A stretch of DNA of 64,000 bases from the human T2T-CHM13v2.0 reference genome, Homo sapiens: the NCBI RefSeq assembly GCF_009914755.1, contig NC_060943.1; one strand, given 5' to 3'. The translations under genes were made by a program, and so were the position numbers. The notes beneath the pieces are model-generated. The model was not told the origin of the DNA, searched no databases, and worked only from the letters and a program-made list of their open reading frames with translations. Position 1 is the first letter of the stretch. Each line of letters starts with the position of its first letter. Below are positions 1-64,000 of the stretch, one piece after another.

Positions 1-509
1 TAACCACTGTTTTGTAGTTTTCTGTGAGTCTAACTTGCAGAGCTTTTGCTAATTTATTCCTATGTATTTTATGTGAGTTGTAAACACTACTGTAAATGGT
101 ATCATTCCAATTTTAGTTTTCAATCATTCATCAATGGTATACAGAAATTTTTAAAAATACACATTGACTTGTATACTGAGACCTTGGTAAATTCACTTTT
201 GACTTCTGGTAGCTTCTTCGTTTTCTATGAATCATGTTTATGTGAATAAAGCTACTTTAACTTCTGTTTTAATCTGCATGCCTTTTTCTTTCTCTTTCTT
301 ACCTTTACATTTGCAGAAACCAACAACTGTCAGCATTGACACCATCAGGCCTTTCTCTTCTAATTTAACCTTGCAGCCAACCACACGGCTATCTGTGCGG
401 GATCTCTCCCCAAGCTCAAGGACATGAGATGCGGATCAGGTAGGTGCAAGATCCATGCTGTCTTAAAAAGTCTTATAAGGCCAATATGTCTTGGAGCAAT
501 TCCATACAC

Positions 510-830
510 CAGGGGTCCCCAACACCCAGGCCACAGACCAGTACTGGCTGTGGCCTGTTAGGAACTGGGTCACACAGCAGGAGGTGAGTGGCAGGTGAGC
601 GGATATTACCGCCTAAGCTCCGCCTCCTGTCAGATCAGCAGCGGCATTAGATGCTCTTAGGAGTGCGAACCCTATTGTGAACTGCGCATGCAAGGGATCT
701 AGGTTTCACATTCCTTATGAGAATCTAATGTCTGAGAATAGTTTCATTCCAAAACCATCCCCCCGCTACCCATGGAAAAATTTTTTTCCACGAAACCAGT
801 TTCTGGTGCCAAAAAGGTTGGGGACTGCTG
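510..830 (+). mobile_element. MER1 (hAT-Charlie DNA transposon, MER1B-sized)
   Basis: Terminal inverted repeats caggggtccccaac ... gttggggactgctg; imperfect 8-bp TSD ccatacac/ccctagac. Confidence 0.85.
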
Positions 831-902
831 CCCTAGACCAGCTTTCTGGATTCTGGCTGAAACGGACAACTTACCAATATTAATTCTTCACTCCACCAGC
901 TG

Positions 903-904
<2 letters not shown>

Positions 905-932
<28 letters not shown>
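905..932. repeat. (CA)n microsatellite
   Basis: Perfect AC run. Confidence 0.95.
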
Positions 933-934
<2 letters not shown>

Positions 935-1419
935 TTGTACGTGTATTAGTATACGGCAGTTTACAGAAAAATAATTGTTTTATATATATTGATCTTGTAT
1001 ACTAGCACCTTGCAAAATTCATACCTTACTTTTTATAATTTTTTATAGATGGATTATAGGATTTTCTGCATACACAATCAGGATTTCTGTGCATTGAGTA
1101 GTTTACCCTTTCCTTTTAAATCTGTATGATTTTAATTTTTCTTATCCTCCACATTTGCTGCAACCTCCAATACAACATTGAATCCAAGAGAAGTCAATGG
1201 ACTTCATTTTCTACTTCCTGATCTTGGGGGGAAAATATTCAGTATGCTGTTAACTGAAGTTTTTTTTCGTTCAATGCATGCATTATCACATAAAAGAAAT
1301 AAGGAAATTCCGTCCACTTCCTACTTTACTGAAAGATTTTTTTTGAAAGGAATATTAGCTTTTTTCGATTAGTTTGTTCACAACTATTGAGATGAATTGT
1401 ATCGGCTGATTCTTTTCTA

Positions 1420-2530
1420 ATAGCTTTTTTGAGAGACAATTCATGTAAAATACAATCCATGTATTTGAAGTATAGAATTCAATGGCTATTAGTCTATTCA
1501 CAGAAATGTGCAACCATCAACACAATTTTGTAAAGTATTCATCACCCCAAAAAGAATCTTTGTACACCTTAGCCATCACCTTCTAATACCCCCACACCTC
1601 CCAGTTCTAGGCAAGCATTAATCGACTTTCTCTCTTTGAGTTTACCTACTCTGGACATTTCCTGTATGAAACCATAGACTATGTGGTTCTTTCTGGCTGG
1701 ATTCATTCATGTATTATAATAGTTTTATATGGCATATACATAACACAAAATTTACCATTTTAACAATTTCTAAATGTACAATTCACTGGCATTTAGTACA
1801 TTTATATTGTTGTATAACCATCGCCACTATTCATCTCCAGAACTTTTTCATCATCCTAAATTGAAACTCTGTACCTATTAAACAATAACTCCCCAGCACA
1901 CATTCCCCACAGCTCTGGTAACCACTATTCTGTCTCTATGAATTTGCCTATTCCAGGTATATCATATAAGTAGAATGACACCTTTGTCCTTCTATGTCCA
2001 GGTTGTTTTACCTGGCATAGTTTTTTTTCAGGTTTTATCCATATTGTAGCATGTATTAGAATTTCCTTCCTTTTGAGGCTGAATAATATGCCATTGTATG
2101 TTTTGTTTCCCCATTCCTACATTGCTGGATACCTGGGTTGCTTCCAGCTTTTGGCTATTGTGGATGATTCCACTATGAACATGGGGTACTACTGGGAAAT
2201 AGAGTAGAATGAACCTGACATTTATTCAACAACACAGACACATCTCAAAACCATTATGCTTATCAAATACCCACACCCAAAACTGCATACTCTGATTCTG
2301 TGTATAACAAATTTTAGAAATAGCAAGATTAATATGAAATGTCAGAAAGCGGATAAATGGTTGTTTGTGGTTAGATATGCGGAGGAACTAACAACAAAGG
2401 AGCATAAGGGGATTTTTTAGGATGATGGAAATGATCTGTACCTGAATTGTGGTGGGGCCTTGAGTGTACACATTTGTTAAAACTTAGCGAACATAAAACA
2501 GGTGCATTTTTCATGTAAATTTTACCTCCA
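1420..2530. mobile_element. Nested old L1M 3'-end fragments
   Basis: Typical L1M 3'UTR motifs (gtgcaaccatca, ggctgaataatatgccattgtatg, ttccagcttttggctattgtg); 2200-2530 is in the opposite orientation. Confidence 0.7.
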
Positions 2531-3248
2531 AAAGGTTTATCCGAAAAAAAACATTTGATGCAAAGGCAGTCACAACGTCATGCTAACGTCGTTGATTGTT
2601 TTATAGGCAACTGCTATTGCAGTTGACGATATGAAATTGACGATAATTAGGGCAGAGATAGACTATGTGGTTCTTTGTGGCTGGGCTCACTTACGTAGCG
2701 TAATGGTTTTATATTGTGTATAAACAACATAAAATTTACCATTTTAACAATTTTTAAATGCACAATTCACTGGCAATAAGTACATTTATATTGATGTACA
2801 ATTATTGCCACTCTCCATCTCCAAAACTTTTGTTCATAACTGCTATGGTAGTTTGTAATATATTTTAGACAATTCATTTAGAAAAGATTAATGCTAAGGA
2901 AGGGGTATGGTGGATAATAGGAAGGCAAGCAGTGGGGGTGCTGGGCAGGGGGTAAGGCAGGAAGAAAGACAAAGCAGCAAGTAAGCTTAGATGCAGAGAA
3001 GGCTTGCTGACATGCGGACCTTGTCCGAGCATCTGTTGCAACATACCCTGATGAGAAGTTCATGTGCAATGAAACTCCAACTCCTGGGACCTATGTGTGG
3101 AACACTGGGACCCTGACCCCGTCAGATCAGTCAGATCCCCTTTCTCCAGAGCAGATTGGTCAGCACAGGGAGACAACAGCTCAGATCTTCGCCCTGTGAG
3201 ATCACTTATGGGAGGGGCTGCCCCGACCCCCCACATCTGACTCCCCCA

Positions 3249-3660
3249 TGCTATAGTTTGGTTTGTTTGACCCCTCCAAATCTCATGTTGCAATGTGATC
3301 CCCAGCGTTAGAGGTGGAGCCTGATGGTAAGTGTTTGGGTCATGGGGTTGGAGCCCCCATGATGTCTTGGAGCTTTCCTCACAGTGATGAGTGAGTTCTC
3401 ACTCTATTAAGCCCTGCAAGAGCTGATTGTTAAAAACAGCCTGGCACCTTCCTCCCCTCCTCTCTCGCTTCTTCTCTTGCCTAGTGATCTTTGCACATGC
3501 CAGCTCCTCTTTGCCAGCCTAAGGCCCTCACCAGAAGCAGATCCTGGCATCATCCTTCTTATACAGCCTGCAGGACTGTGAGCCAAAGAAACCTCTTTTC
3601 TTTATAAATTACCCAGCCTCAGGTATTCTTTTTATAGCAACACAAAAATGAATGAAGGCA
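3249..3660. mobile_element. MST-type ERVL-MaLR LTR
   Basis: tgctatagtttg...ccaaatctcatgttg...aaacctcttttctttataaattacccagcctcaggtatt...atagcaacacaaa. Confidence 0.85.
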
Positions 3661-3699
3661 TCCCTCTCTTCAATGCTGCAGGAATTGTTTTCATTACAG

Positions 3700-4680
3700 G
3701 TTTGGGCTGCTCTATAATTTCATATAAATGGGAGCATACATTATGCACTGTTCTTAAGCCTTAAGGAGTCTTTCATTCAGCATCATGTTTCTGTGATCCA
3801 TCCATGTTGCCTGTTATCAGGAATTCATTCACTTTGATATCTGAGTATGAATGCACCATGGTTTGTTTTTGCTTTCTATATAAATAGACATCTGAGGTAC
3901 TTCCAGGTTTTACATATTATGAATAAGGCTGCTGTGAACTTTTCTGGTGCAAGTGATTCTGTGTCCATGTGTTTTTATTTCTCTTGGGTTAATACTTAGG
4001 AATGAAATTGCTCAGTCAGACTAGATATATGTGTAGTTTTCTGAGAAACCATATGAACTTTTTTCCAAAGTGGTTTTACAATTTTATATTCTCTCCAGAA
4101 ATGAAGAAGAGTTCCAGGTACTCCATATGCCTGCCAACATTTGGATACCTGGGTTGGATACCTTTTAAACTTTATCCATTTCGGTGGCTGTGTAGTGGTG
4201 TATTGTTGTTTTAAATTTTCATTTCTCTAATGACAAATGATGTTGAATACTTTTACGTGTGCTTGTTTTATGATACTTCTTTATAGGAGAATTGTTCAAA
4301 TATTTTGCCCATTTATTATGTGGCTGGGCATTTTATAGTTGACCTGTAGGAGTTCTTTATAGATCTTGCACACTTGTCCTTTGCTAGATATATGTTTTGC
4401 CAATAATTTCCCCAGTTTATAGCTTATGGCTTGCCTATTTATTTTCTGAATTAAATACTTTTGGGGCAAAAGTTAATCTCGTTTATGGTTTCCAGATAAT
4501 AAATTTTCTTTTGATGCAATCTCATTTCTCAGTATCTTATTTTATAATCTTTCTATTCTTAAAAGCTCCTTCGTAGCCCAAGGGATTAATCAGGGTCTCT
4601 TACATTTTGTTCTAAGACGTTTATAATTTTTTGAAAACCTTGTTTTTTGAATCCATCTGGAATTTGTTTTCATAACTGTC
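3700..4680 (-). mobile_element. Old L1M fragment
   Basis: L1 3' motifs (aataaggctgctgtgaac, ttttccaaagtggtt, catttctctaatgacaaatgatgttgaa). Confidence 0.7.
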
Positions 4681-4805
4681 TGAGGGGAAGACGTCAGCAT
4701 TTCTCCCATACACACAGCCAATGGTCTTCGATCTCAACCGCATGTTTGAGGAGGAGAAAGAGGAGGAGGAGTCCATCCATCATTCCTCTGTTTTCTCCCT
4801 TCTTA

Positions 4806-5092
4806 TTTTTTTTGAGACAGGGTCTTGCTATCACCCAAGCTGGAGTGCAGTGGCACAATCATGGCTCACTACAACTTCCACCTCCTGGGCTCAATTGATC
4901 CTCCTGCCTCAGCCTCCTGAGTAGCTGGAACTATAGGTGCATGCCACCACGCCCGGCTAATTTTTGTATTTTTTTGTAGAGATGGAGTTTTGCCATGTTT
5001 CCCAGAATGGTCTTAAACTCCTGGGCTCAAGCAATCCACCCCCCTTGGCCTCCCAAAATGCTGGGATTACAGGCATGAGCCACCGCGCCCAA
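4806..5092 (-). mobile_element. Alu (AluJ-like)
   Basis: Full dimer with T-tail; gagacagggtcttgc, ctcctgggctcaagcaatcc. Confidence 0.9.
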
Positions 5093-5289
5093 ACTTCCCT
5101 TCTTATTTTTGGATGCCATCTGTGTGATTTGTTTCCATAGTCCCTGTGATCAAGTATTCATTAATGAGAAAAAATTTCCCCCTCCCAGAACAGCAAATTC
5201 CTGGACCCTTTCTCTCACACACACTCCCATCATTCAATTCCACAACAATACTTTGATACATGTACACAATCCAAAGTGAATGTGCACAA

Positions 5290-6005
5290 TCCACTTCTCA
5301 TGCCCCCCACTGCTGTTGTGTGTCCAAGCCATCATTACCCTCCACCTTAGGGGCTCAGCCTCCTGACTGGTCTCTCAGCCTCCGTGCTCATCCGAGCAAC
5401 CAAAATCATCCGCTTAAAATCTACGGCAGATCATGCTGTCCTATGCTTTAAGCCCTCCAGTCATTCCCATCTCTGAGGATGTCATCACTTTATAATGACA
5501 ACCTACAAGGCCCTCCCTATTTTGTGTGTCCCCATCCCTTTCTGCTCTCCTCGCCCCCACTCTCTCTCGTGCTGACCGCAGCCCCATCAGCTTACTGACT
5601 GCCCCACGAGGATGCCAGGCATCCTCCCTTCGATCCTTTGCAGTGGCTACTTCTGCTGTTTCCAGTGTTCTTCCCTCACGTGTCTGTGTGGGTCACTTGA
5701 TGACCCCCTTCTAGACCTTGCTCAAAACTCACCTTCCTAGTGAGGTTGTCCTCTCTTCCACGTGCACATGGAGACTTCTGCTTCTCCTTACTCCAAGTGT
5801 CAAACCTCCACAGGCAATTTTATTCTTCATAACATGTGTTACCAGCTAAACTGCCACATCATTTATGTGTGATTACGATTGTTGTTTATTTTCTCCCCCC
5901 GCCAACTCGAATGTAAGCTCTGCTGACACTTTTGCTGCTACTTATAATAGGTCCCAGCTCATCCCAGATGCTCAATAAATATGGCAAATTGACAAATAAA
6001 TGAGT
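5290..6005 (+). mobile_element. L2 LINE remnant
   Basis: L2 3'-end motifs gaatgtaagctc ... gctcaataaata ... aaataaatga. Confidence 0.65.
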
Positions 6006-6559
6006 CAACTGCCTTCTGAATATTACTGATTCATCCACAGGGTTTCACACTATTAAAAACCGAACACTATTGAAAGCTGAACTCACCCTACGAAAACAAT
6101 GCATGTCCATTTGTCTAAGGCAAGTGGCTACAGTCACCCTGGTCATGTGTGGCAGTTAATCGTCTCACTTCCCTCTTCTGCTACTTCCTCTCCAGCCACT
6201 CTCAGCTCCTCTAGAACGGGAGCTCATTGTCTCGTCTTTGCTTTGGCCAAAGAACCCCCGGAGCCCCTTTACCTCTGTTCTAGCACCCATTGGATTCTTC
6301 CTTCCAAGGAAGTACAAGAATGTTTCTAAAAGCTACATATCATCATTTCACTTCTTTGCTTTCACTCCTTTCGTGACTTTGCATACTTTCAGGATGACCG
6401 ACAAGTGCCCATCACGTACATTAATTTGTCCGTTATCTGGCCCCTGCTGATCATTACAGCCGTACACCCCAGGCTTGACTTCATTCTCCAGCTGTACCTG
6501 ACTACCTTCCTTGTGTCCCACAGGCTCACAGCCTCTCTGGCTTCCTTGACTTTTCACAT

Positions 6560-6845
6560 AATATTTCCTTGATGTGAAAATAGCCCCACTCTACCTAGAG
6601 GCTTCCTCCTGCTTCTTGAGGTGCAATTAAAGTTCCTTCTCTCCCGTATTTAATACTATGTCCTTCTTACCTGCTCTCCGATCCCTAGCACAAAGTCCTA
6701 TTTAAATTTTTGATATGCATCTGTCTCTCCTACTAGAATGTAAGTTCTTGTAGGTCAAGAAATGTCTTTGAACCCTATCTCACCAGTGACTAGCACAGTG
6801 TCTAGTGCAGGTTCATCACTAAGTAAATGTTTAATAAAATAATAC
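6560..6845 (+). mobile_element. L2 3' end (shared with the duplicon B flank at ~52045-52230)
   Basis: ctagaatgtaagttcttg...ctagcacagtgtctag...gtaaatgttt; the reverse complement aligns by eye to 52045-52230. Confidence 0.7.
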
Positions 6846-7122
6846 ATAAGAAGCTGGCAGAAATTCTTGGGTTTTCCCTCTTTCCTCCATCTGAAGGTGG
6901 TTTTCCTGGGTTATAAAATGCCTTAGAAATTATAGAGTTTTCAACAATGAAGTCTAGTTTAGATTCAGCCTGACTCTATGATCAGCCATGGGTTGGGTGG
7001 AGTGTCAACTTTTGCAACTTGAGATTTTAGTGGTTTAAATAGGGACAAACTGTATCTTTTCCCACATAGGCCCAATCCAGGTACTTACTTGAAAATAATT
7101 TATTTTTCTTTCATTTTTTTCC

Positions 7123-7411
7123 TTTTTGAGAGGGAGTTTCGCTCTTGTTGCCCAGACTGTAGTGCGGTGGCGCGATCTCGGCTCTCTGCAACCTCTGCCT
7201 CCCGGGTTCAAGCAATTCTCCTGCCTCAGACTCCTGAGTAGGTGGAATTACAGTCACCCACCACCACACCCAGCTAATTTTTTGTATTTTTAGTAGAGAT
7301 GGGGTTTCACCATGTTGGCCAGGCTGGTCTCAAACTCCTGACCTCAGGTGATACACCCTCCTTGGCCTCCCAAAGTGCCGGGATTACAGGCATGAGCTAC
7401 TGCGCCCGGCC
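7123..7411 (-). mobile_element. AluS
   Basis: Full dimer; aaaataatt on both sides as a probable TSD. Confidence 0.9.
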
Positions 7412-7597
7412 TCAAAATAATTTTTTGCAGGACTTTTTAAAGGAGTATGATAACAACTTTTGAGTCATATATTTTATCCTAGACTTAAAATGTTTCAGTA
7501 ATTACCCAGTGGCATGAGCTCTTTCTTTCATTGTTCTTGCAGGCCCAAGAGGCTGGATGCCAAACCTATCCTCTCCATGTGAAGCACCAACTTGGGG

Positions 7598-8646
<1,049 letters not shown>

Positions 8647-9689
8647 TAATTTAAAAAAAAAACACATAGAAAAGATATTCAAACATTTTTAAAAGACGAA
8701 AACAGTAAAGTGTGCTTTCCTGTCACACAGCAGGGAGGATCTGACCTTTGGGGAGGTCAGATGGTGTAGGGGAAGCACAGAGGGAGGTGGCAAGGGCATG
8801 TCCTGGTCTCTCTTTCTCTGGACCTCTCCTCTTCCTGGGCTGATATCCTCACACTCTCATCAGAGACATCAGAAGTCAGCACAAACAGTCCTAGAGTGTG
8901 CTACTTCCATGTCACATTAGCTGAGCCACAGAAAATTTTGAAATGTCAAGTCTGGCTCAACCTGTCACCATTCATAGAAGGCATCCTTCCTTCTAGACTG
9001 GCCTAAAAGTGAAGACCCCAGAGCAGAGACTCATGAACATGAAGGAGGCTTTAGATATTTAATCCGGAAAAGCAAGTAAAAGGACCATGGAGACAAATAG
9101 GTTAAAAGAAAAGGAACAGCTTGCCCGCAGCGGGGTGGGAGTTGCTGGAGGTGCTACCAGTCCCAAGACTAGAAGGAAAGTGTCCCAGAGCTTGAGTCTT
9201 CCAGGCTTACAGACAAAACCAGAGTGGAGCACAGTTGGTACTTACAAGTCTCTCTTTCCTCCCCACAGTGGACTTTCTCAAACTGGGGTATTGACCTCTG
9301 ATGAACCGCCATGCAAACCCGTGCCTTTCAACATAAAAAGAAGCCCTTCGAGGTGCTCACCTTCAAGCTTGCTAGAGGAGGAGGAAGAGCAGGTTGAGTT
9401 TGACATAACTAGAATGGGTTGAGCCTTTCCAGCAGAGTAAGGTTCTTTCATGGTGGACAGTGGCCACCCACTGCCATTTCTACAAGAAGATTTTGCTTCT
9501 TAGGCACTGAGTTCCTGGTTCTTTCACTAGAGAAAAATGAGTAGGTTGGCAATCCAGTACTTCCATCTTCTGTGAAGACCTGGGCAGGCGACGGGGGCTT
9601 GGGGGCGGGGGCAGGGACCAAAGACAAGGCTGCCATTTGCTGTGCCCACCACAGAGGGACATTTACTCCACCTGAAGCACAAGTATTTT

Positions 9690-10480
9690 CTCAGTGATGT
9701 TGGCTCCTACAAAGTCAAAAGGGGTAGGCTCCCTGGCTTACGCTCCAGGAGTTTGGACTGAAAGGGACACTAAAAGTGTCTTCCTCTAAGTTTATGATGT
9801 TGCCCTCCTCTGGCTACAACAGTGCTCTGGCCATAAGCATCCCAGGTTCTCTGAATGATGGTGGGTATGGAAATGTTCCCAAACACAGGTATGGCGGTGT
9901 CCCCTCCCACTGTACCAATCTATGCCCAGGGCTGGAAGGTCCGTGGTGCTCTGAACTGGATTCATAAACAGTAGCATCTCCAACCACAAGTGTGGTGTCA
10001 GGCCCTCCAACAGTAGCACATGTGCTCCCGTGGGTGCCTGATAGAAAGTGGGAACATGTGTTTATTAGCCAGGTGGGCCCCAAATGCTCTGACGAGGTGC
10101 AGAAAGAGGACTCTTTGTCACAGTTGTGCTGTGCCCTCCCATTGCAACACATGTGCTCTGAACAGGTGGAGCCCAGGTGCTTTGCATGTAGGCGGACACA
10201 AGAGGGCCTCTAAGCACAAGTGTGGTGTTGGAACCCTCAAGGCTACCGATGCATTCTGGCCAGGTGTGTCCCAGGTGGTCTGACTATAGACAGCAACAGA
10301 ATTATCTCCAGCACCGTTATAGAGATACCCGTCCAACTGATGTGCTCTAGCGGGATGGGACCCGGGTGATCCGAACACAAGGAGGAACAGAAGTTTATTC
10401 TGATATATGCTCCTTCTTAGCGATGTTATCTACTTCAATAGTAACGGTATGCTTTGGCTGGGTGGGCCTCAGTCACTCTG
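9690..10480 (-). repeat. Degenerate ~99-bp (33-codon) tandem array in copy A
   Basis: Recurring ccaggtg / tgtgctc motifs about 90-100 bp apart (e.g. 10173, 10271, 10362); minus-strand peptide YSQTTWDTPGQNASVAL. Confidence 0.75.
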
Positions 10481-10769
10481 TAGCCAGGAAGGAAAGGGCT
10501 CCCAAAACAGATTTCTGCTCCGTAGAGCTGATCTTCCCTCATTGCAACAGGGATGCTATAGGCAGGCAGGACCTGGTGCTCAGGTCTAAGCCCCTCCTAG
10601 AATAAGTTGTGGTTCTGAGTGTTGTCAGCCCTTCTGCAGATTTCAATGACCCCTGACAAGGAGCCAGGGTTTGGGACAGACACAATGACTGCAAACCTGC
10701 CACCACCCAAAGGGGCTTAGATATTGATGGTGCATGGCACTGCTGCAGTGGCCCTTTATCTTGATCCCC

Positions 10770-11162
10770 TTTTTTTTTGAGACGGAGTTTCGCTCTGTTG
10801 CCCAGGCTGGAGTGCAGTGGCGCGATCTTGGCTCACTGCAAGCTCCGCCTCCAGGGTTCATGCCATTCTCCTGCCTCAGGCCTCCACCTCTCAGGTTCAA
10901 GCGATTCTCCCGCCTCCGCCTCTGCCTCCTGGGTTCAAGCAAACCTCCGTCTCCTGGATCCAAGTGATTCTCCTGCCTCAGCCTCCCAAGTAGCTGGGAC
11001 TACAGGTGTGCGCAACCACGCCCAGCTAATTTTTGTATTTTTAGTAGAGATGGGGTTTCACCATGTTGGCCAGGCTGGTCTCGAACTCCTGACCTCAGGT
11101 GATCTGCGCGCCTCGGCCTCCCAAAGTGCTGGGATTACAGGCGTGAGACACCGTGCCCGGCC
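10770..11162 (-). mobile_element. Chimeric Alu with a four-fold internal reiteration
   Basis: About 390 bp; the segment cctccgcctcc.gggttcaagcgattctcctgcctcag recurs at 10843, 10881, 10919 and 10942; no TSD. Confidence 0.9.
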
Positions 11163-12489
11163 CTCAGTCTCTTTTAAGCAAGGATCAGGGGAGTAATCAG
11201 ATGGCCCATATAGCGCTCCTGCTATTGAAGGAGCGCAGATGTCGCTCAGATAGCGACAGGAAGAGAAGTCAGTTTCCCCCTACAGGTAGGATCAGTACTT
11301 TTCCTAAGTGGCTGCACTTCTTTGAGGTGCAAGCATACAGTGCTGTCTTTCTGAGAGCCCTGGCGTGACACCAAGGGGAGGCCCCCTTCTGATGTAAACA
11401 CTGAGCTTGCTGGGTTGCATAAGGCCTCTCAGGGGTGATATAAACCGAGGGGGTAAAGGTGACCGTGTTGCTCCCAGGAACTGTTTTCAGAAGATGCACA
11501 GGTGCAGCAGGAGGATTCCTGCCAGAAGCAGGAACAGAGAGGGCAGGGAGAAAAAGGAGGATGGTGGCCTGGGGGCCAGGCGGGGTGAGGCTTACTGAGG
11601 AAGTTGTCCGTGAAGAGCAGTTTGTGTGCTGTCTGACACTGAGAGTCTAGTAAGAAATTTGGAGAGGTCTCCTAGCTGCATGTTCCTCCAAGGCAAACCA
11701 TGCTGGATGTTTGTGACATGTCATTGGAACACACACCAGAGAAAGTGTGTGCTAGAGCAGAGAGGGAAGACAAGGCACCAAAGGACAAAGGGGAATCCCA
11801 GCAGGACTTTTGAGAGCTTGAGACAGCTCATGCTCTTTGCAGGTGCTTGGCACCAGGTGTGCCCGATGACATGGAAAAGCATCCAGGACTGTGTATTATA
11901 GGACCCCACATAACTGTCACCCCCAGATCGCCAGGTCTGCAGGCTCCTCAGCATCTAACCTAGGGGCAGCAACTAGTGCCTGTGAGTCTCCTAGCCCTTT
12001 TCTCTGGGGTTATTGGAGGTCAGAGGTCAGAGCGCCCTAGATCCTGCCAGGAAGGGGCCCTGGCTCACAGGAGGTCAGGGTAGGAGAGGTGGGGGTGTGG
12101 CCAGCAGGGATCAACTCTGTCTCATGCCATTACTGGTGCACCCAGGTGGCCCAGCAGGGCTGCAGCTGCAAGACACGTGCTCTGATGGGGAGGAGAGACC
12201 AAGCAGTGTGGGGCGTGATTTGCCCTGACCTCTTCCTTTCAGGCAACCTCTGCAGAGGACACTAGTTTACCCCCACAATGTCCCCTTCCCATGTGGTAGC
12301 TCAGGGTTACCACACACTCTTTCCTCCAGGGATCCCTCTAGGGCCTCTCAAGTCTTGGAGCAGGCATATCTTCTCTGTGGCCACCCAGGAAGGTGTGGGT
12401 CCATGGGCATGAGATGTGAGTCCAGCTGGGCTGTGAAGGTTTCTGAGATGGGTACTTGGCACCCCAATTTTCCCAGGTCCTGCACCCCA

Positions 12490-12665
12490 TACCATCCCTT
12501 CCAGGCAAGCAGATCTTCCCTCTTTTAACAAATTTTTCGAATTGCAAACAGCATTTAGGACTTTGCGCCTTCCTCAGGTCACCCATGTGGGCGTAAGGGA
12601 GAGTCAGGATTTGAACTCAGACTGTCTGATTCCAGAGTTTATCCATTGACCACCTGACAGTGGTG
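12490..12665. mobile_element. MIR (shared by all three duplicons)
   Basis: gagtcaggatttgaactcagactgtctgattccagag; counterparts at ~45935-46110 and ~62960-63125. Confidence 0.75.
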
Positions 12666-12779
12666 ATGCCTCATCATGTGTGTCACGTATTTACATTTTT
12701 AAATAGTCCTTAGGGTACTTAGCACCATGTACACCTGTCATGAGAGTGTTCACTGCCTGCATCAGAAGATGCAGGGTGG

Positions 12780-13010
12780 AGAGCACCAATTGTCAGCACA
12801 ACCATATTGGGCATTTCTCTGCTAAATGAGTCTTGCACAAACCACACAGCTGTCTGTGAACTATCTTCTCCCAGGTACAGGACAGGAGACCACTTAGGTG
12901 CAAGATACACTCTGTCTTAAGAGCCTTATGCTCCAAGGACACCAACATCTCTTGTGACAATTCCATAGACCTACTTTTTAGGATCCTGGCTGAAATTGGC
13001 AATTTACTGA
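12780..13010 (-). repeat. ~230-bp duplicon-specific unit
   Basis: Homologous to 310-880, 61400-61640 and 62590-62810. Confidence 0.75.
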
Positions 13011-13059
13011 TATCAAATAGTGTACTCTATCAGGATGGTAAATAGTTCCTTATATTTAG

Positions 13060-13343
<284 letters not shown>

Positions 13344-13384
13344 TTTAGAATGCTTTAATTTTCTCTCAGAGACTATTTTGTGGT

Positions 13385-13598
13385 TGGGAATGACAAATTA
13401 CAGTTCATGAGCTGAATTCTTTCCAGTCTGTTTCTGTAATGCCAATAACCTTAGAATGGTGATAAGAGTTTTCAAAGTTTGTAGAAAAGAGGAAAGGAAA
13501 AAAGGAAGAAAAACAGAGGAAAATATGCAACAGAGACCATATGCAATCTTCAGAGCCTATAATATCTACTATCTGGTCCTTTACAGAAAAATTTGCCT
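13385..13598. mobile_element. MER58 (hAT-Charlie) within an L1M fragment
   Basis: gcaacagagaccatat...tatctactatctggtcctttacagaaaaatttgcc; same L1 insertion site as the MER58 at ~61991. Confidence 0.75.
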
Positions 13599-13599
13599 C

Positions 13600-14380
13600 T
13601 TTTGTGATTTTCAGTGTATAAGTCTTGTACAGTATTTACTAATTTATCCTTATGTGTTTTATAAGTTTTTTGTATGCTATCGTAAATGGTATCTTTTACA
13701 TTTTAGTTTTCAGTATTCACCACTGGAAAATACAGTTGATTTTTATATATTCACCTTGTATGCTAGAACTTTGCTAAATTCACTCTTTACTTTTAATAGT
13801 TTCTTTGTGAATTCCTTAGGATATTCTATGTTCACAGTCATGTTTTCTATGAACAAAGAGAGTTTTGCTTCTTCCTTTTTATCCTGTATGCCTTTTATTT
13901 TTATTTCTTACCCTTATATTTGCTACAACCTCCAGTAAAATGTTGAGAAAAAGTAGAGATGTAGACATAGTTTGCCAGTCCCTGATCTTAGGGGAAAAGT
14001 ATTCAACACGGAATTGAGTCAAAGTTTGTGGCATATGCACTTAATCACTCAAAAGACATATCCTCTAATTCCTAGTTTGCTAAAAGATGTAAGATTGTGT
14101 TAATTTCTTTGCCCATTTTGTTAATTTCTTTTAGTTCCCACATCTGAGGGAGAACATGTAGTATTTATCTTTCTGTGCCTGACTTATTTCGCTTAACACA
14201 ATGTTCTCCAGGCTCATCCATTTGCCACAAATGACATGGTTTTATTTTTTTAACGACTGAATAGTATTCCATTGTGTATACATAATGCATTTTCTTTATC
14301 CATTATCTGTTGGTGGACATTTAGATTGATTCCATATCTTAGCTATTGTGATAAGTGCTTCAATAAAGATAGGGGTGCTA
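13600..14380 (-). mobile_element. Old L1 fragments
   Basis: L1 ORF2 antisense motifs (ctttgctaaattcac, ctgatcttaggggaaaag) and an L1MA-like 3' end at 14130-14380. Confidence 0.7.
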
Positions 14381-14842
14381 ACCAAGCACACAGGCTTAAT
14401 TAGCTTGACAATTCTTACACAAAGTGGAGATTTCCGAAAGACACCACATTCATTGAGTAAATTAGGAAAACTAAAACCTGCCTGGCAAGAATGATGAAGA
14501 GGCATATCTGTGGAGGCTTTGGATCTTGGTGGAAAAAATTAAAAGGAAAGAAATCTCTCCCTTGAAATTCTTAACCAAAGTCTCTACCTTCTGGAGTTAG
14601 ACATCATATTATCCAAACAATTCCATATCAATCATTTTGTGTAAAGTAGTACTGAGTTGGTAGTGGCCCCATATATTACATCTACACCCACAAAAGAATT
14701 TTTTAAGGACACATGGGTACCTCTGTCACTTGTCATCTGGTTCTCAGTGTTGACATGGAGCAATTTGTAATCTAAAAAACCTGCAGTCTTATCTAACAAT
14801 ACTCAGGTCCTAGGGAAATATTTCTCCATATCTCTTGCAATG

Positions 14843-14963
14843 AGCCTGGTGTGGTGGTGCACCTGTAGTCCCAGATACAGAGGTGAAAGGATCACTTGAG
14901 CCCAGGAGTTTGAATCCAGCCTGGGCAACATAGAAAGACCCTATCTCTTAAAAAAAAAAAAAA
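14843..14963 (+). mobile_element. Alu monomer (FLAM/AluJ fragment)
   Basis: ggatcacttgagcccaggagtttga...cagcctgggcaacatag plus A tail. Confidence 0.8.
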
Positions 14964-14964
14964 G

Positions 14965-16469
14965 GCAATGAAAGAAATTGAAAAGGAAACAAACAAGTGT
15001 CAAGACATCCCATGCTCATGTATTGGAATAATTAATAATGTTAAAATTAGCATACTACCCAAAGCAATCTATAGAATCAATGCAATCCCTATCAAAATAT
15101 CAATGACATTTTTCACAGAAACAGAAAAAGAATTCTAAAATTCATATAGAACCAAAATATCCCAAATAGCCAAAGCAATGCTGAGCAAAAATGACAAATG
15201 TAGAGGCATCACATTTCCTAACTTCAAAATATACAACAAAGCTATAGAAACCAAAACAGAGTGGCATTGGTATGAAAGGGGAAACATAGACTAATGGAAC
15301 ACAATAGAGAACCCAGACATAAATCCGTATATTTACAACCAACTGATTTTTGACAAAGTGCCAAGAACATACATTGGGGACAATGTCCTCAATAAATGGT
15401 GCTGGGAAAACTGAATATCCGTATGCAGAAGAATGAAACCAGATGCCTATTTCTCACCACACAAAAAATCAACTAAAAATGGATTAAAGGCTGTAAGACC
15501 CAAACTAGAAAACCACTAAAAGAAAACATAGGAGAAATGCTTTAGGACATTAGTTTAGGCAAAGATTTCATGGCTAAGACTTCAAAAGCACAGGCAACAA
15601 ACATATAGACAAGTGGCAATATATTAAACCAAAAAGTTCCTGCCCAGAAAAGTAAACAATCAGCAGAGTGAGGAGACAGCCTGTAGAATAGGAGAAAATC
15701 TTTGCAAACTATTCATCTGACAAGAGACATATCCAGAGTATACAAGGAACACAAACAACTCAACAGCAAAAACTCAAATCATCCAACTAAAAGGTGGTCT
15801 ATAAATTGAATAGATATTTCTGAAAAGAAGATATACAAATGACCAACAGGTATATGAAAAATGCTCAATATCGCTAATCATCAGGGAAATGAAAATCAAA
15901 AGCACAATGAAATGTCATCTCACCCTGGTTAGAATGGCTGAAAGAAAGAAAAAATAAATGCTGGTGATGCTGCAGAGAAAAGAGAAATCTTTTTTTTTGT
16001 TTTTTGAGACGGAGTCTCACTCTATTGCCCAGGGTGGAGTACAATGATGTGAACTCAGCTCACAGCAACCCCTGCCTCCTGGGTTCAAGTGATTATCCTG
16101 CCTCAGCCTCCTGAGTAGCTGGGATTACAGGTGTCTGCCACCACACCCAGCTATTTTTGTGTGTGTGTATTTTAGTAGAGATGGGGTTTCACCATGTTGG
16201 CCAGGCTGGTCTTGAACTCCTGACCTCAAGTGACCTGCCCTAGTCGGCCTCCCAAAGTGCTGGGATTACAGGAGTGAGCCACCATGCCCAGCCAGAGAAA
16301 AGGAAACTCTTATACACTGTTGGTGGAATGTAAATTAGTACAGCCATTTACTAATACAGTATGGAGGTTTCTAAAAAAAAAATAAAAATAGAATTACTAT
16401 ATGATCCAGGTATCCCACCACTAGATATTTGTCTAAAGAAATGGAAATCACTGTATAAAAGGGATACCT
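14965..16469 (+). mobile_element. Old L1 (L1MA/L1PB-type) ORF2 3' region, with AluS at ~15990-16293 (-)
   Basis: ORF2 motifs (aatgcaatccctatcaaaat, aataaatggtgctgggaaaactg); agagaaaag repeated on both sides of the Alu. Confidence 0.8.
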
Positions 16470-18750
16470 GGGAGGGGTTCCAAGATGGCCGAATAGGAAC
16501 AGCTCCAGTCTACAGCTCCCAGGGTGAGCGATGCAGAAGACGGGTGATTTCTGCATTTCCAACTGAGCTTTGAAGAGAGTAGTGGTTCTCCCAGTACGGA
16601 GTTTGAGATGTCAGAATGGACAGACTGCCTCCTCAAATGGGTCCTTGACCCCCGAGTAGCCTAACTGGGAGGCACCTCCCAGTAGGGGCTGACTGATACC
16701 TCATATGGCCCAGTGCCCCTCTGAGATGAAGCTTCCAGGAGGAACGATCAGACAGCAACATTTGCCGTTCTGCAATATTTGCTGTTCTGCAGCCTCCACT
16801 GGTGGACCTGCAGCAAACTCCAACAGACCTGCAGCTGAGGTCCTGACTGTTAGAAGGAAAACTAACAAACAGAAAGGACATCCACACCAAAACCCCATCT
16901 GAACGTCACCATCATCAAAGACCAAAGATAGATAAAACCACAAAGATGGGGAGAAACCAGAGCAGAAAAGCTGAAAATTCTAAAAATCAGAGCGCTTCCT
17001 CTCCTTCAAAGGAATGCAGCTCCTCGCCAGCGATGGAATGAAGCTGGACGGAGAATGACTTTGACTAGTTGAGAGAGGAAGGCTTCAGACAAGCAGTAAT
17101 AACAAACTCCTCCGAGCTAAAGGAGGAAGTTTGAACCCATGGCAAAGAAGCTAAAAACCTTCAAAAAAGATTAGATGAATGGCTAACTAGGATAAACAGC
17201 ATAGAGAAGACCTTAAATGACCTGATGGAGCTGAAAACTATGGCACGAGAACTACGTGATGCATGCACAAGCTTCACTAGCCGATTTGATCAGCTGGAAG
17301 AAAGGGTGTCAGTGATTGAAGATCAAATGAATGAAATGAAGCGAGAAGAGAAGTTTAGAGAAAATAGAGTAAAAAGAAATGAACAAAGCCTCCAAGAAAT
17401 ATAGGACTGTGTGAAAAGACCAAATCTACGTCTGATTGGTGTACCTGAAAGTGATGGGGAGAATGGAATCAAGTGGAAAACACTCTTCAGGATATTATCA
17501 AGGAGAACTTCCCCAACCTAGCAAGGCAGGCCAACATTCAAATTCAGGAAATACAGAGAATGCCACAAAGATACTCCTCAAGAAGAGCAAATCCAAGACA
17601 CATAATCATCAGATTCACCAAAGATGAAATGAAGGAAAAAATGTTAAGGTCAGCCAGAGAGAAAGGTCGGGTTACTCACAAAGGGAAGCCCATCAGACTA
17701 ACAGCAGATCTCTTGGCAGAAACTCTACAAGCCAGAAGAGAGTGGGGACCAATATTTGACATTCTTAAAGAAAAGAATTTTCAACCCAGAATTTCATATC
17801 CAGCCAAACTAAGCTTCATAAGTGAAGGAGAAATAAAATCCTTTACAGACAAGCAAATGCTGAGAGATTTTGTCACCACCAGGCCTGCCCTACAAGAGCT
17901 CCTGAAGGAAGCACTAAACATGGAAAGGAACAACTGATATCAGCCACCGTGAAAACATGCCAAATTGTAAGACCATTGATGCTAGGAAGAAACTGCATCA
18001 ACTAACGAGCAAAATAACCAGCTAACATCATAATGACAGGATAAAATTCACACATAACAATATTAACCTTAAATGTAAATGGCTACAGACACAGATTGGC
18101 AAATTGGATAAAGAGTCAAGACCCATCAGTGTGCTGTATTCAGGAGACCCATCTCAGGTGCAGAGACACACATAGGCTCAAAATAAAGGGATGGAGGAAG
18201 ATCTACCAAGCAAATGGAAAACAAAAAAAAAGCAGGGGCTGCAATTCTAGTCTCTGATAAAACAGACTTTAAACCAACAAAGATCAAAAGAGACAAAGAA
18301 GGCCATTACATAATGGTAAAGGGATCAATTCAACAAGAAGAGCTAACTATCCTAAATATATATATGCACCCAATACAGGAGCACCCAGATTCACAAAGCA
18401 AGTCCTTAGAGACCTACAAAGAGACTTAGACTCCCACACAATAATAATGGGAGACTTTAACACCCCACTGTCAACATTAGACAGATCAATGAGACGGAAA
18501 GTTAAAAGGATGTCCAGGAATTGAATTCAGCTCTGCACCATGCGGACCTAATAGACATCTACAGAACTCTCCACCCCAAATCAATGATATACATTCTTCT
18601 CAGCACCACACCACACCTATTCCAAAATTGACCACACAGTTGGAAGTGAAGCACTCCTCAGCAAATGTAAAAGAACAGAAATTATAACAAACTGTCTCTC
18701 AGAACACAGTGCAATCAAACTAGAACTCAGGATTAAGATACTCACTCAAG
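16470..18750 (+). mobile_element. L1PA5/6-like element, spliced 5'UTR (SpIRE97/622 type), 3'-truncated
   Basis: Starts ggttccaagatggccgaatagg; ctgag|ctttgaag join at 16567/16568; disrupted ORF1 (MGRNQSRKAENSKNQ..) and ORF2 endonuclease region; ends abruptly at 18750. Confidence 0.9.
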
Positions 18751-18902
18751 GAGGAGCCAAGATGCCCGAATAGGAACAGCTCCTGTCTACAGCTCCGGTT
18801 TACAGCTCCCAGCCTGAGCGACGCAGAAGACGGGTGATTTCTGCATTTCCAGCTGAGGTACCGGGTTCATCTCACTAGGGAGTGCCAGACAGTGGGCGCA
18901 GG

Positions 18903-19211
18903 TCAGTGGGTGCGAGCACCGTGCGCGAGCCGAAGCAGGGCGAGGCATTGCCTCACTTGGGAAGCGCAAGGGGTCAGGGAGTTCCCTTTCTGAGTCAAAG
19001 AAAGGGGTGACGGACGGCACCTGGAAAATCGGGTCACTCCTACCCAAATACTGCGCTTTTCCGACGGGCTTAAAAAACGGCGCACCACGAGAATATATCC
19101 CGCACCTGGCTCGGAGGGTCCTACGCCCACGGAGTCTCGCTGATTGCTAGCACAGCAGTCTGAGATCAAACTGCAAGGCGGCAGCGAGGCTGGGGGAGGG
19201 GCGCCCGCCAT
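18903..19211 (-). CDS. L1 antisense ORF0 (open, C-terminally extended)
   Basis: MAGAPPPASLPPCSLISDCCASNQRDSVGVGPSEPG... matches L1 ORF0; ATG at 19211. Expression unknown. Confidence 0.6.
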   Translation of the reverse strand: MAGAPPPASLPPCSLISDCCASNQRDSVGVGPSEPGAGYILVVRRFLSPSEKRSIWVGVTRFSRCRPSPLSLTQKGNSLTPCASQVRQCLALLRLAHGARTH

Positions 19212-19646
19212 TGCCCAGGCTTGATTAGGTAAACAAAGCAGCCAGGAAGCTCGAACTGGGTGGAGCCCACCACAGCTCAAGGAGGCCTGCCTGCCTCAGT
19301 AGGCTCCACCTCTGGGGGCAGGGCACAGACAAACAAAAAGACAGCAGTAACCTCTGCAGACTTAAATGTCCCTGTCTGACAGCTTTGAAGAGAGCAGTGG
19401 TTCTCCCAGCACGCAGCTGGAGATCTGAGAACAGGCAGACTGCCTCCTGACCCCCGAGCAGCCTAACTCGGAGGCACCCCCTAGCAGGGGCACACTGACA
19501 TCTCACACGGCAGGGTATTCCAACAGACCTGCAGCTGAGGGTCCTCTCTGTTAGAAGGAAAACTAACAAACAGAAAGGACATCCACACCAAAAACCCATC
19601 TGTACATCACCATCATCAAAGACCAAAAGTAGATAAAACCACAAAG

Positions 19647-20660
19647 ATGGGGAAAAAACAGAGCAGAAAAACTGGAAACTCTAAAAAGCAGAGCGCCTCT
19701 CCTCCTCCAAAGGAACGCAGTTCCTCACCAGCAACGGAACAAAGCTGGATGGAGAATGACTTTGACGAGCTGAGAGAAGAAGGCATCAGACGATCAAATT
19801 ACCCTGAGCTAGGGGAAGACATTCAAACCAAAGGCAAAGAAGTTGAAAACTTTGAAAAAAATTTAGAAGAATGTATAACTAGAATAACTAATACAGAGAA
19901 GTGCTTAAAGGAGCTGATGGAGCTGAAAACCAAGGCTCGAGAACTACGTGAAGAATGCAGAAGCCTCAGGAGCCGATGCGATCAACTGGAAGAAAGAGTA
20001 TCAGCAATGGAAGATGAAATGAATGAAATGAAGCGAGAAGGGAAGTTTAGAGAAAAAAGAATAAAAAGAAATGAGCAAAGCCTCCAAGAAATATGGGACT
20101 ATGTGAAAAGACCAAATCTACGTCTGATTGGTGTACCTGAAAGTGATGGGGAGAATGGAACCAAGTTGGAAAACACTCTGCAGGATATTATCCAGGAGAA
20201 CTTCCCCAATCTAGCAAGGCAGGCCAACGTTCAGATTCAGGAAATACAGAGAACGCCACAAAGATACTCCTCAAGAAGAGCAACTCCAAGACACATAATT
20301 GTCAGATTCACCAAAGTTGAAATGAAGGAAAAAATGTTAAGGGCAGCCAGAGAGAAAGGTCGGGTTACCCTCAAAGGGAGGCCCATCAGACTAACAGCGG
20401 ATCTCTCAGCAGAAACCCTACAAGCCAGAAGAGAGTGGGGGCCAATATTCAACATTCTTAAAAGAATTTTCAACGCAGAATTTCATATCCAGCCAAACTA
20501 GGCTTCATAAGTGAAGGAGAAATAAAATACTTTACAGACACGCAAATGCTGAGAGATTTTGTCACCACCAGGCCTGCCTTACAAGAGCTCCTGAAGGAAG
20601 CACTAAACATGGAAAGGAACAACCAGTCCCAGCCGCTGCAAAATCATGCCAAAATGTAAA
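19647..20660 (+). pseudogene. L1 ORF1p, frameshifted near 20460
   Basis: MGKKQSRKTGNSK...; the track ORF stops at 284 aa after a small deletion in cttaaagaaaagaa. Confidence 0.95.
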
Positions 20661-20722
20661 GACCATCGAGACTAGGAAGAAATTGCATCAACTAACGAGC
20701 AAAATAACCAGCTAACATCATA

Positions 20723-24547
<3,825 letters not shown>

Positions 24548-24763
24548 ACAATGAGAACACATGGACACAGGAAGGGGAACATCACACTCCGGGGACTGTT
24601 GTGGGGTAGGGGGAGGGGGGAGGGATAGCATTAGGAGATATACCTAATGCTAAATGACGAGTTAATGGGTGCAGTACACCAACATGTCACATGTATACAT
24701 ATGTAACAAACCTGCACATTGTGCACATGTACCCTAAAACGTAAAGTATAATAACAAAAAAAA

Positions 24764-24894
24764 GACAGGTGTAAGAAATTATAAAAGTATTAATTTTGGG
24801 AACTGATAAATGTCCATGAAATCTTCACAATTTATGTTCCTCTGCTGCAGTTCCAGCCAGTCCCTCCATTCGGGGTCCCTGACTTCCCACAACA
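24764..24894 (+). mobile_element. 3' end of a MER11-type (HERV-K11) LTR
   Basis: Ends ...ccctccattcggggtccctgacttcccacaaca, the MER11 3' terminus; the 5' part is missing. Confidence 0.75.
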
Positions 24895-24897
24895 ACA

Positions 24898-25560
24898 CAC
24901 TTCATGGGGGGACATAGGGTGAACTACTACACTTCACCAACCAGCCAGGACACATTCCACACATCAAGCTCTGAGAGGGACGGCAGATGGTCATCCTCCA
25001 GGTCCAGAGCTATGCCCACTGGCAGGACATCACCAGGCACCGCATGGAGGTGATCAGCAACTTTTCCCAGCAGCACTTCCTCGGGGAGGTGGATTACCTT
25101 GTGTGTGCAGATGTGGACATGAAGTTCAACAACCATGTGGGTGTGGAGATCCTCTCTTCCCTGTTTGCCACCATCCATCCTGGCTTCTATGGGTTCCATC
25201 GGGACACCTTTGCCTATGAATGCCAGCCTCAGTCCCAAGCCCATTTTCCTGAGGGTGAAGGGGACTTTTATTATATAGGGGCCTTATTTGGTGGGTCAGT
25301 GCTGGAGGTTTACAGGCTGATCATGGCCTGTCACCAGGTGATGATGATTGACCAAGCCAACCACATCGAGGCCCTGTGGCATGACGAAAGCCTCTTAAAC
25401 AAGTACCTGCTTAACCACAAACCCACTCTCCCTTGAGTACATGTGGGATTAAAAAGTCGATGGAGTATACGTTGGATGAATACCTGGTGGGTTTGTGCAC
25501 CATGATAAACTGCAAGAGATCTGTGGTCTTGGTAAATAACAATGAGGAAATGTGAACTGA
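24898..25560 (+). pseudogene. ABO-like glycosyltransferase family 6 pseudogene (equivalent of the last, catalytic exon)
   Basis: HFMGGHRVNYY / [71 protein letters not shown] is collinear with ABO. Frameshift at ~24931, TGA at 24972, deletion/frameshift at ~25427. Confidence 0.95.
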
Positions 25561-25657
25561 TGAGGGAAGCTTCCAGAAAGAGACCAGAGAGGGGGTGATT
25601 GCCAGTCAGCCCGAATCTTCCTCCTGAAATGCTACCCTGATTTAAAATCAGCTTTAC

Positions 25658-25663
25658 AATAAA
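25658..25663 (+). terminator. Candidate polyadenylation signal of the ABO-like gene
   Basis: AATAAA about 100 bp after the ancestral stop. Confidence 0.4.
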
Positions 25664-25976
25664 GAGTATGACTCCACCTATTTTCGTCTGGTTATAAAAA
25701 ATTGCTAATGCCTCTCATCATCTCCTCAAATTTAGGAGGCCCCAGCACAACCCCGCTACCACAACCACCACCCTATACACACATTTAGGCAGGCCTTATT
25801 CCACAGCTCATGCACACGTTTTTCAGTTTCACCCCCTTGAGCTTCTCACTGTGTTCTCCTAAAACACTCTTCAGGGTGGAGGAGGTGAGTGGTGTCTGCC
25901 TGTCCTGACAGATAAGGGATCTGTGATGAGATCTTTTCCAGAGCAAGGAATCAGGCCCCTTAATAAAGAAGAGTAG

Positions 25977-26350
<374 letters not shown>

Positions 26351-26409
26351 TCAGAGAGGAGCGATGTCCCAGCAGCCTGACCCCTCCCCCTAGTGTGGTG
26401 TCCTAAATT

Positions 26410-26826
26410 GGGTTAGTCCATTTGCATTGCTATAAAGAAATGCCTGAGGCTGGGTACTTTACAAAGAAAAGGTTTACTTGGCTCATGATTCTGCAGGCTG
26501 TGCAAGCATGGCACCAGAATCTGCTCTGCTTCTGGTGAGGTTTCAAGAAGCTTCCAATCATGGTGGAAGGCAGAAGGGGAGCAGGTGTGTCACATGGCAA
26601 GAGAAGGAGTGAGAGAGTGAAGGGGGAGGACCCAGGCTCTTATAAACAACCAGCTCTCTCTCATGTGAACTACGAGTGAGAACTCATTTTTTGTCATGGG
26701 GAGGGCACCAAGCCATTCATAAAAGATTCACCCCCATGACCCAAACCCTCCCACTAGGCCCAGTTCCAACACTGGGGGCCACATTGCAACATGGATTTGG
26801 AGGGAACACACATCCAAACCGTATCA
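26410..26826. mobile_element. MST-type MaLR LTR
   Basis: ttagtccatttgcattgctataaagaaat..ctgaggctgggt...acacatccaaaccgtatca. Confidence 0.85.
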
Positions 26827-26897
26827 TAAAAGCAGTTTTCACAGAAAGCATGTAACTCTGCCTCCTTTTCCTATCTGATTGAGAAAAAAAATTCTGA

Positions 26898-27272
<375 letters not shown>

Positions 27273-28016
27273 TAGGCAGACCTGACTTCTGGACTCAGGC
27301 TCAAGTTCCTGAGTTGCCACCACCTTGAGCTTTTTAATGTGCATTCCCAGCTTCCTTCAGGGTGGATGCAGTGTGTGGTCTCAGCCCAACCTGGGATATA
27401 AGGAATCAGAGATGAGATCTATTCCAGAACAAGGAAGAGCCTCCTGGACACAGTCTCCTGCCTCCTGTGACAGTCACACAAGGGCCTGTCTCTGCCCTTG
27501 GCCAAACTGATGCACAAAGGTCTTCAGCTCTAAATCAAATTACTTCCTCTTGTTAGAGTCCTTGTAAAAGCTGAAAGGCCGTTTAGTGTGCAGAAGAACG
27601 TGATGCCAAATAAAACCCTCTTTCCTGGCACTGAAGTTCTTGTTTATCCCAAAATATTGCCAGCTGTCCACCAGGGGCAAAGCGGGTCTCTCTCACTCTC
27701 CCCCCACCCACTGATGGACTCCATGCCACCTCCATTGATCAATTTAGTAACTTATTAAGGACTTGCCAGCTCTTTAAAAACTGAAAAAAAATATATTTCT
27801 AGATGCAAATAAGAATCAATTCAAATTATTACAAAAACTTGCCTCTTAAAAAATTTGTTCATTGTCCTTCAGCAAAGGCCTGAAATCCTACATGGCAGGT
27901 ATCTGAAATCCAGCATTTTCTTGTCTTGCTTTCTTTTGGACATATCAGGACAAACAGTTTGTCCATCTTTCTGTTAGGTTTTGAAGGGAAGGAAAGAGTT
28001 AAAGAAAGACGGAGAG

Positions 28017-28621
<605 letters not shown>

Positions 28622-28825
28622 TTAATGCGAGGGCGCACTGCTGCTTACAGCTAGTGCAATTAGATGCCTGGGTAGGGGTCTGGGGGGGTATGGCTTACTA
28701 CCCAGGAGGATATTGATAAGATGTTCCCATAATGAGGTGGTTTGGCCCTTTTTCTGGCAGGATGTGATAATGAGGTCCCTTGGACTTTTTTCCCAGCAAG
28801 ATGTGATAAGAAATTCAGGTGGTTA

Positions 28826-29610
28826 GGGCGGGGTGCAGTGGCTCACGCCTGTAATCCCAGCACTTTGAGAGGCCGAGGCGGGCGGATCACGAGGTCAGGA
28901 GATCGAGGCCATCCTGGCTAACCTGGTGAAACCCCGTCTCTACTAAAAATACAAAAATTAGCCAGGCGTGGTGGCGGGCGCCTGTAGTCTCAGCTACTCA
29001 GGAGGCTGAGGCAAGAGAATGGTGTGAACCCGGGAGGCAGAGCTTGCAGTGAGCCGAGATGGCGCCACTGCCCTCCAGCCATTGCTGGAACACGAATTAA
29101 AAGAAATTAAAGAATGTGTAAGCAAAAACTCAGCTATATATAAAAAAACCCAATTCCCCCTGAGGAGGAGAAAGAGCTGGAGTCCTTCAAAATTAGCTGC
29201 CTGTTTTTCCTTCTGTGGCTAGTGAGCCTTAACTCTCCCTTTCCCAGACATTGTGAAGACCCTGTTTAGCTGTGCAGCTGCAAGGTCACTAGACAGATAA
29301 TCTTAAGTCTTAATACATGTCGTTCCTTGAAAAGTAAGAAATAATGTAATGCATGTCTCAATTAAATAACTCTCTTTGTTTCTGGCTTCTGTAATATGCT
29401 TCCCCCTGCACAGATCTGCCCCCACCCCACGAAATGCTTAAAAGGTAGCTTAACTCTTTGTTCAGGGCTCAGTCCTTTGGATGTTAATCCGACTAGGTCA
29501 GTGCACTTAAATAATTAAATAATTCCTCCTCAACCCCTCGGCCTAATTCCTTAATTATCCTGCAGCAGGGTGACAGAGCGAGACTCTGTCTCAAAAAAAA
29601 AAAAAAAAAA
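28826..29610 (+). mobile_element. AluY split by an LTR
   Basis: AluY diagnostics (gagatcgag, atcctggctaac, gaatggtgtgaacc, gcttgcagtg); TSD aagaaa(t/g)tcaggtggtt. Confidence 0.9.
29083..29567 (+). mobile_element. ERVK-class solo LTR (LTR14-like)
   Basis: 485 bp with tgctg...cagca termini, inserted in the AluY right arm; family assignment from memory. Confidence 0.7.
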
Positions 29611-30149
29611 AGAAAGTCAGGTGGTTGGGCAGAATGTTTCTCACAGCCCGAACCCCTGTGGAATGTTTCACTTTGACCAAGGTCTGTGAAATGGTGGGGG
29701 GCTTACAAAATAATGCGGTTTGGACTAATGCTTTCCTTGTTTTTCACGGCCTTGGTAGTCTTCAAGAGGCCTGGCCAGGTGGAATGCCCCCCAGTCTGAG
29801 TTTGTCTGGTGCTTCCTTACCATGAGACTGGGGTCTTGGAGTTTTGAGGTTTTGGAAAGACACCTCAGAAGTTAAGTATCTTTCTTGTCACATTGCATTA
29901 GGGGGGTACATGGTATCAATATCTCTTTTCTCTGGTGATGTAAAACTTGATCATTTGAATAATGTAGTCTTTCATGGTTTTTTTATCCACTGTAAAGTTG
30001 CTATGTGTTCCTCCCTCTACTGTAGTCTTTGGAAAGGAGTCACCAAGTCAGCCCACCCTTAAAGAGGGAGAATATTTAGTCTCCACCTCCCGGAAGAAGG
30101 AGCATCCATATGTATTATTTGCAATTTGTCTGTAAGATAGGTTTGTCTA

Positions 30150-31005
30150 CCCCATTAAAAAGTGGGCAAAGGATATGAACATACACTTCTCAAAAAAAGA
30201 CATACATATGGCCAACAAACATGGGAAAAAGAGCTCAACATTACTATCATTAAAGAATTGCAAATCAAAACCACAATGAGATACCATCTCATGCCAGTCA
30301 GAATGGCGATTATTAAAAAGTCAAGAAACAACAAATGCTGGCGAGGTTGCAGAGAAATAGGAATGCTTTTACTCTGTTGGTGGGAATGTAAATTAGTTCA
30401 ACCATTGTGGAAGACAGTGTGGCAATCCCTGTAAGATTTAGGACCAGAAATACCATTTGACCCAGCAATGCCATTACTGCGTATATACCCAAAGGAATAT
30501 AAATCATTCTACTGTAAAGATACATGTATGCATACATATGTTCTTTGCAGCACTATTTGCAGTAGCAAAGACATAGAATCAATCTAAATGCTCATCAATA
30601 ATAGACTGGATAAAGAAAATGTGGTACATATATACCATGGAATACTATGCAGCCATAGAAAGGAATTAGATCATGTCCTTTGCAGGGACATGGATGAAGC
30701 TGGAAGCCATTATTCTCGGCAAACTAAGGCAGGAACAGAAAACCAAACACTGTATGTTCTCACTTATAAGTAGCAGCTGAACAACGAGAACATATGGACA
30801 GGGGGAGGGGATTAACACACACTGGGCCCTGTCAGGGGAGGGTGTGAGGGGAGAGCATTAGGGAAAAGAGCTAATGCATGCTGGGCTTAATACCTGGATG
30901 ATGGGTTGATAGGTGCAACAAACCACCCTGGCACACGTTTATTTATGTAACAAACCTCCACATCCTGCACATGTACCCCGGAACTTAAAAAATAAATAAA
31001 ATAAT
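30150..31005 (+). mobile_element. L1P (older primate) 3' end
   Basis: [20 protein letters not shown] frame, 3'UTR and A-rich tail. Confidence 0.9.
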
Positions 31006-31036
31006 TATTTTTAAAAAGATATATTTGCCTCTTCTT

Positions 31037-31354
<318 letters not shown>

Positions 31355-31507
31355 TTATTCATTTATTTATTTATATAGTTATGGACTTATGTGTCTTATT
31401 TTAAACTTTGGGTATTAATCCAATAACTTTGGGTTATTTTGGTGTGCATATCTTTCCAGCTTGGGCCATTAGGAGCTCTTCAAAGAAGATTTCTTTCTGT
31501 CAGAGGA

Positions 31508-31795
31508 TTTTTGTTTTGTTTTGTTTTGTTTGAGACAGGGTCTCACCTTGTTGCCCAGGCTGGAGTACAGTGGCGTGAACTTGGCTCACTGCAACCTCCG
31601 CCTCCTGGGTTCAAGCGATTCTCTTGCATAGCCTCTCAAGTAGCTGGGACTACAGGGGCACATCACTACGCCAAGCTAATTTTTGTATTTTTTGTAGATA
31701 TGGGGTTTCACCATGTTGCCCAGGCTGGTCTCAAACTCCTGGGCTCAAGCAATCCACCTGCCTCGGCCTCCCAAAGTGCTAGGATTACAAGCGCA
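31508..31795 (-). mobile_element. Alu (J/S)
   Basis: Dimer; TSD ctgtcagag. Confidence 0.9.
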
Positions 31796-33129
31796 CCTGT
31801 CAGAGTTTTCAGGGACGTGGATGAAGCTGGAAGCCATTATTCTATCTTGTTTGTGCCATCACACTCCTCTCCTAGGGTAGAAGGTAAAGTTCCACCCTTG
31901 AGAGAGTTTCAACAGAGCCAAGTTTCTGGTCTGTAGGCCCTCAGGTCCCGTAGTGACCTCTGGGAAGTGAGGCGGGGGAGGGCAGCTGATCACAGGGGGT
32001 CCCTCAGAGCCTCTGGTGCAGGTCGTGAGTCACACACACTCCGCTCGCTGGCATTTCTGGACAGCCTCTAAAGCTCAAGCCCACTTAGGGTCATGTTCGC
32101 CAATGGAAAAAGGCGAGACTGCCAGAAGGGATGAGACTGGCTCCCCTAGGAATCAAGAACTCCCAAGAATTTGTTCCTTTAAGAGTGAGCAGAAAGTTGC
32201 TGGCAGAATTTGACAACTGAATTGTGGTAGGTAGAATGGAGCATGACCAGCCCTGGAGTCAACCAATATGGCTGCAAGTCCTGGAACTTCCCTGGCAGTG
32301 ATGGGCTCAGAGGCCAAAAGATAGCATCCACCTGGCCTTGAGGCCTGATGCGGAGGATGCAGCTGGTAAGATGTTCAGGGGGCCCTGGTCAGGCCCACAT
32401 CCCCCATACTTTCCTCCAGGACTCAAACTAAGGCCAAAGCCAGTTTTCTCTGACCGGCCTGTTGTGGTGTACACCTGTCCTTGCCTCCCCACTGACTTTT
32501 AGCTCCACATTTTGGGTGAGTCTTGCATGGGAAGTTAGTACAGGTGGGAGAAGGATGTGACCAGGATGCAAAGGTGACAGTCGGGGCTGGGAAAACATAA
32601 CGATTTTAATGTTTCTAAAACGGAGCTGACAGACAATTCACAGGACGAGGAGGTTTCTTCACAGAAACCCAAACTCAGATGCTGCCCCTCTCTGGGTTCA
32701 GCCCCAGCATGCCCTCAAGCACCTCGCATCTCCTTCCTGCCCCAGCCCGGGCAGGCGCTCATTCTCCTGTTACTGGGTCATGAGGGAGCCGTCCTCATCC
32801 TAATCTGTCTGACATTAGCCCCGTCTCCACACTGGGCTGGTTCTCACTGAGGTCTGCACGGAATGACCAAGGAGAAGATTTCATCCTTGCAGATGAGGAG
32901 TGGGTGATCCTGGGGAATGGGAACCCTGCTGTGGGCCCAGGACTTTTGCAGGAGCCCTTTGGTCCTCCTAGTCAGACTTTCTGATTTAGTTTTCACCAGG
33001 CTGATTCCAGTAAAACAACTGCAACTCAACTCTCAGAGCCCAGGGACGGTGTCCTGTGTGTGGCGCGTGGGAGGCCCAGCAGGAGATCTTGGGACATGGT
33101 GAGGGGTTGTGACACGTGAGGCCATTGAG

Positions 33130-33255
33130 AACATGTGGACTGGAATTAGGCAGAGCCAGGATAGGTCTAGGCCCTGCCGCTGACTAGCTGTAGGATCATA
33201 GGTAAGCCGTTTTATCTTTCTGAAGCTCTGTCCTCATTTGTAAAATGAGGACCCA
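33130..33255. mobile_element. MIR fragment
   Basis: gccgctgactagctgt...ctctgtcctcatttgtaaaatgagg. Confidence 0.65.
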
Positions 33256-34612
33256 GCTAAATAACATACATGTCACCCCAGGATTCATCAGCCTTGGGAG
33301 GTTACAATGACATCAACAGCCATAGAAAGCCTTTCTCTGGCTCTGCCTTTATTGGAGCTGCAGAGTCTGCAGGCCCTGGAAGGCCTGGTTGAAAAGTGAC
33401 TCTAGAAATGACCTGCATGAGCTCATCACAAGCCCTTTTAATTTAATCTCTTCGTAGCGTCTGTGATTTTCTGCTATTTTCCTGAGGAGGCTGAAATTTC
33501 TGCAAAGACGCTCTCCATAGATGCTGAGCATAGAGGCTTCGGTTGCTTCTGCATTCTACTACTGGGACCAGGACTCCCACCTAGTCTTGGCCCAGGAGGA
33601 AGGAAGAAAGAGAGTGGAGGGAGAAGCTAACGTAGAGGGAGTGTTGGTGTCAGGTACTTGTAGGATCTGCCACCTGGGGCAAATTACAAGATGCCACTGA
33701 GCCTACTTCCAAATGCATCGAACAGGGCCACTTTATCTCCCAGCAGGCCAGTCATGGGGCTAAGGTGTAGAGACTAGGTTAGGTGAGTTGTGTGTGACTG
33801 AAAGACAGAAACCAGGTTTCACCTGCACTTTTACAGAGAGTAGAGCAGTGCCAGGCTCCAGTGAGTATGGCCCACAAAAAAGTGGGAAAATAAGTAGTGT
33901 CTCTATTGTCTGAGTCTTGCTGGCATAATTAGGTCTCATGCAGAGAGTTAAACTTGGGACTTGGGGCTAAGAGGCCTGAGGCTTGAGTTCCGGCCCTCGT
34001 CTGACCTGCTGGACAAACCCAGGCATTGTGCTTCATTTGTTTACTCATTTTAAAGCTTGATTTTACATCTACCAAGTGCTGGGCACTCTGCTAGACTTAA
34101 CATTAGATGTACATATTATACTGAAAGGTACAGCATTTTACTGAGAAGTACAACATGAAATTTGAACAGATGAAGAACTAAATTGCGCTCTTGTATGGCG
34201 TGAGTCCACCTTGTAGGGATGTTAACTCTTCCCAGCTCATCTTTGTTTCAAAGGAAATTAATCAAGTTTATCCAAAAGAATAAATGCTTGAAATCAGTCA
34301 AGAAAACTTAGTGTCTGGGATTTACATGAGGAAGAATTCAAAGGTTGCGTGGATTAGAAAGGGAGGCATCCAGAATGATGAGGAAATCAGGAGTAGATGA
34401 AAATATCTATTATTTGGCAACCCTAATAAGGTATAATAAATATTAAAGAAACAAGTGACACAGTTTTTACCTGTCAAATTTGAAAAATAAAAATATATTC
34501 TGAGCACATAATTTCATAAAGAAGAGTACATATATCTCCACACTCACATACTCTTGTGGGGATGAAAATAGATGTCGTCATTTAAAGGAATATTAAACTT
34601 TAAGAAAGTTTT

Positions 34613-34977
<365 letters not shown>

Positions 34978-35679
34978 TTATTTCATAAATACATCATTTC
35001 AAAAATTATCTCATAAATAAATCCTAAGAAAATAAACATAGCAAAATTAAAAGAAACCTACTTAAAAGTGAAATAATAAGAATGGTGGGACGTATTTGTA
35101 GTCATTGAAAATAATGCTTTTGAAGACCATTTAAAGATGTGAAACATGCTAATGTAAAATAAACATAAAATGTAAAAGACAAAGTATGAAACTTAATATT
35201 TATTTTAATTTAAAAATTAGAATACATATGTATTGACAAAGGTAAAACAGATGAAACTGTGAGATCATCTATGGTAGTGGGATTCTGGAAAATTGTTGTT
35301 TTCCTTTTTTTTCAACCTTTTTGTATTTTCTCAGTTTTAATTGAGCTTGTGTTACTTTTACAGTTTGAAAAGAAAAAGGGGGCGGGGAGAAAAAACCACC
35401 ACCGGCAAGACAGTGGGAGGGAAAAAAATCAGTAATCTATTTTTATGCAGACACCAGGCATTTTCTGTTTGAGGTTAATTACCAAGTTTATTTAACTAGA
35501 ATTCCATTCTAATCAAATGTTCATCTGTGAGAATGTCCTGATATATTTTCTTCTGTTTTAATCTTCTGCTAGTGACATATTATAACAATGTATGTAAGAT
35601 ACTGAACAAGAAAGAGAAAAAGGCAGTCCTTGGGTTTGGTGCACACGAACAAATGACAGTTAACAATTTAAACCAAATA

Positions 35680-36083
<404 letters not shown>

Positions 36084-36404
36084 TTACACTAAACCTCACA
36101 GGTCCTGAACAATCAAGAGCTTTGAGAAGATACACAACTCTGACGGCTTCTGGAGAGAGCATGTCTCTCTTTCCCCTGGGCTCCATGCCAGCTTGCCAGA
36201 ATTTTTACAATTTGTTTTCCTCATTTTTCTAATTATGTTTCCTCCTGAAAGTGATTATAGATAGAATTCATTTGTATTTGTGGAGACTTCTTTATCAGAT
36301 CAGCAAGTTTTCCTTTTTTTACGAGTTAATACTTTCATCTTTAGGGTTCTCAGGGAATACACAGCATATGTCAAAACAAAAATGAGATGAAAATTCCTAG
36401 GTAA

Positions 36405-36930
36405 TTTTTTTTTTACTTTTATTTTAAGTTCATGGGTACATATGCAGGTTTGTTACATACGTAAACTCGTGTCACGTGGGTCTGTTGTACAGATTATTTT
36501 GTCACCCAGGTACCAAGCCTAGTACCCAATTGTTACTTTTTCTAATCCTCTCCCTCCTGCCACCCTCCACCTTCCAATAGGCTCCAGTGTGTGTTATTCC
36601 CCTCTTTGTGTCCGTGTGTTCTCATCATTTAGCTACCACTTATAAGTAAGAGCATGCGGTATTTGGTTTTCTGTTCCTGCATTAGTTTGCTAAGGATAAT
36701 GGCCTCCAGCTCCATCCATGTTCCCATAAAGGACACAATCTTATTCTTTTTTGATGACTGCGTGGTATCCCATATTTTCCATCATATGTATCACATTTTA
36801 TTTATCCAGTCTGCCATCGATGGACATTTAGGTTGATTCCATTTCTTTACTACTGTGGAGTGCTGCAATGAATACATGTGTGCATGTGTCTTTATGGTAG
36901 AATGATTTATATCCCTTTGGGTAGATATCC
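36405..36930 (-). mobile_element. L1P 3' end
   Basis: Antisense 3'UTR (gggtacatatgcaggtttgttacat, ataatggcctccagctccatccatg). Confidence 0.85.
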
Positions 36931-37441
36931 TTACTGGGTTATTTATGCCTACCACCAGGCAAAAATAAAATAAAGAAAAGGGCTTCAGACGTTAAAGACT
37001 TATCAATAGACCTTTTTTATATGAATGTGTATGGCTGTGTGTGTGTCTCAATATACTGTTGCACTGGAGCTGCTGCTGGTTTTTTTAAATTCACAAGCCC
37101 CTTTCACATGAAAACAGTGTTATGGTTGGGTTTCCACAAAGATCTATTCATATCTGAAGTATATCTCTCTATTTTAAAAACGTTTTTATTGCTAAATAAG
37201 GCACATACGCCAAGAAGAGAAGGTGTTCACGTATATGAACACTTTAAGGAATAATAGACAATGAACACCTGTGAATCCACCATGCAGGTGAGCTCACGGT
37301 GCAGAGCCCCCTGGATCCCTCCTCACCTGCATGCAGTCCTGGTCCACCCTCCTGCCTCTATTCTGCACTTTTTATTAGTCATCCTTGCTTTTCAAAATAG
37401 TTTAATAATGATTGCATGGCTCCACCTATAATTTACTTTTA

Positions 37442-37781
<340 letters not shown>

Positions 37782-37999
37782 TCATACTGTATATATTCAC
37801 CTGGAACCTTTTCTTTTGCTCTACATTATGCATCAATTTGTCAACTTGGAGTTTATTCATTTTAATGTCTGCGTAGTATTTTTTTGTATTTACAATTTAT
37901 TTATTCATTATACTGTTCCCAAGTTCTTGACATTATAAACAGAACTGTTTGCTGGACACACCCAATTTTTAAAAACTTTTAATATATTTTGTTTAAAAA

Positions 38000-38680
38000 A
38001 TGTTTTAACTTTTAAGTTCAGGGATACATGTACAGAATGTACAAGTTTGGGGTTTGTTGTAAAGATTATTTTATCACCCAGGTATTAAGTGATACCCAAT
38101 AGTTATTTTTCCTGGTCCTTTCCCTCCACCCACCCTCCAAGCTCCAATAGGCCCCAGTGTGTGTTGTTCTACTCTATGTGTCCATGTGTTCTCATCATTT
38201 AGCTCTCACTTACAGGTGAGAACATCAGTATTTTGTTTTCTGTTTCTGCATTAGTTTGCTAAAGATATGGCCTCCAGCTCCATCTATGTCCCTTCAAAGG
38301 ACTTGATCTTGTTCCTTTTTACAGCTGCATAGTATTCCATGGTATATATGTACCACATATGCTTTATCCAGTCTATCATTGATGGGCATTTGGGTTGATT
38401 CCATGTCTTTGCTATTGTGAATAGTGATGCAATGAACATACACATGCATGTGTCTTTCTTTATAGTAGGACAACTTACATTCCTTTGGGTATATACCCAG
38501 TAATGGGACTGCTGGGTCAAATGGAATCTCCACACCATCTTCCAAAATGGTTGAACTAATTTACACTCTCACCAACAGTGTATAAGTGTTCCTTTTTCTC
38601 TACAACCTCACTAGCATCTGTTAGTTTTTGACTTTTTAATAATAGCCATTTTGACTGGTGTGAGATGGCATCTCATTGTG
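38000..38680 (-). mobile_element. L1P 3' end
   Basis: Minus-strand ORF2 C-terminus [20 protein letters not shown]. Confidence 0.85.
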
Positions 38681-38889
38681 GAGACACCCAGTTTATCCAG
38701 GGTTTAGAATTGTAGAAGTTAAATTTTCTCATTGTACAATATGTGCATATTCAGCTTTATTAGGCAATGTTAAATGATTGAATTATCCAGCTTTTAAATT
38801 TCTGCCACCTAACAGCTCATTCTGGTTTTAATTTGCTTGACTTGCATTAAATAATAAAGTTAGATATCTTTTTTATATTTAATGGCTGG

Positions 38890-39252
38890 TGTTGTTTGGC
38901 TGTGCCTGACCCAAATCTCATCTTGAATTGTAGCTCCCGTAATCCCCACATATCATGGGAGGGACCTGGTGGGAGGTAATTGAATCATGAAGGTGGGTTT
39001 TTCCCATGTTTCTCTTGTGGTAGTGAATAAATCTCATGCGATCTCATGGTTTTATAAAGGGCAGTTCCCCTGCACATGCTCTGTTGCCTGCTGCAATGTA
39101 AAGATGTGCCTTTGCTCCTCCTTCAACTTCTGCCATGATTGTGAGGCCTCCCCAGCCATGTTGGAACTGTGAGTCCATTAAACTTCTTTTTCTTTATAAA
39201 TTACCTAGTCTGTAGTATTTCTTCATAGCAGTATGAAAATGGAGTAATACAA
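38890..39252. mobile_element. THE1 MaLR LTR
   Basis: tttggctgtg..ccaaatctcatcttgaattgtagctcc...ccatgattgtgaggcctccccagccatg. Confidence 0.9.
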
Positions 39253-39574
39253 TGGCTACTTGAGTTTTCCTTTCTGTGAAATGCCTAATAGCATATATTT
39301 CCCCACATTTCTATTGGCCTATGTTTAATTTTCTTATTGAATCATTAGTGTTCTTTACATGAGTCCTTTTCAGTTATATATGATGCAGATATCTTCTTCC
39401 AGTTGGGGTGTATGTTTCATGCTCTTTGTGACATCTTTGATTAACAAAGTCCTTGAATTTAGCTGTGTTTTCCTTTGGGGCTTACGCTTATTGCATTGTC
39501 TTTAAACATTCTTCTTTACCTTGAAATCATAAACTATTTTCCTATATTTTCTTTTAATTGAATTGTTCTTTTCC

Positions 39575-39805
39575 TTTTTTTGAGACAAAGTCTCACTGTG
39601 TCACCCAGGCTGGAGTGCAGTGATGCGATCTTAGCTCACTGCAACCTCTGCCTCCCGAGTTCAAGCAATTCTCCTTCCTCAGCCTCCTGAGTAGCTGGGA
39701 TTACAGGTGTGCGTCACCACGCCCAGCTGATTTTTGTATTTTTAGTAGAGACAGGGTTTTACCATGTTGACCAGGCTGGTCTTGAACTCCTGGCCTCAAG
39801 TGATT
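39575..39805 (-). mobile_element. AluS (5'-truncated)
   Basis: TSD taattgaatt. Confidence 0.85.
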
Positions 39806-42317
39806 CTAATTGAATTTTTAATATAAGCTGAAGTTAGGGATTTGTTTTCATTTTTTTCAGTATCATAGCCAATCAATTATTCAAGCATGCTTTATTGATT
39901 GGGCCATCTTTTCTCAGCTAATCTGTGTTGCCTCCTCAGTCATGTGTCAGATTCCCATACATGAATATATTACTCCCTCACCTTTAGGTTAGCTCCTGCT
40001 GGAAGTCTGATAGATGTATATTGAACTTCTTGACCTACCCTCTGATCTCATAAACTTAATACCTTACTTCCAAACTAACCCTATTAGATAAGTACATTTT
40101 CTATTATATTCAATAATTCAAGCATGTTCAGTCCAGCTAGTCAGATTGTATATTTTGTGTGTCTGGGCATGTGTGTTTTCTGTTGTATTTCCATCATGAT
40201 AATTTATTTCCTCATGTGTTTTGTAATTTTTTAAACTGTGAGACCATGATCCTTAATCTTTCAGAAAATAACTGGTTTTCCATTTGCCAGGGACCTAGCC
40301 ATGCCTGTTCCTGTGTGTAAAAGTACACTGGAGTGTAAAAGTACACTGGAGAACTGTATTCCTGGGTCTAAATTGTAAAAGTAATAAATTGAACAAAAAC
40401 ACAATTCAATGAAATATGTCTTTTCCTCCTACCTTGATAAATATTTTTTCATAATGACAAAATAGAAACAAATTCGAAAATCCATGGATTTTATAGGACT
40501 AGAAGTTGTCCAAAAAAAATCAAAGATGAGGAAATTTCATTATTGTTATTATGCATGCCTATGTGTTCTCTTGATAGGCTGGTGAAGTTTGGGTTCATTA
40601 TTGTGAAAATAAGTAAAAGGGAAACTAACACAGGCCTATTGTAAACTAACACTAGCTCAGGAATGTGTGTATGTGCAAGAGCAGCTATGCTAGTCAAAGA
40701 TATGTGTTGCAACCTCCCATAGAGAGACACGTGTCAGCTTCAATCCCAAGGCCTATAAACTAAAGTTGACCACTTCCTGTGTACCTAGAGTCTGTTAAAT
40801 ATTTCATTGATGGGTACTGGTTGTAAACTTGTTTATCAGATGTAAAACAAGGTAAGATAATATCAATTATCCTTCCACCAGGCCCTAAGTTGCCTCCATC
40901 TCCTACCCACTCAACCACACATTTGCTTTACTTTACGTATAACCTCTCTAAACACCGATCCAAATCACAGGAATGTAATGGTTACTTCACTGCCCACCCT
41001 CTGTACCACAGTATCCCCCATTAAAAAAAATATATGTTAATACTGCGCTTTATGTAATTGACTTTGGAACTCAGTTACAGACTGCTGTAATCCTGGCTTC
41101 CCCGATGTGCACTCTCAAGCTCCAGGTTAGTAAACCTCATTAGATTGTGATCCCTGTCTCAGTCCCTCATTTGGGTTGACATTACCAAAAATTTATTTTA
41201 TTAGTCTATATTTACTCTACAAAATTTATTTTTCTTGCCTTCATTTTAACAAAATCAGTAAATATGTTATAATCGTGGTTTTGCACATCATCTGTTCTAT
41301 TAAAAATAACAAGCTAAAATAGGAAAATGAAATGTAATTAACAGTGATATCAGCAAAATAGTGGAGTAGGCAGCTACAAACTTTCATCCTCCCACGGAAA
41401 CATAAATAAAAAGCAGGGCCAGGCATGGTGGCTCATGCTTGTAATCCCAGTACTTTGGGAGGCTGAGCTGGGAGGATTGCTTTAGGCCAAGCGTTTGAGA
41501 TCAGCCTGGGCAACATAGCAGGACCCCATCTCTACAAACAGACAAACAAAAACCAGCAGAAATTATTAGGAACAACTTTGCTAGAACTCTGGAAAACCAT
41601 CAAAGGTTTACACCAACCAAGAAGATGCTGAATCAAGAAAAAGTTAAGTTAAAGTGGTAGGAAAGCTTTGTGCATTCTTACTGGCCTTTGCCCCACACAC
41701 TTTTCAGCTCAGTGGCAGTTCTGAAGACTTCAGTTCGCATTCCCACCATAGGATCCTGTTCCCTGGTTCCAGAGGGAGCAGAGCAGACCTTACTCACAAA
41801 TTATCGTGTATTGCTGTGCTAGCCTGCTTAGGGGACACATGAAGGACCAATGCAAAGTGTTCATTTCCAATTAATCTAACTTCAAGTCACACAGGCTGGA
41901 AAAGTGACAGACATTGCTTGAAAATATTGTAATGCAAACAACCTGAAGTCGTGTAGGGCAAAAGTTATGGTTGAAAGAAACAATAGACCACCTAAGCCAG
42001 AGAGGAAGAGTAGGAAGAGAGTTGTTCTGGGAAATTACGGCATTAAAAGCACCCTTAAATATGGCTAAATTTAGAAAATTCCATGCATGTTCAAGGCAAG
42101 ACACATGTTCAGAAAGACCTGAAAAGACAGACCCTTAGCTTTCACCTTGGGCTGGTCCCTAGGCTCAATAAAAGCCTTGCTAAGTGTTGATGAAGGCCAT
42201 AGCACAGAGCCATCTGAAAATACTGGAAGAGATAGCTTCTTCTTCCCTCATCTGTTTTTTGTTTCTTTGTTTGTTTGTTTATTGCCCTGCCCCAATGCCT
42301 TTCTCTCTGACAGCCAG

Positions 42318-42868
42318 CTGTCAGTCTGGCTGGATTGAGGAATACCTAGAAATTGGGTAAAGCATTATTTTGGGTGTGTCTGTGAGGGTGTTTCCACAGG
42401 AGATTACCATGTGAGTCTGAATGGACTAGGTGGGGAAGATTCATCCTCAATGTGGGTGGGCACCATCCAATTTGCTTGGGGTCTGGAGAGAACAAAACCA
42501 GAGAAAAGGTGAATGTGTCAATCTATCTGTGCGAACTGGGATACACTCTTCCTCTGCTGTCCCTGGACAACAACTCTAGGCTCCCCAGCCTTTGGACTCC
42601 AGGACTTACACCAGTGATTCCTGGGTTCTCAGGTCTTTGGCCTCAAACTGAGAGTTACACCATCAGCTTCCCTGGTTCTGAGACGTTTAGACTTGGACTG
42701 GGCCATGCTACAAGCATCCTCGGGTCTCCAGCTTGCAGATGTCCTGTCTCAGGACTTCTCAGCTTCTATAATTACATGAGCCAATCCCCCTAATAAATCC
42801 CCTCTCATATGTCTGTGTCTCTATCAATATATCCTATTTATTCTGTCTCCCTGGAGAATCCTAATACA
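42318..42868. mobile_element. MLT2 (ERVL) LTR
   Basis: tggattgaggaatacctag...ttgggtgtgtctgtgagggtgtttcca...ctggagaatcctaataca. Confidence 0.85.
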
Positions 42869-43641
42869 CTTTATCTTTCTCTCTTTTTTGCCCCTGGCAT
42901 TCAAGGAATACTCGGTCAAAACAGTAGCTGAACACAAGCTAAGGAAGAGAGACATCAGTTGTGACACATAACAAGAAAAACAGTCTATGCAAAAGTAGTT
43001 GCAGAAAGTCAGTAAACAATTGAACTACTATAGCTTCCAATAATTAAAATAAATCAACAAACCCTGGGTAAGGTGAAAATATGATTTCCAGAATTATCAT
43101 ACTGTCACTTTCAAATGGCCCATTCAAAGGGAAAAAATAAATTGACAGAAACTATTCCTCAGGAAGCTCAGATATTGGACTTATGAGACAAAGACTTTGA
43201 AACAACCATTTTAAATATGGTCAAAGAGTGAAAGAAAAACATGGACAAAGAATTAAGGAAATCAGAAAAATGATGTTTGAGTAAGTTGTGAATATCAATA
43301 AAGAGATAGAAATTACAAAAAGGAACCAAAAAATTCTGAAGCTGACAAGTACAATAATTACAGTGAAAAACTCACTATTGGGGTTCAACAGTAGATTTGA
43401 GCAGGCAGAAGACAGATTCAGTGAACATGAACACAAAACAATGAAAAGTATCTAGTCTGAGGAGCAGGAAAAAAAAATGAAGTGAAAAAAAACATAAGAC
43501 CTGCAGGACACCATTAGGCACGTTAACATATGCAGTAAGGGATTCCCAGAAGCAAGAGAGAAAAAGAGGAAGAAATAACATTTGAAGAAAGAATGCCTGA
43601 AAGCTTCCCAAATTTGATGAAATACATGAATCTACGATCAA

Positions 43642-44006
43642 TGTGTTAGTCCATTCTAACGCTGCTATGAAGAAATACCCAACACTGAGTAATTTATAAA
43701 GGATGGAGGTTTAATTGTCTCACAGTTCTGCATGGCTGGGAAGACCTCAGGAAACTTACAATCATGGCGGAAGGGGAAGCAAACACATACTTATTCACAA
43801 GGCAGCAGGAGAGAGAAGTGTCAAGCAAAGGGGAAAAAGTCCCTTATAAAACCATCAGATCTGGTGAAAACTTGCTCACTATTTTAAGAACAGCAGCATA
43901 AGGGTAACTGCCCCCATAACTCAATTACCTCCCACTGGGTTCCTCCCATGACACATGGGGATAACAGGAATTACAATTCAAGATGAGATTTGGGTGGGGA
44001 CACACC
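43642..44006. mobile_element. THE1 MaLR LTR
   Basis: tgtgttagtccattct..gctgctatgaagaaataccc...gatgagatttgggtggggacac. Confidence 0.9.
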
Positions 44007-44282
44007 AATCAACAAACTCCACATAGAATAAACTGAAAGAGATACACATTGAAATACATTACAATCAAACTGTTGAAAGACAAGCACAAATTCTCTTAAA
44101 AGCAACAAGAGGGAAGCAACTTATCATGTACAAAGGATACTCGATCTCACTTTTGCCCAGGCTGGAGTGCAGTGGCATGATCATGACTCACTGTATCCTT
44201 GACCTCCTGGGCTCAAGCAATCCTCCAACCTCAGCCTCCTGAGTAGTTGGGACTACAGGTGCATGCCACCATGCCTGGCTAA

Positions 44283-44489
<207 letters not shown>

Positions 44490-46740
44490 TAACTGTCAAC
44501 CAAGAATTCTATATCTGGCAAAACAGTCCTTCAAAAATGAGGCAGAAATTAAGATATTCCCAGGTAAACAAAATCTGAAGGAGTTTGTTCCCTACAGGAG
44601 ACTCTAAAATGGGCCTTTCAAATTGAAGAGAAAGAGCATTCATTAGACAGTAACACGAGGCCATAGAAAGAAACAAAGATGTCTGGTAATGATAACTACA
44701 CAAGCAAATATAGGAGCCAGTGTTGCTGTGCGTTTGGCTTGTAAATTCACTTTTTCTTACATAATTTAAGAGATGAGTACATAAAAATTATAAGTGTATA
44801 TTACTGGACACACAATATATAAGGAGGTAATCTGTGACAAGATAAAGGGGGAGGAGCTGTATAGGATTAGATACTTTATATGCCACTTAAGTTAACTTGC
44901 AATAATTTCAAACTACATTGTTATAGGATGTTAAATATAATTCCCATGGAAACCACAAGGAAGTATCTTTAAAAATATACATAAGGTCATAAAGAGGGAA
45001 TCAAAAACATTTATTATGAAATATCAGTTAAACACAAAAAAGGCAGTAATGGAGGAAAAGAATAAAAAAGGCATAAGATATACAGAAAACAAATAAAATG
45101 GTTGAAGTTCTACCTTATCAGTAATTACTTAAAATGTAAATGAATTAAACTCTCCAATAAACATGTGGATATTGGCATAATAGATGAAAACCAAGACCCA
45201 ATGATATGCTGTCTAAACAAGACTTGTTTAGATCCAAAGACACATATAGGTTGAAAGTGAAAGGATGGGAAATATTATCCAATAAAAATAATGACCAAAC
45301 AAGAGCTAAAGTGGCTATACTAATATTGGACTTAAAGTTAAAAACTATTAAAAGGGCCAGGCCTGGTGGCTCATGCCTGTAATCCTAGCACTTTGGGAGG
45401 CCGAGGCGAGTGGATCATGAGGTCAGGAGTTCGAGACCATCTTGGCCAACACGGTGAAACCCTGTTTCTACCAAAAATACAAAAATTAGCTGGGCGTGGT
45501 GGCATGTGCCTGTAATCCCAGCTACTCGGGAGGCTGAGGCAGGAGAATCACTTGAACCAGGGAGTCAGAGGTTGCAGTGAACCGAGATCACGCCGTTGTA
45601 CTCCGGCCTGGTGACAGAGTGAGACTCTGTCTCAAGAAAAAAAAAATTACTATTAAAAGGAGAGACATTATATACTGATAAAAGGGTCAGCTTATCAAGA
45701 AGATATAACAATTATAAATATGTATGATCTAACATGACCACTTTTGGGTGGGGTTTTTCCCAGAATGCAAGGTTGGTTTAAGATTTAAAAAATAAATGTA
45801 ATTCACCATATTAAGAGAATAAAGGAGAAAAGCCATAGGCAGTGCCTGTGTTCATTATGGAGGTGTAATTGTACTAAGTACCCTACAGACTGTCAAAACT
45901 GGTAATATGTGATGTCTACATGATGGGAAGCCACCATAGTCTGGTGGTTAAATGTATGAGCTCTGGAATCAGACAATCAGGGTTCAAATTCCACCCAGTG
46001 TGGAATGTGGGCCACTAGTACACATGTGACACAAGGAAGGTTTTATGGCTTAAATGCTGTCTTACTAAATTTGTAAAAATAAGTGAAGATAAACTGCCTG
46101 CCAGGAAAGAATGTGTTGTGGTATCCTTGTTGCCACCTCAGAAAGCCTAGCAGCCCCCTGGAGATGCTTGGGATAGTCGCCTGTCCCGGGTGGCCACAGA
46201 AAAGGTGCACCCAGCTCCTGGAACTGAAGAAGAGCTAGGGAAGCCCCTGGAGGAGCTGGTGTTGGAGCCTTGACCTACGAGCCTGGAGGAGTGGGGAAAG
46301 GTGGTGAGGGTGAACTGGTGTCATCTGCAGCAGTTGTCTGAAAGGAACAGGCTGAGGTAAATTCGCCCTGTGGCACTGAGGTGCCTGCAGACATGGAAGT
46401 GACAGTTATGTAGGCTCCTGGAGTTCAGTCTTGGAGAGTCCCACCTTGCCACCGAGACTGTCTGGTGCCAAACACCTGCAACCCATGATAGGAATGCCAA
46501 GAAGTACTAGAGAGTCCTGCTGGGGTTCAGCCTCTGGACCTCTTGCCCTTCGATGTTTTTCCTCATGCATTTTGCTGGCAATATGCCCTTAGCTGGGGCA
46601 CTTTTTCTCTGTCGCATGTCCCGTGTGTCACATGCATCAAGCTGAACAGTACCTGGTTTGCCATGGAGGTAGCAGGTAGTGAGGAGACCTCTCCAAATGT
46701 CATATCCTCCAAGGACCCGGCAGCGCACAAACTGCCCTTC

Positions 46741-49700
46741 ATAGGCAACTTGCTTAGCAAGGTTTGCCCCCATCCTGCTCGCATGCCTGGCCATGCTATC
46801 ATGCACTCGTTCAACCTGACCCAGCGTGCTCCCCCTTCTGGCTGGGATCACTCCACTTTGGCTTTTTCCCTGGTAGTTCTACCAGGATCCTGGTGTCATA
46901 TACCCCTAAAGGACAGTATCCCATCAGGAAACCTCAGTGTTCCTCTCTGGCGATCCTAAGGGGACTCTCTGAAAATGACATTGCTGTCTGCTTGTACCAC
47001 AAAGTGGCCACTCCAGAATGACAAAGATCCCTCCTCCAAGGCACAAATGGACTCTCCTCCCTCGTCACCTCTAAGACCTGGGACAGCCACTCACACCTCC
47101 CCCCAGATCCTTGCTTAAAGGAGACCAAGAAGAAGATACCAGGGGCATGAAGGAAATGGATACTGAAGGAGGAAGATCCTCAGTGTGGGAGAAGACGCAG
47201 TTAGAGAAAAGGGGCCCCTATAGCAGTGGGAGAGTACCATCAGCATCTAGGTCCCTAGCAACCAGCAGTAGCATCACATATTTGGGAGCAGTCCTGAACC
47301 CCTGAAGATAAGCCTCTATTCCAATCACTCAGAAGACAGCTGAGGTTAGATTTTACAGATGTCTTCTATGAGTTCGTTCACAAAAGATCATGCCATCACC
47401 AGCCCAGATAGTCCTGCCTGCTAGAGGCTTCCTGCCTCTTCATGGCAGTGAAGGAGGTGCAGCAGCGCTGTATGGCCAGCCACATTCTCCTTCCTGCTGC
47501 CAGAGAAAGGAAGAGCTTGATGAAGGCCATTATCAACTCAGCTCTCCAGCCACATTGAAGTCAAAGACAGCAACTCACAGAGGAAAGCTTTCAGATACTC
47601 TGTCAATGAGAAATTCTCCACTCACATCTGCCAGTTGTAGTCTCTGTAAACAGAAATTGTCAGTGCCCCTGCTGCTGCCATTGCTGCCCCCATTGCCACT
47701 GTTGTGAGAGTGAGGAGAGCTGCCCCCATCTCCTACCTTCCCTGCATAGTTACTGCAGAAGACCTTAGCTTGGAGAACCCTGAACACGAAGGGAACCTCA
47801 GGGTGGGAGAATAATTCTCAGGTCCCTTCAGACAGCGTAGCAGCTCAGCCTTCCTGTTCTCCCTACCTGCTGTGGAGGCCACAGATCCTTTGCCATTGGT
47901 CACCTTTTCCTTGCAGATTCCAGAAACTACCAAATTAGCAGTCACTGACTTGGCTGGCCTGTTAGGCCACTCATACTCTCTGACCCTGTACCTACACACA
48001 CATCAGATACTGATCATGAAATGAGATGCACAGTTCCTGACTCTCCTTTTGCTCTTCCTGCTATTTCTCACTTTGGATTCCAACCTATATTTGCTATTCC
48101 ACTTAATAATGAGAACAGGGGCCCTCTGCATTCCAGTCCCTCGGTCATACTTGCGGGATCCTCTACTTCTGCCTAACCCACACGTCCTAGAACTTTCTCC
48201 CTCTCCTTAAAGCTTACCTTCTGCAGAATGGAGTCATATACACCTGTGCAGGTGGATTCTCCTCCCCTTTTCTTACAGACCCCTCCTCAAGTTGCTTGCA
48301 CCAGTACCCCTGTCTTTACCAGCCAACCCATCACTGCTTCTGCAGTCACTTCTAGCATGCCAGGCAGCCTGTCTGCAGACTGGACTTCCCAGCCTGCCTG
48401 GACTGTGTTATAATTGATGTGGATAGTACTCTTCCTTCCAAGCTTTCTTCTTCAGGTCTCCCTCAAGATCCGGGGTGAGCTTCCTCCCATTGGACCAGGC
48501 CCATCCCAGTGTGGAGCGGATATCCCCTGCAAAGGCCATCATCCCCACCAGCCCACCTGCTTTTATGGTCAGCAGCCCTACTTGAACTTCTAAGCTTGCT
48601 TTTGATTCAGGAAACACTTACCAGCTGAAATCTGGGGGTCCTGATTCAGGGCCTTGCCAGAGAACCACTCCCCCCAGTGCCCTGTCTTTTCTGGCCCACC
48701 TACCACTGATTCTGCAGTCACCTCCACTCCAGTATACAACCCGTCTTCAGACTTGGTGTCTCCGCCTGACTTTGCCTCTAAGGAAATCAACATGGGTACC
48801 ATGCCCATGTCCCCATCTGTTATCATCCTGTCTCTCCCTGCAATGTTAACAGCTGTTTCCCTTTGAGAAACCTGCCAGCCCCTGAAAACCCTTCACACTT
48901 AACCTCTACTGCAGCCCTAGAACCCAATGGCAGCACAACTCAGTTGGCTTTTGGGAACTAAACACTCCCGTGTCCACTTTGGCATCAATGTCAGCATTCA
49001 GGCAGCCCATGGTGGTGCCTCGGGTGTTTTACCCATTGGTGTGGACACTCTTACTCTTGCCATGAAATGCTACCAGAAAGCACAACACTGAGGACTGTTG
49101 CTCATTTCTTGCTGATGCCAATCCAAGCCAATTTGTATTTGTGGGATCTGAAGCCCTTATGGATAGCAAAAGCTTTGGGGTCATTGGGTCTACCACGCAG
49201 AGTCTACCACCACATCTAGATCGCTTAGCTTTGGAGCAAAATGGCTGGGGGACAGCCAGTACCACAGCTCATGATGGGGGAGGCTTAGACCTGAGCGCCA
49301 GGGTCCTGTCAGCCCTGATGCACTCCTGCTGCAATTGGAGAAGCCGGCACTGCTGAGAGCAAATCAAATCTGCCCTGGGAAACACTTTCCTTCCCACCTG
49401 TAGTTAGAGCACCTGGTGCCAGCCCAGCCAAAACACGCCTACTACTACTGGAAGATTTGTGATCACTGAGAAGGAGTGTTTCAGAAGACATGGCTGTTCC
49501 CCCTTTTGTTCAGATCACCTGGGACCTGTTTGGCCAGAGCACTTGTGTTCCAGTGGAAGGGACCAGCACCATACCTGTGCTGAGATCCTTCTCTTCCTGC
49601 CCCAGTCAAGCCACCTGGGGCACACCTAACTAAAGTACACCTGTTGCAGTCTAAGGGACCAGCACTGCATCTATGCTCGGATGCCTTTATGTTCCTACCT

Positions 49701-50640
49701 ATAGCCAGAACACCTGAATCCCACCTGTCCAGGGCACGTGTGTTGCAATGGAAGGGGCCAACATCATACCTATTTTTAGAGAGTCTTCTCTTCCTGCATA
49801 TGGTCTAAGTACTGGGGCCCACCTGGCCAGAGCAAACCTGCTGGAGATACCTGCACCACTGAGAAGAAATGCATGCCACGTGATATATCTGTTCATTCCT
49901 TCCATCAGACACCTAGGGCCCACCTGTGCTGTTTGAAGGGCTGGCATTTCACCTGTGATTGGAGATGCTACTGGCAGAGGACCTGGGGTACACAGTCTGG
50001 AGCACAGGTGATACACTGGGCGGAGGCAGCCCCATTCCTGGGCTCCAGGGTATTTGTATGCTCAGCATCATTGACAGCTGCTGGCGTGGTCTTGCCCAGG
50101 GCACATCTGTTACAGTCTCCCAGGAGAACACCATACATACACCTTTAGGAAGACACTTCTATTCCTGCACTCACTCACAATACCTGGGCTCTATCTAGAC
50201 AAAGTAGCCCTCTGACTTGGTGTAGTGAACACCATTGAGAAAATACCTGGCTATGGGCCAGTTTTCCATTAGTCTTAGACTGGCAGGACCCCTTGCTGCC
50301 TATAGATATCCCGTTTTGTCTTGCCCATTTGCCTTAACAAGCCCCGTTCTTTCTTTTCCAGATTGCTATACAAATATGATATAACATAGCCTTGTTCTTA
50401 TTCATTAATCCTCTGTGCTAAGCTTCAGCACTTTTGCTCCATCTTTCAGGGCAAATGTACCTCCAGCATGAGCATGGAAGCAGCAGTCTCGCTTAGGACA
50501 CATTTGTCACCTGCCCAGGCTTCCTTTGGAGGCCAAAGTTTGGGATCACCAACTCATTCATTTTCTTCTAGTGAAAGAAACAATATCTCATCAACTTTAA
50601 GCAAAAGCTATCCAGAAGTAGCTGATAGTGGTGGGGGACC
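46741..50640 (+). pseudogene. NPAP1/POM121-like intronless pseudogene, copy B (most complete copy)
   Basis: I(ATA)GNLLSK (NPAP1 begins MGNLLSK); TPKGQYPIRKPQCS; PDPCLKET; EKRGPYSSG; CKQKLSVPLLLPLLPPLPLL*E*GELPP (NPAP1 CKRKMSIPLLLPLPPSLPLLWDRGELPP); VTAEDLSLE (POM121 ITAEDLDLE); VDSPP; C-terminal SPAQASFGG. Reference sequences recalled from memory. Many stops and frameshifts. Confidence 0.88.
49410..50250 (+). repeat. Degenerate ~99-bp (33-codon) tandem array in copy B, about 8-9 units
   Basis: cacctgg-like unit starts near 49410, 49517, 49612, 49711, 49809, 49910, 49980, 50079 and 50181. Confidence 0.8.
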
Positions 50641-51039
50641 ACAGTTTGCCATAAATGGACCTTGCTCCATTAGGAAGAGGCTCCACCTCTTCTAGTTATG
50701 TCAAACAAACTTAACCTGCCCTCTATCATCCTAAAGAAAGCTGGCAGCCCAACCCTTCAGGTGTTTTGTATATATGTTAAAGGGTGTGGGTTCAGATGAG
50801 ACTGGTCAGAAGTCAACACACTGGCCTTGAGGCAGTCTACTGTGGAAAGAAGAAAAAGATCAGTAAGTATATCCACCACACCATACCCAGTTTCAACTTC
50901 TCAGTCTGGTAGAACCAAGCTATGGGCCAGTTTTCCTGCCATCTTACGCTGGCAGGACCCCTTGCTGCCTGTAGCTGCCTCCTTTGGTCCAGCCCATTTG
51001 CCTCAGTGGGCCCTTTTCTTTCTTTCCTAGACTGATAAA

Positions 51040-51154
51040 CACACACACACATATATATATACACACACATATATGTTATATGTGTATATATATATACACA
51101 CACATATAATGTATATGTATGTGTATATATATACATATATACATCACGTGTGTG

Positions 51155-51186
<32 letters not shown>
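51040..51186. repeat. (CA)/(TA)/(GA) compound microsatellite
   Basis: Direct reading. Confidence 0.95.
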
Positions 51187-52239
51187 ATGCCTTCCTTTTG
51201 TTCATTGATCCTCTCTGCTTACATGTCTTTTCTATTTTAGTCAACGGTGGAAGAAGAATTGACTTCTTTCTATAAGTGGTGCTGTGTTGAGGCAGATGTA
51301 ACTTTTCAAAGTTCTATGGCTCAGCAAATAGGAGGTGGCATAGCCACACTTTACAACTGCACAGGCTGACATCTGACATCTCTGTGTTTTGATGTAAAGG
51401 ATAGCAGCCATGAGGAAGGGAAGCTCAAAGGAGGAAGGGATGGGTGACCCTCCCTTGCCTTTTCCCTCTGTGCTCCTCTTCCATCACTCTGATTTGGTCG
51501 TACGCCAGACCACCCCCGATGTGTGTTAGGGAAACAAAATTAACAAATTTGGTTGAAAATAATTAAATGTCTCATTTGTGTCTTTCTCTTTCATTTAGAC
51601 TTAAGAAAATCATCCCCACATATTCACACCTCGACCAAAGAGGATGGGTATGGTATAGAGGCCCTTATGTCTAGAAGAAAAAAAGGAAGAAAAAGCTCAT
51701 GGCTCCTTTGTGATTATTGGAAATTTTAAGACTAGGATGTCACATATTATATAGAAGTGTTTTCATGCTCCATGAAAATTCAGAAAAGATCATTTTTTCA
51801 AGAAAATACCTAGATAAGGTCTATTTGGAAAAGTAATTGGTCTGGCTCTAGTATAAAACCCTAAAATAGCAAATTACAGTCCTTACCATTTTATCCAAAT
51901 CTAGCTGGCTGTGGAGTCCTGCTGTGTCTCCAATAGACTTAATTCCTGAAAATACAATCTTTCCTAAGATAATTCAAGGTTCAGGAGAACCAGCTGAAGC
52001 TGGGGGAAAAAGAAAAATGTAAGCATTTCCCTTAGCTTAGACATATTATTTTACTAAATACTTATTCAGAGTTGATTCTACACTAGACATTGTGCTTGAG
52101 CCTAGTGACATATAGCTGAAAGGCATCTATTGCCTCAAAGGAATTTACAATATAGTAGGAGTGATGGGTGAATATATCAAAAGTAAAATCGGAGGGGTTA
52201 CTAGTAGGGATATGGGAGCAGTAGGAACACAAAACTAAG

Positions 52240-60350
<8,111 letters not shown>

Positions 60351-62136
60351 TAGCATGACCAAGTAGGGTTTGTCTCAGATATGTAAGGTTGGTCTAACAC
60401 TCAAAATTTAAAATGTAATTCACCATATTAAGAGAACAAACAAAAAGTCATATGATTATCTCAGCTTTGGACAAAGTAATTGAAAAAAATTTTAATTCTG
60501 GATATCAATCCCTTCTCAAATATATGATTTACAAGTATTTTTTCCAATTGCCTGGGTTGTCTTTTCACTCTGTTAGATAGTGTCTTTTGATGCACAAAAC
60601 TTTTTAACATGTATTTTTTTGTGGCCTGGCATATTTGTTTTTGTAGTTATGGCAAGAGTTCTGAGATTAATTTTAATACACCTTTGACTCCAGACACAAT
60701 AGTTCACAAGCAATCATTACTTAATTTATAAAAACATCTTTTCTATGACAACATGGGTTTCAAGTAATAGTTTTATTTTTCTTTCCAACTTTTATTTTAG
60801 GTTTAGGGGAGTACATATGCAGATTTGTGACATGGGTTGAAAAAATTTAACACCTCTTTGAAAAAATTTCTCAGTATAGAAAGAATTGGAGGGAACAGCC
60901 TTTACATGATAAAGCACATCTATAAAAGCCTTAAGTTAATAGCACACTGAGCACTTTCCACCCCCCGATCAGGAGTTGGAAAAGGTTATCTATTGTCTCC
61001 ACTTGTATTAAACATTTTACTGGAGATCACAGTAACTGTAAAAGGTAAGAAAAATAAAATCATACAGATTAAAAAGAATATGCATAGAAAACATAATTGT
61101 ATATGTAGAAAACACTACCCGATATACAAAGAAACTACAAGAGATAAGAAAGGAATTTACTGAGGTGCCATATAAAAAAGCAATTATTTTTGCTGTATCC
61201 TACTACATACCAATAGACAGATAGATAGACGTAGATATATATGTGCATGTATATATACACATATATGTGAGTATGTGCATATATATACATGCATATATAT
61301 ATATATAAATGTCTATCTATATGTACACACACACATATACACAAAATGCATACCATGATAGTGGACTGGAAAAAGTTAAGTCATCCACTTAAGATGACAT
61401 TTAAGAAAGGTAAGTCATCCATTTCAACCAGGACCCTGAAAGTTGTCCATGAAATTATTACCAGAGATATTGGTGTCCATGGGGCATAGGCTTTTAAGCC
61501 AGGATAGATCCTGCACCCACCTGATGTCATCTCATGTCCTTGCACCCAGGAGGAGATGCCACACACAACTGTGTAGGTAGCTGCAAAGCTCAGTAAGAAA
61601 AGAAATGCCCAGTTTTGCTGTGCTGACAATTGTTGGTCTCTGCAAACATAGAAGGTAAGAAAGAGAAATAAAAGGCATGCAGGTGGAAAGAGAAGTAAAA
61701 CTGACTTTATTCATACATGATGCATGGAAAATACATGTAGAAAACCCAAAGGAATCTGCAAAAAAAAAAAATCTACCAAAAATAAACAATGAATTTAGCA
61801 AGATCCCAATAATATAAGGTGTGTGTGTATATATGTATGTGTGTATACAAGTACTATATATACATATATATTTAATGCATTTTCTGTGTTCTACCAATGA
61901 ACTATTTGAAAATAACATTTGCAAATCCCATAACATACTTAGGGATAAATTAGCAAAAGCTGAGTAAGACCTATACACAGAAAACTACAAAAGAGTAGCT
62001 GCAAACTTTCTCTGTAAAGGGTCAGGGAGTAAATAATATAGGTTTTATAGGTCACGTATGATCTCTGTCACATATTCTCTGGAATTTTCTGTTGTTTTTA
62101 AAGACCTTTTAAAGACGTTAACATCATTCTTAGCTA

Positions 62137-62280
<144 letters not shown>

Positions 62281-63418
62281 TTATACAAAAATTAGCCGGG
62301 CATGGTGGTGGGCGCCTGTAATCTCAGCTACTCAGAAAGCTGAAACAGGAGAATCGCTTGAACCCGGGGGTGGGTGGAGGTTGCAGTGAGCCAAGATCGT
62401 GCCACTGCACTCCAGCCTGGGTGACAGAGCGAGACTCCCTCTCAAAAATAAAAATAAAACAGACTATAGGCCACATTTGGCCCATGGGCTGAAATTTGCT
62501 GACCCTTGGTATAAAACATTGCTGAGAAAAAAAATGTAAAAGATTAAAATATATGGAGATATATCCCGTGAGATGGATTAGAAAAGTTAATATTGCTAAG
62601 TTTTCCATTTTGGCCAAACTCTGAAATCTGTTCTGTGGAATTATTACAGGAGATCCTGGTCCCTTGGGGCACAAGGATTTTAAGCCAGGGTGAATCTTGC
62701 ACCCACCTGATGTGCCATCTCCTACGCTTGCTGAGGCAGCTGTGTGGTTGGCTGCTGGGGTCCATTTGAAGAGAAAGGCCCTGTGGGATATGCTAACAAG
62801 TGGAACTCCCTGCCCTACATCGTCTGAGGAAACTGGAACCCAGCCAAAGAAGACCTTCCAGTAGGCAGTGCCTGTGATCACTGTAGGTGTGCATGGTGCT
62901 CAGTACCCTACAGGCTATAAAAAATAGTAATGCACGATGCACACATGATAAGGAGGCATCACAGTACAGGTGGTTAAATTCAGGAACTCTGGAATCCGAG
63001 AGCCTGGGTCAAATCCTGACAGGGCCACTACCACCTGTGTGAGCCAAGGAAGCTTCTAAAGTTTTACAAATGCTGTTTCACCAAATTTGCAAAATGAAGA
63101 GAACCTGCCTGCCTGGTAGAGATATTGTGGAAAGCAGCATCCAGGAAGGTCTGAGCACCTGGTCCCCAAGTCAGAAACCTTCACAGCCCAGATGGGGATG
63201 CCCTAAGTTCATACCCTTCTAGGCGACCACAGAGAAGTCCCGCCTGGCTCCAGGACTCGGAAAAGCGCTAGAGAGCTTCCTGGAGGAGGCGGCATCCTCC
63301 CATGCTACCTGCATAGAGAAGAGAGAAGGGAAACTGGGTCCTCTGTGGCGGCTGCCTGAAAGGAAGCAGCTGGGGGCTCTTGCTCCCTGCCTGTGCTGGT
63401 GTCTTCTCCCCACCTTAG

Positions 63419-64000
63419 CCCAGGCCGGCTGCAGCGGCGGGGCTGCCTGGGCGGAGTCAGGAGACAGCACCGCCCGGCCCCTCCCCAGGCACCTTCCCTG
63501 TGAGCCAGCTCCCTACCCTGGGAGGATCTGGGGAGTTCCTGCCTCTGGCTTTGGGCAAGGTCTGCCTCCAGAGTCCCCAGCTGCAAGGGCCGGCGCACCC
63601 ACGCGCACTGGTTGCCAAATCTCCCGCTTTCAGGCCAGGTGCGGAGCGCGCCTCGACAGTCCTGAACATTCTCCACTTAACGGCTGAGAGCCGCTGGGAG
63701 CCTAACGCCTGCAACCGAGTGAGCTCGAGTCCGGCTGGGGTCGGACCGTTGGACCTCCCCGTTGGCCCTTTGTTGTACTTCTTCGCGCCCTGGGCTCGCG
63801 CAAGCTTTCTCTGCCACGCGTTCCAACGGCCGCTCACCGGCATCGGGCTGAACACGGTGCGCTTCACCTCGGAGTTCCCACTCCACTCCAAGGATCCAAC
63901 AGCGCACAAGCTGCTCTTCACGGGCAACTACCTCTGCAAGCTTCACCCCCGGCCCCGCCACGCCCCGCAGGGTTCCCTGTCTGGTCTGGATCACCTCGCT
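63419..64000 (+). pseudogene. NPAP1/POM121-like copy C, 5' end (stop-free frame running off the window; coding status unresolved)
   Basis: The frame from 63419 reads ...PVGPLLYFFAPW...SKDPTAHKLLF-T(ACG 63920)-GNYLCKLHPRPR, homologous to A, B and POM121 LLLMGSYLGK; no ATG in frame. Confidence 0.75.
63420..64000. promoter_or_regulatory. CpG island / candidate promoter
   Basis: The only non-repeat stretch in the window with dense CpG and high GC; GC boxes (gggcgg, ccgccc). Confidence 0.7.

What the first reader, a model, noticed from the sequence alone, without database searches (positions are those of the whole stretch)
49410..50250. Family-specific 33-codon tandem repeat amplified from the POM121/NPAP1 C-terminal segment
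Seen: about 8-9 degenerate ~99-bp units in B and a matching array in A (9690-10480). Frame-corrected units read like TWDLFGQSTCVPVEGTSTIPVLRSFSLP, T*IPPVQGTCVAMEGANIIPIFRESSLPAYGLS and YSQTTWDTPGQNASVAL. Recalled: NPAP1 has a single such segment (AWDPTGHSMAAAPQGASNIPVFG) and POM121 has [18 protein letters not shown]. Inference: a period near a multiple of three suggests the expansion happened while the gene was coding and before A and B split. It would have replaced the FG-type tail with a new W-anchored low-complexity repeat domain.
Basis: partly seen in the sequence, partly recalled or inferred. Interest (0 to 1): 0.8.

Follow-up and report, generated by a model that had tools for sequence, protein, structure and literature searches.

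The report
Fossil repeat tail of NPAP1-like pseudogenes
Two dead, mirror-image copies of a nuclear-pore-related gene on chromosome 19 each keep the worn remains of a 33-codon repeat, but that repeat is an old feature shared by the whole NPAP1-like gene family, not something new at this site.

Summary
B (49295-50254, +) carries 10 head-to-tail degenerate units and A (9630-10583, -) carries 9, with a period of 99/98 bp. They are too decayed for Tandem Repeats Finder, but autocorrelation and unit HMMs show them clearly.

Both arrays are the 3' ends of unannotated, intronless NPAP1-like pseudogenes that lie in an old inverted segmental duplication.

The unit does derive from one FG-bearing segment near the POM121 C-terminus, and POM121 proteins have exactly one unit. 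The array did precede the A/B split.

It is not private to A/B, though. The NPAP1 locus has 10 units of exactly 99 bp: three start inside the reading frame (two intact at protein level) and seven lie past the stop codon. Arrays also occur at chr10:64.8 Mb, chr10:75.9 Mb, chr9 NPAP1P6 and a third chr19 copy. They are translated in frame in annotated alpaca, seal and dog NPAP1-like proteins.

The arrays are fossils with no sign of present function. Neither Pfam nor the family's founding paper describes the repeat domain.

The parts
49295..50254 (+). Array B: 10 degenerate head-to-tail units of about 99 bp. They lie at 49295-49404, 49398-49512, 49510-49606, 49607-49702, 49704-49803, 49806-49903, 49905-49973, 49977-50079, 50055-50172 and 50175-50254.
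   Evidence: nhmmer with the 19-unit HMM gives E 1.5e-23 to 4.6e-4. The 5-unit seed HMM finds 9 units. The top autocorrelation lag is 99. W-codon anchors read TGG four times, TGA once and TAG once. The region is not repeat-masked.
46741..49294 (+). Body of pseudogene B. It is intronless and colinear with NPAP1/NPAP1L proteins. It begins at an ATA codon where the family has its start ATG, reading IGNLLSK against the family's MGNLLSK.
   Evidence: A family profile HMM gives a colinear chain of 10 hits at 46899-49266 covering profile positions 66-995, with best E 2.4e-16. The reversed window gives 0 hits. The N-terminus is shown. tblastn with NPAP1 is. The tree places B inside the NPAP1L/NPAP1 clade, with 100/100 support against POM121.
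9630..10583 (-). Array A: 9 degenerate head-to-tail units, unit-by-unit orthologous to array B.
   Evidence: nhmmer gives E 8.5e-20 to 2.3e-9. The seed HMM trained on B only finds 9 units. The top autocorrelation lag is 98. A/B unit colinearity is reached by 0 of 2000 permutations. blastn aligns A 10068-10617 with B 49827-49257 at 67-71% identity.
10621..10716 (-). Pseudogene A: the segment just upstream of the array (family profile positions 959-990).
   Evidence: hmmsearch gives E 0.065, which is weak. Its position agrees with the A/B blastn colinearity.
11278..11556 (-). Pseudogene A: N-terminal remnant (family profile positions 24-120). The roughly 2 kb of coding sequence between this remnant and the tail is missing in A.
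   Evidence: hmmsearch gives E 1.1e-6. In the A/B blastn map, A 10617-11591 corresponds to B 49257-46761.
10764..11167 (.). Masked interspersed repeat sitting between the two remnants of pseudogene A.
   Evidence: The stretch is masked in the annotation file. It is 80-84% identical to other masked copies in the window.
6696..12736 (-). Duplicated segment A. It is paralogous to B well beyond the gene itself, so it is a DNA-level segmental duplicate.
   Evidence: The outermost blastn pairs are A 6696-7095 with B 52193-51795, and A 12609-12736 with B 45989-45861. Identity is 67-78% and K2P is 0.24-0.44.
45861..52193 (+). Duplicated segment B, inverted relative to A.
   Evidence: Same blastn pairs as for segment A. 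A third copy outside the window is colinear with both.

Best explanation
The two arrays are decayed remains of the C-terminal 33-codon repeat domain of an ancient NPAP1-like (POM121-derived, intronless) retrogene.

Proposed history:
1. Soon after a POM121 mRNA was retrocopied in an early placental ancestor, a 99-bp stretch was amplified in frame to about 8-10 tandem copies. That stretch encodes the last FG-bearing segment of POM121's penultimate coding exon (human POM121 reads ...[27 protein letters not shown] at the exon end).
2. This produced a tail with far fewer FG motifs and a tryptophan near the start of most units. POM121's own last ~68 residues are no longer detectable after it.
3. One family member landed on what is now chr19q13. 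It was copied there by segmental (DNA-level) duplication into at least three copies: C outside the window, A inverted, and B.
4. All of these copies died. A also lost its middle part.

Shown here: the arrays, their homology, their presence across the family, and the A/B unit colinearity. Inferred: the amplification mechanism (unequal crossing-over or slippage), the order of events, and an age of the order of 10^8 years.

The arrays do nothing as coding sequence today.
For: Family membership of B and A
- B is a colinear, intronless chain of 10 family-profile hits (best E 2.4e-16). A keeps the N-terminal piece and the tail. The reversed window gives 0 hits.
- B starts with IGNLLSK where the family has MGNLLSK.
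- The tree puts B inside the NPAP1L/NPAP1 clade, with 100/100 support against POM121 and POM121L2.

The same array elsewhere in the human genome
- The chr19-derived DNA HMM finds 10 head-to-tail units in the NPAP1 locus (L001 3255-4207; E 1.7e-13 to 0.015). It finds 15 in chr10 LOC100420828, 3 in chr9 NPAP1P6, 3 weak ones in NPAP1P4, one in the POM121 3' exons (E 1.6e-5) and one weak one in POM121L2.
- It finds 12-14 units in a third chr19 copy and 4 at chr10:75.91 Mb.
- NPAP1's stop codon is at L001 3562-3564, so seven of its units lie after the stop.
- TRF itself reports a period of 99 at L001 3759-3975, and the lag-99 autocorrelation there has z 9.3.

Intact proteins
- The HMM made from the relic units alone hits 14 of 31 family proteins and 0 of 31 reversed controls. 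Alpaca has 4 units and one seal has 4.
- In alpaca the unit-initial W residues are spaced 33, 34, 63, 33, 34 and 33 residues apart (intervening tryptophans summed).
- After iteration the counts are: POM121/POM121C 1 unit in 6 of 6, primate NPAP1 2 units in 8 of 8, seals 4-6, alpaca 5, dogs 2.

Timing and tail
- A/B unit colinearity: 0 of 2000 permutations reach the observed score.
- The terminal unit of A matches the terminal unit of NPAP1 with score 28, against -7 to 0 for the other nine NPAP1 units.
- The POM121 tail is conserved in POM121L2 (E 1e-14 to 1e-17) but has no match at E<0.3 in the NPAP1-type loci.
Against: - Unit-by-unit orthology between the chr19 arrays and the NPAP1 array is not significant overall (B p 0.12; A p 0.07). 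Some units may have been gained or lost independently in each lineage.
- Pfam does not recognise any of five stop-free ORF pieces of B.
- tblastn with low-complexity filtering gives few or no hits of family proteins on A and B.
- None of the 29 proteins retrieved is closer to the chr19 copies than to NPAP1, so no intact ortholog of the chr19 copies is known.
- B's grouping with chr10:64.8 Mb and armadillo is weak (88/87, drawn open).
- Eight of the 24 NPAP1-type proteins (ruminants, manatee, raccoon dog) show no unit.
- The iterated protein counts are partly circular, because the model was retrained on its own hits.
Confidence: 0.85

Rival explanations
1. One reading: the 33-codon unit was amplified only in the lineage leading to A and B, creating a new domain that NPAP1 and NPAP1L lack.
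For: The NPAP1 protein shows only 2 recognisable units. A genome-wide DNA search with the B array finds only A and B.
Against: The NPAP1 locus has 10 units at a period of exactly 99 bp, seven of them past its stop codon. Arrays also exist at chr10:64.8 Mb, chr10:75.9 Mb and chr9 NPAP1P6, and in frame in alpaca, seal and dog proteins. The genome-wide six-frame search finds these loci.
Confidence: 0.03
2. Parallel amplification: the family ancestor had one or two units, and each lineage (chr19, chr10, NPAP1/chr9, Laurasiatheria) expanded the same unit independently.
For: Inner units of the chr19 arrays do not pair off significantly with NPAP1 units (p 0.12 and 0.07). Unit numbers differ: 9-10, 12-14 and 7+8, and seals show extra lineage-specific copies. 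NPAP1 units 6-8 are about 80% alike, which suggests recent turnover.
Against: All arrays have the same period and the same starting point, directly after the segment homologous to POM121's pre-unit region. A distinct terminal unit is shared by A and NPAP1. A distinct unit with a ...GHTTSV... core is shared by NPAP1's post-stop frame, seals, alpaca and dog; this was seen by eye. Four or more independent expansions with identical boundaries would be needed.
Confidence: 0.08
3. The arrays are fossils as coding sequence but now serve as non-coding DNA or RNA, as parts or neighbours of the antisense lncRNAs at each copy.
For: LINC00904 at B, LINC02965 at A and LINC01801 at copy C each end antisense to a relic. 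LINC01801's last exon overlaps the array of copy C.
Against: In the window no RefSeq exon or listed regulatory element overlaps either array. There are no Rfam matches. A, B and C have drifted to 65-78% identity, as expected without constraint. Nothing relevant appeared in the paper listing for these lncRNAs.
Confidence: 0.04
4. The periodicity is chance, or an unrelated non-coding minisatellite.
For: TRF finds nothing, and unit identity is low.
Against: The same lag appears independently in A and B. All 18 HMM hits in 64 kb fall in the two arrays. The unit is homologous to coding units in NPAP1, NPAP1-like and POM121 proteins, with clean reversed controls.
Confidence: 0.01

Closest known systems
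Human NPAP1 (chr15q11, Prader-Willi region): C-terminus plus the sequence just past its stop codon
   Same: It has the same 99-bp unit, the same array start and a similar number of units (10). Its terminal unit matches that of copy A. It belongs to the same intronless POM121-derived family (PMC3942032, whole main text read).
   Different: NPAP1 is an intact, expressed gene whose reading frame leaves the array in the third unit. Two intact units are therefore translated (8 of 8 primate proteins), and seven units lie in what is presumably the 3'UTR. The chr19 copies are dead throughout.
NPAP1-like (NPAP1L) proteins of alpaca, seals and dog (NCBI/UniRef models P0008-P0013, P0016)
   Same: They carry the array in frame at the C-terminus. 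In alpaca the unit-initial tryptophans are about 33 residues apart, which gives about 8 units by eye.
   Different: They are annotated as coding. The tryptophan is often replaced, for example in dog units. Seals have extra lineage-specific copies with basic inserts. By sequence they are closer to NPAP1 and chr9 than to the chr19 copies.
POM121 / POM121C C-terminal FG domain
   Same: It is the source of the unit. One unit lies about 67 residues before the C-terminus, at the end of the penultimate coding exon in human. The segment before it aligns to NPAP1 directly upstream of the first array unit.
   Different: It has one unit rather than an array. Its last 260 residues hold 12-17 FG dipeptides, and no tryptophan in 5 of 6 proteins. 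It has introns and a transmembrane N-terminus (PMC3942032). Its terminal 68 residues are not found in NPAP1-type loci.
LOC100420828 (chr10:64.83 Mb), annotated 'nuclear pore associated protein 1 pseudogene'
   Same: It is the nearest human relative of B in the tree, at 42% identity over 194 columns. It is dead, intronless and carries the array.
   Different: It is annotated, while A and B are not. It has a partial tandem duplication of the gene body, giving two arrays of 7 and 8 units.

Membership tests
POM121-related NPAP1L/NPAP1/UPF0607 retrogene family (Neumann et al. 2014, PMC3942032) | Protein-level homology to NPAP1/NPAP1L that is closer than to POM121 | tested here: met
   The family profile gives 10 colinear hits on B (best E 2.4e-16) and 4 on A, with 0 on the reversed window. 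In the tree B falls inside the clade with 100/100 support against POM121 and POM121L2.
POM121-related NPAP1L/NPAP1/UPF0607 retrogene family (Neumann et al. 2014, PMC3942032) | No conserved introns: the gene is colinear with the protein | tested here: met
   In B, profile positions 66-995 map to 46899-49266 in order, the array follows directly, and there are no intron-sized gaps. Copy A has a deletion and an inserted masked repeat.
POM121-related NPAP1L/NPAP1/UPF0607 retrogene family (Neumann et al. 2014, PMC3942032) | Lacks POM121's transmembrane first exon; the protein starts at MGNLLSK-type residues | tested here: met
   B reads IGNLLSK at 46741-46761, aligned with residue 1 of NPAP1. No POM121 N-terminal match lies upstream.
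POM121-related NPAP1L/NPAP1/UPF0607 retrogene family (Neumann et al. 2014, PMC3942032) | Pfam PF15229 (POM121 family) domain | tested here: inconclusive
   PF15229 is found in NPAP1, alpaca and seal proteins. It is not found in any of 5 stop-free ORF pieces of B of 47-105 aa. Those pieces are short and decayed. The family profile does cover the equivalent positions 143-344 in B.
POM121-related NPAP1L/NPAP1/UPF0607 retrogene family (Neumann et al. 2014, PMC3942032) | Open reading frame (a functional member rather than a pseudogene) | tested here: not met
   The longest + strand ORF over B is 138 aa. The start codon is ATA. Stops and frame changes occur within units. A and B are relics, not genes.
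FG-repeat nucleoporin domain | Many FG dipeptides separated by polar spacers | tested here: not met
   The last 260 residues hold 12-17 FG in 6 of 6 POM121 proteins but 0-3 in the 24 NPAP1-type proteins. Among the chr19 units only A6 keeps ...IPVFG....
Non-coding minisatellite / VNTR | Head-to-tail units alike enough for TRF, with no coding ancestry | tested here: not met
   TRF is negative at A and B. The units are homologous to translated units in family proteins.
GW/WG 'Ago-hook' type tryptophan repeats (a recalled class, offered only as a lead) | Tryptophans flanked by small residues in a disordered region that bind Argonaute | not testable with these tools
   The only data are these: alpaca has 6 WG/GW dipeptides in its last 260 residues, and the AlphaFold2 model has no fold there. 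Binding cannot be tested here.

The most novel reading that the evidence does not exclude
After retrocopying, the NPAP1-like family turned one FG segment of POM121 into a new tryptophan-anchored, roughly 33-residue repeat domain of about 8-10 units. That domain would have its own binding function at or away from the nuclear pore. It was then dismantled repeatedly: by a frame change in the ancestor of monkeys and apes (leaving NPAP1 with two intact units and seven fossil units after its stop), by replacement with other repeats in ruminants, and by gene death at chr19, chr10 and chr9. On this reading human NPAP1 is a tail-truncated derivative of the ancestral protein, and the chr19 fossils record the ancestral state.
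Probability: 0.2. Interest if true: 0.55.

Novelty: new member of a known kind. Interest (0 to 1): 0.3.

Why it matters
For this window the result is deflationary. The array is an inherited fossil in two unannotated pseudogenes, not a new domain born here.

Three by-products may be useful to people who work on NPAP1 and nucleoporin evolution:
- **More family members.** The POM121-derived retrogene family has at least three further ancient members on chr19q13, and relics at chr10:64.8 and 75.9 Mb. The founding paper's main text does not mention these.
- **An undescribed repeat domain.** The family has a C-terminal 33-residue repeat domain that neither Pfam nor that paper describes.
- **A truncated NPAP1.** The imprinted Prader-Willi-region gene NPAP1 carries most of that domain as dead sequence behind its stop codon. 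The human protein is therefore truncated relative to carnivore and camelid relatives.

These points bear on how the family is aligned, on tests for positive selection at its C-terminus, and on what function to look for.

Tried and rejected
Steps that led nowhere or argued against a reading:
- **TRF on both arrays** found nothing. The arrays are too degenerate, so I moved to autocorrelation and HMMs.
Six-frame and HMM searches showed the paralogous arrays are simply too diverged for DNA search.
- **Pfam on five stop-free ORF pieces of B** gave no family.
- **tblastn of 31 family proteins with low-complexity filtering** gave almost nothing on A and B. The uncorrected tblastn E-values are therefore not relied on. 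The family-profile result, with its reversed control, is used instead.
- **Second protein-database search with the alpaca tail** (residues 785-1047) returned only the query itself. The taxonomic breadth of intact arrays rests on the 29 proteins. In some searches, 5861 and 1010 candidates respectively, known from samples alone, were left out by the tool.
- **Unit-by-unit orthology of chr19 arrays to the NPAP1 array** was not significant except for the terminal unit.
- **POM121's last 68 residues** were not found after the arrays.
- **Rfam** found nothing over either copy.
- **AlphaFold2 of alpaca NPAP1-like protein** with a 15-row alignment gave mean pLDDT 36 and no secondary structure. Block means over roughly residues 780-1047, the array region, were 29-38. 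This is compatible with disorder, but the alignment is shallow and a fold search would have been meaningless, so none was run.
- **Literature.** Searches were seen as listings and abstract starts only. The Neumann 2014 main text was read through parts 1-3, and term counts in it were 'repeat' 0, 'chromosome 19' 0, 'chromosome 10' 0 and 'C-termin' 0. Its supplementary tables were closed and may list further loci.
- **Synteny and orthologs in other mammals** could not be examined, because no mammalian genomes other than this reference are on hand.
- **Closed regions.** The genome search does not show matches in closed regions, so the list of loci is a lower bound.


Full report
**Observation.** Tandem Repeats Finder lists no array at 49410-50250 or 9690-10480. 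The periodicity is nevertheless real.
- The repeat finder gives repeat families spaced 99, 98, 195 and 197 bp in B, and 93, 98, 91 and 107 bp in A on the opposite strand.
- The strongest of 220 autocorrelation lags is 99 in B (z 4.2) and 98 in A (z 4.1). Only 0.3% and 0.7% of Markov-simulated sequences reach that z at any lag. Neighbouring stretches show no such peak.
- A profile built from five B units and run over the whole window on both strands gave 18 hits at E<=1: nine head to tail in A and nine in B, and none elsewhere.
- With all 19 units in the model the arrays are B 49295-50254 (10 units) and A 9630-10583 (9 units). The same model on 219,509 reversed bases gave one hit, at E 0.41.
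The recalled NPAP1 and POM121 strings are correct.
- A codon-aware translation of the aligned units shows a common unit. The clearest natural example is window 49514-49612, ITWDLFGQSTCVPVEGTSTIPVLRSFSSCPSQA.

**What surrounds the arrays.** The stretch 45659-51007 is not repeat-masked and carries no RefSeq gene model on the + strand.
- A profile of 14 NPAP1 and NPAP1-like proteins, run against stop-free fragments of all six frames, gave 17 hits at E<=1.
- Ten of them form one colinear chain on the + strand from 46899 to 49266, covering profile positions 66 to 995 (best E 2.4e-16). Four lie on the - strand in A. Three weak ones (E 0.2-0.8) lie elsewhere. The reversed window gave none.
- B begins with ATA GGC AAC TTG CTT AGC AAG, which reads IGNLLSK where the family has MGNLLSK.
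- B is therefore a full-length, intronless, dead NPAP1-like gene of about 3.5 kb, and the array is its 3' end.
- A keeps only the N-terminal piece (11278-11556) and the tail. About 2 kb of the middle is missing and a masked repeat sits in the gap.
- A and B are inverted copies of a segment that extends well beyond the gene (A 6696-12736, B 45861-52193). Identity is 67-78% and K2P is 0.24-0.44. They arose by DNA duplication, not by separate retrocopying.
- At commonly assumed mammalian neutral rates (my own knowledge, not a call) that distance means an age of the order of 10^8 years.

**The array is not private to A and B.** The DNA profile made only from the chr19 units was run on 17 other human family loci.
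- It found 10 head-to-tail units in the NPAP1 locus (L001 3255-4207; E 1.7e-13 to 0.015).
- It found 15 in the annotated pseudogene LOC100420828 at chr10:64.83 Mb, 3 in chr9 NPAP1P6 and 3 weak ones in NPAP1P4.
- It found a single unit in the POM121 3' exons (E 1.6e-5), a single weak one in POM121L2, and four hits at E 0.16-0.72 that I disregard.

The NPAP1 ORF ends at L001 3564, so seven of the ten units lie past the stop. Their translations are plainly units, for example STWGPPGQSTNHAMRDSNTTAVTGCTF. There the period is exact:
- lag 99 has z 9.3;
- TRF reports a period of 99 with 2.2 copies and 80% matches at L001 3759-3975;
- four of seven W-anchor distances are 99.

A genome-wide six-frame search with ten natural units gave 17 matches at E<=1 among 82 candidates. 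Besides the loci used to build the model, these include chr10:75.91 Mb, chr9 NPAP1P6, one doubtful chr5 match (E 0.95), and chr19:37,360,586, which is 25 kb upstream of the window. That last site is a third chr19 copy (C) with 12-14 units, colinear with both A and B at 65-78% identity.

**Intact proteins.** A word-based database search with human NPAP1 returned 29 named proteins.
- The peptide profile made from the relic units alone, at 6 bits or more, hit 14 of 31 proteins (the 29 plus human NPAP1 and POM121L2) and 0 of 31 reversed controls.
- In that search alpaca had 4 units, seals 2-4, dogs 1-2, armadillo 1, three primate NPAP1 proteins (human, green monkey, a langur) 2 each, and POM121C of three species 1 each.
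- After four rounds of retraining on its own hits, which is partly circular, the counts were as follows:
  - POM121/POM121C: 1 unit in 6 of 6.
  - Primate NPAP1: 2 units in 8 of 8.
  - Seals: 4, 5 and 6.
  - Alpaca: 5.
  - Dogs: 2 each (three models).
  - Armadillo: 1.
  - POM121L2: 0.
  - Eight others (ruminants, manatee, raccoon dog): 0.
  - Reversed controls: 0 of 31.
- In the alpaca protein the unit-initial tryptophans (intervening tryptophans summed) are spaced 33, 34, 63, 33, 34 and 33 residues apart, which by eye is eight units.

The array is therefore translated in frame in annotated genes of other mammals.

**Origin.**
- POM121's single unit lies about 67 residues from its C-terminus. 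In human it ends exactly at an exon end.
- The POM121 segment before and including the unit aligns to NPAP1 at L001 3145-3342 (E 1e-3 to 4e-6), directly at the first array unit.
- POM121's last 68 residues are well conserved in POM121L2 (E 1e-14 to 1e-17). They have no match better than E 0.3 in NPAP1, chr19, chr10 or chr9 loci.
- The last 260 residues hold 12-17 FG in 6 of 6 POM121 proteins, with no W in 5 of 6. The 24 NPAP1-type proteins have 0-3 FG and 0-12 W, and 21 of the 24 have at least one W.

It fits the family as a whole, not A and B alone.

**Timing.**
- Units of A and B correspond in order: A0-A4 with B0-B4, A5 with B6 and A8 with B9. No permutation of 2000 reaches the observed colinear score. 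The array was in place before A and B separated.
- Against NPAP1 the colinearity is not significant (p 0.12 for B, 0.07 for A). Only the terminal unit of A stands out, with score 28 against -7 to 0.
- In a maximum-likelihood tree of 29 rows, B lies inside the NPAP1L/NPAP1 clade with 100/100 support against POM121 and POM121L2. It lies near the base of the clade, loosely grouped with chr10:64.8 Mb and armadillo (88/87, drawn open). The tree used profile columns 60-640, so the array was excluded, and 11 of 40 rows were left out as redundant or lacking those columns.
- The array is thus found on both sides of the deepest splits in the clade and is single-copy in POM121. The economical reading is one amplification in the family ancestor, followed by some later gain and loss of units.

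**Function.**
- As coding sequence the chr19 arrays are dead. The longest + strand ORF anywhere over pseudogene B is 138 aa, and the longest over the array itself is 91 aa. W codons have become TGA or TAG in two of the six anchored B units, and unit spacing has drifted off multiples of three.
- No RefSeq exon or listed regulatory element overlaps them, and Rfam finds nothing.
- For the ancestral domain, AlphaFold2 on the alpaca protein gave mean pLDDT 36 and no secondary structure, with block means of 29-38 across the tail. This is compatible with a disordered, FG-domain-like tail, but the alignment has only 15 rows.
- What the tryptophan-bearing units bind is unknown. Binding to a transport receptor, by analogy with FG repeats, is inference only.

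**Comparison and novelty.**
- A and B meet the tested defining features of the POM121-related NPAP1L/NPAP1/UPF0607 retrogene family: homology, no introns, and an N-terminus without the transmembrane exon. They are pseudogenes.
- The founding paper (PMC3942032, main text read) reports family members on chromosomes 15 and 9 and the UPF0607 group. Its main text contains no occurrence of 'repeat', 'chromosome 19', 'chromosome 10' or 'C-termin'. Its supplementary tables could not be opened.
- Pfam covers only the N-terminal PF15229 region of NPAP1, alpaca and seal proteins.
- Paper searches on NPAP1 or C15orf2 with 'repeat' terms gave nothing pertinent in the listings.

The chr19 relics are new, unannotated members of a known family. 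The repeat domain is real but inherited.

**Caveats.**
- All cross-species evidence rests on 29 database proteins, which are gene models.
- No synteny could be checked, so no ortholog of the chr19 copies is known.
- Matches in closed regions of the reference are not shown, so the locus list is a lower bound.
- Dates are rough inferences.

Noticed in passing
L023 4879-6178 (chr19:37,360,378-37,361,677, + strand; about 25 kb upstream of the window): A third chr19 copy (C) of the same duplicated segment. It has a longer array of 12-14 units and is colinear with both A and B at 65-78% identity. It has no pseudogene annotation.
   Followed up: partly
window 50375-50839 (-) and 9269-9502 (+); L023 5243-6579 (-): Three lncRNAs each end antisense to one of the three relics, just 3' of the array or within it. 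The last exons of LINC00904 (copy B) and LINC02965 (copy A) are homologous to each other (A 9366-9555 with B 50742-50543). The last exon of LINC01801 overlaps about 940 bp of the array of copy C.
   Followed up: partly
L001 3561-4207 (chr15, NPAP1, downstream of the stop codon at 3562-3564): Seven fossil units of the repeat lie behind the NPAP1 stop codon. TRF reports a period of 99 bp at 3759-3975. The reading frame leaves the array in unit 3, just after ...QHTW, in all 8 primate proteins seen.
   Followed up: yes
L012 2182-6896 (chr10:64,831,662-64,836,376, LOC100420828): This annotated NPAP1 pseudogene holds a partial tandem duplication. The family profile runs through positions 12-1045, then again through about 543-972. 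Each run is followed by its own array (7 and 8 units). The second array extends beyond the annotated gene end.
   Followed up: partly
L024 4960-5361 (chr10:75,912,459-75,912,860): An isolated four-unit relic of the same repeat (best E 2e-19). The family profile finds no recognisable gene body there, and the gene table lists no POM121- or NPAP1-type entry at this place.
   Followed up: partly
P0017-P0019, P0021-P0023 (deer, cattle, reindeer) and P0014 (raccoon dog): These NPAP1-type gene models end in quite different short proline/glycine-rich tandem repeats and show no 33-residue unit. I did not examine whether this is real replacement of the tail, a shifted frame of the same DNA, or a gene-model artefact.
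   Followed up: no
window 49295-50254 and 9630-10583; also L023 and L012 arrays: A secondary autocorrelation peak at lag 24 recurs in B (z 2.9), A (z 2.9), C (z 2.6) and the first chr10 array (z 3.6, its top lag). This hints at a sub-repeat inside the unit.
   Followed up: no
window 16819-18749 and 19519-21450: A pair of direct repeats of about 1.9 kb at 89% identity, inside masked sequence next to LINC03049's first exon and a listed hESC enhancer (19027-19572). It is probably an interspersed element and was not examined further.
   Followed up: no
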